64,000 bases of DNA from an uncultured Chloroflexia bacterium (GCA_963828165.1 CAWHDR010000001.1:576001-640000); one strand, 5' to 3'; positions 1 through 64,000 are shown, counted from the first letter of the stretch. A program made the numbers and translations. Notes: generated from the sequence alone by a model not told the origin.

Positions 1-3000
1 TCGAGCGCGCTCCGCGACGTCCGCCGCCAGCTCGGGATCGAGGACGCCGACCTCGTGCTCGACCGCTTCGCCGCGGCCTTCCCGGGCGTCGGGCCGGAGC
101 CCGAACCGGCCGTCGACCGCCTCGAGGAGCTGCTGCTCATCCGGGTCGCCAACGAGAACCCGGCCCTCGGGCCGCTGCGCGAGCTCGTCGACGACCGGGT
201 CCTCCGCGAGGGCACACGCTACGACGACGTGGCCGCCGGCCTGGAGGCATCGCTTCGCCGGCGGGTGAGGGGCTGGAGCACCCGGACGGAACGAGGGCGT
301 CGCTCGTCGAGCTGCTGCGGGCGCCGGCCCGGCAGGTGCCCGACCTCGCTCGCCGGCCAGCTGCGCTTCGTCCGGGAGCACTGGGGCGCGATCCTCGGCG
401 CCGATCTCGACGCGCTCGTCGGCCGGCTGGACATCGCGATCGGCGTCCTTGCTGAGGAGGAGCGCGGCCTCCACCTGCGCTTCGGTGGTGGCGGTGGTGG
501 CAAGGACCTGCCGCCGGATGTGCCGTCCTTCGCCGCTGCCGTCGTCGCCGATGAGGCGGAGGCCTTCTCCAGCGATTCGGCCTGGATGCCGCGCGTGGTG
601 CTCATGGCCAAGAGCACGTACGTCTGGCTCGACCAGCTGTCTCGCCGCTACGGGCGGGACCTGCGCACGCTCGACGCCATCCCGGACGAGGAGCTCGACA
701 TCGCTGGCGAGCTGGGGGGTGACCGGCCTGTGGCTGATCGGGCTGTGGCAGCGCTCGGTGGCGTCGGAGCGGATCAAGCGCATGCGCGGCAATGCCGGAT
801 GCCGTCGCCTCGGCCTACTCCCTCGACGACTACCGGATCGCCGACGACCTCGGTGGCGAGGCGGCCTATGCGAACCTGCGCGACCGCGCGTGGGCGCGGG
901 GCATCCGGCTGGCCAGCGACATGGTGCCCAACCACATGGGCATCGACTCGAGCTGGGTCATCGAGCACCCGGAGTGGTTCCTGTCCTTGCCCGAGCCGCC
1001 GTTCCCCGCCTACACCTACACCGGGCCGGACCTCTCGTCCGACTCGCGGGTCGGGATCGTGCTCGAGGATCACTACTGGGACGACAGCGACGCGGCCGTC
1101 GTGTTCAAGCGCTTCGACCTCGAGACCGGCGACGAGCGCTACGTCTACCACGGCAACGACGGCACGAGCTTTCCCTGGAACGACACGGCCCAGCTCGACT
1201 TCCTGTCGGCCGAGGTTCGCGAGCACGTGATCCAGGTCATCCTGGACGTCGCCCGCCGATTCCCGGTCATCCGGTTCGATGCGGCGATGGTCCTCGCCCG
1301 CAAGCACATCCAGCGGCTGTGGTGGCCGCTCCCGGGCTCCGGCGACGGCATCCCGTCGCGGGCGCAATACGCGATCTCGCAGGAGGAGTTCGACCGGCGG
1401 ATGCCGAACGAGTTCTGGCGCGAGGTCGTCGACCGGGTCGCGGCCGAAGTGCCGGACACGCTCCTGCTGGCCGAGGCGTTCTGGATGCTCGAGGGCTACT
1501 TCGTCCGCACGCTCGGCATGCACCGCGTCTACAACAGCGCGTTCATGCACATGCTCCGCGACGAGAACGGCGCCGGCTATCGCAAGCTCATCCGCGAGAC
1601 CCTCGAGTTCGATCCCGAGATCCTCAAGCGCTACGTGAACTTCATGAGCAACCCGGACGAGGAGACGGCGCTCGAGCAGTTCGGCAAGGGCGACAAGTAT
1701 TTCGGGGTCGCCACGGTCATGGCGACGCTGCCCGGGCTGCCGATGCTCGGCCATGGTCAAGTCGAGGGCTTCGCCGAGAAGTACGGCATGGAATTCCGGC
1801 GCGCGCGGCTCGATGAGCTGCCCGATCCGTCGCTCGTGGAGCGCCACCAGCGCGAGGTCTTCCCGCTGCTCCACCGGCGGGCGTGGTTCGCCGAGGCGCA
1901 CGACTTCCTGCTGTATGACCTCGTCACGGACGGAGGCGGCGTGGACGAGAGCGTGCTGGCCTACTCGAACGGCAGCGGCCCGACACGGTCGCTGGTCGTC
2001 TACCACACGCGGTTTGGCTCGATCGCGGGCACGATCCGCGAATCGGCAGCCTACGCGCGCAAGTCGGCGTCCGGCGCGAAGCGCTTGGTCCGCCGATCGC
2101 TGGCCGAGGGCCTCGGTCTCACGAACGATCCCTCGATGTTCGCGACGTTCCGCGACGCGAGGACGGGACTGCAGTACATCCGCCCGTCGCTGGAACTGTG
2201 GGAGCGCGGCCTGTGGCTATCGCTCGACGCGTACCAGGGCCACGTGTTCTGGGAGTTCGACGAGGTCCGCGACGGGACCGCGGGGCAGTGGCGGCACCTC
2301 GCCGAGCGACTGGCCGGCGCAGGCGTTCCGTCGCTCGACGACGCACTGGTCGAGCAGCAGCTGGAGCCGGTTCACGCGCCGCTCCGGGCCTGGTTCGAGG
2401 GCGGCCACGTGGCGGCGATCATCGATGGATCCGCGGGCGGCGCCGACGTCGACGCGCTGGAGGAGCGGGCCGCGGCGCTCCTGGCGGCCACGGCCGAGTC
2501 GACCGGGGTTGGCGGTGACCCCGTCGCCGTGGCCGGGGAGGTCCGCGACCTGGTCGCGGAGGCCCTGCTTTCCCGCAGCGGAGCCCGTAACGACCGACGC
2601 CGAACCGCTCACTCGCGACGACCGCGCCGCGCTCCTGCTCTACCTCGTGCTGTCCCGCCTCGGTGCATTGGCCCCTGGCGCCGACGTCGCGGCCACGAGC
2701 CTTGCCTGGTACGACGAGCTGCGGCTGGCGCCGGTCGTGGCCGACGGCCTGCGGTCCGCCGGCCTGGATGACCCCGTGGCGTCGGCGGTCGCCGGCATGG
2801 TTCATTCGCTGCTGGCGTTGCCTCGTCCATCCGGGCTGCGCGGCCGCGGGCCCCGGCGCGAGCTCCATGTGCTGGAACGCTGGCTGGCGAGCGAGCCCAT
2901 CCGCCAGGCGATGGGTGTCCACATCTGGGACGGCGATGAATGGCTCGACGGCGACCGCTTCGCAGCCCTGCTCGGCTGGGCACAGCGGCTCGACGCGATC

Positions 3001-3168
3001 GAGACGGGCGCACCAGCGGACCCGAAGCTCACGGCGCGACTCCTGGCGGCCGCGGAGGCCACCGGCCATCGCGTGGACCAACTACGCGCCGCACTCAGCG
3101 AGCTTCGTCCGGCCGCACAAACCCGGTCCACGTCCCGGCGACCCACTCCGCCTCGAGACAGGCCATGA
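1..3168 (+). CDS. Large alpha-amylase family (GH13) glycosyl hydrolase, 5'-truncated, several frameshifts
   Basis: Pieces in ORFs 55..1230, 449..1816 (GVTGLWLIGLWQRS), 792..2771 (ASDMVPNH, IRFDAAM, LAEAFW, FMSNPDEE = GH13 regions I-IV) and 1753..3168 (C-terminus); frame switches near 260-340, 700, 795, 2575. Confidence 0.85.
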
Positions 3169-3382
3169 TCACTTCGAGTCGCTCGCCCTCGAGGTCCGGA
3201 TAGAGCCTGCGAAGCAAGAATCTGGCGCGTTCCAGCTCGGTCATCGCGCCCGCACGATCGGCCTGTGCCCAGACACGCGCGAACCCCTTCGCCCGGAGTC
3301 GATCGTGCGTCGCCCGGCGGCCTTCCAAGCCGGCCTCGACAAGTCGCCGGTCCAGGAGGGTCTGATCGCTGCTATTTGCCAC
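3095..3382 (-). CDS. Small helical protein, putative partner/antitoxin of the adjacent nucleotidyltransferase
   Basis: GTG at 3382 overlaps the stop of the upstream NTase gene; MANSSDQTLLDRR...ERARFLLRRLYPDL. Confidence 0.5.
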   Translation of the reverse strand: MANSSDQTLLDRRLVEAGLEGRRATHDRLRAKGFARVWAQADRAGAMTELERARFLLRRLYPDLEGERLEVIMACLEAEWVAGTWTGFVRPDEAR

Positions 3383-3905
3383 GGATGCGCTCCAGCAATG
3401 GTTCGATCCCCAGGATGACGGCGAACCGACCGATGTATTCCCAGTCGAGGTTCGGCTGGATGCGCACGATCGATGCCGAGTCTCGCAGCTGCCTCTCCGA
3501 GGCGCCACCGTCCGACCATGCGAGCTTTGCGAGAATCAGGTCTTCGGGGCTGATGAACCAGGCCTGACCCAGTGCGGGGTCGTCGACGAGGCGGCGACGC
3601 TCGAAAGCGGCGAGTCCCCACGGATCGGTGCGCCGCATGATGAGATCGGCCTTGTGCACCTCCGTCCGATGGATGACGGAGCCATAGCCGCGATCGTCGA
3701 CCACGATCAGCTCGTTGACGAGATACGCGTCCTCGAACGCCGGGCGGATGACCGTCTCGTACCGTTCGGGCGCGAGGTCCGTGACGATGTCGATATCGAG
3801 AGACTGGCGGGGCTCCGCCCATACAGCGAGCGCCTCCGACCCGGTGACGTAGTATCCGACGCCGGCTCGCTCCAGGCGCTCGACGATGTCGCGCTCGACG
3901 CTCAT
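3372..3905 (-). CDS. Pol-beta superfamily nucleotidyltransferase (toxin-antitoxin type)
   Basis: MSVERDIVERLERAGVGYYVTGSEAL...RQSLDIDIV (GS...DxD motif) and SPEDLILAKL..W...RQLRD. Confidence 0.75.
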   Translation of the reverse strand: MSVERDIVERLERAGVGYYVTGSEALAVWAEPRQSLDIDIVTDLAPERYETVIRPAFEDAYLVNELIVVDDRGYGSVIHRTEVHKADLIMRRTDPWGLAAFERRRLVDDPALGQAWFISPEDLILAKLAWSDGGASERQLRDSASIVRIQPNLDWEYIGRFAVILGIEPLLERIRGK

Positions 3906-5659
3906 TCGAACAGGATCCGCCTCAATAGCGACGTCGGCGGCGACCCGTGCCCGATGACGGCCTCGAGGTGCGGCCGGTAGCGAAAGCCCGGCGTCTCGCC
4001 GAATCCGCCGGGGAGGCCGTTCGCCGCGATCGTCGACGGGTCGGCGCCGGCGGCTGCGGCGGCACGGCGGCGCGCCTCCAGCTCGATGTCCCACATCTCC
4101 AGGGAGCCGGCGAAATAGGTCGACAGCTGCGTCGAGGAGAGTCGAGCGCGATCGAACTTCGCGCGTGCCTCCGCCTCCTCCTGGAAGCCGCCATCGACCA
4201 TGAGCGCCACGGCCTCGTCTTCGGTCATGCCGGCGGTGTGGATGCGCGCATCGATGATCGCGTTCGTGACCGAGCGCAGGTAGAACTTCCAGTGGGTCAG
4301 GAGCAGCGCCCCGTCGTCCGCACCGTAGCCGGCGTCCATCATCACCTGGGTCACGTACACGGCCCAGCCCTCGGCGAACAGGCCGCTCGAGAAGATCGCG
4401 CGCGGCAGCGACTCCGATCGGTTGCGCGTAGACGCCCTGCAGGTAGTGCCCCGGGACCGCCTCGTGGATCGTCAGCAGCCGTAGCATCCGTGCGTTGTCT
4501 TCGCGCAGGTACGACTCCTTGCGCTCGGGCGGCCAGTCGTCGGGCATCGGGGTGATCGCGAAAAAGGCTTTCTGGCCCTTGTCCAGCGGTCCCGGCGAGA
4601 TGAGCATCGCGCCACCGAACGCACGCAGGAACGTCGGCGTCCAGCGGATGTCGAGCGGCTCGTCGACCAGGCCCGACGAGGTCCCGATCGAGGCAGAACG
4701 CCTCGATCCGGGCGTTTTCCGCGCGGCAGAAGTCGAGTAGCTCGTCCGCCCGGGGATGCTCGGCCGCGATCGCGTCGAGCACCTCGCGCACGATCGCGCC
4801 GTCGTCGTCGGGGAGCGGGCTGCCTCGCCGCCATCTCGGCCAGAGCTGCCTCGCCAGGCGGATCAGTTCCGCGCGAACGACGTCGAATTCGTCCTCGGCG
4901 GCGGCGAGGATCCGTTCGGCGGTCAGCGTCTCGGACCGCATCGTGTGGCGCATCTTGCGAGCGAACAGGTCCGCGCCCAGGCGACCCTCCCCCTCGCTGC
5001 GTGGCAGGACGTCGTCGTTGAGGTGGCGCTGGAATCCATCCAACGCGGCCTTGGCATCCGATGCGGCCGCCGTCAGCCGCTTGCGAAGCGCGGCGACCGC
5101 AGGGTCAGCGGGCGCCGCACGCTCGGCCTCGGCCAGGGCGTCGTCGACGAGCTCGGCGATCCCGGGGAGCTGTTCGAGGGCTTTCTCGGTCTGGAACCGC
5201 GCCGACCGGCCGTCCATCGCCGGGGCCCCGGAGGGCGACCACGGCGCCATCGAGGACCGTCCGGATCCCCTCGAGCCTCCCCGCAACGGACGCCAGACGC
5301 TCGGCGAGTGGCGCGAAATCGCGGGCGATGAGCGGAAAGATCCCGTCGCCCAGCAGGTACACCCACTGCAACGGGTCCCAGGTCTCGTCCCGCAGCTCGG
5401 TGTCGGCGAACCGCTCGGCCTCGAGCTCCATGACCAGCAGGTCGCGGTCGATGGCGTCACCGGCCGCGAGGCCGGCCCCGAGCCCCTGGAACGTCTCTCG
5501 CCACCGATCGACGAAGTCGAGCCTTGCCGTCCGGCCGGCCTCGGTCACGTCCGGCCAGCGATCGTCGTAGCGGTGATCGCCGATCGCGGTGGCCGCCGTC
5601 GGGTGGAGCGCGACGTACTCCTCGAGGAACGATGCGAAGTGGTCACCGAACGTGGGCAT
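3902..5659 (-). CDS. DUF885 family protein (frameshifted)
   Basis: HPTAATAIGDHRYDDRWPD at N-terminus, LTIHEAVPGHYLQ, and C-terminal TQLSTYFAG; spread over ORFs 5105..5659, 4351..5460, 3372..4607, 3902..4360. Confidence 0.85.
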
Positions 5660-5715
5660 CCGCAGAGTCTACGGACCGGGTGGCGACCGGGTACAGGACC
5701 GCTACCATCGCGGGC

Positions 5716-6318
5716 ATGGCAGCTCCCGCCCAGACCTGGGTCACGCCCGTCACGCTCGACGGGTCCCGCGTTCGGCTCGAGCCGCTCGAGGCACGCCACC
5801 TCGACGAGCTCAAGGACGTCGCCTTCGACGACGCCATCTGGCGCTGGACGATCGCCAAGCCGATCGATGAACCGGCGCTGCGGGCGTGGTTCGAGTCGGC
5901 CCGGACCAACGCCGACGCCGGCACGGAGGTGCCGTTCGCGACCGTCGACACCGCGAGCGGCCGGGCGATCGGGAGTACCCGGTTCATGACCATCACGCCC
6001 GAGCACCGGCGCCTCGAGATCGGCTGGACCTGGGTGGGGACGGCGTATCAGCGCTCGGGCGCGAACCGGGAGGCGAAGCTCCTCCAGCTGACCCATGCGT
6101 TCGAGACGCTCGACGCCGAGCGTGTCGAGTTCAAGACGCACGCCCGCAACGAACGGTCGCGTGGCGCGCTCCTGGGCATCGGGGCGACCTTCGAAGGTGT
6201 CCTCCGCCACCACACGATCATGCCCGACGGCTCGAACCGCGACTCGGCGTTCTACAGCGTGCTCGCCGGGGAGTGGCCCAGCGTCAAGGCACGCCTCGAG
6301 GGGCTACTCGCCCGTTGA
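5716..6318 (+). CDS. GNAT family N-acetyltransferase (RimJ/RimL type)
   Basis: RRLEIGWTW, NREAKLLQLTHAFE, RVEFKTHARNERS, GATFEGVLRHH. Confidence 0.9.
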   Translation: MAAPAQTWVTPVTLDGSRVRLEPLEARHLDELKDVAFDDAIWRWTIAKPIDEPALRAWFESARTNADAGTEVPFATVDTASGRAIGSTRFMTITPEHRRLEIGWTWVGTAYQRSGANREAKLLQLTHAFETLDAERVEFKTHARNERSRGALLGIGATFEGVLRHHTIMPDGSNRDSAFYSVLAGEWPSVKARLEGLLAR

Positions 6319-7323
6319 CCGAGATCACGACGACCGACTACCACACCGGCGGAGAGCCATTCCGGATCGTGACCGGCGGTGTCCCGCCGCTCGAAGGCGG
6401 GACGGTGCCGGAGCGCCGCCGTTGGGCGGCGGCGAACATCGACGAGCGTCCGCCAGCTCCTTGTGAACGAGCCGCGCGGTCACGCCGACATGTACGGCGG
6501 CTTCGTCACGCCGCCCGACGACGCCGACGGTGATCTGGGCGTCGTGTTCTTCCATAACGAGGGCTATTCGACGGCGTGCGGTCACGGGACGATCGCGCTG
6601 GTGACCTGGGCGATCGACACCGGTCGGGTCGCGGCCGCATCCGGCACCCGTGAGGTGGCGGTCACGGTCGACGTGCCGTCGGGCCGGCTCGCGTGCACGG
6701 CACGCCTGGACGGCAACGGTCGAGTCGAGGCGGTGCGCTTCCGAAACGTCCCCTCGTTCGTGCTTGCGCGCGACGTGGAGGTGGAGACGAGCCGGGGCCG
6801 GTTGACCCTGGACGTCGGGTTCGGCGGCGCGTTCTACGGATCGATGGATGTGCGGACGCTCGGGCTCCGTGTCGAGCCGCGAGCCCTCCCCGAGCTGATC
6901 GCCCTGCAACGCGAGCTCCGCCCCGCCCTGGATGGCGCGCTCGAGGTCGTCCACCCCGACCAACCGGACCTCCTGGGCATCTACGGCGTCATCTTCTGGG
7001 AGCCGGTCGAGGGCGAGGGCGGTGCCCAGCGCAACGTCACGGTCTTCGCCGACGGCGAAGTCGACCGGTCGCCGTGCGGATCCGGCACGTCGGCGCGGCT
7101 CGCGATCCTCCACGCCCGCGGGGAGATCGGCTTGGGCGAGACGCTCCGCCATCGATCGATCGTCGATTCGGTCTTCGATGCACGCGTGATCCAGGCTGGT
7201 CCGCCGGTCGGCGGCCACACGACGGTCGTCACCGAGATCGAGGGCGCAGCCTTTCGAACCGGCGAGCACACGTTCGTCCTGGACGATCGCGACCCACTCG
7301 GGCGCGGATTCCTGCTGCGCTGA
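6315..7323 (+). CDS. Proline racemase / hydroxyproline epimerase family (frameshift ~6445)
   Basis: TTDYHTGGEPFRIV, EPRGHADMYG, STACGHG and DRSPCGSGTSA (Cys/Cys catalytic pair). Confidence 0.9.
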
Positions 7324-7369
7324 GCGACTATCCTCGGCGCACACCGATCCATCGCCCAGTCAGGAGGAC

Positions 7370-7762
7370 GTGTTGAGAGGCTTCGTCATCGGTACGGCCG
7401 TGACGGCCGTCGCCTTCTACATCCTGGTCACGCTGCTCCCGGACATGTTCGCCTACGACGGCGGGATCACGGCGCTGATCGTCATCTCGATCATCTTCGG
7501 GATCGTCAACGGGCTGATCGGCCCGATCGTCAAGCTGCTCGCCCTGCCGATCAGGCTGGCGACCCTCGGCCTCGTCGGCTTCCTCATCAACGGCGGGCTG
7601 CTGCTGCTGACCGCCTGGCTGTCCGACCTCGCCGGTTTTCCGCTGCACGTCGGCGATTTCCCGCCGGACCTGCTGACCGTCGACACGCTCATCGCGGCGA
7701 TCGTCGGGGCCGTCGTCCTGTCCATCACTTCGTCCGTCATCCGGCTTGTCGTCCCCGACTGA
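7370..7762 (+). CDS. YvlD / 4-TM phage-holin-like family membrane protein
   Basis: GIVNGLIGPIVKLLALPIRLATLGLVGFLINGGLL; AGGAGG Shine-Dalgarno. Confidence 0.8.
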   Translation: MLRGFVIGTAVTAVAFYILVTLLPDMFAYDGGITALIVISIIFGIVNGLIGPIVKLLALPIRLATLGLVGFLINGGLLLLTAWLSDLAGFPLHVGDFPPDLLTVDTLIAAIVGAVVLSITSSVIRLVVPD

Positions 7763-9024
7763 GACGCCCATCGAGGAGTCGCTCCGCGTCGCGGCCCGGC
7801 GATACGGAACGCCCCTCTTCGTCACCGACCTTGCGACGGTCGACGCCGCCTGTGCGGCCGCCACAGCGGCGTTCCCGGACCCGATCATCCGGCAGTACTC
7901 GGTCAAGGCGAACGACGTGCCGGCCGTCATCGCGCGCGTCGCTTCGCGCGGGTTCGGCGCGAACGTCGTTTCGCGCGGCGAGTGGGCATTGGCCCGCCGC
8001 GCCGGCGTGCCGAACGGCCGGATCACGCTGGAGGGCGTCGGCAAGACGCCCGCCGACCTCCGTGACGCCGCGCGTGCCGCCGCGGCAGGCTCCCCGCTGC
8101 GCTGGATCGCGCTGGAATCGCCGGAAGAGGCCCGGGCGCTCGCTCTCGCGGTGCGTCGGACCAGGAAGGCCGGGTTACGCATCGATGCCCTGTACCGGCT
8201 GAATCCGGACGTCGCACCGGAGACCCTCGCCGGGCTCGCCGTGGGATCCGGTGCCAGCAAGTTCGGCATGACCGAGACCGAGATCGGGGAGGCGATCGAG
8301 GCGGGTGGCGGGCCCGACGGTCCGCTTCGCCCGCGCGGCATCCACCTGCATGTCGGGTCGCAGCTCGGTGCCGTCGATGCCTGGCGGGATGCCGTCCGCA
8401 AGGCCATCGCGATGGCCGCGTTGTGGCGCGGCTCGATCGAGACCTTCGACACCGTCGACCTGGGCGGCGGGTTCCCGGTGCTCCCAACGGACCAGCCGGC
8501 CCCGACCGTCGAGCGTTTTGCGCGCGAGCTGCCTGCCGCGCTCGAGACCGTCCCGGACGATCGTCGCCCGACCCGCCTGGCGATCGAACCGGGTCGGGCG
8601 CTCGTGGCCCGAGCCGGGTGGCTGGTCGCTCGGGTGCTCCACGTGCGCGACCGGGGCGGTCGACAGGTCGTCATCGACGCCGGCATGACCGAGCTCATTC
8701 GGCCCGCGCTCTACGGGGCGCGCCATCCGATCGTGGCCCTCACGTCGCTCGGCCGGGCCGTGGAGCCAGGAGCCGCGGCCGGGCGGGGTGCCGAGCCCGC
8801 GCGCGTCGAGGGTCCGATCTGCGAGTCGACGGACTCGCTGGGCACGCATGACCTTCCGCCTCTTCGCCGGGGCGACCTCGTGGCCATCGCCGATGCGGGC
8901 GCCTACGCCGCGTCACTCGGCTCCGCGTACAACGGGCGGCCACGCCCCCCGCAGATCATGCGGGCACCTGATGGCAGCCTCACGGTCGGTCGCCGGCGCG
9001 GCAGCTCTCGCCTCCTTGGGTTGA
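7746..9024 (+). CDS. lysA: Diaminopimelate decarboxylase
   Basis: YSVKAN (PLP Lys), SKFG, HLHVGSQ, DLGGG, EPGR, GPICESTD, GAY. The computed ORF runs to 9083, but one extra base near 9006 likely hides the end GSLASLG* at 9024. Confidence 0.9.
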
Positions 9025-9114
9025 GGAGCCGGCGGCCCCGCCGCCGATATCCCGGGAGGTGGCACAAAGCGACCCCTTGGTGATGTGGTCGCAATTGAGG
9101 CATCATTCGCCGTC

Positions 9115-9552
9115 ATGGACGATCTCGCCCGACGCATGGCCGATCTTGGCGCACCGGACCCGGACTCGTGGGCGGAGTCGGAGATTACCGAGAACATCGC
9201 TCAACAGGCTCGATACATCTTCCTCCGCTCGATCTGGCCTGAGATCATCGACCCGTATTCGGATGAAAGCGTCGTCCGCCAGATACCCGCCGCCGCGCGA
9301 CTCCTCGACGCCGGCGCGTCCATGGCGCACCTGTCGACCGCGTTGCGGGCGGTCGCCTACGAGACGGCGTTTGGTGTCGTCGAAAGGGTGGACGAGGGTC
9401 GTGACCCTGAAGCGCCCGATGACGCGCCTGGGTGGCTCCTCATGGAGACCGACGCGGAGCCGAAGTTGACGGGTCGAGACATCGGCGGCTTGCACGAGAG
9501 TTTGCTCTCGCTCGACCCTAGCGGGCGCGAAGGATCGGACCTCTCGGAGTAG
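9115..9552 (+). CDS. Cassette 1: hypothetical acidic protein
   Basis: MDDLARRMADLGAPDPDSWAESEITENIAQQARY...GLHESLLSLDPSGREG. Confidence 0.75.
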   Translation: MDDLARRMADLGAPDPDSWAESEITENIAQQARYIFLRSIWPEIIDPYSDESVVRQIPAAARLLDAGASMAHLSTALRAVAYETAFGVVERVDEGRDPEAPDDAPGWLLMETDAEPKLTGRDIGGLHESLLSLDPSGREGSDLSE

Positions 9553-9582
9553 CTCGACTCACCGAACGCGCAAACCGACCCG

Positions 9583-9608
9583 GTGTCATTGGCGCACGCT
9601 GAGCGACG
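9583..9608 (+). repeat. Cassette site 1 GTGTCATTGGCGCACGCTGAGCGACG
   Basis: Read directly; matches array consensus. Confidence 0.85.
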
Positions 9609-9712
9609 GCTGGGTGCGGTCTCCCGGGGCAAACCATGCCCCCACCGTGGCCTCGGCGTCCCAGGGGTCCTATGTCGATGCTGGACGTGCCTACAATTCG
9701 TCGGAGGTGACC

Positions 9713-10114
9713 GTGAGCTGGGACCTTATGCTGTTGCCGTTCGACCCAGATTGGACCACCGCCGAGGAGATCCCGAGCGATTGGTCCCCTGGCGTCTTGG
9801 GGCCACGTGGAACCGTCGTCGCCGCAATTTCCGAGGTGTTCCCCGGTGCAACTGAGGATGCGGTCGGGGTATTCACGCTGCCGGACGACGGAACCGAGAT
9901 ATTGGTTGGGACCGAGGACCCGACCGACGGAGTCAACGTCTCGCTGTATGGCGGCGTTTCCCCGTCGACGATGGAGCGATTGGTCCAGTTCGCAACAATC
10001 CTGGGAACCCGTGCCCTTGATACCCAAACGGCCGAGTTCCTGACGGCGGTTGGCGGTGCCAACAGCTACTCGACGTGGCTGGACTGGAAGAACCGGGTCC
10101 TGGCGTCCGAGTAG
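9713..10114 (+). CDS. Cassette 2: hypothetical acidic protein (MSWDLMLLP...)
   Basis: GGAGG 5 nt before GTG 9713; TACAAT at 9692; ORF 9614..10114. Confidence 0.7.
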   Translation: MSWDLMLLPFDPDWTTAEEIPSDWSPGVLGPRGTVVAAISEVFPGATEDAVGVFTLPDDGTEILVGTEDPTDGVNVSLYGGVSPSTMERLVQFATILGTRALDTQTAEFLTAVGGANSYSTWLDWKNRVLASE

Positions 10115-10119
10115 GCGGG

Positions 10120-10145
10120 TTTCCTGTATCGGGCACTGAGTGACG
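10120..10145 (+). repeat. Half-site (right arm only) ...GGGCACTGAGTGACG
   Basis: Right arm matches site 5 (CACTGAGTGACG); left GTGWCATT arm absent. Confidence 0.6.
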
Positions 10146-10158
10146 CGCGCGTGTCCTA

Positions 10159-10184
10159 GTGTCATTGGCGGACGCTTTGCGACG
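10159..10184 (+). repeat. Cassette site 2 GTGTCATTGGCGGACGCTTTGCGACG
   Basis: Read directly. Confidence 0.85.
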
Positions 10185-10206
10185 GAGCCTTCCCTACACT
10201 CCGCCA

Positions 10207-10475
10207 ATGGAAGACTTGGACCTGGACCGGCTCACGAAACTGGCGTCAGACGCAAGGCCGGTCCAGGGGTCCTTGGTGGAGGGACGAGACTTCACGAGCG
10301 GCGACAGTATCATTCGAACCGCTGCCGACGGTGATGACTCGGACCTGTACATAGGCGGTGGGCCGAATCGCATCGAAGATCAGGAGCTCATCGCGGCGGC
10401 TCGAAAACCGCAGTGCCGTTGCTGCTCGATGAGGTTCGTCGCCTCCGGGCGCTCCTGAGCGATCGCAGCGGATGA
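10207..10475 (+). CDS. Cassette 3: small protein with Ead/Ea22-like C-terminus (frameshift ~10408)
   Basis: MEDLDLDRL...EDQELIAAAR; the corrected frame continues NAVPLLLDEVRRLRALLSDRSG* with its TGA inside site 3. Confidence 0.6.
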
Positions 10476-10497
10476 CATTCACGCATGCTGACTGACC
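10472..10497 (+). repeat. Cassette site 3 ATGACATTCACGCATGCTGACTGACC
   Basis: Read directly; more degenerate copy. Confidence 0.75.
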
Positions 10498-10874
10498 AAC
10501 GCCAGCCGCATCCACGACAGGCCCAGATCGCTCAGGCGGACATGGCTGCATGGCTCGCGTATCCCACAGAGTTGGAACAGCAGCCCGACGAAATACAGCT
10601 CATCCAAACGATCGAACTCCCGACGAGCGAGGGGCCTAGCGACCTTTTCGTCTTTCAATTCCGAACTGACGATCCCCATTGGGCCGCCCGATCAGGATGG
10701 ATGATCGGCGTTGCGGGTCCGTACCTCAGAGCACTCCAGCCGACCAACCTCGGGCTCGGCTTCACGTTTTCGCGGCTGTCACCCGAAGATGCCATGACGC
10801 TCGAAGACCATGTCGACGAGCTGATCGGCTCCGTGGCCGACTTTGTTTCGCGCTCCACAAGGTCGCGGGATTGA
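10485..10874 (+). CDS. Cassette 4: hypothetical protein
   Basis: AQADMAAWLAYPTELEQQPDEIQL...HWAARSGWMIGVAGPY; start uncertain. Confidence 0.7.
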   Translation: MLTDQRQPHPRQAQIAQADMAAWLAYPTELEQQPDEIQLIQTIELPTSEGPSDLFVFQFRTDDPHWAARSGWMIGVAGPYLRALQPTNLGLGFTFSRLSPEDAMTLEDHVDELIGSVADFVSRSTRSRD

Positions 10875-10887
10875 CCGGCGCGCTCAA

Positions 10888-10913
10888 GTGACATTCCCGT
10901 ACGCATTGCGAAG
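10888..10913 (+). repeat. Cassette site 4 GTGACATTCCCGTACGCATTGCGAAG
   Basis: Read directly; preceded by GCTCAA as in sites 5 and 9. Confidence 0.85.
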
Positions 10914-10931
10914 AATCCGTAACCTCCTGAC

Positions 10932-11437
10932 ATGCCCGACTATCCGCCGTCCAACTTCCAGCAACTCCGGCCATCTCGGACCGGGCTGACCCCTGGCGAC
11001 ATCTTCACCATGCGCATCGCCGATGGTCGCTACCTGTTCGGTCGCGTCGTCCGGACGGACGCCCATTGCTTCGGGCCTGGATGCATCCTCGTGTACGTCT
11101 TCCGCTACATGTCGCACGAACCCGTCCTACCCCCCAGGCTGCTTGTCAGCGATCTCCTCATACCGCCAGCAACCGTGAACCGGCTCGGGTGGCCGCGCGG
11201 CTCTTTCATGACCGTCGGGCGGCGCCCGTTCGAGGACCGGGAGCGATTCCCGGTCCACTACTTCGACGACGCACCTCGCCGCAGACGCTGGGGAAGCGGC
11301 ATTTTGTCAACGAGGACGGCGAGCCAGTCGGCCGACCACCGCGCGGGGCTCCCGTGGGAACGGCTGGGCTCGGGAACTACCGGACGATTGAGGACGACGT
11401 GTCTCGCGCCCTGGGGATACCGCTGTCGCCACACTGA
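10932..11437 (+). CDS. Cassette 5: Imm26-like immunity protein (frameshift ~11270-11300)
   Basis: PGDIFTMRIADGRYLFGRVV...LLIPPATVNRLGW; C-terminus HFVNEDGEPV...GLGNYRTIEDDVSRALGIP in ORF 11066..11437. Confidence 0.65.
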
Positions 11438-11499
11438 CTCGGTCGACACGCGGGCGGTTCGCCGCAAGGCCTCCGCGCGGAGACACTCACAAGGCTCAA

Positions 11500-11525
11500 G
11501 TGATATTCGCGGACACTGAGTGACG
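11500..11525 (+). repeat. Cassette site 5 GTGATATTCGCGGACACTGAGTGACG
   Basis: Read directly. Confidence 0.85.
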
Positions 11526-11615
11526 CTGGCGTCGCCGGCCGGGGCGCGAGGGGACCGTGATCACGTGCGCCGGAGGCCCTAGGCGGGTCCCCTTCCCGGA
11601 TGTGAAGATGGACCC

Positions 11616-12101
11616 GTGGTATCGCTGTTCAGGCGCAATCGGCGCCAGCCGCCGGTCCTGCCCGAGGACTCCGGCACGCCGGACCGGGAGGGTCATACCC
11701 CTGCCGATCTGGTCGTGTCGTACCTCGACGCGCTGTATGCATGGGAACTGCGGGCGTTCAAGGCCGCCGGTGCCGATGGGGCGCTTCCGCCGCAGGTCCT
11801 GACCGATCTCGGAGCTATCCGGGAGGCCCACCTGACGTCGCGCGCCCTGGCGACCAACACCACCGTGTCCTTCGGCAACGCACCGGCGTCCGACACCAAC
11901 GTGATGACGGTCCTCGACGTAACGCAACGCGACCCAAGGCATGCCCTGGTCAGGACGACCGAGTATCCGTCCGACTCCCGACGGTCCCGGCTGGACCCGC
12001 AGGGATCCGAGTACCGACTCGCCCTGGTCGATGGACGCTGGCGGCTGAACTCGCGGACCACCAAGGATTGGGACGCCCACAAGATCCGAAGTCTGCTTTG
12101 A
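11616..12101 (+). CDS. Cassette 6: NTF2-fold immunity-like protein
   Basis: LVVSYLDALYAWE, SFGNAP, EYRLALVDGRWRL resemble Imm-NTF2/RhsIA-type proteins. Confidence 0.55.
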   Translation: MVSLFRRNRRQPPVLPEDSGTPDREGHTPADLVVSYLDALYAWELRAFKAAGADGALPPQVLTDLGAIREAHLTSRALATNTTVSFGNAPASDTNVMTVLDVTQRDPRHALVRTTEYPSDSRRSRLDPQGSEYRLALVDGRWRLNSRTTKDWDAHKIRSLL

Positions 12102-12153
12102 GCGGTGAAGCGTCGTCCGGCGGCGCGACTGACGCCGGACGCGGCGATCTCTG

Positions 12154-12179
12154 GTGACATTGCGGAACACCGAGTGACG
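12154..12179 (+). repeat. Cassette site 6 GTGACATTGCGGAACACCGAGTGACG
   Basis: Read directly. Confidence 0.85.
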
Positions 12180-12202
12180 GTGCCCTCCATTACCTTGTGC
12201 CA

Positions 12203-12631
12203 ATGGCGCCTATGGACTTCGAGTTGATACCCGATCGGACCGATACGGTGATACCGGCCCTGATCGCAGCGTGCCCGTCGTTCCAGAAGCACGAGGCATA
12301 CCCCGACTTCTTGGAAGACCGTAGCCTTCCGTACCGTGACGTATGGGCGTTCGCGCTCCACTTGGTCGACAAGCTCCAGCAGGGTGAAACCTCCGAGTTC
12401 CCCGCGCTATTCCGTGCCGTCGAGGCGTTGCTTTCAGCTGACGAGCCTGGTGTCCGTGACCTCGTCGTGGTCGGGCTCATCGAGGACCTCCAGAATGCCG
12501 CCGACCAGCGAGGAGGTGATTTGTCTGGTCGCTTTCGTCCGTGGCTCGGTCCGTTGACCGCCATGGCCTGGGATAAGGTTCATCAGTTCTGGGGAACGCG
12601 GGATCAGCCGAGTGACATTGGCACACGCTAA
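12203..12631 (+). CDS. Cassette 7: all-helical immunity-like protein (DUF7674-like)
   Basis: FPALFRAVEALL...VRDLVVVGLIEDLQN...WLGPLT...W...FW; stop TAA lies inside site 7. Confidence 0.65.
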   Translation: MAPMDFELIPDRTDTVIPALIAACPSFQKHEAYPDFLEDRSLPYRDVWAFALHLVDKLQQGETSEFPALFRAVEALLSADEPGVRDLVVVGLIEDLQNAADQRGGDLSGRFRPWLGPLTAMAWDKVHQFWGTRDQPSDIGTR

Positions 12632-12637
12632 GTGACG
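12612..12637 (+). repeat. Cassette site 7 GTGACATTGGCACACGCTAAGTGACG
   Basis: Read directly. Confidence 0.9.
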
Positions 12638-12661
12638 CACTCCGCTAGTACCCTGCCTGGT

Positions 12662-13099
12662 ATGACCGACGAGTTGAGCCCGTTGGAACGCGACGTCCTG
12701 GCGACGATCCTCGCACCTGAGCACCCCGTCATGAACGCGTTGCGTCGTCAGTTGGAGCGGTGCCGCGTGGCGTCTCGCGAGACGACTGGCGTCGGCTTCT
12801 TCACCACCCTCGCGATCGCGCCGGATATCGAGCCCGCCCCGGTGCGGCCCGGAAGGATGAGCCTCGGGGACGTCAAGGGCGACGTCGACGGCCTAGAGCA
12901 CGGGGTTGGCTTCGTCCTCTTCGTTGAGAACGGAGTTCTCGACGTGCTCGAAGGTTTCTCTTACGTGGAGCCTTGGACGGCCATAGACGCCCGATACGAA
13001 CTCAAGGCCGGAGGCGTGATGCACAGCGGCGGCAGCATGACCGACATCGAGCAGGTCCACGACGCTTGGGATCGCTCGGGTGACATTCCCGGACACTAA
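12662..13099 (+). CDS. Cassette 8: conserved hypothetical, immunity-like
   Basis: LRRQL...VASRETTGVGFFT...GLEHGVGFVLFVENGVLDVLEGFSY.EPW; stop TAA inside site 8. Confidence 0.75.
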   Translation: MTDELSPLERDVLATILAPEHPVMNALRRQLERCRVASRETTGVGFFTTLAIAPDIEPAPVRPGRMSLGDVKGDVDGLEHGVGFVLFVENGVLDVLEGFSYVEPWTAIDARYELKAGGVMHSGGSMTDIEQVHDAWDRSGDIPGH

Positions 13100-13105
13100 G
13101 CGACG
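13080..13105 (+). repeat. Cassette site 8 GTGACATTCCCGGACACTAAGCGACG
   Basis: Read directly. Confidence 0.9.
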
Positions 13106-13158
13106 AAACCGTCACATCATGTCCTTGAGGCACGTCCCGAGACCGCACACTCCTACGA

Positions 13159-13797
13159 GTGAGACCAGCTGTGCGACCCCCCAAGCAGATCGGGCTCCTG
13201 ATCGTCGCGGCGGCACTGTGCGTGTCCTGCGCTGACGTCGTCCCGTCGCCATCCAGTCGCGCCAACGTGTCGCCAGCTCTGACGTCGGACGGCCCGCCTT
13301 CGACAACCGAGCCGAGCACGAGGGCGACCGCACCGGCAGCCTCGCCCCCATCGGCGACGCCCTCACCGTCAGCATCCACTGTGCCGCCCTACCGCATCAT
13401 CGCCGGCGACGAGGTGATCGTGCCGGCACCGGGAACGATCATCTTCGGGTCCCTACCGCTCGGGCCCCGCTCCGACGGTTTTCTGGAGCCGTACCTGACC
13501 TGGCCGGAGGGAGGTCTTACGATCGACGCCGAGGTCGCCTTCGTGGCTTTCTGGGGTCAACCGCTGGGGGCCTCGCAGATCAGGATCACCCTGTATCGCG
13601 TCGCCGGCGAAACCCTTCGCCTCGCCTGGTCAGACCAGAAGCGCGTCGGCCCGGACGCCACGGGGTTCATGGACGAACTGGTGCCGTTCAAGGCACCCGG
13701 GACGTACCGCCTTGAGGTCACGCGCGGTGCGACTCTTCTGGCATGGGGACTTGCCCACATGGGTCCCCGATGCGAGACGAATTGCTCTGGCGGGTGA
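13159..13797 (+). CDS. Cassette 9: putative lipoprotein with S/T/P linker and Ig-like domain
   Basis: Signal peptide ending LCVSC; PST-rich linker; PGTYRLEVTRG. Confidence 0.65.
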   Translation: MRPAVRPPKQIGLLIVAAALCVSCADVVPSPSSRANVSPALTSDGPPSTTEPSTRATAPAASPPSATPSPSASTVPPYRIIAGDEVIVPAPGTIIFGSLPLGPRSDGFLEPYLTWPEGGLTIDAEVAFVAFWGQPLGASQIRITLYRVAGETLRLAWSDQKRVGPDATGFMDELVPFKAPGTYRLEVTRGATLLAWGLAHMGPRCETNCSGG

Positions 13798-13817
13798 TGC
13801 GGCTGCTAGTCGCTCAA

Positions 13818-13843
13818 GGGTCATTGGCGGACGCTTTGGGACG
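13818..13843 (+). repeat. Cassette site 9 GGGTCATTGGCGGACGCTTTGGGACG
   Basis: Shares GTCATTGGCGGACGCTTTG exactly with site 2. Confidence 0.85.
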
Positions 13844-13902
13844 TCACCGGTCGCTACTCAGAGGCCCACTGCGCCACGCTATCCCCCGAGTATCCTCACG
13901 AC

Positions 13903-14223
13903 GTGCGCGTAACGACTGACCTTGGCGACTTGGGCGACCTATCGATTCGGCTTCGCGTAGCTCTCGCCTCCGTGGTCCTGGCCGGCATCTTCATCGGTCT
14001 TGGGGTTGCCACTGGTTGGCTGTCCTTGCCGGCGGCTTTGCTGCTGATCTGGAACGGTGGCGTCGCTCTCCAATGGCTGTTCACCCGTCGAAGGCCGTGG
14101 TGGGACGATGAGCCGGGAGAGGACATCATCGACCGGGACTTCCCCACTCGCCTTGTCTTGGCACTTGTCCTCGACGCGGCCTTTATGGTCGCCCTGGTCG
14201 CGACACGCACCGTTTCGCTCTAG
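13903..14223 (+). CDS. Cassette 10: small 3-TM membrane protein
   Basis: Three hydrophobic segments; TATCCT 6 nt before GTG. Confidence 0.65.
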   Translation: MRVTTDLGDLGDLSIRLRVALASVVLAGIFIGLGVATGWLSLPAALLLIWNGGVALQWLFTRRRPWWDDEPGEDIIDRDFPTRLVLALVLDAAFMVALVATRTVSL

Positions 14224-14293
14224 CTCGAGGATTAGCCGCGGCATCCCAACGCGAGCCGGGCGGGGCCCGCTGCATGACCGGGGCAAGGACCAG

Positions 14294-14320
14294 GTGTCAT
14301 TGAACGCACGCTTAGTGACG
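14294..14320 (+). repeat. Cassette site 10 GTGTCATTGAACGCACGCTTAGTGACG (27 bp)
   Basis: Read directly; one extra base in the core. Confidence 0.85.
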
Positions 14321-14406
14321 GTGGCGCCGCCGCGCTGGTCGCCGCGATAGTCACAGCCCCCACGGCACATCCGTCTCAGAGCGCACCGGCTACGAAGGTC
14401 CGACAC

Positions 14407-15084
14407 ATGACATCCATCGTGATGCGACTCGCTGCCGTCGCGACGACGATCGTGGCGACCGCGGCGGTGATCACCATCCCTGTCCATGCAGAAACGTGCG
14501 TCCACGCGATGCCGGCGGCCGCGCGAGACGTCCGCGGATACACATTCGAGGGCACGATCCTTTCGATTCGCCTGGGACCCATCCAGGAAGCGGGGATGCC
14601 ACGCACGTCCGACGTCAAGATCGCCATCTCAAGAGTCCATGCGAACCCGACCGATAGGCCGCTCGAGGCGCCCTTGAGTGGCGGGCAGACCATCGAAGTC
14701 CACTCGAACGCCTGTGACGGGTTCGCGAGCGTCGGCGTCGAGACCGGGTCCCACGTCCTCATCAGCACCCAGAGCCGATATAGCGCATCGACGTGGAACA
14801 CCGCGGTGTGGCTCGCGGAAGGCGCGAAGCTTCGTCTCCTCGTCCTGACCGACTCCCACTCAGCGCAGGTCTGGCATACGGACGACCGGCGTCTCCGCGA
14901 TGCCGGAACGGTCAGCCAGGCCCTCGCCCTGGTCGCGCCAGCCGCCGTCGGCATGCCAGAGACCGCGACGGCACCTGGTCCGCTCGCCAACGTTGGCGTA
15001 CCTTTGCCGATCGTGTTTGGTGTCGTCGCATTCGTCTTGGCGCTGCTAGGAACAGCCCCCCGATGGGTGCGCACACCCGAGTGA
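14407..15084 (+). CDS. Cassette 11: secreted protein with C-terminal MPETA motif + TM anchor
   Basis: Signal peptide (VHA/ETC), two Cys, MPETA followed by a hydrophobic helix and basic tail; stop TGA inside a right-half site GCACACCCGAGTGACG (15071..15086). Confidence 0.65.
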   Translation: MTSIVMRLAAVATTIVATAAVITIPVHAETCVHAMPAAARDVRGYTFEGTILSIRLGPIQEAGMPRTSDVKIAISRVHANPTDRPLEAPLSGGQTIEVHSNACDGFASVGVETGSHVLISTQSRYSASTWNTAVWLAEGAKLRLLVLTDSHSAQVWHTDDRRLRDAGTVSQALALVAPAAVGMPETATAPGPLANVGVPLPIVFGVVAFVLALLGTAPRWVRTPE

Positions 15085-15157
15085 CGATTGCGGGCGAGGG
15101 CGGATGAGAACCGATGCTGCGGCCAGGCTCATGCATGCGCCAACCGTCCATCGTCTG

Positions 15158-15183
15158 GTGTCATTGACGAACGCATTGCCACC
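15158..15183 (+). repeat. Cassette site 11 GTGTCATTGACGAACGCATTGCCACC
   Basis: Read directly; last copy of the array. Confidence 0.75.
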
Positions 15184-15243
15184 ATCGAGAACCCACCGTG
15201 ATGGTGCGGGCCGGCGCCGCCGAGGCGTGCGACCCTGATCCAC

Positions 15244-15630
15244 GTGGTTGACTTCAACACCCCTGCCGAGACGCGCATCGATCGCTGGCTCTGTGCGGTG
15301 CGCCTGGTGAAGACCCGCCCGATTGCGACGCAGCTGTGTGAGGGCGGTCACGTCCGCGTAAATGGGGTGCCGGCGAAGCCGTCGACGAAGGTTCACGCCG
15401 GCGACCGGGTCGAGGCGCGGATCGCAGATCGTGACCGCGTCGTGGAGGTCGTGCACCCGATCGAGACGCGTGTCGGAGCACCCGTCGCTGTGACTTGCTA
15501 CGTGGACCACACCCCGCCGCCCATCGTCACCGAGGTTCGACCGGGGATCATGGCTGTGAGGGGCGAGGGCCGGCCGAGCAAGCGGCTCAGGCGCGAGCTC
15601 GAGCGCCTGCGCCGGGCTCCCAACACCTGA
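15244..15630 (+). CDS. RNA-binding S4 domain protein (Hsp15/HslR-like)
   Basis: RIDRWLCAVRLVKTR..A...C..GHVRVNG..AKPS; RGEGRPSKRLRR. Confidence 0.9.
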   Translation: MVDFNTPAETRIDRWLCAVRLVKTRPIATQLCEGGHVRVNGVPAKPSTKVHAGDRVEARIADRDRVVEVVHPIETRVGAPVAVTCYVDHTPPPIVTEVRPGIMAVRGEGRPSKRLRRELERLRRAPNT

Positions 15631-15658
15631 GGCCCGCGCTCCGTGCCATCATCCCCGC

Positions 15659-17389
15659 GTGATGCGCCGTAACGCCAGCGCTGCTCTGCTGTCCATCGGC
15701 ACGGCGATCGCCCTGCTGTTGCCGATCGCGGCCTCGGCCGCTGGGCCTCCCTACCCCGACCCGGTGGAGGGCCAGGCGGTCTACGACAACGCCGGGATCC
15801 TGTCCGACGCGACCATCGCGAGCGCCGAGGCGACGATCGATGCCATCGAGGCGCGGACTGCGGCGGAGATCGTCGTCTACACCGAGCTCACCGACTTCGG
15901 CGTGACCACCGAGGAGACCGAGGCGCGCGCCCGCGCGCTGATCGACCAGTGGGGCGTCGGACGGCGCGGCTTCGACGACGGGCTGGCGATCTTCTTCGAC
16001 ATCGACCCATCGCTCGAGCATGGCCAGGTGCAGCTCTACGCCGCGCCCGGTTTCGAGGCGACGTTCCTGACCAACGCCGAACGCCAGGCGATCTTCGACG
16101 ACGACATGCTGCCGTACCTGGAGGAGGCCGATTTCGACGGGGCGCTCGCCGTCGCGCTCGAGAAGGTCGACGCCGCCGCCACGCCCGAGAACGCCGCTCG
16201 TCTCGAAACGGGCCGGCAGATCAATGCGGTGCTGGGACTGATCGGCGCCCCGGTCGCGTTCATGGGCCTGGCCGGTTGGGCCTACATGCAGTGGCGGCGG
16301 TTTGGGAAAGACCCGGTCTACCTGGACGATCCCTCGATCCTCATGCCGGCACCGCCGCCCGACCTGACCGCGGCGTCGGGGGCGTTCGTCATGGACGGCA
16401 GGGCCTCGCGCCGTGCGCTGACGACCGCGATGCTCGATCTCGCGTCGCGCGGGCTGATGTCGTTCCGGGAGGATCGTGGACTGCTCGGGCTGTCCAACAA
16501 GGTCGGCATCGAGGTGGGGCCGCCCGAGCTTGACCCGGTCGAAGAGGCGCGGCGAGCGCTCAACGCGCGGCGACCGATCGGGCCCGCGGAGGAATACGCA
16601 CTGAAGGAGCTTCGTCAGCTCGCCCCGGGCAAGGACGCGGGCTTCATCGACGCCGACGAGCTGCCGAAGTTCGGCACGTCGGTCTCGACCTTCGACTCCA
16701 AGCTCGAATCGCACGTCGTGAAGAAGGGCTGGATGGTCGAGAAACCGAGCAAGGTCGTCAGTCGCTGGACCGGCAAGGGCGTGCTGGTGATCATCGCCGG
16801 TGGCATCGCCGTCTTTGCCGGGATCAACGTCCCGATCGCCGGGCTCGTCATGATCGGCGCCGCGACGATCGCGGGCGGTCTCGTGATCCTGGGGTTCGCC
16901 CGTGGCATGCCGGCGGTGACGATGCCAGGAGCGATGATCCGGGCGATGCTCGCCGCCTACCGGCGCACGCTCCAGAAGACCATGGAGCAGGCGCGATCCA
17001 TGGAGCAGGTCGTCAAGGAGGCGGGTCTGGAGTGGCTCGAGACGCCGGACCAGGCCGTGGTCTGGGGGACCGCCCTCGGACTCCAGGGTGAGATCGAACA
17101 AGTCCTCGCAAGGAGCCTCGAGGACGTGCGCCAGCAACCGTCGATGGCGTCGGCGACCTACTTCCCGGCGTGGTATCGGACGTCGGACGGTTCGTCGTTC
17201 GCGAGTGGGATCGCGGCTGGGAGCGGCGGCAGCATCTTCTCCGGCTCCGCCGTTCCGGACCTTGGCGGCATGATGTCGGCGTTGGGCACGATCGGGAACT
17301 CGCCGGCATCCTCGGGGAGCAGCGGCGGAGGCGGCTTCAGCGGGGGAGGCTCGGGCGGCGGCGGAGGCGGCTCGGGCGGCGGGTTCTAG
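15659..17389 (+). CDS. TPM domain / DUF2207-type membrane protein with Gly-rich tail
   Basis: VYDNAGILS, QWGVGRRGFDDGL, GGGFSGGGSGGGGGG tail. Confidence 0.8.
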   Translation: MMRRNASAALLSIGTAIALLLPIAASAAGPPYPDPVEGQAVYDNAGILSDATIASAEATIDAIEARTAAEIVVYTELTDFGVTTEETEARARALIDQWGVGRRGFDDGLAIFFDIDPSLEHGQVQLYAAPGFEATFLTNAERQAIFDDDMLPYLEEADFDGALAVALEKVDAAATPENAARLETGRQINAVLGLIGAPVAFMGLAGWAYMQWRRFGKDPVYLDDPSILMPAPPPDLTAASGAFVMDGRASRRALTTAMLDLASRGLMSFREDRGLLGLSNKVGIEVGPPELDPVEEARRALNARRPIGPAEEYALKELRQLAPGKDAGFIDADELPKFGTSVSTFDSKLESHVVKKGWMVEKPSKVVSRWTGKGVLVIIAGGIAVFAGINVPIAGLVMIGAATIAGGLVILGFARGMPAVTMPGAMIRAMLAAYRRTLQKTMEQARSMEQVVKEAGLEWLETPDQAVVWGTALGLQGEIEQVLARSLEDVRQQPSMASATYFPAWYRTSDGSSFASGIAAGSGGSIFSGSAVPDLGGMMSALGTIGNSPASSGSSGGGGFSGGGSGGGGGGSGGGF

Positions 17390-17613
17390 CCCGACGGACA
17401 GCGGCCCGGAGTGCCACGTCGGGATTCACTCTCTGTGAACGTTGACACGCGCAACGCTCGGAACACCCCGGTTGGACCTGATCCGTTCACTGCTACTGAA
17501 CGATGAGCCCCAAGAGAGTCGCCCGTTGACCGTTCGCACTTGGGAGAAGCCGGTTCGGCACGCGTTCATTCACTGATAGCGAAGGGCGGTGCCATCGCCC
17601 GGCCCGCGCGAAG

Positions 17614-18177
17614 TCACGAGTCGTCGAGGATCCTCGCCCGCTGGCGTGCCCGTTCGTCGTCCGTGATGAGCCCCGCGCGGTGTGCCTCGTCCAGCTCGCG
17701 CAGGCGGCCCGTCAGGCTTCGCGTCCCAGAAGCCCGGCCTGGGCGGACCACGAAGAGCACGACGAAGACGAGGGCCACGAGCAGCAAGCCAACCGGCAGG
17801 ACCGCCGTGAGGACGAGCCCGATCCAGCTGGTATCCGGTGCGGGCTGCGCCCTGAACGATGGCAACGCCGTGCCGCCAGAGGCCGCCGCCGACTCCAGAT
17901 CGCCGTAGACCTCCGTGAGGATCGTCGGGACGATCACTTGGTAGACGCCTTGTGACCCGGTTACCTCAAGGGTCGTGCCGGTCTGGACGACCTGCGATAC
18001 CTGCCCAGCCTCAACGTCGCCCAGGAACTGACTGTACGGGGCGGTCGAGGGGCTCGATGAGGAGGTGATCCACGTGAACATGAGCGCGGCTACGACCAGC
18101 ACCAACGCGACCACTCCGATCACGATGAGGACGGGCGGCGGTACGGGTTGTCTCATCCGCTGCGCAACAGCCATCAT
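17614..18177 (-). CDS. Membrane protein: FtsH-extracellular-like domain + SHOCT domain
   Basis: TM-PYSQFLGDVEAGQVSQV-TM, then RLRELDEAHRAGLITDDERARQRARIL. Confidence 0.65.
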   Translation of the reverse strand: MMAVAQRMRQPVPPPVLIVIGVVALVLVVAALMFTWITSSSSPSTAPYSQFLGDVEAGQVSQVVQTGTTLEVTGSQGVYQVIVPTILTEVYGDLESAAASGGTALPSFRAQPAPDTSWIGLVLTAVLPVGLLLVALVFVVLFVVRPGRASGTRSLTGRLRELDEAHRAGLITDDERARQRARILDDS

Positions 18178-18212
18178 GCCCTCCAGCTCACGGGATCGTT
18201 CTCCGCCTCATC

Positions 18213-18881
18213 CTACGCCCCGAACATCTCGCGACAGGCATCGAGGCCCTCGATCTCGACCGGTGGTCGCGGCCTGGAACGCCAGCCCTCCTCGGTCATC
18301 CGGAAGCGCTGGGTCTCGCGCGAGACTCCTTGTGGGGCGAGAGCCCCGCGGCCGTTGTCCTCGTACCCGACCGATCGCGAGACCCCATTGGATGCCGCGT
18401 TGTCCAGGAACGCCTCCGACGTCGCGACGCGGGCCCCGAGACCGTCGAACGCGAACGCGAGCACGGCCTCGCGCATCTCCTTGCCCAGGCCCCATCCCTG
18501 CCAGTCGCGCGTGATCCAGGACCCGGTGTCGACCGTGCGGTGCACGGCGAAGTCGTTCGCATGCACGGATTGCGCCCCGATCGGCTTCCCGTCCAGCTCG
18601 GCCATCAGGTTCAGGTTCCAGTCCCTTGCGCTCCAGGTCGCGCGCATCAGCCAGTGATGCTGCAGGGACCCGCGCTCGAATTCGGGGCTCGGCAGCACCG
18701 ACCAGGCCAGCCCGAATGGCATCTCGTCGGGCGGATGGATGCCCTCGCGGGAAATTTCGATGAGACCCAGGATGTCGTCGTCGGTGGGCAGCCGGAGCAC
18801 GAGGCGCTCGCTTCGGATGCGCAGTCCGAAGAGCGGCCAGGCCGAGGCGAGCGTGCTCGCGGGGCGGGCATCGGCGTCCAT
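18213..18881 (-). CDS. GNAT acetyl/succinyltransferase (Rv0802c-like)
   Basis: WPLFGLRIRSERLVLR, VDTGSW, QGWGLGKEMR, DNAASNGVSRSVGY. Confidence 0.85.
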   Translation of the reverse strand: MDADARPASTLASAWPLFGLRIRSERLVLRLPTDDDILGLIEISREGIHPPDEMPFGLAWSVLPSPEFERGSLQHHWLMRATWSARDWNLNLMAELDGKPIGAQSVHANDFAVHRTVDTGSWITRDWQGWGLGKEMREAVLAFAFDGLGARVATSEAFLDNAASNGVSRSVGYEDNGRGALAPQGVSRETQRFRMTEEGWRSRPRPPVEIEGLDACREMFGA

Positions 18882-18906
18882 GGGCGGCCGACGGTACACT
18901 CAGTCC

Positions 18907-19236
18907 ATGGGTGCTGTCGAGACGATGGAAGACTTCTTCGAGAAGCTGAACAGCGGTGACCGCGAGGGTGCGGTCGCGCTCATGGACGAGAAGACCGAGA
19001 TGCGAGTGCATGTCGGTGACAGCGTCCAGATGCTGCGCGGCGTGGAGCGCGTCGGAGGCTGGTTCCTGCGCGGCGACGCCGGCCTGCGGATGATCCCGGG
19101 CGGGATCCGCGACACCGGGAACACCTACGAGGCGGACCTGCTGGTAGTGCGGCCGGGGGCGCCCACCCAGCACATCGACGCGACGTTCCGCGTGGAGGCC
19201 GGGCGGATCACGGCCATCAACATCGCGCCTCGCTAG
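18907..19236 (+). CDS. Small NTF2/SnoaL-like protein
   Basis: METFFEKLNSGDREGAVALM-type N-terminus; ATFRVEAGRITAI. Confidence 0.6.
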   Translation: MGAVETMEDFFEKLNSGDREGAVALMDEKTEMRVHVGDSVQMLRGVERVGGWFLRGDAGLRMIPGGIRDTGNTYEADLLVVRPGAPTQHIDATFRVEAGRITAINIAPR

Positions 19237-19269
19237 CGGGGCTCCTGCGCGCCCGCCGCGCGGCCAGCG

Positions 19270-20580
19270 TCAAGTCGCCGGCGACTCCGAGGCACTCCCG
19301 CCGTCCACCTCGTCCGTGGTCGGTACCGGGATGACGATCTCATCGCCCACCGCGATCCGGTCCGGATCCGTGATGGTCTCCGTGTTCGCGGCGAGCAACT
19401 CATCGAGCGTCAACCCGAACGAGCGCGCCACCTTCGAGAGGGTGTCGCCCTCCTTGATCACGTAGACCTGGGGGGTCGGCGCCGGGGGTGGGGTCGGTTC
19501 GGGCGTCGGGGTCGCTACCGCAGCGGTCGGGCTCGGGGTCGGGTCGGCGTCGCCGTCCCCGCCGACCCCGAAGAGCGCGGGCAGGAAGAACAGCGCCAGT
19601 GCCGCGATGGCCAGGGCTCCGGCGAGCACGGCCACCCTGGGCAACCCCGACATGCTCGGCATGGATCGACCGGGCCGGATCTGCGGATAGGCCTCCAGGC
19701 GTCGCTGGCCTTCCCAGGCCGGCCCGTCGGCGCGCCCGCGTTCGCGCTCTCTCTCGCGCTGTTCGCGTTCGCGTTCCCGATCCCGGTCGCGCGTGGAGCT
19801 GACGCTCGGGGGGCGGCCTGAGCGGGCGACCGGCGCCAAACCGTCACGTTCCGGACCGGAGCCGGTGCGACCGGTTCTCCCGACGAGACCCGCGAGCTCC
19901 GGATCGGCGGGGGCCGACGGATGATCCCTGGGTGGTCGACCGAGGGGCTCATCGTCCAGATCTGGGTCGACGGCGCCGACGTCACGCGCGAGTCGATCGG
20001 CAGCGCTGCCGGCCAGCCCGCGTCCCTCCTCATGACGCGGCGCCAGGAAGCCAGGTTCGCCCCGTGATGACTCCGGCCCAGCGGCACCGGCCGCCCCAGC
20101 GCCACCAGCCGCGGCACTCCCGGCAGCGCCGGCCAGGCCAGCCGCGCCGGGCGCCCAGGGCGGCGGCGCGGCCCAGTCACGCGGCGGGTTTCGCCGCGGA
20201 CGTTCCTCGATCGGACGCTCGTCGTGCCGGTGCTCCCACGGATCGTCCTCGGGGTCGGACGTGCCGTCGCCGGGCGCGTTCGCCGATTCGGGGTCGGGAG
20301 CCATCACCGTGGCACCTGCCGGTGTCGGAGTCGGCGTCCCACCGGCTCGGGCGTGCGCGGCCTCGCGCCGGGCCCACTCCTGGAACGTCGGGCAGACCGG
20401 GAACGCACTCGAAAGGCAGTACGCCTCCTGGTGCGCCAGCGCGCGCGGAGCGGGGTCAGGCTCCGCATAGCAGCGGTGGCGGTGATCCGGTCGGTCGGCG
20501 CGTTCGTCCCGCTCGTCCTCGAACGCTACGAACGGACACGCCGGCGAAGCATCGGCACTGGGCAGCCCACGCTCGGTCAT
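19270..20580 (-). CDS. Membrane-anchored LysM protein with N-terminal Cys/His cluster
   Basis: CPF...HRC...YCL...CP; TM; PT linker; YVIKEGDTLSKVA...LLAAN...IAVGDEIVIP. Confidence 0.8.
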   Translation of the reverse strand: MTERGLPSADASPACPFVAFEDERDERADRPDHRHRCYAEPDPAPRALAHQEAYCLSSAFPVCPTFQEWARREAAHARAGGTPTPTPAGATVMAPDPESANAPGDGTSDPEDDPWEHRHDERPIEERPRRNPPRDWAAPPPWAPGAAGLAGAAGSAAAGGAGAAGAAGPESSRGEPGFLAPRHEEGRGLAGSAADRLARDVGAVDPDLDDEPLGRPPRDHPSAPADPELAGLVGRTGRTGSGPERDGLAPVARSGRPPSVSSTRDRDREREREQRERERERGRADGPAWEGQRRLEAYPQIRPGRSMPSMSGLPRVAVLAGALAIAALALFFLPALFGVGGDGDADPTPSPTAAVATPTPEPTPPPAPTPQVYVIKEGDTLSKVARSFGLTLDELLAANTETITDPDRIAVGDEIVIPVPTTDEVDGGSASESPAT

Positions 20581-20642
20581 CGCCGCGATGATACCCGGGG
20601 CGCCCATCGGCGGTGCTCGGCGCGCGCGGATCCGCTGCGCAT

Positions 20643-20678
20643 TTGACATGCCCGACAGAGGCTCGGACACTTCGAGCC
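20643..20678 (+). promoter_or_regulatory. Sigma70-type sodN promoter with inverted repeat over the -10
   Basis: TTGACA(20643)-N17-GACACT(20666); GGCTCG..CGAGCC flanks the -10. Confidence 0.5.
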
Positions 20679-20728
20679 ATCCCCCGAGGCGATACGGTGA
20701 AGCCGCATCCCCAGTGCGAAGGAGTCCC

Positions 20729-21160
20729 ATGTCTCGCTTGACCCGTTGGCTCGCGCCGACCACCACTGCCCGTGCCCATTGCGACCTGCCCTGCGGCGTG
20801 TACGACCCGGAGCAGGCCCGCATCGAGGCCGAGTCCTGCCACAAGATCAACGAGAAGTACGCGGCCAACGAGGACACGACGTTCCGAACACGCGCCGTCG
20901 CGATCAAGGAAGAGCGCGCGGAGCTCGTCAAGCACCACCTCGACGTCCTGTGGCACGACTACTTCAAGCCCGAGCACCTCGACAAGGTCCCGAACCTGCA
21001 TGAGCTGTTCTGGAACGCGACCAAGCAGGTCTCGAAGGTGAAGGCCTCCACGGACGCCGCCGACTCGAAGAAGCTGCTCGACATGATCGACGAGATCGAT
21101 GCGGCCTGGAAGGCGACCGGTGGCGCCGAAAAGACCCGCGTCGCGGGACGCCCCGCCTGA
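20729..21160 (+). CDS. sodN: Nickel superoxide dismutase
   Basis: Short leader, then Ni-hook HCDLPCGVYDP; VLWHDYFK. Confidence 0.97.
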   Translation: MSRLTRWLAPTTTARAHCDLPCGVYDPEQARIEAESCHKINEKYAANEDTTFRTRAVAIKEERAELVKHHLDVLWHDYFKPEHLDKVPNLHELFWNATKQVSKVKASTDAADSKKLLDMIDEIDAAWKATGGAEKTRVAGRPA

Positions 21161-21633
21161 CGCTCGGCCGCGTCCTCTCGCGCATCCCGAGGCCCCGCCG
21201 GTCGGCGGGGCCTCGTCGCACCGAGCGCTTCTGGCATCGCCTGCGAGGACCGTGGCGGATCGCGATCGCACAGGCGAGCATGGAGCCCACGCTCGCGACC
21301 GGGGACTGGCTTCTCGTCGACCCCACGACGAACCGATGGCCCAAGCGCGGCTCCATCGTCGCCTTCCACGAACCTGACGGCGGCGCCTTGTCGGTGAAGC
21401 GGGTTGCGGCCCGCCCCGGCGATCGGGTCCCGTTCGAAAGCGGGTATCTCGAACTGGCGGACGACGAAGCCTGGCTGACCGCCGACGCTTCCGAGGAAGT
21501 CACTGCTGAGGCCGGTTTCGGGCCGCCGATCGACTCGCGCCGCTACGGCCCAGTACCCGTCGCGCTCCTCGTCGGGCGGGTGTGGTTCCGCTACGGACCG
21601 TGGCGCCGCATCGGACGGCTGCCGCCCGGTTGA
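21157..21633 (+). CDS. sodX: NiSOD maturation peptidase (S26 family); start uncertain
   Basis: SMEPTL..GD.LLV, VKRV, DSRRYGPV; directly downstream of sodN. Confidence 0.85.
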   Translation: MTLGRVLSRIPRPRRSAGPRRTERFWHRLRGPWRIAIAQASMEPTLATGDWLLVDPTTNRWPKRGSIVAFHEPDGGALSVKRVAARPGDRVPFESGYLELADDEAWLTADASEEVTAEAGFGPPIDSRRYGPVPVALLVGRVWFRYGPWRRIGRLPPG

Positions 21634-21713
21634 CCATCGGGTGGGTTGGACGGCCCTCCAGGTAGGGCCTAGGCTGGTACGACCAACGCCTTCCTCAAGG
21701 GGAACACCCACTC

Positions 21714-22430
21714 ATGACCTTCCAGACACGGCGCCTCGGTGGCGCCCTTTCGATCATGCTGCTCGCGGTCGCGCTTGCGGCGTGCGGCGGCTCGACGCCG
21801 TCGGCTTCGGCTGGCCCCACGGGCGTGGTGACACCGGCCCCCGCGTCGGTGGAACCGGCCGGCTCACCCGATGCCTCGCCGTCGGTCGCTGCCGCGGCGA
21901 CCCCCGGCAGCGACCTCGCGACGACCGGCCGCATCGAGGTCGCCGACAAGGGCTTCGCGGTGACCCTGCCCGATGGCTGGACCCGCGTCGACGTCACGCC
22001 GGAGGAGCTGGAAGCGGCCATGGCCGCAAGCGAGCTCGATCCAGAATTGGCCGCGCAGTATTCGGCCCAGATCAAGGCGCTACTCGGGACCGGACTCTCG
22101 ATCTTCGCATTCGGTCCGGACCCGTCCGCCGGGACGCAGGTCACGGTCCTCGCGCTCCCGACCATGGGACTGAGCCTGGATCTCCTGGATCAGATCAATA
22201 CCGCCCAGCTGGAGCAGCTTGCCGAGGGCGAGATCGAGTCCGAGCGGATCAAGCTCCCGGCTGGCGATGCCATCCACTACCACTACGCGCTCGGCGCGGG
22301 GGTCACTGAAGGCGCCACGCTCGACCAGTACTTCATCCTCGCCGGCACGAACCAGCTCGTCGTCACCGCGACGAATGCCAGCCCGGAGGACGCCGCGGCG
22401 ATCGCGAATTCGGTCGAGAACCTCGACTAG
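21714..22430 (+). CDS. Lipoprotein
   Basis: Lipobox LAAC; SPA-rich linker; GFAVTLPDGW. Confidence 0.75.
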   Translation: MTFQTRRLGGALSIMLLAVALAACGGSTPSASAGPTGVVTPAPASVEPAGSPDASPSVAAAATPGSDLATTGRIEVADKGFAVTLPDGWTRVDVTPEELEAAMAASELDPELAAQYSAQIKALLGTGLSIFAFGPDPSAGTQVTVLALPTMGLSLDLLDQINTAQLEQLAEGEIESERIKLPAGDAIHYHYALGAGVTEGATLDQYFILAGTNQLVVTATNASPEDAAAIANSVENLD

Positions 22431-23327
22431 GCGGGAACGCGGCCTTCTAGCGTGACCCCGGCCGCCTCGCAATCGGCGGCGAAGGCCGCCTGCGCATCGA
22501 GCGTGGGCGACCAGCGCGTCGGGAACGCGACCAGGCGGTCGAGCCCGATCTCCGCAAGGCGAGCGATACGGTCCACTCGGACCCGACCCGGCGTCGCGCA
22601 TCTGCTCATCGCGCGCGTACAGCGAGAAGCGCAAGGTCGCCGGGTCGCGACCTTCGGTCTCGCAGCGTTCGCGCACGTGGCGCATGCGGTCGACGATGTC
22701 ATCGGGCTCGAGGAAGACGTAGTTGAGCTCGTCCGCGTAGCGGATGGCATACCCGGCCGTGACGCGCGGCCCGTTGCCGCCGACGATGATCGGGATGCGC
22801 GGCTCCTGGATGCCACGCGGCTCGTTGATCGCCGCGCGGACATGGGCGTAGCGACCCTCGTGGGTGGCGCGTCCCGGTGCGAACATCTCCGTGATCACCG
22901 CCAGGTGGTCGCCGAGAACGGCGAGCCGTTCAGCGAGCGGCGGGAAGCCGTAGCCGAATGCCCGCCACTCGTCTTCCTTCCACCCGGCGCCGATACCCAG
23001 CTCGAAGCGACCGCCGCTGATGACGTCGATCGTCGACGATTGCTTGGCCGTCAGCGCCGGATTGCGGAATCCGGTGCACACGACCATGTGGCCGATTCGG
23101 ACGCGTTCGGTGCTGACCGCCAGCGCGGCGAGGACGGCGAACGATTCGAACGTCATCTCGTCTTTCGGCTCGGGCACCGTGTGGAAGTGATCGAAGACCC
23201 ACAGGGACTCGAAGCCAAGTGATTCGGCCTGCTCGGCGAGCTGGATCGTCCGGGCCCATCCGTCCGCCGGCCGCCAGCCGTCGTACTCGCCCTTCCAGCC
23301 CTGCGGAGCCATGAGACCGACCTGCAT
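22427..23327 (-). CDS. LLM-class (probably F420-dependent) oxidoreductase, frameshift ~22590
   Basis: GFESLWVFDHFH, FRNPALTAK, DVISGGRFELGIGAGW. Confidence 0.9.
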
Positions 23328-23456
23328 CCGTGCCTCCAGTACGTGCTTTCGTTGACGACGCAATGGTGACGGGTCAGGACGATCCACGCGCCCACGGTCC
23401 GTCGCGTCTCACGGGTCGTCCGGGTCCGCGACCCGGGTGACGCCTATGCTCCTCCG

Positions 23457-24713
23457 ATGAGCACAGCCACCTTCGACCCCACGGCCCCGCTTCCCGGCCC
23501 GCCGGAACCCTGGCGTTCCAGCTCGCAGCCCAGTGCACGCGGGGCGCCGCCCTTCCACATGACCGAGATGATCGAGGCCGAGCCGGCGCTCGCGGAACGG
23601 ATCCTCCAGCGCAACGCCGCACCCGGGAGCGGGGCCGCGGAGCTGGCACGCGCCATCCGCGCCGCGATCCGTGTCGGAGACCCGGTCGTGCTCACCGGCT
23701 GCGGAACGTCCGAGCACGCCGCCCAAGGCGTCGCCGAGATCCTGCGCGAGGCCATCCGGGCGTCCGACATCCGGGCACCGGGTCACGCCACGCGACTGGA
23801 AGCGGTCGTTGCCCAGGCGTTCGAGCTCGCCCTGGATCCGCCCAGGAGCGGCCTGGTGATCGGGGTGTCGCATGAGGGCGGCACGACGGCGACCAACGCG
23901 GCATTGACGGCCGGCAAGGATGCCGGGGCCCGCACGGCCATCATCACCGTGAGCGATCGATCGCCGGGTGCGGACCTGGCCGACATCGTCGTCGAGACCG
24001 AAGAGCTCGACCAGGGCTGGTGCCACACGGTCGGCTACGTCAGCCCGCTCGTTGCCGCCGCGGCGATCGGGGCGCACCTGGCGAAGCGGCCGGTCGACGC
24101 GGAACTCGGCACGGCCGTCAGGGACCTGCTCCAGGCGGGCGTGGACCGCGCGTCGATCGCCGAATCGGTAGCAGGCCGGCTCGGCTCCGCCCGCCCGATC
24201 CTCGTGGTCGCGTCGGGCGCCGATCGGCCCGCCGGCCGCGAGCTGGTCCTGAAGATCGAGGAGGGAGCCTGGATCCCGGCGGCCTACCGCGACCTGGAGA
24301 CGTTCCTCCACGGCCATCTCGCCGCGACCGACGAGGGGACGGGGCTGGTGCTGGTGCTGACCGACCGGGACCGCCGGGAGGATCGCCTTGAACGAGCAAG
24401 CGGCACCCTCCGGGCCGCCCAGGTGATCGGCATGGAGGCGGCGGCGATCGTCACGGCCGACATCGCCGCCGAGCTACCGACCGAGCTCACCCCCGCCGGG
24501 CGGATCGTCGTTCCGGAGGCGCCGACGCTCCCCTCCCCGGTCGCCGCACTGCTGGGCAGCGCCACCCCGCTGCAGCTCCTCACCGAGCGCCTCGCCCGAG
24601 TCCGCGGCGTCGACCCCGACGCGATCCACCGAGACGTCGAGAAATACCGGCTCGCCGCTGACGCGGCGGACGCGCCCGAAGCGGCAAAGCCCGGGGACCC
24701 TTCGGCCGGCTGA
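23457..24713 (+). CDS. Double SIS-domain sugar-phosphate isomerase/deaminase (GlmS C-terminal-like)
   Basis: MTEMIEAEP, GCGTSEHA, SHEGGT, ELVLKIEEG, FLHGH. Confidence 0.8.
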   Translation: MSTATFDPTAPLPGPPEPWRSSSQPSARGAPPFHMTEMIEAEPALAERILQRNAAPGSGAAELARAIRAAIRVGDPVVLTGCGTSEHAAQGVAEILREAIRASDIRAPGHATRLEAVVAQAFELALDPPRSGLVIGVSHEGGTTATNAALTAGKDAGARTAIITVSDRSPGADLADIVVETEELDQGWCHTVGYVSPLVAAAAIGAHLAKRPVDAELGTAVRDLLQAGVDRASIAESVAGRLGSARPILVVASGADRPAGRELVLKIEEGAWIPAAYRDLETFLHGHLAATDEGTGLVLVLTDRDRREDRLERASGTLRAAQVIGMEAAAIVTADIAAELPTELTPAGRIVVPEAPTLPSPVAALLGSATPLQLLTERLARVRGVDPDAIHRDVEKYRLAADAADAPEAAKPGDPSAG

Positions 24714-24752
24714 TGACGGTGCCCGGTCCGCAAGACCCCGGCCATCGGTAGG

Positions 24753-24927
24753 CATGTCAGCCCGAGGCACGATCGTCGACAGACGCCTCGTGACCGATCG
24801 CGTTCGTAGGCCGTTCCTAACCCGCCGAGCAACGGTTCACACGCACTCGTGCCGAGATCGTGCTGGGGCTGACACGGTAGGCCGCTCCGCGCAGGCCCGT
24901 AGAGCTGGTGTGCCTGGGGCTGACATG
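24753..24927. repeat. REP/MITE-like inverted-repeat cluster between convergent genes
   Basis: CATGTCAGCCCGAGGCACGATC (24753) versus inverted copies GATCGTGCTGGGGCTGACA (24856) and GTGCCTGGGGCTGACATG (24910). Confidence 0.6.
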
Positions 24928-24946
24928 GGGCACGGGTGAGGTCGGG

Positions 24947-25933
24947 TCAGGCCCTGCCCACCAATTCCTCCCCCATGACGTCGATGTGATCCAGGTCCCA
25001 CGGCAAGAAATCCTGGAGCATGATTCGCTCGAGACCCGCCTCGGCGAATCGCTTGAGCTGCTCGCGCGCCTGATCGGGCGTGCCGTAGACCCAGCGGTTG
25101 CGGCGCTCCTCCAGCCAGGCCTCGCCAGCCTCCATGTCCTCCCCGAACGCCTTGACCAGGTCGCGTTCGCGCCCTTCGAGCTCGTCCTGGTCGCGACCGA
25201 CCAGCACGCCCGCCATCGTCGATCGCGCAAGCGTCGATGGGTCGCGATCGATCGCCCGACAGGCCTCGTCGAGTTTCCCGTTTACCTCGATCGCCTTGTC
25301 CGGCGACGACGAACTCAGGTTGAACTCGTCCGCGTAGCGCGCGGCGAGGCGATACGAGCGGGGTGAGCCCTGGCCGCCCACGATGATCCGGGGCCGAGCG
25401 CCACCGGCCGGCGTGCGCGGCCGGCCCGCGACGTCCACGGGCCGTGGCCGGAAAATGGCGCCCTTGAGCTGGATCCCCGTGATGCCCTCGTACGACCACC
25501 CATCCGGCTCGCCCCACAATCCGTGCAGGATCGCCAGCTGATCCTCCATGAGATCGGCCCGCTCCTTGATGGGTGGGAATGCGAGGCCCAGCTGCTCGTG
25601 CTCGAGCGCGTTCCATCCCGCTCCCACGCCGACCTCGATCCGGCCGCCGCTCATCTCGTCGACGGTGGTCACGACCTTGGCGAAGGTGCCCGGGTGGCGG
25701 AACGTCACGGGCGACACGAGGACGCCCAGCCCGATGCGCTGGGTCTCACGTGCGAGTCCGGCGACGACGGACCACGCGTCCGTACTCGGCTGGCCCGCCG
25801 GCCCCGGAAAGCTCGCGAAATGGTCCGCCCGGAGATAGGCGTCAAAACCATTGGCCTCGGCACGCTTTGCGACGGCGAGCTGGTCGGCATAGCTCATGCC
25901 CTGCTGGGGCTCGGTCATCAGGGTGTATCGCAT
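24947..25933 (-). CDS. LLM-class F420-dependent oxidoreductase
   Basis: MTEPQQG, RADHF, LVSPVTFRHPG, VDEMSGGRIEVGVGAGW. Confidence 0.9.
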   Translation of the reverse strand: MRYTLMTEPQQGMSYADQLAVAKRAEANGFDAYLRADHFASFPGPAGQPSTDAWSVVAGLARETQRIGLGVLVSPVTFRHPGTFAKVVTTVDEMSGGRIEVGVGAGWNALEHEQLGLAFPPIKERADLMEDQLAILHGLWGEPDGWSYEGITGIQLKGAIFRPRPVDVAGRPRTPAGGARPRIIVGGQGSPRSYRLAARYADEFNLSSSSPDKAIEVNGKLDEACRAIDRDPSTLARSTMAGVLVGRDQDELEGRERDLVKAFGEDMEAGEAWLEERRNRWVYGTPDQAREQLKRFAEAGLERIMLQDFLPWDLDHIDVMGEELVGRA

Positions 25934-25951
25934 GCGGGACTCCTGCATTCG

Positions 25952-26002
25952 GTGTCAACGATCAAGGTTGACACGATGATTCACTCCGATTAGATTGTTC
26001 AC
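25952..26002 (+). promoter_or_regulatory. Leaderless marR promoter with operator-like inverted repeat
   Basis: TTGACA(25968)-N17-TAGATT(25991)-N6-GTG; GTGTCAAC-N7-GTTGACAC at 25952..25974. Confidence 0.65.
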
Positions 26003-26614
26003 GTGGTACGAACTAATCAGGCGACGTCCGGCACCGCCCCCGCCCGCACGGTCGCGGACGACCCATACGCCCCAATCATCGCCGACTTCCGGGCCGCGAT
26101 GAACCAGGTCAAATGCGCATCCAGCGAACGACTGGTCCGGATGGGCGTGAGCATGGCCCAGGTCCACATCATGTACACGCTCCAGCGCAACGGCGAGATG
26201 CCGATGAGCCGGCTGGCGGATGTGCTCCAGGTCTCCTTGTCGAATGCGACGGGCTTGATCGATCGCATCGAGGAGCGCGGTTTCGTCGAACGGACCCGGG
26301 TGCCGGAGGACCGCCGCGTCGTGATGATCCGGGTGACCGACGCAGGCCGCCGGATGCTCGACGAGGTCGATGCCATCAGCTCGGACCTGCTTCGCTCGGT
26401 CTTCGGACGAATCGGACGGTCCCAGGTGGCCGCGGTCGGCCGGGCCATCGCCGAGCTTCGCCGTGGACTCGAGGAGACGACCGGGGTGCCATCCGATCCC
26501 CATGCGCTCTCCATCCCCGCTCCACGATCCGCCACCAGCATCCGCGGTGCCGACCGCACCCCCGCAGCGCCGAACGACCGTCGCCCGGTCGTAGCGGCCT
26601 CAGCGAAGGACTGA
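26003..26614 (+). CDS. MarR family regulator
   Basis: MSRLADVLQVSLSNATGLIDRIEERGFVER...DRR. Confidence 0.92.
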   Translation: MVRTNQATSGTAPARTVADDPYAPIIADFRAAMNQVKCASSERLVRMGVSMAQVHIMYTLQRNGEMPMSRLADVLQVSLSNATGLIDRIEERGFVERTRVPEDRRVVMIRVTDAGRRMLDEVDAISSDLLRSVFGRIGRSQVAAVGRAIAELRRGLEETTGVPSDPHALSIPAPRSATSIRGADRTPAAPNDRRPVVAASAKD

Positions 26615-26617
26615 CCC

Positions 26618-28321
26618 ATGGAAAGCTTGCCCACCCACCCCGATTCGCCGAGCCTGGCGGAGGATCCCGCCCTCGGCTTGAGTCAGCGCGCGAAGATGGA
26701 GATCCTCTTCGCCGTCATGCTCGGGCTGTTCCTCGGAGCGCTCGACCAGACGATCGTGAGTCCGGCGCTACCGACGATCGCGACCGATCTGGCCGGTAAC
26801 GATCTCTACGTCTGGTCGATCACGATCTATCTCCTGACCAGCACGATCAGCGTTCCGTTCTGGGGCAAGCTGTCTGACCTGTACGGGCGCAAGCCGATCT
26901 TCATGATCGGCATCGTCATCTTCCTGATCGGCTCGGCGTTGTCCGGGCTCAGCCAGAACATGGGGATGCTCATCCTGTTCCGGGGCATCCAGGGCATCGG
27001 TGCCGGTTCGCTGTTCCCCGTAGCGCTCGCCATCATCGGCGACATGTTCACCCCCGCCGAACGCGGCAAGTACCAGGGGTTGTTCGGAGCCGTCTTCGGG
27101 ATCGCGTTCGTCGTGGGCCCGCTGGTTGGCGGCTTCCTGACCGAGCAGGTCAGCTGGCATTGGATCTTCTACGTCAACATCCCCATCGGGCTCGTCGCGT
27201 TGCTCGTGATCCAGCGTCTGCTGCCGAACGTCAAGAAGGCGCAGGCAAGCCGCAACTTCGACATCCTGGGCGGTGCCATCTTCACGGTGGCCATCAGCCT
27301 GCTGCTCGTCGGTCTCACCAACAAGCAGTTCGGTGACTGGACCGATCCGACCGTCGGCGGTTTCATCCTCGCGGGCGTGCTCGGAACCGTGCTCTTCATC
27401 CTGGCCGAGGCGCGCGCCAGGGAGCCGATCATCCCGCTCGATCTGTTCCGGAACCGGACCTATTCGAGCTCCATGGTCTCGACGTTCTTCGCGAGCTTCG
27501 CGTTCTTCGCGGCGATCATCTTCCTGCCACGCTGGTTCCAGTTCGTCCACGGCTTCAGCCCGACGGACTCGGGTCTGGCAGCCTTGCCGCTGATGGTCGG
27601 GTTGATCTTCTCCTCGATCGTGTCGGGCCTGATCGTCTCCCGGACGGGCCGCTACAAGTGGCTCCTCGTCGGAGCGATCGCCGTCATGGGCGTGGCGACG
27701 GCCTTGATGACCCAGCTCACCGCCGATACCGAGCTCATCGTCGTGTGGTTCTGGATGTTCCTCGCCGGCCTGGGCGTGGGACCGACGTTCTCGGTGTTCA
27801 CGATCGTCGTCCAGAATGCGGTGCCGTTCAGCCAGCTCGGCGTGGCGACCTCCAACCTGACGTTCTTCCGCCAGATCGGTGGGTCCGTCGCGCTGGCGAT
27901 CGTCGGCACGATCTTCGGCTCGACCTTCCTCGAGCAGATGGGTCCGCAACTCACCGCGGCCGACGTACCGGCACCCGTCGTGGCCGGGTTCGGTCAGGCG
28001 ACGGCGACCGGCGCCATCGACTTCAACCAGCTGACCGGCGTGGGCGATCTCGGCGCGGCCATCCTCGCGGGCATCCCCGAAGCGTTCCGCGGCGCCGTCG
28101 AACCGTACATCGGGCAGATCGTCGCCGGCATCCACCAGGCCTTCAGTCTGGGCGTCGCGCAGACCTTCTGGATCGGCGTGGCAGCCACGGTCATCGCGGC
28201 CATCGCGGCGGCGTTCATGATCGAACACCCGCTGCGCGAGGACTCCCCCGTGGCTGCGGCCGGAACGGCCGACACCGAGAGTGGTCGATCGCTTCACCCG
28301 ACGGGTTCGCCCGCCGACTGA
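26618..28321 (+). CDS. MDR/DHA2 family MFS efflux transporter
   Basis: LDQTIVSPALP, GKLSDLYGRK, WHWIFYVNIPIG; about 14 TM. Confidence 0.93.
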   Translation: MESLPTHPDSPSLAEDPALGLSQRAKMEILFAVMLGLFLGALDQTIVSPALPTIATDLAGNDLYVWSITIYLLTSTISVPFWGKLSDLYGRKPIFMIGIVIFLIGSALSGLSQNMGMLILFRGIQGIGAGSLFPVALAIIGDMFTPAERGKYQGLFGAVFGIAFVVGPLVGGFLTEQVSWHWIFYVNIPIGLVALLVIQRLLPNVKKAQASRNFDILGGAIFTVAISLLLVGLTNKQFGDWTDPTVGGFILAGVLGTVLFILAEARAREPIIPLDLFRNRTYSSSMVSTFFASFAFFAAIIFLPRWFQFVHGFSPTDSGLAALPLMVGLIFSSIVSGLIVSRTGRYKWLLVGAIAVMGVATALMTQLTADTELIVVWFWMFLAGLGVGPTFSVFTIVVQNAVPFSQLGVATSNLTFFRQIGGSVALAIVGTIFGSTFLEQMGPQLTAADVPAPVVAGFGQATATGAIDFNQLTGVGDLGAAILAGIPEAFRGAVEPYIGQIVAGIHQAFSLGVAQTFWIGVAATVIAAIAAAFMIEHPLREDSPVAAAGTADTESGRSLHPTGSPAD

Positions 28322-28338
28322 CCCCGCTCCTCCTTGCT

Positions 28339-28374
28339 CGACGACCCCGGCGGTTGACCACCCCGGGGTCGTCG
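28339..28374 (+). terminator. Hairpin after the MFS gene
   Basis: 12-bp stem CGACGACCCCGG / CCGGGGTCGTCG. Confidence 0.6.
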
Positions 28375-28400
28375 GTCATTTCGCGGGTAGCATTGCCGTC

Positions 28401-28880
28401 ATGCCCATGACACCGGCCGCCTTCCGACCCCGGTTGCAGGCCGCCGGCACGGCCGATGCAGCCTTCCACGCGATCTTAGGCGTGGGCGACTTGCCCGCGG
28501 GCTCCATGCGGCGCGTGACCCGAGGCGACCTGGACCTGGTGCTCGTCCACACGGACAAGGGTGTCTTCGCGACCGAGGATCGCTGCCCGCACATGTCAGC
28601 GCCGTTGTCGATCGGCATCCTCGATGGATGCATCATCCAGTGCCCGCTGCACGAGGGACGATTCGATCTGGAGAGCGGCGACCCCGCGCAGATGCCGACG
28701 ACCGGCGGACTCGATCCGGATGGCGTCTACCACCCGACCTGGTCGCCGGCCGGCCGGGATCCCAAGGTGGATCCGCCCGGCACCAAGGCCGAGGCTCGGC
28801 GCCTGACCCGCGTCCGCCGGTTTCGCTACTACCCCGTCCGCATCGTCGAGGACCGGATCGAGGTCGCGCTCCCGGTCTGA
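28401..28880 (+). CDS. Rieske [2Fe-2S] ferredoxin-like protein
   Basis: CPH...CPLH motif. Confidence 0.88.
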   Translation: MPMTPAAFRPRLQAAGTADAAFHAILGVGDLPAGSMRRVTRGDLDLVLVHTDKGVFATEDRCPHMSAPLSIGILDGCIIQCPLHEGRFDLESGDPAQMPTTGGLDPDGVYHPTWSPAGRDPKVDPPGTKAEARRLTRVRRFRYYPVRIVEDRIEVALPV

Positions 28881-28994
28881 CGACCCCCTCGCCGTGACGT
28901 GATTTCCGGGCTAGCCCGGATGGCGGCGGCTCCAGTCCCGATGACCGTTACGAAACGGAGATGGCACGATCGCAGTCGAGATAGGGAGCCACGC

Positions 28995-30140
28995 ATGACC
29001 ACCCTGACCGCAGTTCTAGGATCCCTCGCCCTGTCGGCGATCGCCGTCATCGCGCTCGGCTGCGGGACCCCGGCCGGCAGCTCAACGAGCCCATCGGCGG
29101 GCATCCCGACGTCGCCATCACCGGTCGCGTCGGGGTCGGGTGCCGAGAGTCCCGCGACCAGCACCGATCCGAGCGTCGTACCCGAGCCCCAGGCGGGCGA
29201 CATCGAGGGCGTGCCTCCGAGTGAGGGCGTGCTGAACGCGGTCTCGGTCGGCGGCGACTTGGTCGTGGCCGGCGGCTTTGCCGGCGCGCTGTTCCAGTCG
29301 ACGATCCTCACATTCGACGGGAACGCGTGGACGGTCGCGACGACACCTGAGGCTCCCGGCCAGGTCACCGGGATCGCACGCCTCGGAGACCGCTGGATCG
29401 CGGTCGGCAACGGGCTCCCGGACATCCGCGATGGGTTCATTTGGGACTCGGCGGATGGCCGGATTTGGGACGTCGTGCAGACGATCGAGGACGCCGCCCT
29501 GTACGACGTCACCGTCGGTGAAGGGGTGGTCGTCGCCGCCGGGGCCCTCCTCGACGACGAGATGCACGCGACCGCGGCAGCGTGGTCCTCGACCGATGGG
29601 GCGACGTGGGAATCGGCCGACGTCGAAGCGGCGGATGGGACGTCGATCGCGCCGGTGACCGCGACGCCGGAAGGGTTCGCCGCGACCGGCGACCGCCCGT
29701 TGGGTCAGCCCCGACCGTTCTGGACTGCCACGGCGGCATCCTCCTGGAGCACCGTCGACAACGACCTTGACGACCAGCTGCTGCCGGTCGACCTGGTGCC
29801 CTGGAACGACGGTCTGGCGCTGGTCGGCGCGTCTGGCAAGTCGGGCGACCAGCACCCATTCGTGGCCATCTCCGACGATGGCCGCCACTGGGAACAGACG
29901 AACCTGTCGACCGAGGAGGGCTACGCGTCGGCAGTCGCCGACGCGAACGACCGGCTCGTCGTCGCAGGCATCGACGCCGATCAGTTGACCTTGTGGACGC
30001 TTGGCGACGACGCCTGGGACCCGCAGGCGCTCGAACCCGAAGGCGCCTCCATCACGGCGCTCATGTGGGATGCCGAGCGTGGGCTGATCGCCGTTGGGTC
30101 GCGCGGTGGGCAGCACGCAGTCTGGTCACTGGGCGAGTAG
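28995..30140 (+). CDS. Putative lipoprotein with BNR/Asp-box-like repeats
   Basis: ALGC lipobox; repeated SxDGxxW; GGGAG SD. Confidence 0.7.
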   Translation: MTTLTAVLGSLALSAIAVIALGCGTPAGSSTSPSAGIPTSPSPVASGSGAESPATSTDPSVVPEPQAGDIEGVPPSEGVLNAVSVGGDLVVAGGFAGALFQSTILTFDGNAWTVATTPEAPGQVTGIARLGDRWIAVGNGLPDIRDGFIWDSADGRIWDVVQTIEDAALYDVTVGEGVVVAAGALLDDEMHATAAAWSSTDGATWESADVEAADGTSIAPVTATPEGFAATGDRPLGQPRPFWTATAASSWSTVDNDLDDQLLPVDLVPWNDGLALVGASGKSGDQHPFVAISDDGRHWEQTNLSTEEGYASAVADANDRLVVAGIDADQLTLWTLGDDAWDPQALEPEGASITALMWDAERGLIAVGSRGGQHAVWSLGE

Positions 30141-30179
30141 CGCGCCGGACGGTGGCCCGCTATCTCGCGGGCCCCGCGA

Positions 30180-31046
30180 TCAGCTCTCCGTCTGGTCCGG
30201 CTTCGCGGGCTCCTGGACCTCGCCTGGCTGGATCGGCTTGGTGTCCTCGGCCGTGGCGTCGGCCTGGCTGCGGTGCTGAGCGGCGTAGGCGTTGATGATG
30301 TCGCACGCCTCGGCCGGGTCGTCGGTGAGCCGCAGCAGGTCGACGTCGGCGGCATTGATGGCCGCTTCTCCGAGCAGCGATGCGCGGATCCACTCGATCA
30401 TGCCCGTCCAGTACTCGGTGCCCATCAGGATCACCGGGAAGTCCTGCACCTTCTTCGTCTGGATCAGGGTGAGCGCCTCGAACAGCTCATCGAGCGTCCC
30501 GTAGCCTCCGGGAAAGATCACGAAGGCATCGGCGTATTTCACGAACATCACCTTGCGCGCGAAGAAGTAGCGGAACTCGACGCCGAGATCGACATACGGG
30601 TTGAGCCCCTGCTCCATCGGCAGCTCGATGTTGCAGCCGACCGACAGGCCACCACCCTCCTGGGCGCCACGGTTGGCTGCCGCCATGATCCCCGGTCCGC
30701 CGCCCGTGATGACCGCGTAGCCCTGCTGCGCCAGCATCGAGCCGAGCTCCCGGGCCATCTTGTAGTAGCGGTGGTTCTCCTTGGTCCGTGCCGAGCCGAA
30801 GACGCTCACCGCCGGCCCGACGGCCGCGAGTGCGTCGAACCCCTCGACGAACTCCGAGAGGATCCGGAGGGAGCGCCAGGGATCGGAGTCCAGGAACTCG
30901 GGGCGACCCGCGGGCCGCCGCAGGAGCGCCTCGTCCTCGGTTCGACCGGCGCGCCGGACGGCGGGCCCTGGGGCACCCGGGCGGACCGTGACGCGTCCGC
31001 TGCGACGCCGGCCCGAGCGCTTGTCGTCGTCGCCTCGTGCGGTCAT
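30180..31046 (-). CDS. LOG family (TIGR00730) nucleotide phosphoribohydrolase
   Basis: VFGSAR, TGGGPGIM, FFARKVMF, PGGYGTLDELFEAL. Confidence 0.92.
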   Translation of the reverse strand: MTARGDDDKRSGRRRSGRVTVRPGAPGPAVRRAGRTEDEALLRRPAGRPEFLDSDPWRSLRILSEFVEGFDALAAVGPAVSVFGSARTKENHRYYKMARELGSMLAQQGYAVITGGGPGIMAAANRGAQEGGGLSVGCNIELPMEQGLNPYVDLGVEFRYFFARKVMFVKYADAFVIFPGGYGTLDELFEALTLIQTKKVQDFPVILMGTEYWTGMIEWIRASLLGEAAINAADVDLLRLTDDPAEACDIINAYAAQHRSQADATAEDTKPIQPGEVQEPAKPDQTES

Positions 31047-31086
31047 GCCGGTAGGATGCCACCGTGGGCATGACGCGGAGGTGTCG

Positions 31087-31281
31087 ATGCGCGGCCGGCT
31101 GATCACGGCCGTGTCGCTCGTGGTGCTCGGGCTCATCTGGATCGGCCAGGGGCTCGGCCTGCTCCGCGGTTCGAGCTTCATGACCGACGAGCCGTTCTGG
31201 GCCGCCGTCGGCGCGGTCGTTGCCGTGGCTGGGCTGCTCCTCGCGCTCAGCGCGTGGCGACGCTCCCGGCCGGGCGCCTGA
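31087..31281 (+). CDS. Small 2-TM membrane protein
   Basis: GLIWIGQGLGLLRGSSFMT...W; GGAGG SD. Confidence 0.7.
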   Translation: MRGRLITAVSLVVLGLIWIGQGLGLLRGSSFMTDEPFWAAVGAVVAVAGLLLALSAWRRSRPGA

Positions 31282-31657
31282 GCCAGTCCGCCCACGTCGC
31301 TTCGGCCTTGCCTGCCGTGACCTCGTTCGCGTGGCGAACGAGCGGGAGGCGCAGCAGACCGGGGTCCGCCAGGAGGCGCTCCACGACCTCGGGATCGGTC
31401 ATGGCCAGGTAGCCCAGACCGGCGTCCCGGTACGCCTTCGACGTCTCGTCGAGCAGGGCGCGGGCTCCGAGCCGCTCGACGAACCGGCGCAGCTCGCCGG
31501 GCGCGATCGGCCGCTTCCGCAGGTCGGAGTAGCGAACCACGATCCGGCGCTCCCGGAAGAATCGCTGGGCCGCGCGCGTGGCCGGCGAATCGTCCATCCC
31601 GAACACCTGGATGTCGGGCATCTTCCGGGTCGGCGTCCGGCCGAGGGGTGCTGGCAT
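31247..31657 (-). CDS. ArsC/Spx-like family protein
   Basis: TRAAQRFFRERRI...DL...GEL...LLRLPLVR; lacks the N-terminal Cys. Confidence 0.75.
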   Translation of the reverse strand: MPAPLGRTPTRKMPDIQVFGMDDSPATRAAQRFFRERRIVVRYSDLRKRPIAPGELRRFVERLGARALLDETSKAYRDAGLGYLAMTDPEVVERLLADPGLLRLPLVRHANEVTAGKAEATWADWLRRPAGSVATR

Positions 31658-31715
31658 CGGGCCAGCGTAGCGCGGCGACCGGGTACCATCGACCGACAAG
31701 ACAGGAGGTACCCGC

Positions 31716-32003
31716 GTGGAGGTCTGGTTCACGGTCCAGCTCATGGATGCCCCGGGTTCGCTCGCCCGCGTCGCAACGGCCCTCGGGGAGCGTGGCGTGA
31801 ACATCACCGGGATCGTCGGGGTCGCGGAGGATACCGACGGCGCGCTCATGCTGACGACGTCCGACGCGGCGGCGACCCGCGAGGCCTTCGCCGAGCTGGG
31901 CCTGGCGTTCGAGGAGCACGACCCGACCGGCAGCATGGAACCCGAGACCATGACCGTCGGCGATCTCCGACCCGGAGCGGCCGGTCGCGGCTCGCTCTTC
32001 TGA
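31716..32003 (+). CDS. ACT domain protein
   Basis: DAPGSLARVATALGERGVNI; AGGAGG SD. Confidence 0.85.
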   Translation: MEVWFTVQLMDAPGSLARVATALGERGVNITGIVGVAEDTDGALMLTTSDAAATREAFAELGLAFEEHDPTGSMEPETMTVGDLRPGAAGRGSLF

Positions 32004-32020
32004 GCGGGGCTCCGCCGGGC

Positions 32021-32698
32021 ATGCCGCGAACAACGGCGGTCCAGACCGCCGCGATCCGGTTCGACACCATCGACGGGGTCGAGGCCATCTCCGCGATCGC
32101 GGCGACGACCGCCGCCATCGGCGGCCGCATCCGGACGCTGGCCACCGTCCGGCCGATCGAGGGGGATCCGCCGCTCGTCGAGATCGAGCTCGAAGTGGAG
32201 GGCGTCACCGAGGACGCCCTGGTCGCGGCGCTCGAGGCCATCGAGGAGGTCCGGACCGTCCATCGGACGCAGGCACTGGGTTCCGTGTTCGGGAAGCGGA
32301 TCATCGTCGTGGGCGGCGGCGCCCAGGTCGCGCAGGTGGCGCTGGGCGCGGTCAGCGAGGCCGATCGGCACAACCTCCGGGGCGAGCGCATCTCGGTCGA
32401 CACGATCCCGCTCGTCGGCGAGCCGGCCATCGCGGCCGCCGTTCGCGCCGTCGCCGACCTGCCGCGGGCGCGGCTGCTCGTCCTGGCCGGATCGATCATG
32501 GGCGGGGACATCAGCACGGCCGCCGACGAGCTGCGCGCCGTCGGCATCCCGATCATCGCGCTGAACATGGTCGGGTCCATCACCGAACACGTGGACCTGG
32601 TCGTCTCCGACCCGGTCCAGGCCGGCACGATGGCCGTGATGGCCGTCGCCGACACGGCCACGTTCGACCTGGAACGCCAGCGCGGCCGCAGGTACTGA
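32021..32698 (+). CDS. ACT-like + DUF5612-type protein
   Basis: FGKRIIVVGGGAQVAQVALGAVSEADRHNLRGERISVDTIPLVGE...DPVQAGTMAV. Confidence 0.8.
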   Translation: MPRTTAVQTAAIRFDTIDGVEAISAIAATTAAIGGRIRTLATVRPIEGDPPLVEIELEVEGVTEDALVAALEAIEEVRTVHRTQALGSVFGKRIIVVGGGAQVAQVALGAVSEADRHNLRGERISVDTIPLVGEPAIAAAVRAVADLPRARLLVLAGSIMGGDISTAADELRAVGIPIIALNMVGSITEHVDLVVSDPVQAGTMAVMAVADTATFDLERQRGRRY

Positions 32699-32713
32699 GC
32701 GGACGGGCGGCCG

Positions 32714-33613
32714 ATGCGCATCGCGACCTGGAACGTCAACTCCCTCAAGGCCCGTCAGGAGGCCGTGGAGAACTGGCTGGGACGCGCCGACCCGGACATC
32801 CTGCTGATGCAGGAGACCAAGCTGGGCGACGCGGACGCGCCCGTCATGGCATTCGGGATGGCCGGGTACCAGCTCGTGCATCACGGTGAGGGACGCTGGA
32901 ATGGGGTCGCGATCGCTGCGCGCAACGGGCTGTCGATCGACGACGTCGTGACCAACTTCGGCGACGGGCCGGTACGGGACTCAGGTCCAGGGGGTACGGC
33001 CGGCTCCGAAGACGACTTCGACCCGTTCGACGAGGCGCGGATGCTGGCCGCGACCGTCGAAGGGCTCCGGATCGTGACGGTCTACGCCCCCAACGGCCGC
33101 GTCGTGGGCTCACCGTTCTACGAGGGCAAGCTCAAGTGGTTCGAACGGCTCGGTCGCTTCCTGGAGAAGGAGCGGAAGGCGGGCCGCGGAGACCAGCTCC
33201 TCGTCGGCGGAGACTTCAACGTCGCCCCGACGGACAAGGACGTCTGGGACCCAGCTGCCGCCCATGGGGGCACGCACGTCAGCGAAGCCGAGCGGGCGGC
33301 CGTCCGCGCGCTGATCGACCGGGGGCTGACGGACACCTATCGCGCCCGTCACGACGAGTCCGGCCGCTTCACCTGGTGGGACTACCGCGCCGGCATGTTC
33401 CACAAGAACTTCGGGATGCGGATCGACCTGCTCCTGGCCGGGTCTGATGTCGCGGGACGGCTGGTGGACGCGGAGATCGATCGCCAGGCGCGCAAGGGCC
33501 CACCCGTGCCGTCCGATCACGCCCCGCTGACCATCGATCTCGACGAGCCCGGCAAGCCATTCGATCCCGATTGGGAGGGCGCGCTCTCGCGCATCGCGAA
33601 GCGGACGCGGTGA
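32714..33613 (+). CDS. xth: Exodeoxyribonuclease III
   Basis: TWNVNSL, QETK, GDFNVAP, FTWWDYR, RID, SDHAP. Confidence 0.95.
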   Translation: MRIATWNVNSLKARQEAVENWLGRADPDILLMQETKLGDADAPVMAFGMAGYQLVHHGEGRWNGVAIAARNGLSIDDVVTNFGDGPVRDSGPGGTAGSEDDFDPFDEARMLAATVEGLRIVTVYAPNGRVVGSPFYEGKLKWFERLGRFLEKERKAGRGDQLLVGGDFNVAPTDKDVWDPAAAHGGTHVSEAERAAVRALIDRGLTDTYRARHDESGRFTWWDYRAGMFHKNFGMRIDLLLAGSDVAGRLVDAEIDRQARKGPPVPSDHAPLTIDLDEPGKPFDPDWEGALSRIAKRTR

Positions 33614-33677
33614 CGTTGCGGAGGGCGGGACGACCAGCGCTGCGTCCCACGTGCCGAACGTAGGCTCCGGCCGTCCG

Positions 33678-34784
33678 ATGATGGCCCCCAGCGACGTCGC
33701 CGCGGCGGAGATCCGCCTCATCGACCTGGAGAAGCGCTTCGGCGACGTCCGGGCGGTCGATGGGGTATCTCTGGACGTCCGGCCGGGCGAGTTCTTCTCC
33801 CTCCTTGGGCCGTCCGGCTGTGGCAAGACCACGACCCTGCGGATGATCGGTGGGTTCGAGCTCCCGTCGTCCGGGCGGATCCTGCTCCGCGATCGCGACA
33901 TCACCCGGGACCCGCCCGACAAGCGGCCGGTCAACATGGTCTTCCAGCACTACGCCCTCTTCCCGCACCTCGATGTGGCATCGAACATCGCCTTCGGGCT
34001 GCAGCGCCGGAAGGTGGACAAGGCCGAGATCGGGCGGCGGGTCGGGGAGATCCTGGGGCTCGTTCGCCTCGAGGGCTACGACAAGCGCAAGCCGGACCAG
34101 CTGTCGGGCGGCCAGCAGCAACGCGTCGCGCTCGCCCGGGCCCTCGTGAATCGACCGACCGTGCTGCTGCTCGACGAGCCGCTCGGCGCGCTCGACCTCA
34201 AGCTCCGCCGCCAGCTCCAGCTCGAGCTCAAGCGCATCCAGTCCGAGGTCGGGATCACGTTCGTGTACGTCACCCACGACCAGGAAGAGGCCCTGACCAT
34301 GAGCGACCGCATCGCGGTCATGCACGCGGGGCGCGTCGAGCAGGTGGGCACGCCCGAGGAGCTGTACGAACGACCAGCGACGCGCTTCGTCGCCGACTTC
34401 ATCGGCTCGACCAACATCCTGCGCGGCGTGGTCGAAGCCGACGGCTCCGTCCGGTTGTCCTCGGGCGAGCTGACGCGCGCCGTCCATGACGCGCTGGGCC
34501 CGGGGTCGGAGGTCGAGATCAGCATCCGTCCCGAATCGATCGACCTCGTCGCACCCGGATCCCCGGGCGCCATCCGTGGTCAGGTGGAACAGGCCGCCTA
34601 CCTCGGCACGAACCTCAGCTACCAGGTCCGCACGGCGGGCGGCCTGATCCTGTCCGTACTGGTACCGAAGACCGGGCCCCGCCTCCCGGTCGGCAGCGAC
34701 GTGGCCGTCTCCTGGTCCCCGTCCGAGGCCCTGGTCCTCGGCGACCCGGTGGCGCCCACACCCAGCGAGGAGGAACGGTCATGA
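33678..34784 (+). CDS. Polyamine-type ABC transporter ATPase (PotA-like)
   Basis: GPSGCGKTT, LSGGQQQR, LLDEP, TOBE domain. Confidence 0.92.
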   Translation: MMAPSDVAAAEIRLIDLEKRFGDVRAVDGVSLDVRPGEFFSLLGPSGCGKTTTLRMIGGFELPSSGRILLRDRDITRDPPDKRPVNMVFQHYALFPHLDVASNIAFGLQRRKVDKAEIGRRVGEILGLVRLEGYDKRKPDQLSGGQQQRVALARALVNRPTVLLLDEPLGALDLKLRRQLQLELKRIQSEVGITFVYVTHDQEEALTMSDRIAVMHAGRVEQVGTPEELYERPATRFVADFIGSTNILRGVVEADGSVRLSSGELTRAVHDALGPGSEVEISIRPESIDLVAPGSPGAIRGQVEQAAYLGTNLSYQVRTAGGLILSVLVPKTGPRLPVGSDVAVSWSPSEALVLGDPVAPTPSEEERS

Positions 34785-36004
34785 CCGAGCGATACGACGG
34801 ATCGACGATCGATCTGGAGAAAGCCCTGGTCCGCTACATGGTCGAGCACCGCCTGTCGCGACGCGACCTGCTCGAGCGGATCGCGCGGGTCGGGGCGGCC
34901 GCGGCCCTGGCGCCGGTCATCGCCGCCTGTACGGGTGGCTCCGGGAGCCCCGCGCCGTCCGTCGCGACCGCGCCATCCAGCGGAGCGCCGCCCTCGACCG
35001 GCCCGTCGGCGACCCCGGCTCCGACGCCCGTCCCCGAGCCCGAGGCGGAGCTCTTCATCTACAACTGGACCGACTACATCGGCGAGACGACGATCCCGTC
35101 GTTCGAGGAGAAGTACAACGTCAAGGTCACGTACGACTTCTTCGCGAATACGGAAGAGGCGTACGCGAAGCTCGGTGAGGACGGTGGCGGCTACGACGTG
35201 TCGTTCCCGATCTCGGTCGACATCCCGGCGTTCGTGGCCAAGAACGCGCTGCTGCCACTGGACAAGTCGCTGATCCCGAACATCGTGAACCTGGGCCAGG
35301 AGTGGGCGGACCCGGGCTACGACAAGGGCAACACGCACTCGGTCCCGTACATGTGGTGGACGACCGGCGTCGGCTACGACTCGACGAAGGTCACCGACAG
35401 CCCGACGAGCAGCAAGGCGCTCTGGGATCCGCGCTACTCGAAGCACATCTCCATGCTCGATGACTACCAGGAAGCGTTCGCGATGGCCCTGATCCAGCTC
35501 GGCCACTCGGCCAACACGACCGACACGGCCCAGATGGACGAGGCGCTCGCCCTGCTCCAGCAGCAGAAGCCGCTCGTCCGCGTGTACAGCACCGACACGA
35601 TCGGGACGCTCAGCTCCGGCGACGTGTGGATCGGCCAGATCTGGGGAGCCGACACGTACGCGATCCAGGCCGAGAACGAGAACGTGCTCTTCTACCTGCC
35701 GGAGGAAGGCGCGGTCCGCGGTTCGGACACGCTCGCGATCTTCTCGGGCGCGAAGCATCCGATCGCCGCCCACCTGTTCATCAACCACATGCTCGACGCC
35801 GAGGTGAGTGCCGCCAACACGAACTACGTCTTCTACATGGGCCCCAATGCCGCGGCCAAGGAGTTCATCGACCCGGCCATCCTCGCGGACCCTGCGGTGA
35901 ATCCAGAGCAGGCGCTCGTCGACAAGCTCGAGGAGCTGCTGGATCTCGGCCAGGACGTCCGCGACGAGTACCTGTCGCGCTGGCAGACGCTGCGTGGCGG
36001 CTGA
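34781..36004 (+). CDS. Polyamine-type ABC substrate-binding protein (PotD-like, Tat lipoprotein)
   Basis: SRRDLL Tat motif, IAAC, IYNWTDYI, SVPYMWWTTG. Confidence 0.9.
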   Translation: MTERYDGSTIDLEKALVRYMVEHRLSRRDLLERIARVGAAAALAPVIAACTGGSGSPAPSVATAPSSGAPPSTGPSATPAPTPVPEPEAELFIYNWTDYIGETTIPSFEEKYNVKVTYDFFANTEEAYAKLGEDGGGYDVSFPISVDIPAFVAKNALLPLDKSLIPNIVNLGQEWADPGYDKGNTHSVPYMWWTTGVGYDSTKVTDSPTSSKALWDPRYSKHISMLDDYQEAFAMALIQLGHSANTTDTAQMDEALALLQQQKPLVRVYSTDTIGTLSSGDVWIGQIWGADTYAIQAENENVLFYLPEEGAVRGSDTLAIFSGAKHPIAAHLFINHMLDAEVSAANTNYVFYMGPNAAAKEFIDPAILADPAVNPEQALVDKLEELLDLGQDVRDEYLSRWQTLRGG

Positions 36005-36938
36005 ATCGGACGCTGTCGAACGCCCGGGGGTCCCGGGAGCGCCCGGGGCCGGGGCGGCGGCCGCCGCGCGCGCGGAGCCGGGCGCGTCCATCCGAAGCCG
36101 GCTCGTCGGCACGGTCCTGGTCGTGCCGGGGGTCGCCTGGCTGATCCTGTTCTTCGTCGTCCCGCTGCTGATGATCTTCGTCGTGAGCCTCGGCAGCCGC
36201 GACGCGCTGGATCGCGTGGTCCTGGATCAGCTGAGCCTGGACAACTACCGGCGGGCGTTCGATCCGTCCTTCCTGCCGACGTTCCTCAACTCGCTGCGGT
36301 ATGCGGCCGCGGTGACCATCCTGTCGCTCGCCATCGGCTACCCGATCGCGTACTGGATCAGCCGTTATGGCGGTCGCCACAAGGGGCTGCTGCTGGTCCT
36401 CGTGATGCTGCCGTTCTGGACGAGCTACCTCATCAGGACCTACGCCTGGATGATCATCCTGCGCGACAACGGGGTCGCCAACTCGGTCCTGCAGGCGGTC
36501 GGGCTGACGAGCGAACCGCTCATCCTGCTCAACACCGATTTCTCCGTGATCCTGGGGATGACGTACGGGTTCCTGCCCTTCGCGATCCTGCCGTTGTACG
36601 TCTCGATCGACCGGCTGGATCCGGCGCTCGTCGCCGCGGCCCGGGACCTGTACGCCACCGGTCGCGGGGCTTTCCTCAAGGTCACGTTGCCCTTGACGAT
36701 GCCCGGGATCATCGCCGCGACGATCCTGACGTTCATCCCGGCGATCGGCGACTTCGTGACCCCGGACCTTCTCGGTGGCGCCGAGACGACGACCATCGCC
36801 AAGGTCGTGCAGGAGCTGTTCCTCGAGGGGCGGGACTGGCCGTACGGCGCCGCGCTCGGCTTCCTGCTGATGGTCGTGACACTCGCGGGCACGCTGTTCG
36901 CCCTGCGTCCGTTGCGGGCAGAGGTCGTCGGCGCGTGA
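35994..36938 (+). CDS. ABC permease (PotB-like)
   Basis: LPFWTSYLIRTYAW, AARDL, PDLLGG. Confidence 0.9.
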   Translation: MAAESDAVERPGVPGAPGAGAAAAARAEPGASIRSRLVGTVLVVPGVAWLILFFVVPLLMIFVVSLGSRDALDRVVLDQLSLDNYRRAFDPSFLPTFLNSLRYAAAVTILSLAIGYPIAYWISRYGGRHKGLLLVLVMLPFWTSYLIRTYAWMIILRDNGVANSVLQAVGLTSEPLILLNTDFSVILGMTYGFLPFAILPLYVSIDRLDPALVAAARDLYATGRGAFLKVTLPLTMPGIIAATILTFIPAIGDFVTPDLLGGAETTTIAKVVQELFLEGRDWPYGAALGFLLMVVTLAGTLFALRPLRAEVVGA

Positions 36939-36948
36939 GGTCGACCGG

Positions 36949-37758
36949 ATGACTGGACGCAACCGCTGGTTGTCGGCCTATGCGTTGGCCGGCTACATCT
37001 TCCTGTTCCTGCCGATCGTCGTGCTGATCGTCTTCTCGTTCAACGACTCGCGACGGAATTTCCAGTGGCGAGGGTTCACCCTCGAGTGGTATCCGCGGCT
37101 GTTCGCCAACGACGAGCTGCTCGACGCGCTGTCCGTGACGCTGCGGGTCGCGACGGTCGCGGTCATCGTCTCGACCGTGCTCGGAACGCTGCTCGGGCTC
37201 GCCCTGGCGCGGAGCCGGTTCCGCGGCCGCGGGGCGACCGAGACGCTCCTGCTCGTCCCGATGATCACGCCCGAGATCGTGATGGGCCTGAGCCTGCTCG
37301 TCTTCTTCTACCAGCTGTTTGGTGTCCGGGGCTCGTTCGCCCAGCTGTCGCTGGCCCACATCACGTTCTGCATCAGCTACGTGGCCATCGTGGTCCGGGC
37401 GCGGGCGGCCGGGATGGACCCGCGTCTCGAGGAGGCCGCGCGCGACCTGGGCGCGTCGGCCCTCGGGGCGTTCCGCTACGTGACGCTGCCGATCATCCTG
37501 CCCGCGGTCGCGTCGGGAGCGCTCCTGGCGTTCGCGCTGTCCTTCGACGACTACGTGGTCAGCACGTTCAACGCGGGTGTGGGGTCGTCGACGTTGCCCC
37601 TGTACATCTACGGCAAGGTCAAGTTCGGCGTCACGCCCGAGATCAACGCCATCTCGACGATCATCGTGGCCGTGACGGCCGTGGCCGTGTTGGCCGCGTG
37701 GCGGCTCGGTCAGCGGCGGGCGAGCCGCGCGACGAGCACGGCCGACGCCACGGCCTGA
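36949..37758 (+). CDS. ABC permease (PotC-like)
   Basis: FSFN, EEAARDLGAS, LSFDD, TPEINA. Confidence 0.9.
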   Translation: MTGRNRWLSAYALAGYIFLFLPIVVLIVFSFNDSRRNFQWRGFTLEWYPRLFANDELLDALSVTLRVATVAVIVSTVLGTLLGLALARSRFRGRGATETLLLVPMITPEIVMGLSLLVFFYQLFGVRGSFAQLSLAHITFCISYVAIVVRARAAGMDPRLEEAARDLGASALGAFRYVTLPIILPAVASGALLAFALSFDDYVVSTFNAGVGSSTLPLYIYGKVKFGVTPEINAISTIIVAVTAVAVLAAWRLGQRRASRATSTADATA

Positions 37759-37777
37759 CGATCGCGTGCGCCCCTGA

Positions 37778-39076
37778 TCAGCGCTCGGCGGTCGCCTTCG
37801 ACCGACTCGATGCCCGCGAACCATTCGTCGACGCTGCCGTGGGCAACCGGACAGCCGGGACGTCACCGGCGGTCAGGTCACCGTCCTTCGGCGGCGGGAC
37901 GTCGTAGCGCAGGCGGACGGTCCGCTTGGAGTCGATGCCGTCATCCGCATACCGATCGACCAGCATGAGGTCGAAGGCGTGGACGCTCGGCTCCTGGTTC
38001 GAGAAGCGGCCGGCCGTCCAGCTCCGCGACTTCGTCCCGCGCTGCTGGAGCTCGCAGACGTGCCAGTCCTGCCGATTGGTCAGGTCCCAGAACGCGACGG
38101 CGTCCGACGGATCGAAGTCGGGGCGTGCGATCGTCGACGCCTCGAACAGCCACTGGCAGGTGATCCGCGTATGGTCCGCGCCGGACGGCTCGAGCCGGTG
38201 GACGAGCAGGTAGTCGGGGTGGATGGACAGGAACGTCGTCGGCCATAGGAGGTAGTAGTAGATCCGCCGCTCATCGAGCTCCGTGATGCCGGGGATGGAC
38301 GGACGGCCGCCGCGATGCCCGCCGTCGGCCGCCATGGTCTCGGCACCATCGACCAGTTCCATCCAACCGCCTTGCCAGGGCCCATCGGGCGCGTAGTCGC
38401 CACCGACGTCGTACGGCGTCAGGCGATTGAGCTGCGGGTGGATGCCGGGGCAGTGGTAGCACTCGCTGTAGTTCTCGCCGATGAACTTCCAGTTCGCGTC
38501 GACCTCGTAGACCTCCTCGTGGGCGACGCGAAGCAACGAGAAATCGAACCGGGCGAGGTGCGGGACGAGATCGCCGAGCCAGCCGATCAGCTCGGGCGGG
38601 TCCGTCGAGAGGCTGACGAAGACGAAGCCCTGCCAGATGGCCAGGGAGACGGACACGAGCCCATGGCCTTCGAACGAGAAATCCTCGAGATCTTCGGTGT
38701 GCTTGGCGCGGACGAGGCGCCCGTCGAGGTCGTAGATCCAGGCGTGGTACGGACACTGGAAGCGGACGGCCTTGCCGCACTGCTCCTCGACGACCGCGGT
38801 GCCGCGGTGCTGGCAGACGTTGTAGAACGCGCGAAGGATGTCATCGCGGCCCCGGACGACGATGAGCGGCTCGTCGTCGACGTTGGCGAGGAAGTACGTC
38901 CCGGGTTCGGCCGCGTCCTCCTCCCGGCCGACGATCATCCAGTCGCGCCGGAACCACTCACTCCGTTCGAACTCGTGGATGCCCGGGTCGTGGTAGGCCC
39001 GGCCGGGGAGCAAGGAGGCGGCCCGGTACGGCTTGCGGACCGCGCCGATCTCGTCGGGGGTCAGGAGCGACGTCAT
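37778..39076 (-). CDS. Rieske non-heme iron oxygenase alpha subunit (GbcA/CntA-like)
   Basis: NVCQHRG...CPYHAW; NWK..ENYSECYHC..IHP; QD..VCE. Confidence 0.9.
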   Translation of the reverse strand: MTSLLTPDEIGAVRKPYRAASLLPGRAYHDPGIHEFERSEWFRRDWMIVGREEDAAEPGTYFLANVDDEPLIVVRGRDDILRAFYNVCQHRGTAVVEEQCGKAVRFQCPYHAWIYDLDGRLVRAKHTEDLEDFSFEGHGLVSVSLAIWQGFVFVSLSTDPPELIGWLGDLVPHLARFDFSLLRVAHEEVYEVDANWKFIGENYSECYHCPGIHPQLNRLTPYDVGGDYAPDGPWQGGWMELVDGAETMAADGGHRGGRPSIPGITELDERRIYYYLLWPTTFLSIHPDYLLVHRLEPSGADHTRITCQWLFEASTIARPDFDPSDAVAFWDLTNRQDWHVCELQQRGTKSRSWTAGRFSNQEPSVHAFDLMLVDRYADDGIDSKRTVRLRYDVPPPKDGDLTAGDVPAVRLPTAASTNGSRASSRSKATAER

Positions 39077-40257
39077 GACTTGGGGACGTCCTTCCTGGGG
39101 TCGATGAACGGGATGGCCGCCGTCCGCGCGGGCCAGCGCCCCCCGTCTGGCGCCTCGATCTCGAGCGGCGTCCCGGCGGCCGCGAGCGCGATCGGCACCC
39201 ACACGTAGCCGATGTTGCGCTCGAGGCGTGGCGACCAGATGAGGTCCGTCACCGTCCCGACCGCCTCGCCGTCATGGCGGGCGACGCACTTGCGCGACAG
39301 CTCGAACGGGAGCGCGTCGCCATCGACCTCGATGCCGACCAGCTTGCGATCGACCCCGCGGGCACGGATCTCCTCGAGGGCCGCTTTGCCGATGTAGTCG
39401 GCCGCCTGCGGCTCCACCAGGCGCTCGAGCCCCATGACCTCGAACGGGTTGTTCTCGATCGTGATGTCCGAGCCGTAGTTGAAGATGCCGGCCTCGATGC
39501 GGCGCGCCTCGCAGGGCGCGATCGGACGGATGTCGTGCGGGCGGCCCGCCTCCATGATCCGGTCCCACAGCTCGGCGCCGCGCGACGGATCGCGCAGGTA
39601 GACCTCGTAGCCCACCTCCCCCGTCCAGCCGGTCCGGCTGATGACGACGGGGATGCCGTCGAGCTCGGTCTGGAGCGTCCAGTAGTACTTGATGTCGTGG
39701 ATCTGGGGCCCGAACAGCGTCGCCATGACGTCCTTCGACTTGGGGCCCTGGACCTGGACCGGGTAGACCTCGGGCTCGCGGACCTTGACGTCCATGCCGC
39801 TGTGGATCGCGACGCCCCGTGCCCACAGGCCGGCGTCGCTATCAGCGAGGGCCAGCCACCAGCGATCCGCCTCGACCCGCAGCAGGACCGGATCGTTGAC
39901 GATGCCGCCGTCCTCGGCCGTGATCAGCACGTACTTCCCCTGACCCACTTCGCATTTCGTGAGGTCCCGGCAGGTCAGCGTGTTGACGAACGCCGACGCA
40001 TCCGGCCCCGTGATCTCGACGATGCGCTCGACCGAGACGTCCCATAGGGTCACGCCGTTCAGCAGCGCCCAGTACTCCTCGATCGGGTCCGCGTAGAAAC
40101 CGGGGAGGTACATGTGGTTGTAGATGTCGTAGGCGCTGCAACCAGCCTCCAGGGTCTTCTCGAAGAACGGCGAGCGGCGATACCACGGTCCGAAGTACAG
40201 CGTCGACGAGTCGGTCGTCGCGGGCGTGGTCATCGGGCTGGCCATCGGATCCTCCAT
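39073..40257 (-). CDS. GcvT-family aminomethyltransferase (DmdA/demethylase-like)
   Basis: YNHMYLP, LWDVSVER, SRTGWTGEVGYE, RRIEAG, PFIDP. Confidence 0.88.
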   Translation of the reverse strand: MEDPMASPMTTPATTDSSTLYFGPWYRRSPFFEKTLEAGCSAYDIYNHMYLPGFYADPIEEYWALLNGVTLWDVSVERIVEITGPDASAFVNTLTCRDLTKCEVGQGKYVLITAEDGGIVNDPVLLRVEADRWWLALADSDAGLWARGVAIHSGMDVKVREPEVYPVQVQGPKSKDVMATLFGPQIHDIKYYWTLQTELDGIPVVISRTGWTGEVGYEVYLRDPSRGAELWDRIMEAGRPHDIRPIAPCEARRIEAGIFNYGSDITIENNPFEVMGLERLVEPQAADYIGKAALEEIRARGVDRKLVGIEVDGDALPFELSRKCVARHDGEAVGTVTDLIWSPRLERNIGYVWVPIALAAAGTPLEIEAPDGGRWPARTAAIPFIDPRKDVPKS

Positions 40258-40365
40258 CGGCTTGTCGATGGTCGGGATGGTCCGGCATCCAGGTTCTATT
40301 GCCTCTCGCGTTCCGCCAGATGGAGCGCCTGTTTCGAGTGGCGAGACGTCGTCCCGGGGCCGTGC

Positions 40366-42053
40366 CTAGTCCAGGGCCACCCGCTCGTGCCAGTGCGGAA
40401 CGTGCGTGGCCAGGCCGAGTTCCTGCACCTTGGGCTCAAGGGCGACCTGCGCCTCCGGGTCGCCGTGGACGAGGAACACGCGACGCGGGTAGCCGGCGTC
40501 GCCGGGGCGCTTGCCCTTCGTGAAGTCGCGCAGCCAGGCGAGCAGCTCTGTCTCGTCGGCGTGGGCCGAGAACCCGCTGATCGAGCGGACCTGGCAGCGG
40601 ACCTGACGCTGCTGCCCGTCGAGCCGCACTTCCTTGGCGCCGGCCTGGAGGTGCGCCCCGAGCGTCCCCTCGCCCTGGTAGCCGACGAACAGGATCGTCG
40701 CGTCCGGGTCGTCGATGAGCCGGCGCAGATGGCCGACGACGCGACCGCCGGTCAGCATCCCGTTCGAGGCGACGATCATGTACGGGCGCGAGGCCCGCTC
40801 GATCGCCTGGGACGCCTTGACGTCGTTGGTGACGATCTGGTCCGGGTAGTCGAATGGCGTGTCGCCCGTCAGCGGAGCAGCTCGGCGGTCTCCTCGTCGT
40901 AGTAGTCCGGGTGGCGCCGGTAGATGTCCGAGGCCTTCGAAGCCATCGGTGAGTCCAGGTACAGCGGCAGCAGCGGGATCTCGCCACGCTCGATGAGCCG
41001 GTCGAGCTCCCACACGACCTCCTGGGTGCGGCCGATCGCGAACGACGGCACGAGCAGCACACCGTTGGCCTCAGCCACGAGATGGATCGTCTCGACGAGG
41101 ATCCGGATCGCCTCGTCCTGGGGCTCGTGTTCGCGGCCACCGTACGTCGACTCGACGAGGACGTAGTCCGCGGCCGTCATCACGGTCGGGTCGCGCAGGA
41201 TCGGCGTGCCGGGGCGGCCGAGGTCCCCCGAGCAGACGATGACCCGCTCCTCCCCGCCCTCGCGGTCCTGGACTCGCAGCCGGATGATCGCCGACCCGAG
41301 GATGTGGCCCGCATCGAGGAACGTGGCCCAGACGCCGGGCGCGACCTCTCGCTCCTCGTCGTAGCCGATCGGCCGGAAATGCTCCAGCGTCCGTTCGGCG
41401 TCCTTCACGGTGTAGAGGGGCGCATCGAGGTCGATGTCGAGCGCAGGCGGCTGTGCGCGAAGGTCCGCCTCGGGGTCGCGCGGCCACGAAGCCGTTGCCC
41501 CTGGCTCGACGCTCGTCTCGACTTGCTCGCCGATCGACGATGCGACGGCCGTCGCGACGGCCGCGGGCCGCTCGACCGATCCTTCCGGTGCACCGGCCGT
41601 TTCGACCGCGACCTCCTCCTCGGAGCCACCGGCGGACGCCAGGTCGACCGCGGCCTGGTAGGCGTCTGCCTCCTTGCGGTCGTCGGCCTCGACCTCGTCC
41701 GGATGACGCTTCTCCCAGCGGGCCTCGCGCTTGGCGAACTCCTCGTGCAGGTGCCCGGAGTCGAGGAGCACGAGGGTCGCGAGCTCCACGGAGCCCGCCG
41801 TCGCGTGGATCGGCCCGGCGAACCCGCCCTTGACCAGCAGCGGCAGCAGGCCGCAATGGTCCAGATGGGCGTGCGTCAGGACGACCGCATCGAGACCCTT
41901 CGGGTCGAAGCCGAAGGGGATCCGGTTGCGCACGGACTCGTTCGGGCTCCCCTGGAACATGCCGCAGTCGATCAGGACGCGGGCCCGTTCGGTCTCGAGG
42001 AGGAATTGCGAACCGGTGACGGTGGTCGCGCCACCCAGGAAGTGGATCTGCAT
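40366..42053 (-). CDS. MBL-fold beta-CASP ribonuclease (frameshift ~40870)
   Basis: LTHAHLDHCG, AGHILGS, SGDLG, ESTYG, FSAHAD, LVHGD. Confidence 0.9.
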
Positions 42054-42101
42054 GGCCGTCATGGTGACAGCCCGCGCGTCCATCGGGGTATCGTCGCGAG
42101 C

Positions 42102-42788
42102 ATGCCGCCTCCCAACGCCGTCACGAGGTCCCGACGGCTGGATCTCCGTGCGGCCGCGCCGCGCCTCCCGGCACTCATGGTCGGCCTGGTCCTGTTCGGC
42201 GTCGGGATCGCGTTGATGGTCGAGGCCGGGCTCGGTCTCGGACCGTGGGAGGCGCTGAACCAGGGCATCGCCCGGCAGACCGGCCAGGAGATCGGCACGA
42301 TCAGCATCCTGCTGGGCATCCCGATCCTGGCGTTGTGGTGGCCACTCGGGGAACGACCGGGTATCGGCACGTTGCTCAACGTGCTCTCGATCGGCACGTC
42401 GACGAACGTCGGCATCGCCCTGCTACCGACACCGCCCGACGACGCCATGGCCCTGCGACTCGTGATGATGCTGGGCGGGGTCGGGGTGATCGCCGTCGGC
42501 AGCGCGATCTACCTCTCGACCGACCTCGGGCCGGGGCCGCGCGACGGGCTGATGACCGGTGCCTCGCAGCGCTTCGGCTGGTCGATCCGGCGAGCGCGCA
42601 CCGTGATCGAGCTGACGGTCCTCGCGATCGGCTGGGCCCTCGGGGGGACCGTCGGGCTGGGCACCGTGGTGTTCGCGCTCGGGATCGGGCCCTTGCTGCA
42701 GATGGCGCTGCGCGTCTTCGATCGGGGCGGGCGGGTGGGACGCGGGCGTCGCGTCGAGCTCGAAGCGGAGGGCGTCGTCGGCGAATGA
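42102..42788 (+). CDS. YczE/YyaS-type membrane protein
   Basis: [34 protein letters not shown]. Confidence 0.85.
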
Positions 42789-42826
42789 GCCGGTGGCGAG
42801 GCGACAAGCTACTCGGGGCAGGAGCG

Positions 42827-44710
42827 TCAGGCCGTGAAGACGAGCGCGTCGACCGCGACGGCCAGGAACAGCAGCGACAGGTAGCTGATCGAGTACTTGT
42901 AGAGCTTGATCGCGCCCGCGGTGGAGGCCTCCTCGGAGGCGCCGCGTCGCCACAGCCCGTATGCCTGCCAGATGAAGACCGCGCCGAGACCGACCGCGGC
43001 GCCGAGGTACAGCGGACCCATGCGCGCGACCGGCCAGAGGATCAGCGAGATCGCGACCATGAGGAGCGTGTACAGCGCGATCTGCCGCGTGGTCTCGGGG
43101 ATGCCCCGGACCACGGGGAGCATCGGCACCCCAGCCGCCGCGTAGTCCTTGCGGATCCGCAGCGACAGCGCCCAGAAATGGGGCGGCGTCCAGTAGAAGA
43201 CCAGCGCGAACAGGATCAGCGCCGGAGCCCCCGACGTCGCCCGTCACCGCCGCCCAGCCGATGACCGGTGGCAGCGCTCCGGCGGCACCGCCGATGACGA
43301 TGTTCTGCGTGGTCGAGCGCTTCAGCAGCATCGTGTAGACGACCACGTAGAACCCGATGGCCAGGAGCGTCAGGAAAGCCGCGAGCAGGTTGACGAACCA
43401 GGCCATGACCACGAACGAGATGACGCCGAGGACGATGCCGAAGACGACCGCGCGCTCGGGCTCGACCTGGTGGGCCGGCAGCGGCCGGCGCCGGGTTCGG
43501 GTCATGAGCCCGTCGATGTCCCGGTCGAGGTAGCAGTTGATGGCGTTGGCGCTGCCGGCGGCGAGCGTGCCGCCGATGAGCGTCCAGGCGACCAGCCGGC
43601 CCCACTCGCCCCACTCGAGGCCAGGGACCCAGCGCGTGGCGAGGACCATCGCAGGCACGGTCGTGACGAGCAGCAGCTCGATGATGCGCGGCTTCGTGAG
43701 CGCGATGTACGCGCGGATCGTGTCGCGGGTCGTGTGTGGGGCCGCTCCTTGTGAGCGAGCGTCATCCGGGCCGGCGCCCACGCCCCGACCCGTTCCGGCG
43801 GGCGCCGTCTGCGCCTCGTAGAAGCTGGCCACCGTCAGGCCGACCAGCAACGCGAAGATCACCGCACCGAGCCCGAGGTGGAGGGTCTGCGACCACCCGG
43901 ACAGGCCGGTCAGGACCTGTAGCCCGCCGACGACGACCTGGATCGCGTAGAGCGCGGCGGCGGCCACCGCGACGCGGGCGATCGTCGGGCCGATCGCGCC
44001 GGGTCCGCCAGGCCACGATCGCGAGCACCGCCACGATCAACCCGACGACCGCGGCCACCCAGCGGTGGAGGACGTGCGCCGACGTGGCCTCGGTGAGAGC
44101 CGGGATGAGCGTGCCGCCCATCAGCGGCCAGTCGGGGAACACCAGGGCGGAGTCGGTCGCGGTGACGCGGGAGCCGAAGAGCAGCAGCGCGAACGTGGAG
44201 AGCGTCGTGAAAGCCGCGAGCAGCGTGAAGCGCTGGCTGCGCGCCGCCACCACTGCCGGCGAGGCGGGCCGGGAAGCCGGCACGCACCGTCAGGAACACG
44301 AGCAGGGCGACCAGCAGAAGCGCCGCGGTCAGGTGCGCCGTGACCGACTCCCCGCTGTTGCCGAGACGGACGGTCTCGCGCCCGAGCCAGGCCTGGAACC
44401 CGACGAGACCGACCGACGCGATGGACGGCCAGAGGAGCGACGGCTGGTCGCGATGATCACGGAAGGCCAGGATGGCGAGGCCCAGGATCTCGAATCCGAT
44501 GATCGCCGCGATGGTCCGATGGACCCACTCGATCCACGCCTTGGGGTCATCGATCGGTGGGAGCAGCTGGCCGTGGCAGAACGGCCAGTCGGGGCAGCCG
44601 AGCCCGGAGTCCGTGGCGCGCACGACGACGCCGACGATGACCAGCAGGATCGCGGTCCCGAGCGTGAGCGCGGCAAGCTTCTGGAAGCGGGTCAATGGGT
44701 CTCCTGGCAC
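42827..44710 (-). CDS. Fused heme A synthase (CtaA) - heme O synthase (CtaB/CyoE), several frameshifts
   Basis: [20 protein letters not shown], then [28 protein letters not shown]. Confidence 0.85.
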
Positions 44711-44849
44711 GCCGGACGCCAGTGCGCGCCGGAACGGGGACGGTGGCGGTCAACGGCCACGCGCATTCTAGCGCGGCATCGGTCCGTCCCCCGCCGGCTC
44801 TCGGAGACGTCGGCGGCGGCCTTCAGCGGCCTCGGCTACGCTTGCCGCC

Positions 44850-45848
44850 ATGACCCCTCGATCCTTCCTCGCGCTCGTGGCCGCGCTCGTCCTTGTGGTC
44901 GCCGCGTGCGGGCCTGCCGCTGAGACCACGTCCCCGGCGTCACCGTCACCCGGTGGCTCGCCTGTGGCGGGTGCGTGCCCGATCACACCCCCACCGTCAG
45001 GCACGCCCGAAGGGTGGGACGTTGGGGCGCAGCAACCCTCGGTGTTCCCGCAGATCATCAACCCCGGTGGCTCGATCGCCTGTGGCCAGACCCGGCTGAT
45101 GTTCTCCTTCCTCGACGATCAGAACGTCCCGGTGGCGAATCCCGACCAGACCGTCGAGGTCGCGCTGTTCGACCTCGGGGCGGATCCGGCCACCCCGGCC
45201 CTGACCGGGCTCGCGACCTTCATCTGGGCGATCGAGCCGACCGTGGGCGTCTACGTCTTCGATGCCGACTTCCCGACGGCGGGGACGTGGGGCGCGCAGT
45301 TCACGAGGACCGTCGGCGACAGCCCACCCGAGGTCATCCGTGTCGGCTTCGACGTGCAGCCGGACGCGGCGGGTGTGGCGGTCGGCGACAAGGCGCCCGC
45401 CTCCGACACCCCGACGCTCGCCGACGTCGGGGGCGACGTGACGAAGATCTCGACCGACGACGAGCCCGTCGATGCCTTCTACGAGACGTCCATCGCCGAT
45501 GCCGTCGCCGCCAAGGAGCCATTCGTCGTCGCCTTCGCGACGCCGAAGTTCTGCCAATCCCAGCAGTGCGGGCCAACCCTCGACCGGCTCAAGCCCATCG
45601 CCACCGCCCACCCGGACGTGACCTTCATCAACGTGGAGCCGTACCAGCTCGAGCTCGTCGACGGTCAGCTCCAACCGGTGCTCACTGGGGATCCACCCCA
45701 GCTGACCCCCGCCGCCTCCACCGACGAGTGGAAGCTCCTCAGCGAGCCCTGGGTCTACGTGGTCGACCGCAATGGGAACGTGACCGCGTCGTTCATGCTG
45801 ATCTTCAGCGAGGAGGAGCTCGAGGCCGCGGTCAGCGCCGTCGAATAG
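44850..45848 (+). CDS. Lipoprotein with thioredoxin-like C-terminal domain
   Basis: VAAC lipobox; FATPKFCQSQQCGP; SEPWVYVVD. Confidence 0.7.
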   Translation: MTPRSFLALVAALVLVVAACGPAAETTSPASPSPGGSPVAGACPITPPPSGTPEGWDVGAQQPSVFPQIINPGGSIACGQTRLMFSFLDDQNVPVANPDQTVEVALFDLGADPATPALTGLATFIWAIEPTVGVYVFDADFPTAGTWGAQFTRTVGDSPPEVIRVGFDVQPDAAGVAVGDKAPASDTPTLADVGGDVTKISTDDEPVDAFYETSIADAVAAKEPFVVAFATPKFCQSQQCGPTLDRLKPIATAHPDVTFINVEPYQLELVDGQLQPVLTGDPPQLTPAASTDEWKLLSEPWVYVVDRNGNVTASFMLIFSEEELEAAVSAVE

Positions 45849-45851
45849 CGG

Positions 45852-46218
45852 TCACACCCGCGCGTCCTCGAGCCGTACCGCGAAGCGCTCGTTGCCCTCG
45901 ACCCGGTAGTACACGACCACGGGCTCGGCCGTCGCCTGGTGCTCCGCGAGGTGCCCCGGCGGGAACTCGTTCCCGTTCTCGAGCTCCCCGATCCGGAATT
46001 CGAGCATCTCGCCGCCCGGCCGGCGCAGGCGTGAACCCGCGGACGTCGGCGAGGCCCGATCCATCGATCGCGACGATCACGCCCTCGACGGAGGTGGTCT
46101 CCGGCGGCTCGTCCGGATCGAGGACCGAGGTGTTGCTCAACAGGATCGCGGCGCCACCCGTGACCGCGATGACGATGACCAGGACCACGGCGAACAAGTT
46201 CCGCGTCCGCCGATCCAC
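45852..46218 (-). CDS. Membrane-anchored hypothetical protein (frameshift ~46030)
   Basis: N-terminal TM; C-terminus FPPGHLAEHQATAEPVVVYY in ORF 45852..46064. Confidence 0.65.
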
Positions 46219-46224
46219 CCCGGA

Positions 46225-46917
46225 TCAGGCGCTGGCGGGTGCCGCGGCCCCGGTGCTGCCCGGCGCATGGACGGGCTCGCCGGTGGCACAGCGGGGGCAC
46301 GTGGCTTCGCCCGGTTCGTAGGTCGGCAGGTCGAGCTGCCAGAGCGACCGGAACGGATACGTCCGGCCCGTGGCCGGAGACGTGAGCGTCGCGCGTCCAC
46401 CGCTGCGATCCACGAGCACGACGCAGTCGACGATCTCGCCGCCCATCGCCTCCACGGCCGGGATCATGGCCAGCAGCGAGCCGCCGGTCGTGAGGATGTC
46501 GTCGACCAGGAGCACGCGCTCACCGGGCAGGATCACGAATCCACGCCGGAACTCCCGACGGGACGCGCCGTCCGCGTCGCGCACTTCCTCGGCGAAGATG
46601 CTGCGCAGCCCAAGCTGGCGCGCGGTCTCGAACGCCAGGATCACCCCGCCGGTCGTCGGCCCCGCCACGAGGTCGACCAGCGGGCCAGGGGCGTCGTCGG
46701 CGCCACGCATCCGGGCCGCCCAGAACGAGCACAGCTCGCTGGTCGCGGCGGGATCGGACAGGACCGCGAACTTCTCGACGTACGCATCGGCGTGCCGGCC
46801 GCTCTTGAGCTGGAAGTGTCCTTCGCGAAACGCACCGGAGGCCCGGAACAGGGCCTCGGTCCGCTGCGCGATGCCGGCCCGGGCGGCAAGGTCGAGTGCG
46901 GGCTTGATCGTCGTCAC
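46225..46917 (-). CDS. pyrE: Orotate phosphoribosyltransferase
   Basis: GHFQLKSGRH, LLVDDILTTGGS. Confidence 0.92.
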   Translation of the reverse strand: MTTIKPALDLAARAGIAQRTEALFRASGAFREGHFQLKSGRHADAYVEKFAVLSDPAATSELCSFWAARMRGADDAPGPLVDLVAGPTTGGVILAFETARQLGLRSIFAEEVRDADGASRREFRRGFVILPGERVLLVDDILTTGGSLLAMIPAVEAMGGEIVDCVVLVDRSGGRATLTSPATGRTYPFRSLWQLDLPTYEPGEATCPRCATGEPVHAPGSTGAAAPASA

Positions 46918-46942
46918 GTGTCCAGTCTACGTGGCGGGCTGG

Positions 46943-48076
46943 TCAGGGCCGGTATTCGACGCCCTTCGCCGATGGCGCGCCGGCCCGATTCGGCAGCGCA
47001 CTCCCGACGAGGTCGAGATGGGTCGTCGCGCCCACCCGGCGGCACTCGGCCGACAGCTCGTCCACGAGCCTGACCGGCAGCGTGGGGTCCGCAAAGATCG
47101 CCGTTCCCACCTGGACGGCCACCGCGCCCACCGCCAGGAAGTCGAGCACGTCGGCGAGCTCGGTCACGCCGCCGATCGCGACGATCGGGATCTTCACCGC
47201 CTGGGCCGCCTCGTAGACGATTCGCAGGGCCACGGGCTTCACGGCCGGGCCGCTCAGGCCGCCGTAGATGTTGCCGAGCAACGGTCGCCGACGACCCGGC
47301 GCGACGGCGATGCCAGACAGCGTGTTGATGGCCGTCAGCGCATCGGCGCCGGCGTCGGCGATGGCCCGGGCGATCGGCCGGATGTCGGCGACGTTCGGCG
47401 ACAGCTTCACGAGCAGTGGCAGGTCCGTGGCACGGCGGACCGCGGCCGTCACCTCGCCCGCCGCTCCGGCGTCGATCGCGAACTGGAGCCCGCCCTTGCC
47501 CACGTTCGGGCAGGAGATGTTCAGCTCGATCCCGGCGATCCCGGGCACGCCCTCGAGCCGGCGCGTCACCTCGACGTAGTCGCCCACGGACTCGCCGGCC
47601 ACGTTGACGATCACCGGCACCTTCCAACCCGCCCATGTCCTGGCGTATTTCTCGACGACGGCGTCGACCCCGGGGTTCTGCAGGCCGATCGAGTTGAGCA
47701 TTCCGCCCGGCGTCTCGGTGACCCGCGGCGTAGGGTTGCCGATGCGCGGCTTGAGCGTCGTGCCCTTGCAGCAGATCGCGCCCAGCCGATCGACATCGAC
47801 GACGTCGCCGTACTCGACTCCGTAGCCGAACGTCCCCGAGGCCACCAGGATCGGGTTCGGGAGCACGAGTCCGCGCCCGAGGTCGACGGAGAGGTCGATC
47901 TCGATGTCGCGGTTGGCTTCGGCGGCGGCCTCGTGCGCGGCCGGGGGTGGTCGCCGCTCGGACATGGCATGGGGCACGAACGGGGCCATCGCCGGCCGGC
48001 TCCTCGGCGGCCTGGGAGTCCGGCTGGCGCCTGCCGGCCGGCCCGAGGACGTGATCACCCGCCGCTTGGCCTTCAC
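46943..48076 (-). CDS. pyrD: Dihydroorotate dehydrogenase family 1B catalytic subunit
   Basis: ASGTFGYG, NSIGLQNPG, ELNISCPN, KLSPN, GGLSGPA; start uncertain. Confidence 0.95.
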   Translation of the reverse strand: MKAKRRVITSSGRPAGASRTPRPPRSRPAMAPFVPHAMSERRPPPAAHEAAAEANRDIEIDLSVDLGRGLVLPNPILVASGTFGYGVEYGDVVDVDRLGAICCKGTTLKPRIGNPTPRVTETPGGMLNSIGLQNPGVDAVVEKYARTWAGWKVPVIVNVAGESVGDYVEVTRRLEGVPGIAGIELNISCPNVGKGGLQFAIDAGAAGEVTAAVRRATDLPLLVKLSPNVADIRPIARAIADAGADALTAINTLSGIAVAPGRRRPLLGNIYGGLSGPAVKPVALRIVYEAAQAVKIPIVAIGGVTELADVLDFLAVGAVAVQVGTAIFADPTLPVRLVDELSAECRRVGATTHLDLVGSALPNRAGAPSAKGVEYRP

Positions 48077-48942
48077 GACCAGGCTCCCTCCCAGACCAGC
48101 TCCTCCGAGGCGAACACGGGCCCCTCACGGCAGACCCGCTGCGGCACCCCGGTCGTGCTCATCACGACGCAACCCAGGCACGCGCCCACCGCACACCCCA
48201 TGTTCTGCTCCATCGACACCTGCAGAAAGGCCTTTCGTCGCGCCGCCGCCGATCCGGCCGGGTCGCCGCGTCCACCACCGCGCTTCCGACCGAGGCTCGC
48301 GACGCCGAGCCGCCCCCGCCGGCCCTCCGCCTGTCTCGCGAGCGCGGCCAGCATCGCCGAAGGACCACAGGCGAACGCCTGGTCGGCCCAAGCCTCGTAC
48401 TCCGGGACGAGGTCGGTGACGAAACCGTGATGACCGAGCGAGCCGTCATCGGTCGCCACGACGTACTCGATCTCATCGGGCAACAGGCTGGACGGGTACA
48501 CCTCGCGGGAGCTCGCCGCGCCGAACAGCAGCGTCACCTGGCGGCCGTCGCGGATCGCCTCGTCGGCGAGCATCCGGACGCCGGCCATGCCCAGACCACC
48601 GGCCACGAGCAGCAGATGGCGGCTGCGCGGGTCCACCTCGAACGGGCGACCGAGGGGGCCCAGGAGGTCGATCTCATCGCCGGCCCGGAGCCTCGTGAAC
48701 CACTCGGTGCCGCGGCCGATGACGCGGAAGTGGATCGTGATGACGCCGGTCGCGACGTCCGCGGTGTTGACCGAGAAGGGGCGGCGCAACACCATGCCGG
48801 AAAAGTCCCCGGTCCGGACATGCACGAACTGGCCGGCGCGCGAACCGCTCGCGATGGTCGGCGCGTGGTACGCCTGGAGCCACTGACCGGGCAGGATCTC
48901 GCGGCTCTCCACGAGCTCTGCCGCGGCGAGCCGCATCGTCAC
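48073..48942 (-). CDS. pyrK: Dihydroorotate dehydrogenase electron-transfer subunit
   Basis: LRRPFS, GPLG, ACGP, MGCAVGACLGC...C..GPVF. Confidence 0.92.
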   Translation of the reverse strand: MTMRLAAAELVESREILPGQWLQAYHAPTIASGSRAGQFVHVRTGDFSGMVLRRPFSVNTADVATGVITIHFRVIGRGTEWFTRLRAGDEIDLLGPLGRPFEVDPRSRHLLLVAGGLGMAGVRMLADEAIRDGRQVTLLFGAASSREVYPSSLLPDEIEYVVATDDGSLGHHGFVTDLVPEYEAWADQAFACGPSAMLAALARQAEGRRGRLGVASLGRKRGGGRGDPAGSAAARRKAFLQVSMEQNMGCAVGACLGCVVMSTTGVPQRVCREGPVFASEELVWEGAWS

Positions 48943-49979
48943 GCGGTCGGGCGGTCCTCCGCGTCCTTGGTGTCGTCGGCGACCTCGGCATCCGCCGCGT
49001 CTTCGACGTCCTCGACATCCTCCGCGGCCACGACGTCGTCGACATCGGCCGCGGCGGCTTCGCCGGACCCGGCGCCTGCTGCCGCGATCCCGGCGTCTTC
49101 CGGCGCCACCGCCGGGTAGGCCTCGGCGAGAGCATCGGCGAGATCCCCGAACACGTCGGTCGGGTCGTAGAACTCGACGAGCTCATCCGCGCCGGACAAC
49201 GTCCGCCACGACCCGTCCGCTTCCTCGGGGATGACCTCGGCCCGGAACTCGCCGGCTGCGGTGAGGACCAGGCGCTCGTCGTCGTCGTCGACGATGACCA
49301 GGTCGCCGAGGAGACCGGAGGCGCCCGCCGCCGCGACCTCGAATTCGTCGAGCAGCCGGGATTCGCTGCGTTGGCTGCGCTCCTGGTACTCGAGGGCGAG
49401 GTCGTACAGGCGACGTGCGGCCGCCTCGTCGTCTTCCAGGGCCGGGGCGTCGCCCTGACCGGCCGCCCATGAGTCGGCCGCGGCGGCATACGGATCCTCG
49501 CCGAGCGTGATCGTCTCCTCGGGAGAGATCCCGGCGGAGTCGAGCAGGTCCTCGGCCGCGGTCGGGGCCTCGGCGTAGCCCGCTGCCTCGCGGGCCGCGT
49601 CGCCGAAGGCCGCGTAGATGTCGGCCGGGTTGTACAGCTCGACGAGCTCGGACGCGGACTCGATGACCTCGGTCTCGCTCACCCATTCGCCGCTGGTCTC
49701 GTCCTGGAACCGGCTGCGGCTCCGGAACGAGAGGTCGGGCGCGATCGAGAGGTAGTCGGGCTCTTCGTCGATGAGCGTCAGGCCGCCGTAGGCAGCGAGC
49801 CGCTCCTTGTGGCGATCGAGGAACCGACGAAGCTGGTCCGTGCTCTGCACGAGGAAGTCGGATCGCTCGAGGGCGGCGTCCGCCGCGATCTCCCCGAGCA
49901 GGTCGTTGCGGCCCGTATCCATGGGTTGCCTCCCGTTCGGTTCATCGCCAGGCGGTCGTGCGTCGCGTCGGATGCTCAT
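48939..49979 (-). CDS. Highly acidic hypothetical protein with internal duplication
   Basis: ELVELYNPADIYAAFGDAAREA / ELVEFYDPTDVFGDLADALAEA; stop overlaps pyrK start. Confidence 0.75.
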   Translation of the reverse strand: MSIRRDARPPGDEPNGRQPMDTGRNDLLGEIAADAALERSDFLVQSTDQLRRFLDRHKERLAAYGGLTLIDEEPDYLSIAPDLSFRSRSRFQDETSGEWVSETEVIESASELVELYNPADIYAAFGDAAREAAGYAEAPTAAEDLLDSAGISPEETITLGEDPYAAAADSWAAGQGDAPALEDDEAAARRLYDLALEYQERSQRSESRLLDEFEVAAAGASGLLGDLVIVDDDDERLVLTAAGEFRAEVIPEEADGSWRTLSGADELVEFYDPTDVFGDLADALAEAYPAVAPEDAGIAAAGAGSGEAAAADVDDVVAAEDVEDVEDAADAEVADDTKDAEDRPTA

Positions 49980-50000
49980 ATCTCACTCATCGGTGGCGGG

Positions 50001-50327
50001 TCAGCGATGGTATTCGAGGTCGGGCCCCATCCGCTCGCGAAGGAACATCGAATGGTGCCGTTCGAAGATCCACTCGCCGGCTCGATGGCCGAGCGCGCGA
50101 GTGCCTTCGTCGGCTTCGAGCTTGTCGAGCGTGGCGTAGTCGGGGAGGTCGAGGAGGATGACGTTGTCGAAGTCCCAGCCGTGGGCGACGTTGTACCAGC
50201 CGATGAATCGGATCCCGAACTGCAGCTCGTACTCCTTCACCGTGCGCGGAAAGATCGTCCTCATGAAGAACTTGAAGAAGGGGTCGCGGCCGCGGCGAAC
50301 GGAGAAGTAAGTCGCGAGCACAGGCAC
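50001..50327 (-). CDS. Small hypothetical protein (possible dimeric alpha/beta barrel)
   Basis: FIGWYNVAHGWDFDNVILLDLPDYATLDKL; AGGAGG SD. Confidence 0.7.
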   Translation of the reverse strand: MPVLATYFSVRRGRDPFFKFFMRTIFPRTVKEYELQFGIRFIGWYNVAHGWDFDNVILLDLPDYATLDKLEADEGTRALGHRAGEWIFERHHSMFLRERMGPDLEYHR

Positions 50328-50429
50328 GGGCGCTGCGGTCCTCCTGGTGATGCTGGGACGGTCGCCATTGTCGCACGGGGCTCGGCCGCGACGTTCCGTG
50401 GCAGGCGCACGTCACGAGGCGGCTGCCGC

Positions 50430-50832
50430 TCAGGCTGGGCCGTCCCTCTTGTCGGTTCTTGTCGGGCTCCGCGGCCGCCGCGCTCTCGTCTTCCAGCTCC
50501 CCGACCGTCTTCGTGGCACTTCCCATGGGCCGTCGCCGGCCGCGACGGTCGGCTGCCACGAGCCGGAGCAGGAAGATGATCGTCTGGCCCGTGATCAGCA
50601 GCAGCACGATCACGATGATCAGCAGGGCGCCGCTGACGACATCGGGCCACTTCCAGACCACGGTGAGCGGGGTCAGGACGAGCAGCACGCCCAGCACGAT
50701 CAGCTGGAAGCGGAAACACCCGAGGCCCGGGCCGCGCTCCGGGTCGAGCTCCTCGCCCTTGTACTTGACCGGCCCCGGCGCACGGGGCGGCCGGGGCGGT
50801 GTCGGGTCGGCGGCGGGGTCGGCGTCGGTCAC
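50430..50832 (-). CDS. Small 2-TM membrane protein (end inferred by frameshift correction)
   Basis: YKGEELDPERGPGLGCFRFQ + two TM; the computed ORF overruns the downstream gene. Confidence 0.55.
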
Positions 50833-50890
50833 GAGCCGGAACGATACGGGAGGCGGCCCGTCCGCGCCGAGCGGGCCGAACTCGACCGCC

Positions 50891-51415
50891 TCAGGCCGTC
50901 GTCGGCGCCGTCGCCAGTCCCTCGACGACCTCTACTTCCGGTAGCGCGAGCAGGATCGACGGCGAAGCGATGACCTTCCAGGACCGCGAGCCGCCGCCGA
51001 GCACCACGCGCTCCCGCTGCATCACGCGCGCATCGACCCAGACTGGCAGCTCGGGCGGCAGCCCGAACACCGTCACGCCCCCGATCTCCATGCCCGTGAT
51101 CTCGCGCGTGGACTCGGACGGCGCAAACGACGCCTTGCGAGTCCCGAGTCGGTCGCGCACCGTACGGTTGACGTCCAGGCGGTTCGGGGCAAGCACGACG
51201 CACGCCGCGTAGCGCGGCGGATCGCTCTTTCCGATGACGAGGATCGTGTTGGCGGAGTCCTCCGGCGCGAACCCGTAAGCCTCGCAGAAGGCGGCCGTGT
51301 CGGCCAAGGCTGGATCGCATGCGAACAACTCGTACTCGACCCCGAGGGGCTCGAGGGCGGCGACCAAGCGCTCGCGCCCGGCCGGATCGTGGTCGGGGTC
51401 GTGGTCGGGCGTCAT
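50891..51415 (-). CDS. YbaK/EbsC family aminoacyl-tRNA editing protein
   Basis: SANTILV, ASFA...TGMEIGGVTVFGL, GGGSRSWK. Confidence 0.85.
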   Translation of the reverse strand: MTPDHDPDHDPAGRERLVAALEPLGVEYELFACDPALADTAAFCEAYGFAPEDSANTILVIGKSDPPRYAACVVLAPNRLDVNRTVRDRLGTRKASFAPSESTREITGMEIGGVTVFGLPPELPVWVDARVMQRERVVLGGGSRSWKVIASPSILLALPEVEVVEGLATAPTTA

Positions 51416-51473
51416 GGGCCGAAGGGTACGACGCGGGGCAGCGGACCAACCGCTGCCGCTACCATCGAGCGCG

Positions 51474-53085
51474 ATGACCGGCCGACCGACGATCCAGCAT
51501 CCGACCGCGCCGCCCGACATCGATGCGTACCTCGCGCGATTCGACTGGCACCCGGAACCAGAGCTGATCGGCTACCGCGACGAGGTTGCCTCCAGGGCCG
51601 CATTGACCGCGCTCGGCGAGCAGACCTGGGCTGCCGCGCTCGAATTCCTGTACGGCACCGCGATGGTCCGCGCCATGGGTGACCCCTCGCCGTACGACGG
51701 TGCGCGCCGCCGCTACTACGGCCCGGATGCCTCCGGCCCGGGTCCCGCACCACTCGCGCCGGCCCCGGCGGCCGACGTGATCGCGGAATTCTCCGATCGA
51801 CTGGCGGGCGGACTCATGAACGCACAGCACCCGCGCCAGTTCGGCTACTTCACCCCGCCGCCGCTGCCGATGTCGATCATGGGTGAGCTCCTCGCGCAGG
51901 TCGCCAACCAGGGCGTCGACGTGTGGCACGCCGGCCCATTCGCGGCCTTCGTCGAGGAGGAGGTCGTGCGCTGGCTGTGCGACCTCGTCGGCTACGGCGG
52001 GGATTCGTTCGGCCTGCTCACGAGCGGCGGGGTCATGGCGAATTTCATGGGCATGACCCTGGCCCGTGACCTGCAGCTTCGTCGAGTGCGCGGCCTGGAC
52101 GGGCCGCCGCGTGGGGCGGCCCTCGACGACGCGCGGGTCTACACCAGCGACCAGACCCACTTCTCGATCGCTCGAGCGCTCGATGAGCTCGGGTTCCCGC
52201 CCGGGACCCTGGTCGTCCTGCCCGCCGACGACGACTTCCACCTGCGTGGGGCGCCCGTCGCGGAAGCGGTCCGGCGGGATCGTGCCGCCGGCCTGTTCCC
52301 GTTCGCGGTCGCAGCCGTCGCCGGTTCCACGAACACGGGATCCGTCGACGCCATCGGCGAGCTGGCCGACGTGGCCGCGGCGGAGGACCTGTGGCTCCAC
52401 GTCGACGCGGCCTATGGCGGTGGCGCCCGGTTGTCGGAGCGGGACCGCGACCGCGTCCGGGACCTCGACCGGGCCGATTCGGTCACGGTCGACCCGCACA
52501 AGTGGTTCTTCCAGGCCTACGACATCGGCGGGCTTGCTGGTCCGCGATGGCCGGGCGCTCGGCGCGGTCTTCGGCGGTCGATCGCCCGAGTACTACCGTG
52601 GGGGCGAAACGCCGGCGGCAGGCCACGGACCCGACCGGCATGACCGCGATGACCACGACGACCAGCTCAACTTCTACAAGCTCAGCTTCGAGGGCACCCG
52701 CCGCTGGCGCGCGCTCAAGCTGTGGATGACCTGGAAGCATCTCGGAACGAACGGGTTCGGCCGCCTGATCGAGGCCAACGACGACCTCGCCGCCCACCTT
52801 GCCGCCAGATGCGCTGCATCCGACGACTTCGACGCCCTGCCTGGTGTCCCGGAGCTGTCCGTTGTCTGCTTCCGCCATCAACCCCCGGGCATGGCCGATC
52901 CGGACCTCGATGCCCACCAGGACCGGCTCCAGGCGGCGCTCGAAGCGTCGGGCGACGGCTGGCTGACGACGACTCGACTTCGTGGCTCGACGTGGTTGAG
53001 AGCCGGCATCGTCAACTACCTCGCGACCGAAGACGACATCGACCACCTGCTCGATACACTGCGTCGCCTCGCGGATCCGGCGTGA
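51474..53085 (+). CDS. Group II PLP-dependent amino-acid decarboxylase (frameshift ~52530)
   Basis: HPRQFGYF, TSGG..AN, HVDAAYGG, DPHKW, RALKLW. Confidence 0.9.
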
Positions 53086-53525
53086 GACGACGGGTGCTGA
53101 GCGCGATCGTCGGGCTGGCGATGATCTTGCTCGCGGGCTGCGACTCCATCACGTTGCCGCTGCCGTGCGACCTGATGATCGTGGCTCTGCCGGCCGACTC
53201 GGCGCTGCAGCCGGGCGACCCGTTGCCCGCAGATCCCCAGGTGATCGCCGGTCCGAGTGATTTCGACGCGCTGGGCAGCTCGATCAAGCAGACCCTGCCC
53301 GGTGGCGAGGTGTCGCTCGACCTGCAGCTGCGCGGCGCGGCGATCGAACGGGTCGCGCGCCACACCGAGGATCACCTGGGCGAGCCGATGGCACTCATCA
53401 TCAACGGCGAGATCGTCTCCGTCCCGATCATCCAGTCGCCGATCCCTGACGGCGCACTTTCCGTGTCCCCGGCCACGGACGACGCTCAGGCCTTCACCGA
53501 ACAATTCGCCGGCTGCGTCCGCTAG
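53082..53525 (+). CDS. Lipoprotein with SecDF P1-head-like domain
   Basis: LAGC lipobox; LGEPMALIINGEIVSVPIIQSPIPDG. Confidence 0.65.
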   Translation: MRRRVLSAIVGLAMILLAGCDSITLPLPCDLMIVALPADSALQPGDPLPADPQVIAGPSDFDALGSSIKQTLPGGEVSLDLQLRGAAIERVARHTEDHLGEPMALIINGEIVSVPIIQSPIPDGALSVSPATDDAQAFTEQFAGCVR

Positions 53526-53547
53526 CGCCGCGCGATCTGCGCCCAGC

Positions 53548-53952
53548 TCAGCTCTGGGCGTGCAGCATCCCGCCGACGTGCTCCAGCAGCTTCCAGGCGA
53601 CCTCGGCATCGCCCTTCACGAACGCGCGGAAGTCCCACAGCGTCATGACGTAGCAGCGCAGGTCGGTCGTGGCGGTCACGGTGGCGGTCCGGACCCGGTC
53701 GCTGATGAGCGCCACCTCGCCGAAATAGCTCCCCGGGCCGACCTTCCCGACCTCCTTGCCGTCTCTGGTCACCACGCCTTCGCCCTCGGCCACGACGAAG
53801 AAGCCGATCCCCCGCTCATCGCCCTGGCGAACGACCATGGAACCCGCAGGAAATGTCCGCTCCGAGAAATCGCGAGCCAGGCTTTCCAGGTGCTTCCGGT
53901 CCAGGCCCGACAGCAGCGGGACTCCCGCCAACAGGTCCGCGGTGTCGCTCAT
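53548..53952 (-). CDS. Cyclic-nucleotide-binding domain protein
   Basis: GSYFGEVALI...RTATVTA. Confidence 0.9.
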   Translation of the reverse strand: MSDTADLLAGVPLLSGLDRKHLESLARDFSERTFPAGSMVVRQGDERGIGFFVVAEGEGVVTRDGKEVGKVGPGSYFGEVALISDRVRTATVTATTDLRCYVMTLWDFRAFVKGDAEVAWKLLEHVGGMLHAQS

Positions 53953-53992
53953 GGCGACTCTCCTCTGATGCGAAGGTGCGCTCCATCTCCAA

Positions 53993-55312
53993 CTATGCCT
54001 TGGGACGCGTCCGCGCCGCCAGCCGGTCCTGCAGCCTGAACCACTCCCCGGCGAACGGCAGGAACCACGGTCGGCCTTCGTACGGGGCCGGCACCAGTGG
54101 GAACTTCAGACGCGTGAGGGCCGGCGCCTCCCCACCCGCAAGCCATTGCCCGACCCGCGTCCCGAGGTACGTCATCAACGCCACGCCGGTCCCGCAACAG
54201 CCCATCGCGTACGCGACGCCGTCCTTCGTGCGGCCCACGTGCGGCATCCGGTCGAACGTGAACCCGACGTTCCCACCCCAGGCGTACTCGATGCGATAGT
54301 CGGCCAGCTGCGGGTGGACCTCCAGGAGGCCGCGATGGAGGATCTGCGCGGTCTTCTCGATCGAGGTCGGCAGGAACGACGCGCGCCCGCCGAAGATCAT
54401 CCGGCGGTCGGCCGACACGTGCCAGTAGTACAGGAAGTTCTTCGTATCGAAGAACGCGCGGCCCTTGGGCGAGAGCTCATGCGCGAGCTCGTCGGGCAGC
54501 ACCTCCGACGCGATGATGAACGAGCCGATCGGGATGATCCGGCGTCGAAGCGACGGCACGACACCGTCCGTATAGCCGTTCGTGGCGACGAACACATCCC
54601 TCGCCAGGATCGCGCCGCGTGACGTCTCGACGACGAACCGGCCGTCGGCCTGTCGCCGGATCTTCTCGGCCCGAACGCCCTCGTGCAGGTCCGCCCCGGC
54701 CCGCGCCGCAGCCGCCGCCAGACCCGCGAAGTACCGGCCCGGATGGAGCAACCCGCTGCCCTCGACCGCGAGTGCCCCGAAATAGGCGTCGCTGCCGATC
54801 TCCTCGTGGATGCGATCGCGCGGCACGACCGCGGACGTCACCCCGACGGCGGCCAGGCTCGCCCTTGCATGCTCGAGCTCCGGCACGTGCGACGGCGCGT
54901 ACGCGAGCTCGAGGTGGCCGCCCTCCCGGAAGTCGCAATCGATCGCCTCTTCGGCGATGAGCCGCTTCACCAGGTCGTAGGAATCGAGGGTCTCGCGGTA
55001 GAGGGCCTTGCCGGTCTCCTCGCCGTGGCGCTTGATGAGCTCCCTGGCGCTCCACTTGTAGCCGGCATGGACGATGCCGCCATTGCGGGTCGAGGCGCCC
55101 CAGCCCAGCGTGTGCGCCTCGAGCAGGGTCACGGCGACGCCCCGACGGGCCAGTTCGCGCGCCGCGTTGATCCCGGCGTATCCCCCACCGACCACGACGA
55201 CGTCCGCCGAGTCCGGGAGCTCGCGCCCCGATCGGTCCGGCTGCGGCGTCATCGAGGCGTGCCAGAAGGGCCGGCGCTCGTAGTCGGTGTTGAGGGACGG
55301 TTCTGCAGCCAT
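53993..55312 (-). CDS. FAD-dependent oxidoreductase (PuuB/DAO family)
   Basis: VVGGGYAG, GASTRNGG, ATNGY, YAWGG. Confidence 0.88.
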   Translation of the reverse strand: MAAEPSLNTDYERRPFWHASMTPQPDRSGRELPDSADVVVVGGGYAGINAARELARRGVAVTLLEAHTLGWGASTRNGGIVHAGYKWSARELIKRHGEETGKALYRETLDSYDLVKRLIAEEAIDCDFREGGHLELAYAPSHVPELEHARASLAAVGVTSAVVPRDRIHEEIGSDAYFGALAVEGSGLLHPGRYFAGLAAAAARAGADLHEGVRAEKIRRQADGRFVVETSRGAILARDVFVATNGYTDGVVPSLRRRIIPIGSFIIASEVLPDELAHELSPKGRAFFDTKNFLYYWHVSADRRMIFGGRASFLPTSIEKTAQILHRGLLEVHPQLADYRIEYAWGGNVGFTFDRMPHVGRTKDGVAYAMGCCGTGVALMTYLGTRVGQWLAGGEAPALTRLKFPLVPAPYEGRPWFLPFAGEWFRLQDRLAARTRPKA

Positions 55313-55497
55313 CGAGGCGGAGCGTACCGGAGGACCGACGCCTGCGACCCCGTGTTCCGACGCCGAGTCCGATCGGACCGGCGGTCCGATGCTGTGATAA
55401 CTCCCCGCATCGAACGTTCGTCAGGTACGATCGGCGCAGGAGGGGCCGTGGATGGGCGGCTCTGCCCAGACCGACGGCCCGGTCGCTTGGGGGACGC

Positions 55498-56301
55498 GTG
55501 CGCACGATCGCCGTCATCAATCGCAAGGGAGGCAGTGGCAAGACGACGACGGCCGTCAACACGGCCGCGGCGTTGGCCGGCCTCGGCCATCCCGCCCTGC
55601 TGATCGATGTCGATCCCCAGGGCAGCGCCTCGGACTGGCTCGACCGCGAGGGGAACGATCGGGGCCTGCGCGAAGCGTTCACGGTGACCGGGGACCTGGC
55701 GCGCCTGGCCGTCCCGACCGACACGGCAGGGCTCGACATCGTGCCTTCGACGCAATGGCTCGTCACCGCCGAGAAGAACATGCTCGGGGACCTCAGCGTC
55801 GGCATCTCGCGGGCGCTCCAGCGCATCCCAACGCGTTGGGACTTCGTGATCGTCGACTGTCCGCCCTCGCTGTCGTACCTCGCGATCGGGGTGATGATGG
55901 GCGTTCGCGAGCTCGTCATCCCGGTCGAGGCCCACTCGATGGCATTCACGGGCGCGGTCGAGGTGATGGATGAGTTGCCGGCTGTCCGGAAGTTGAACCC
56001 GAATCTGTCGTCGATCCTCCTCCTGCCCTGTCGAGTGACCCGCACTCGCCACGCGCGGGGGGTCGTCGAGGCGCTGGAGACCGACTTTCCGGCAGAAGTC
56101 ACGACGGCGAGGATCCGCGAGAGCATCACCCTCGCGGAGGCTGCCGACGAGCGGCAACCGATCACGGCCTACGCGCCCGGTGGCATCGGCGCCACGGACT
56201 ACCGGGAATTCGCGCGGGAGTTGCTGAACCGTGCCCCGCCCCCGGTCCAGGCCAAGAGTTCATGGTGGCAGTCCCCGGTGTCGTCCCTGTCCAGTCGATG
56301 A
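55498..56301 (+). CDS. ParA/Soj family ATPase (orphan)
   Basis: KGGSGKTTT, DVDPQG, DCPPSL. Confidence 0.9.
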   Translation: MRTIAVINRKGGSGKTTTAVNTAAALAGLGHPALLIDVDPQGSASDWLDREGNDRGLREAFTVTGDLARLAVPTDTAGLDIVPSTQWLVTAEKNMLGDLSVGISRALQRIPTRWDFVIVDCPPSLSYLAIGVMMGVRELVIPVEAHSMAFTGAVEVMDELPAVRKLNPNLSSILLLPCRVTRTRHARGVVEALETDFPAEVTTARIRESITLAEAADERQPITAYAPGGIGATDYREFARELLNRAPPPVQAKSSWWQSPVSSLSSR

Positions 56302-57017
56302 CCGAGCCGGCGCCAGACTCTCCCTTGACAGCGGCTGCGGTCGAGGCGCTCGTTCGATCGATCGAGGCGAAGGAGGCTCAGGCCCCTCGACTCGATGCGC
56401 CGGCAGGCCCGGCCACGCCCCCGGATGACGTTCCGGAGACCTCAGCGTCGGCTGTCGTTGCCGATCCGGCGCCAGATCCGCAGGAACCGGTCCTTACCGC
56501 CGAGCCGGCGCCGGCCTCGAACGGTCTCCGCCCCGCGCCGACCGGCTGGGCCTGGTCCCCCACGAGCCGCGGGCCCTTGCCCGGCCTGGTCGACCGCCAA
56601 CTGTGGGAGGCGCTCGTCTTGGAAGAGGCCGAGCGTCAACACCGGTACGGGCGCCCGACCGCCATCGTCCTGGCCGAGCTCGTCGGGCTCGATGAGCTGG
56701 TCGCGCGAATGGGGCCGGCGGCCATGAACCGGTTCGTTCCGCCGTGCGCTGACATGCTCGTGTCGCTGGCACGAGCGTCGGACCGCATCACGCGGTTGAC
56801 CAACTCGCAATTCGGCCTGCTCCTCCTCGAGACGGACGTCGCTGGGGCCGCCAGACTCGCGGCGAGGATCACCGTGGCCGCCGAGCTTCGGCTGGCCGGG
56901 AGCACGTGGCCCGTGCGGATGGTCGTCGGCTGGGCGGGTGCCGCGACTGGAGACGCGCTACGCGAGGCGGTTCGGGCCGCCGAACAGCACCTCAGCGTGC
57001 GGCGCGGCGGAACCTAG
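56298..57017 (+). CDS. Degenerate GGDEF-domain protein
   Basis: EAERQHRYGRP...RASD...RLTNSQFGLLLLETD in place of RxGGDEF. Confidence 0.7.
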   Translation: MTEPAPDSPLTAAAVEALVRSIEAKEAQAPRLDAPAGPATPPDDVPETSASAVVADPAPDPQEPVLTAEPAPASNGLRPAPTGWAWSPTSRGPLPGLVDRQLWEALVLEEAERQHRYGRPTAIVLAELVGLDELVARMGPAAMNRFVPPCADMLVSLARASDRITRLTNSQFGLLLLETDVAGAARLAARITVAAELRLAGSTWPVRMVVGWAGAATGDALREAVRAAEQHLSVRRGGT

Positions 57018-57470
57018 GCCGCTACGGCCGCGTGACGTCAGCGTCGGAGGACGCCGGGATGGACCAGTCCGCCTCCGCCGGGATGACCCGATCGGCCGTC
57101 TCGCCGCTGACGACCGCGAGATGACTGAAGAATCGGGCGCGTCGGTGCGAGACGATCCGAGCGTCCTGGCAGGGACAGCCGGGCGCCAGGCAGCCCGATG
57201 ATCGTGATGCTCCTGCTTCCGACCTGGGCCGCGTGTCGCTGACGTCCATGTCCTGTCTCCTGCGCCGAGTACTGGGCTCGACCACGGATGTTCCGGATGA
57301 AAATCTGAACTGGCCTGGATACGTTGAGTGACGCTGCGCGGACGCATTTCGTTGCATCCGCGAGCCAATGTGTCGGATCGCTGACGCTGAGTCGCCGCTC
57401 CGAGCGGCACCTTCGAGCGGGCGGGCAGACTGAACCTCGCGCCTCCGACCGGCATCAAGTGGTCGAACGC

Positions 57471-58040
57471 GTGCTCCCTGGAGGCAGCCCGATCCCACCC
57501 GCGACTGACCGGTCGCTCGTCGACCGGGCCCGCCACGGCGACCTCGACGCGTTCGAGGAGATCGTTCGCGCCCGCATGGATGCCGTGTACCGCCTCTCAT
57601 TCGCGATCCTGGCCGACGAGGCCGACGCCCGCGACGCCGCCCAGGACACGTTCGTGACCGCGTGGCGGCAGATCGGGAAGCTGCGCGACCCAGAGCACTT
57701 CGACGCGTGGCTCCAGCGCGTGGCCGTCAACGCCGCCCGGATGACCCATCGAGCACGCCGGCGCCGGGGCTTCCGCGAGATCCCGGCCAGCCGTGTCGGC
57801 GGAATGACGGACCTGCCGGCGACCGCGGCCGTCGAGGCTGACGCTCGGGCGCTCGAGGCGGCGCTTGGCCGCCTGTCGATCGATCAGCGCTCGATCCTGG
57901 CGCTGCACCACCTCGAAGGGCGTTCGCTGGCGGAGCTTGCGGAGATCCTCGACATCCCGTCCGGGACGGTGAAATCGCGGCTGCACACGGCCCGCCAGGC
58001 GCTGCATGCGGCCCTGCTGGCCGAGGCGACCGACCGATGA
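57471..58040 (+). CDS. ECF RNA polymerase sigma factor
   Basis: DAAQDTF..AW, F.AWL.RVAVN, GTVKSRLHTAR. Confidence 0.9.
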   Translation: MLPGGSPIPPATDRSLVDRARHGDLDAFEEIVRARMDAVYRLSFAILADEADARDAAQDTFVTAWRQIGKLRDPEHFDAWLQRVAVNAARMTHRARRRRGFREIPASRVGGMTDLPATAAVEADARALEAALGRLSIDQRSILALHHLEGRSLAELAEILDIPSGTVKSRLHTARQALHAALLAEATDR

Positions 58041-59539
58041 CGATAACGGATGACTGGGACGGCGCTCGGCTGTCGACCGCCTATGCGGCGATGACGGCGG
58101 CGCGGCCGACACCTGCAGGACTGGAGGCTCGCGCGCTCGCGGCCCTCCGAACCTCATCGATCCGTCCCCGTCCGGCATCTCCTTTGACAGGCCTGCACCC
58201 GGTCGTCTCGTCGTTCGGCGCCCTTGCGATCGCGCTCATCGTGGTCGTTGCGCTGGGCAGTCTGGCGCGCGACGGCGTCGCCGTGCCGGGTGGACCGCCA
58301 GGCGCATCCGGCGCGCCTTCGACGCCAGGCTCGACAGGAACCGCGCCTTCGGCCACTCCGAGCATCCTGGGCATACCGGTCATCTCGCTGTCTGAACTGA
58401 TCGCTCGGCGAACCAGAAGCGGAGCGCCGTCACCGGAAGAAGTCGCGGTCCGCGGCTGGATGGTGCGCTCGAATGTCGTGTACGACTGTGCCCTGGACCC
58501 CGATCCCCATGTGCTCGTCCCGCACTGCCTTAGCCCGGTATTCCTGATGGAGCGACCGGAACGATCGCCGGGGACCGCGACCGACGGACCATCCGTCGTT
58601 CCGGTGCTGGGCCTCGACAGCCACATCGAGATCGACATCCCGTGGCAGGAGCCCATCGAGGTAATCGCGTTCGGCCACCTGGGTGACCATCGATGGCCGA
58701 CGTGTCTCCTCGCCGAGCAGGACGCCTGCCGGCGGGTGTTCGTCGCGGACCGGATCGTTTCAGCCGAGTCCGTCGCGCGGCTGCCAGATCCCTGGCGGAT
58801 CCCCCCGTCATCTTCGATCGAGCCCAGCAGCGATGCGCTGGAGGCGATCTCGCGGCTCCGGGCGCAGCTCGGCGACATCACGGTGGTGTCGGTCGGGCAT
58901 GTCGGGGCGGGCCTGCTCTCGGAGATCGAGCCGGCCGTCAAGGACCGCGGCGACATCGATTCCGCGACCCAGCTGCACCCCGTCTGGGTCGTTCGCGCGC
59001 TTGTCGCGGCGGACCCCGAGCCCGGCGTGGTCAGGACGTTCATCATCGCGGATCGTCCGGTCGAGGGACCCGCGCTGCCGATCTGGGACGCCAGTGAGGA
59101 CGGCGTGGCACCGCTGCCCGAACGGGAGCAATCACTGCGGTGGCCACCCAGAGGCGCCGACATCGTCGAAATGCTGTTCGACGACAGACCCGGACGACCG
59201 CCGGTTCATGTCGCCGTCATCGACAAGACCGGGCACCTGGTCGAGGCACGCGCCGCCACATCGGCCGAGATCGCCATCCGAAAGTTAACGACAAGCACCG
59301 TCTCGATCGTCGACCTACCCGATGGCCGGGTGCTCGTTCACTGGGGCGGCTCCATGTGCGACGACCTCCTGACCCTGACGATCTCGGCTTCCGATATCGG
59401 GACCCCGGAAAGGGTGACCGTCGACGGCCGCCGCGGATCGCCATGTCGCATGGCTTTGGTCTACTACGCGGTCGTGCTGACCTTCGATCCCCCCGTTGCC
59501 GCTGCCGAGCTGGGTGGCCGCTACCTCATCGGGCCGTGA
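58037..59539 (+). CDS. Putative anti-sigma factor (single TM, large extracytoplasmic region)
   Basis: ATGA overlap with the ECF gene; short cytoplasmic N-terminus, TM, PST linker, Cys pairs. Confidence 0.6.
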   Translation: MTITDDWDGARLSTAYAAMTAARPTPAGLEARALAALRTSSIRPRPASPLTGLHPVVSSFGALAIALIVVVALGSLARDGVAVPGGPPGASGAPSTPGSTGTAPSATPSILGIPVISLSELIARRTRSGAPSPEEVAVRGWMVRSNVVYDCALDPDPHVLVPHCLSPVFLMERPERSPGTATDGPSVVPVLGLDSHIEIDIPWQEPIEVIAFGHLGDHRWPTCLLAEQDACRRVFVADRIVSAESVARLPDPWRIPPSSSIEPSSDALEAISRLRAQLGDITVVSVGHVGAGLLSEIEPAVKDRGDIDSATQLHPVWVVRALVAADPEPGVVRTFIIADRPVEGPALPIWDASEDGVAPLPEREQSLRWPPRGADIVEMLFDDRPGRPPVHVAVIDKTGHLVEARAATSAEIAIRKLTTSTVSIVDLPDGRVLVHWGGSMCDDLLTLTISASDIGTPERVTVDGRRGSPCRMALVYYAVVLTFDPPVAAAELGGRYLIGP

Positions 59540-60916
59540 TCAGGTCCGCCTCGTAGGCGACTTGCCCGCCGGCGATCGTCAGGAGCACGCGGCCCGGCAG
59601 GTCCATCCCGATCAACGGCGAATTCTTGCCCTTGGACGAGAGCGCATCCGCGCTCACCGGCCAGCGCTCCGATCGATCGAACACGACGAGGTCCGCCGGC
59701 GCCCCCTCGAGCAGCCCCACCGAGCCGTTCCGACGCGACCGACCGCCGAGGATGGCGGCCGGACCGACCGTCAGCGCCGCGATCGCCTGCGCCAGCGTCA
59801 TGTGGCCCGCGTCGACGGCCTCGAGGACCAACCCGAGCGCCGTCTCGATGCCGCTGATCCCGTTGGCAGCCTCCCCGAACTCGACCGCCTTGTCGACCTC
59901 GGTGTGGGGGGCGTGGTCGGTGGCGATCGCATCGGCCGTGCCGTCGGCCAGGGCGGCGAGGCAGGCCAGGGCATCCGCCGGTGTCCGGAGCGGCGGGTTG
60001 ACCCGCAGCGACGAAGCGTAGGGCGCGGCGACCATGGCTTCGTCCCTCCACGGGTCGCCATCGACACCGGCCTCCCAGGCGAAGCGACGAGCGCCCGCGA
60101 CCCACTCGTCGGTCAGCGCGAGATGGTGCGGCGTCACGTCGCAGGTGACGGGCAGGCCGGTCACCTTGGCCCGCCGAACGAGCTCCAGCGCGGCACCGGT
60201 CGAGACGTGCGTGAGATGCAATCGCGCGCCCGGGACGTCCCGGACGACGTCGGCGAGGATCGCCAAGTCACGGCCGACCGCCGCCTCCTCCGCCGCGGCC
60301 GGCCACCCGCGCAGACCCAGGACGGTCGCGATGAACCCGTCGTTCGCCTCCGCGCCATCAGTGAGGATCGCGTCCTCGGGGTGGTCCACGATCGGCAGGC
60401 CGAGCGCGCCCGCGTACGCGAGCGCGTTGCGCAGGATCGACGCCAAGCGTACGGGCGCACCGTCGTCGGAGAAGCCCACCACGCCGGCGTCGGCCAGCTC
60501 TCCGAGGGCCGCGAGCGTCTCGCCGCTCCGCCCGGTCGACACCGCGCCATGGGCGAGCAATTCCACCGGGGAGCCCGACGCCGCGGCGGCCGCCCGGATC
60601 CGGGATAGCACCCCGGGCTCATCCAGGCACGGAATCGTGTTCGGCATCGCGCACACCGTGGTGAACCCGCCGTGCGCGGCCGCCGCAAGCCCGGAGGCGA
60701 CCGTCTCGGCATCCTCGTTGCCGGGCTCGCGCAGGTGGACGTGGAGATCGATGAACCCGGGCGCCACGACGACACCACCGGCGTCGATGCCGTCGGCCTC
60801 CTCGCGTTCTAGCCAGGTCACGGCCTCGAGGATCCCGTCCCGCACGACGATCTCACCGGGGCCCTCGCGACCCGCGGCCGGATCGACCAGCCACGCGCGC
60901 CCGATATCGAGGTCGG

Positions 60917-60920
<4 letters not shown>
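59526..60920 (-). CDS. pyrC: Dihydroorotase
   Basis: DLHVHLREPG, MPNT, VTPHHL, VNPPLR, ATDHAPH. Confidence 0.95.
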
Positions 60921-63268
<2,348 letters not shown>

Positions 63269-63295
63269 GCCCGCCCCGTCAGGCGGCGTTGCTCG

Positions 63296-64000
63296 TCAGC
63301 GGACGACGACGAGATCCTCGCCCGGGGCGCTCTCGACGGTGCCGACGCCGTCGTCGCTCCACGCGACGATCTGGATCCGGCTCCCCTCGCCGTCCTGGCC
63401 CGGCGGAGTCGCCCAGGCAAGCCGCCCTTCGCCGATCGAGAAGCCGGGAAGTGCCGGCACGCCGGTCGGGGCGTCGCCAGGACGCTCCAGCTCGCCGCTC
63501 GCGCTGACGCGATGGAGTGTGAGCCGGCCGACCTCGGGATCCGCGGCATCGGCCACCCAGACCGCGACCCACTCCCCGGTCTCGTCCCAGCGGACATCGA
63601 ACCCGGCGGAGGCCGAATCGGTCACGACCAGCGCGTCACGCGTAACGCCGGACCCGTCGTCCGTGCGTGTCGCGCCCGTGGCGGTCCAGCGATGCAATCC
63701 GAGGTTGCCCGTGTCGGGCGTCAAGGTCATGCCATCGGCTGACCGCGTGACGGATCCGGTCCAGCCGATCGCGCGCCTGCGCGTCGGGTCGACGACGGGC
63801 CGCCAGACGTCGCCGGCCGGCGATTCTGCGGCGGTCACGGGGTCGATGCGTACGGTGATGGGCGTGACCGGTCCCGCGGTCCCAGTGGTCGGAGCCGGAC
63901 GGCTCGCGACGATCTGATCGCCGTCCCACGATCCGAAGACCGTCGACCCGTCCACCGTGAGGCTGCGGGCGGATTCGTCGCCGACGCGCCAGACGTAGAC
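63296..64000 (-). CDS. Hypothetical beta-propeller-like protein, N-terminus outside the window
   Basis: WRPVVDPT, VRWDETGEWVAVW; frame open toward the window end. Confidence 0.55.
   Translation of the reverse strand, partial: VYVWRVGDESARSLTVDGSTVFGSWDGDQIVASRPAPTTGTAGPVTPITVRIDPVTAAESPAGDVWRPVVDPTRRRAIGWTGSVTRSADGMTLTPDTGNLGLHRWTATGATRTDDGSGVTRDALVVTDSASAGFDVRWDETGEWVAVWVADAADPEVGRLTLHRVSASGELERPGDAPTGVPALPGFSIGEGRLAWATPPGQDGEGSRIQIVAWSDDGVGTVESAPGEDLVVVR

What the first reader, a model, noticed from the sequence alone, without database searches (positions are those of the whole stretch)
9115..15183. Integron-like gene-cassette array built on a non-attC 26-bp site
Seen: 11 copies of GTG[A/T]CATT-SNCGNACRCT-NWGYGACG start at 9583, 10159, 10472, 10888, 11500, 12154, 12612, 13080, 13818, 14294 and 15158. 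All are on the same strand, with exactly one gene between consecutive copies (unit lengths 576, 313, 416, 612, 654, 458, 468, 738, 476, 864 bp). The genes are unrelated, co-oriented and visibly lower in GC than lysA and the downstream genes. I found no full copy elsewhere in the window by eye. Known: integron attC sites are bounded by RYYYAAC...GTTRRRY and are longer; canonical XerCD dif/pdif sites carry a TTATGTTAAA-like arm. Neither pattern is present. Inference: this is a site-specific-recombination cassette library of an apparently undescribed type.
Basis: partly seen in the sequence, partly recalled or inferred. Interest (0 to 1): 0.92.

Follow-up and report, generated by a model that had tools for sequence, protein, structure and literature searches.

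The report
Serine-recombinase-type gene cassette array
A soil Chloroflexota genome stores small, swappable genes (many look like toxin-immunity genes) in integron-like arrays, but the repeated site between them looks like the attachment site of a large serine recombinase, not an integron attC.

Summary
The 25-26 bp site is real: 9 of the 11 listed copies match at up to 3 mismatches where 0 are expected, and the other two are a degenerate copy and a copy with a 1-nt insertion. A position weight matrix (PWM) scan of the 3.3 Mb genome finds 45 copies. All lie in five one-directional arrays and none elsewhere.

The arrays behave as cassette libraries. The closest relative has an array at the same locus with completely different content. 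Flank homology stops and resumes exactly at the ...GCGA(C) end of the sites. Homologous cassettes recur in different arrays and genomes, bounded to the base by the sites.

A large serine recombinase (LSR) gene paired with a reverse-oriented HUH-type replication initiator (Rep) gene heads co-oriented arrays in 9-10 of 12 loci with enough sequence. The LSR unit's two ends form an inverted repeat centred on the invariant G23-A24. Array heads carry the outer motif 5 bp closer to the centre, which is the published attB/attP signature of these enzymes.

The window's array has no recombinase next to it, and the genome's one LSR copy is frameshifted. Catalysis is inferred. I found no published equivalent.

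The parts
7746..9083 (+). It forms the conserved left flank.
   Evidence: ORF. It is 93% identical (aa) in G066 and is found in 51 of 61 genus genomes. Flank homology with G066 runs to 9073.
9052..9074 (+). Array head: a degenerate half-site ending ...AAGCGAC. It carries only the inner, crossover-proximal part of the site. This is the left boundary of the variable region.
   Evidence: G000 and G066 are alike up to ...AAGCGAC and unrelated immediately after it. Cleaner B-type heads are seen in other arrays.
9075..9607 (+). Cassette 1: ORF 9106-9552 (148 aa, no Pfam hit) plus 3' site 9583-9607.
9608..10183 (+). Cassette 2: ORF about 9614/9713-10114 (no Pfam hit) plus 3' site 10159-10183.
10184..10496 (+). 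Cassette 3: ORF 10207-10458 (83 aa), with TACACT at +37 and ATG 6 nt after it, plus the degenerate 3' site 10472-10496.
   Evidence: 26.0 bits.
10497..10912 (+). Cassette 4: ORF ending at 10874 (the listed start at 10485 lies inside the site; no Pfam hit) plus 3' site 10888-10912.
10913..11524 (+). Cassette 5: Imm26 (PF15428) immunity-protein homologue, apparently frameshifted (ORFs 10932-11519 and 11066-11437 in two frames), plus 3' site 11500-11524.
   Evidence: Pfam E=1.8e-12; ORFs.
11525..12178 (+). Cassette 6: ORF 11616-12101 (161 aa, no Pfam hit) plus 3' site 12154-12178.
12179..12636 (+). Cassette 7: DUF7674 protein (12203-12631; its stop codon lies inside the site) plus 3' site 12612-12636.
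   Evidence: Pfam E=6.9e-14.
12637..13104 (+). Cassette 8: ORF 12662-13099 plus 3' site 13080-13104. It is a 73% nucleotide paralogue of the first cassette of array B; both are exactly 468 nt.
13105..13842 (+). Cassette 9: ORF 13159-13797 (212 aa, no Pfam hit) plus 3' site 13818-13842.
13843..14319 (+). Cassette 10: ORF 13903-14223 (106 aa, hydrophobic, no Pfam hit) plus 3' site 14294-14319, which has a 1-nt insertion in its variable middle.
14320..15182 (+). Cassette 11: ORF 14407-15084 (225 aa, no Pfam hit) plus the last site 15158-15182. This is the right boundary of the variable region.
   Evidence: Homology with G066 resumes right after ...GCCAC / ...GCGAC.
15244..15630 (+). Downstream S4-domain gene, forming the conserved right flank. 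It is not part of the element.
   Evidence: Pfam S4, E=3.9e-15; about 91% nucleotide identity with G066.

Best explanation
The region is a chromosomal array of 11 single-gene mobile cassettes. Each cassette ends in one attachment half-site of a large serine recombinase (LSR).

**Site anatomy.** The strongly conserved block (about -4 to +24) has three parts. The outer motif is GTGWCATT. A 5-nt variable stretch follows it. The inner motif is ACRCT..GCGA. The block reads as a P-type (attP-like) left half-site. Strand exchange takes place at the invariant, non-palindromic G23-A24 dinucleotide, which also fixes the single orientation of all units. The first about 18 nt of each cassette form a weak right half-site.

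**Heads and the enzyme.** The array head is a chromosomal B-type half-site, with the same motifs but the outer one 5 bp closer to the centre. In this window the head is degenerate. The enzyme is not encoded next to this array. It belongs to a roughly 3 kb LSR + reverse-oriented HUH Rep unit that sits as the first unit of such arrays in other loci. That unit carries a complete inverted-repeat attP-like site. In this genome its single copy, at the head of array E on contig C5, is frameshifted. The window's array is therefore the counterpart of an integron's recombinase-less array (CALIN), served in trans or now fossil.

**Cargo and expression.** The cargo is mostly small proteins of unknown family and immunity proteins of polymorphic-toxin systems. 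About 30% of cassettes place a TANNNT box exactly 12 nt after the junction and a start codon 5-9 nt after the box. The junction may therefore double as a leaderless-type promoter.

**Shown:**
- the sites, their clustering and their polarity;
- cassette turnover, and breakpoints at positions 23-25;
- the LSR-Rep association;
- the dyad symmetry and the 5-bp shift.

**Inferred:**
- that the LSR catalyses cassette movement;
- that cassettes pass through a circular form;
- that new cassettes enter at the head;
- promoter function.
For: **Clustering**
- There are 39 pattern matches in the genome and 0 for the reversed control.
- All 45 PWM hits lie in five co-oriented arrays.
- Of 175 fetched public loci, 83 have 2 or more sites, co-oriented in every one except L107.
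- The pattern occurs in 68 of 401 genomes of the order: 67 of 358 in one family and 0 of 42 in the sister family. Reversed controls are 0 (the tally includes 1 match in the unpublished G276).

**Turnover**
- G066 shares both flanks at about 90% identity but none of this array's cassettes. Its only cassette matches are to G000's other arrays (C2, and a fragment of B9).
- G079a and G077a share flanks at 95-96% but no cassette.
- The locus D array has 2 sites in G000, at least 4 in G001 and 13 in G080.

**Breakpoints**
- Flank homology ends after ...GCGA(C) at the heads and resumes after it at the tails.
- I examined 7 groups of homologous cassettes. In 5 of them the upstream sites differ as far as position 22 and homology starts after position 25. 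In the other 2 the upstream unit is shared as well, so they give no information on this point. The 3' site travels with the upstream cassette.

**Discrete units**
- G078_c13 matches a G066 cassette over 350 of 351 nt.
- G000 C2 and G066R c4 are both 349 nt.
- Window cassette 8 and B1 are both 468 nt.
- One 700-nt cassette family is present in 4 of G000's 5 arrays.

**Recombinase**
- The LSR + Rep pair precedes co-oriented sites in G000 array E, L065, L110, L254, L255, L256 (8 sites), L257 (13 sites), L258 and L261, and weakly in L265.
- No sites lie upstream of any of these LSR genes.
- Intact LSRs have the Resolvase, Recombinase and Zn_ribbon_recom domains. The nearest solved structures are LSR integrases.
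- The LSR gene itself starts like a cassette: half-site, 12 nt, TAATGT at +38, 6 nt, then the start codon.
- Read as a reverse complement, the LSR unit's 5' end fits the site PWM about the axis 23|24. The outer motif scores +10.7 at register 0 and -11 or lower at 9 other registers.
- In 15 heads the outer motif fits best when moved 5 bp toward the centre. The mean is -2.6, against -5.6 at a 10-bp shift and -13 to -27 at the other shifts tried. An LSR-less array has the same B-type head.
- Rutherford et al. 2013 (PMC3783163, passages read) describe exactly this 5-bp shift of the zinc-ribbon-domain motif between attP and attB.
- 11 of 16 genomes with this LSR have pattern hits, against 57 of 385 without it. 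Related genomes are not independent.

**Cargo**
- This genome: Imm26, DUF7674, DUF6228, DUF4279, DUF6869 (its 27.4 bits are below Pfam's 30-bit cut-off), Glyoxalase_3 and an AadA_C/NTP_transf_2 protein.
- 138 ORFs from other arrays: CdiI_3, Barstar, Imm1, Imm74, SMI1_KNR4, SUFU, APH and others.
Against: - No recombinase lies next to the window's array, or next to arrays B, C and D.
- The genome's only copy of this LSR is split over two frames.
- Five other array-bearing genomes (G077-G081) lack this LSR. Two show no resolvase-family hit at all. The three resolvase hits in the others sit next to no site at 15 bits or more, and none is a close relative (G079's is 39% identical; the other two gave no match to the LSR).
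- 57 of the 68 genomes with sites show no LSR-Rep. Many of these are incomplete metagenome-assembled genomes (MAGs).
- The right half-sites of small cassettes are only weakly conserved. The inner motif is best at register 0 and the outer motif best at shift 5, but all scores are negative. Overall dyad symmetry of the 115 junctions is modest.
- Classical LSR integrases recombine only attP with attB. Repeated insertion into P-type/B'-type junctions or into a regenerated head would need a more permissive enzyme. I recall TnpX, TndX and Ccr as examples, but did not check that here.
- Five LSR loci were too short to test, and two with degraded LSRs had no sites.
- The PWM was trained on G000 sites only.
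- No circular cassette, read-level polymorphism or expression data could be obtained.
Confidence: 0.68

Rival explanations
1. The arrays are true site-specific cassette arrays, but another enzyme moves the small cassettes. Candidates are the host XerC/XerD-like pair or an unidentified recombinase. On this reading the LSR-Rep unit is merely one more mobile element that uses the array head as its attB.
For: Most arrays, including this one, have no LSR nearby, and most site-bearing genomes show no LSR-Rep. Two tyrosine recombinases with XerC- and XerD-like sequences, 41-49 kb apart, are conserved in all six genomes examined. Classical LSRs do not recombine like sites.
Against: The cassette sites carry the same outer and inner motifs, at attP spacing, as the LSR unit's own ends. 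The heads carry them at attB spacing. The crossover maps to the dyad centre of the LSR unit's site. No tyrosine recombinase lies next to any array in 6 genomes.
Confidence: 0.18
2. The repeat is mainly a regulatory element: a shared operator or upstream promoter element in front of each gene. The arrays would then have grown by ordinary duplication, horizontal transfer and homologous recombination between the repeats.
For: TANNNT starts exactly at +38 in 28 of 115 junctions and at +36 to +38 in 35 of 115. In 31 of those 35 an ATG or GTG follows 5-9 nt later. The site therefore sits where a -35 or activator element would. The LSR gene's own -10-like box lies in the same register.
Against: The motif is absent from the rest of the genome. 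The site is inherited with the upstream gene, not with the gene it would regulate. Five informative junction groups and four array ends all break at positions 23-25, not anywhere along the 25-bp homology as homologous recombination would give. Cassette content is completely replaced between relatives that are 90-96% identical. A promoter role is compatible with the best explanation and does not replace it.
Confidence: 0.06
3. It is a classical integron array lacking its integrase (a CALIN) with unusually short attC sites.
For: The layout is the same: co-oriented single-gene units, a site at each 3' end, lower GC, orphan and immunity cargo, and no adjacent integrase.
Against: The site is about 26-48 bp, without R''/L''/L'/R' boxes or a conserved hairpin. 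Only three tyrosine recombinases are in the genome and none is near an array. Rfam gave no hit. IntegronFinder's attC model could not be run.
Confidence: 0.02

Closest known systems
Integrons (IntI tyrosine recombinase, attI, attC cassettes) and their integrase-less arrays (CALINs)
   Same: One-directional arrays of single-gene cassettes. The recombination site sits at the 3' end of each cassette. The crossover lies at the extreme edge of the conserved site, so the site travels with the upstream gene. Content is hypervariable at a fixed locus. Cargo is orphan, immunity and resistance-like genes. Many arrays have no recombinase in cis.
   Different: No IntI and no attC. The site is a short double-strand-type site with LSR anatomy. 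The candidate enzyme is a serine recombinase, co-oriented with the array and paired with a rolling-circle Rep. There are five arrays per genome at housekeeping intergenic loci. Many cassettes carry their own -10-like box.
rAID-1 recombinase-associated polyimmunity clusters of Bacteroidales (Ross et al. 2019, bioRxiv 10.1101/471110; passages read)
   Same: [quoted passage not shown]
   Different: rAID-1 is defined by a 5' XerD-family tyrosine recombinase and is restricted to Bacteroidales. Here the phylum is Chloroflexota, the heading gene (where present) is an LSR with a Rep, and the repeat is different. The rAID-1 motif is in figure S4, which I could not see.
Large serine recombinase elements that insert and excise through a circular form and pile up in tandem (SCCmec/Ccr composite islands; Tn4451 TnpX, Tn5397 TndX). 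Their properties are recalled, not read here; the N-terminal domain of TnpX is a weak PDB match.
   Same: An LSR. Sites are imperfect inverted repeats about a non-palindromic central dinucleotide (recalled as GA for TnpX and TndX). Non-autonomous neighbours are bounded by the same direct repeats. A promoter may be created at the joint.
   Different: Those elements are kilobases to tens of kilobases long, carry their own recombinase, and form at most short tandems at one site. Arrays of 10-19 single-gene units are not described for them, to my knowledge.
Serine integrase attP/attB architecture (Rutherford et al. 2013, PMC3783163; passages read)
   Same: Half-sites carry an inner (recombinase-domain) motif and an outer (zinc-ribbon-domain) motif. 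The outer motif is 5 bp closer to the central dinucleotide in attB than in attP.
   Different: In phages there is one attP and one attB, and the reaction is strictly directional. Here dozens of P-type half-sites are lined up in the chromosome.

Membership tests
Integron / CALIN | IntI-type tyrosine recombinase adjacent to the array (integron), or at least attC sites (CALIN) | tested here: not met
   PF00589 gives 3 hits in the genome, none within an array flank. The same holds in 5 further genomes.
Integron / CALIN | attC: a 55-140 bp imperfect palindrome with RYYYAAC ... GTTRRRY boxes that folds as a single strand | tested here: not met
   The consensus of 115 sites lacks these boxes. No conserved inverted repeats lie around the sites. 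Rfam gave 0 hits. The IntegronFinder attC model is not available here.
Integron / CALIN | Co-oriented single-gene cassettes, each with a 3' site, variable between relatives | tested here: met
rAID-1 | 5' XerD-like tyrosine recombinase (>44% identity to BF9343_RS08045) | tested here: not met
   No tyrosine recombinase lies at any array head. Identity to the Bacteroides protein was not computed.
rAID-1 | Array of co-directional, low-GC genes that includes immunity-protein families, with repeated intergenic motifs | tested here: met
Large serine recombinase attachment-site system | A recombinase with Resolvase, Recombinase and zinc-ribbon domains, genetically linked to the sites | tested here: met
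   domains; 9-10 of 12 testable loci. In this genome the copy is frameshifted and lies 2.3 Mb-equivalent away on another contig.
Large serine recombinase attachment-site system | A site of about 40-50 bp that is an imperfect inverted repeat about a non-palindromic central dinucleotide at which exchange occurs | tested here: met
   Met for the LSR unit's joined ends. Breakpoints map to positions 23-25. For small-cassette junctions the symmetry is only weak.
Large serine recombinase attachment-site system | attB half-site carries the outer motif 5 bp closer to the centre than attP | tested here: met
   against the rule in PMC3783163. The window's own head is too degenerate to show it.
Large serine recombinase attachment-site system | The enzyme binds and recombines these sites | not testable with these tools
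   Needs biochemistry or a two-plasmid assay.
Xer/dif-exploiting elements (IMEX, pdif modules) | A 28-bp site with XerC and XerD arms around a 6-bp centre, resembling the host dif | not tested
All sites are co-oriented, unlike pdif modules (recalled).

The most novel reading that the evidence does not exclude
This would be a serine-recombinase counterpart of the integron. A small self-replicating LSR-Rep 'shuttle' has a full attP. It docks at a B-type head site in the chromosome, and it or its enzyme deposits and removes single-gene cassettes whose 3' ends are P-type half-sites. Cassettes would enter at the head. Each junction would also assemble a leaderless promoter, so that a cassette is switched on by being integrated. 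Soil Limnocylindrales would use this system to keep several libraries of immunity and other accessory genes per genome.
Probability: 0.45. Interest if true: 0.95.

Novelty: new variant of a known kind. Interest (0 to 1): 0.88.

Why it matters
Integrons are the textbook device for capturing and shuffling single genes. All known ones use a tyrosine recombinase acting on folded attC DNA. This is an independent solution to the same problem, in an abundant and uncultured soil lineage (Chloroflexota, Candidatus Limnocylindrales by record titles). It is built on short double-strand sites with the anatomy of serine-integrase att sites.

If the enzyme link holds, three things follow:
- Cassette-array architecture would be shown to have evolved convergently with a different recombinase chemistry.
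- It would offer a natural LSR that works on many related sites and perhaps in both directions. That is of interest for genome engineering, where serine integrases are prized.
- It would give a handle for mining accessory and immunity genes from soil metagenomes by their 25-bp tag. Of 175 loci fetched with one strict pattern, 83 already hold arrays.

It also extends 'polyimmunity' arrays beyond Bacteroidales.

Tried and rejected
- **Hairpin or single-strand site.** Positions 1-5 and 13-17 could pair only in the less common T4 variant. Position 14 is an invariant A opposite the commoner A4, and no conserved inverted repeats were found. Dropped.
- **Replication-strand bias.** GC skew of contig C1 is flat, so it gives no information.
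- **Adjacent recombinase in the window's array and arrays B-D.** None was found. Clustering the flanking ORFs of 16 arrays recovered only syntenic housekeeping genes.
- **Other serine recombinases.** Those of G079, G078 and G081 are not near sites, and none is a close relative. G079's is 39% identical; the other two gave no match.
- **Third tyrosine recombinase (C1:454488-455393).** It is present in only some array genomes and is not near arrays.
- **Empty-site comparison at the lysA locus.** More distant relatives (G042, G021, G071) have a different gene after lysA and no alignable intergenic sequence.
- **Presence/absence polymorphism between near-identical contigs.** The one case, L046 versus L175 (99.5% identical, 413-nt indel), removes a site, but its other end is not at a site. 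It is a plain deletion.
- **Viral contigs.** There were 5 single pattern hits, and only one reaches 22 bits. They read as chance.
- **Sequencing runs.** None was listed for window:9000-15300, and no RNA holder was listed.
- **-35 and ECF-type promoter fits.** I tried these by eye and none fits. No -35 is claimed.
- **Tools and files.** Paper supplements were not requested; figure S4 and the tables of 10.1101/471110 and supplementary figure S6 of PMC3783163 may bear on the motif comparisons. One search failed on a mis-set frame and was re-sent without that item.

Full report
**1. The observation**

The window is G000:C1:576001-640000, from a 3.31 Mb, 70% GC, 6-contig assembly that is 87.7% complete. 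All are on the + strand at the stated coordinates, and dinucleotide-preserving shuffles give none.

The two copies that were missed are real but imperfect. The copy at 10472 is degenerate. The copy at 14294 has one extra base in the variable middle.

The unit lengths, the one forward ORF per unit and the lower GC all check out. Units are at 0.61-0.69 GC, against 0.69-0.74 in the flanks and 0.696 genome-wide.

**2. Genome-wide distribution**

The 25-nt pattern at up to 2 mismatches occurs 39 times in the genome. The reversed control occurs 0 times.

I built a 30-column position weight matrix (PWM) from the 44 aligned copies and scanned the whole genome at 18 bits or more. The lowest training score was 26. 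The scan returns 45 hits, and every one lies in one of five arrays:

| Array | Location | Strand | Note |
|---|---|---|---|
| A | C1:585583-591182 | + | this window |
| B | C1:965241-971782 | - | |
| C | C1:1609102-1611596 | + | |
| D | C1:1778062-1778767 | + | |
| E | C5:13384-21838 | + | 16 sites |

Within each array all copies point the same way. The matrix was trained on these sites, so the informative result is the absence of any hit elsewhere. The motif is therefore not a scattered operator.

**3. Cassettes are discrete and move**

*Same locus, different content.* The closest relative in the genus sample is G066. Its lysA is 93% identical in protein, and record titles call it a Chloroflexota MAG. 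It has an array at the same locus, split over two contigs. Both flanks align at about 90% identity. Between the flanks nothing aligns except the sites themselves.

The left homology ends right after ...AAGCGAC, at window 9074. The right homology resumes right after the last site's ...GCCAC (G000) or ...GCGAC (G066), at window 15182.

A second pair, G079a and G077a, has flanks 95-96% identical and shows the same pattern more cleanly. Both heads read ...GCGACATCACACATTGCGA and are unrelated from the next base on. At the tail the two last sites differ at five positions, and the flank is identical from just after ...TTTGCGAC. These two arrays share no cassette.

*The same cassette in different places.* Several cassettes recur in different contexts:
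- Window cassette 8 and the first cassette of array B are both exactly 468 nt and 73% identical.
- A 700-nt cassette with a reverse-oriented gene is present in arrays B, C and E at 86-91% identity, and partly in D.
- G078_c13 equals a G066 cassette over 350 of 351 nt.
- G000 C2 and G066R c4 are both 349 nt.
- G001 c1-c2 match G080b c2-c3 at 99% and 93%.

*Junction mapping.* I aligned the junctions of seven such groups. In five of them the upstream sites differ as far as position 22 and homology begins after position 25. In the other two the upstream unit is shared as well, so they give no information. The 3' site, including rare variants such as ...CTGACTGA., is inherited with the upstream cassette. 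Position 25 varies among homologous 3' sites.

Exchange therefore happens within G23-A24-(C25). Homologous recombination between 25-bp repeats would scatter breakpoints along the repeat, and they do not scatter.

**4. Extent and shape of the site**

I aligned 115 sites from G000 and from 13 loci of related genomes. They show strong conservation from -4 to +24: TC.G GTGWCATT, two S positions, CG, one variable base, ACRCT, then .WGCGA. A14, A24, T7, T8 and A6 are nearly invariant.

A weak but real right part follows, with G32 at 0.70, T38 at 0.67 and C41 at 0.71. TANNNT begins exactly at +38 in 28 of 115 junctions and at +36 to +38 in 35. At any other position from +27 to +89 it begins in 0-3 junctions. 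In 31 of those 35 an ATG or GTG follows 5-9 nt later.

**5. No integron features**

- Rfam gave no hit at E<=1 over 8500-15800.
- No conserved inverted repeat flanks the sites.
- The genome has three tyrosine recombinases. Two read as XerC- and XerD-like by sequence and are syntenic in all six genomes examined. A third is about 300 aa. None is near an array.
- The flanks of all five arrays are housekeeping genes. Clustering the flanking ORFs of 16 arrays recovered only synteny: locus D is shared by G000, G001 and G080; locus C by G000 and G077; locus E by G000 and G079.

**6. The recombinase lead**

The genome's single resolvase-family gene lies just upstream of array E. It is a large serine recombinase (LSR) with Resolvase, Recombinase and a zinc-ribbon remnant. 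It is split over two frames in this assembly. A reverse-oriented HUH-type replication initiator (Rep) gene of the REP_ORF2-G2P family follows it. At first I took it for an unrelated integrated element.

A tblastn search of all array-bearing loci changed that. It found the same LSR + Rep pair, at 55-62% identity, upstream of co-oriented sites in L065 and L110, with intact 465-aa LSRs.

Searching 401 genomes of the order with the intact LSR gave 21 genomes at E<=1e-50. About 16 of them are at 53% identity or more. I fetched 14 such loci:
- All 14 keep the LSR + reverse Rep pair.
- Among the 12 loci overall with at least about 2.5 kb downstream of Rep, co-oriented PWM sites follow in G000 array E, L065, L110, L254, L255, L256 (8 sites), L257 (13 sites), L258 and L261.
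- Sites follow weakly in L265.
- Two loci with degraded LSRs (L259, L266) have none.
- Five loci end too soon to tell.
- No site lies upstream of any of these LSR genes.

G079 has an array at the same locus as array E without the LSR-Rep unit. The unit is therefore an insertion at the array head.

**7. The sites have LSR attachment-site anatomy**

*The LSR gene begins like a cassette.* It starts with a half-site ending ...GCGAC (C5:10192-10206), then 12 nt, then TAATGT at +38 to +43, then 6 nt, then the start codon. An alignment of 15 such heads shows this layout conserved across genera.

*The unit's ends form an inverted repeat.* Read as a reverse complement about the axis between positions 23 and 24, the 5' end of the LSR unit fits the site matrix. 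The outer motif scores +10.7 on average at register 0 and -11 or lower at the nine other registers tried. The inner motif scores +3.4 at register 0, -0.3 at register -2, and -14 to -22 at registers -1, +1 and +2. The unit's two ends, joined, would therefore make a roughly 48-bp imperfect inverted repeat centred on G23-A24. That dinucleotide is non-palindromic, and it is where the breakpoints map.

*The heads have attB spacing.* In the left half-sites of the heads, the outer motif fits best when moved 5 bp toward the centre. The mean is -2.6. A 10-bp shift comes second at -5.6, and the other shifts from -3 to +9 give -13 to -27. One locus is best at 6. The LSR-less array of G079/G077 has the same compact head.

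Rutherford et al. [quoted passage not shown] They also report that attB is about 10 bp shorter.

The cassette 3' sites thus read as P-type half-sites and the heads as B-type half-sites. The right halves of small cassettes are weak, and the dyad signal over all junctions is modest, although the 23|24 axis scores highest of those tried.

**8. Distribution**

One strict pattern found 50 loci in one-genome-per-species contigs. I counted about 33 of them as Limnocylindrales, Chloroflexia or Chloroflexota MAGs; the rest are single hits in unrelated taxa, of the number expected by chance.

Of the 175 fetched loci, 83 hold two or more PWM sites, 55 hold one and 37 hold none. The sites are co-oriented in all multi-site loci but L107. 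Viral contigs gave only chance-level hits.

Across the order, 68 of 401 genomes have a match at up to 1 mismatch. All are in one family (67 of 358), with 0 of 42 in the small-genome sister family. All reversed controls are 0 (the tally includes one match in the unpublished G276).

Of the 16 genomes with this LSR, 11 have pattern hits. Of the other 385, 57 do. Related genomes are not independent, and many MAGs are incomplete.

**9. Cargo**

In this genome's arrays Pfam finds Imm26, DUF7674, DUF6228, DUF4279 and DUF6869 (the last at 27.4 bits, below Pfam's 30-bit cut-off). It also finds a Glyoxalase_3 enzyme and a reverse-oriented AadA_C/NTP_transf_2 nucleotidyltransferase. Most cassette proteins have no family.

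Among 138 cassette ORFs from other arrays, 39 families are hit:
- immunity-type: CdiI_3, Barstar, Imm1, Imm74, SMI1_KNR4, SUFU;
- unknown function: DUF4265, DUF6869;
- enzymes: an APH phosphotransferase, methyltransferases and luciferase-like oxidoreductases.

Immunity proteins of polymorphic-toxin systems are thus a recurring cargo. This matches the rAID-1 clusters of Bacteroidales (10.1101/471110, passages read).

**10. Reading**

The cassette-array nature and the site-specific breakpoint are shown by comparison. The assignment of the sites to the LSR rests on three independent lines:
- genetic linkage at array heads;
- mirror symmetry of the LSR unit's ends about the mapped crossover;
- the 5-bp attB/attP shift.

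This is strong circumstantial evidence, not proof.

The open difficulties are these. Most arrays and most site-bearing genomes lack the LSR. This genome's copy is broken. Canonical serine integrases would not recombine the P-type/weak-right junctions with each other or with a head.

One model fits all the layouts seen. A circular cassette carrying a P-type/B'-like junction recombines with the B-type head. That regenerates a B-type head and leaves a P-type junction behind it, so that arrays grow at the head. The LSR-Rep unit, with a full attP, docks at the same head. This model is inference.

One observation is compatible with head-proximal growth. G001's first cassettes are homologous to cassettes that would lie deep in G080's much longer array at the same locus. 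It depends, however, on two G080 contigs being one array.

**11. Novelty**

Searches of the open-access library found no description of a serine-recombinase cassette array, nor of these repeats. Subscription journals are not covered.

The nearest described systems are integrons, rAID-1, and LSR elements that accumulate in tandem. I rate this a new variant of a known kind (cassette arrays built by site-specific recombination), with a fair chance of being a distinct mechanism class.

Noticed in passing
window 10932-11519: The Imm26 cassette is read in two overlapping frames (ORFs 10932-11519 and 11066-11437). It is probably a frameshifted, decaying cassette, or an assembly error.
   Followed up: partly
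G000:C5:10207-13408 (outside the window): This is the LSR + reverse REP_ORF2-G2P Rep unit at the head of array E. The LSR is split over two frames in this assembly. A 123-aa reverse ORF (C5:12941-13312) of unknown family lies between Rep and the unit's 3' site.
   Followed up: partly
G000 arrays B, C, D, E (C1:970614-971314, C1:1610444-1611155, C1:1778743 onward, C5:14170-14870): One 700-nt cassette family, with a roughly 182-aa gene on the opposite strand and no Pfam hit, recurs in four of the five arrays at 86-91% identity. This recalls the reverse-oriented stabilising cassettes of chromosomal integrons (recalled).
   Followed up: partly
G000:C1:1609102-1610095 (array C, first cassette): A reverse-oriented 314-aa protein has NTP_transf_2 and AadA_C domains. 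It is an aminoglycoside-nucleotidyltransferase-like gene carried as a cassette. An APH-family cassette occurs in another array.
   Followed up: no
window 7746-17389 versus relatives: In G021 and G071 lysA is followed directly by the TPM-domain gene, which in this window lies at 15659-17389. In most genus genomes the S4-domain gene is far from lysA. The array and the S4 gene therefore sit at a rearranged junction that was seen only in G000 and G066 among the genomes checked.
   Followed up: partly
G000:C1:968101-969662 (array B): One cassette is a copy of its left neighbour (326 nt) interrupted after 46 nt by about 1.2 kb. The insert carries a Glyoxalase_3 gene and a degenerate site (C1:968479).
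   Followed up: partly
L065:4845-6073: Between Rep and the first site of this LSR-headed array lies a reverse ORF whose N-terminus looked to me like an IS256-type transposase. That is my reading; no family search was run.
   Followed up: no
L046, L063, L065 (titles): Contigs with 2-4 co-oriented sites are binned in MAGs labelled Verrucomicrobiia, Candidatus Eisenbacteria and Candidatus Dormiibacterota. This is either mis-binning of Limnocylindrales contigs or a wider host range.
   Followed up: no
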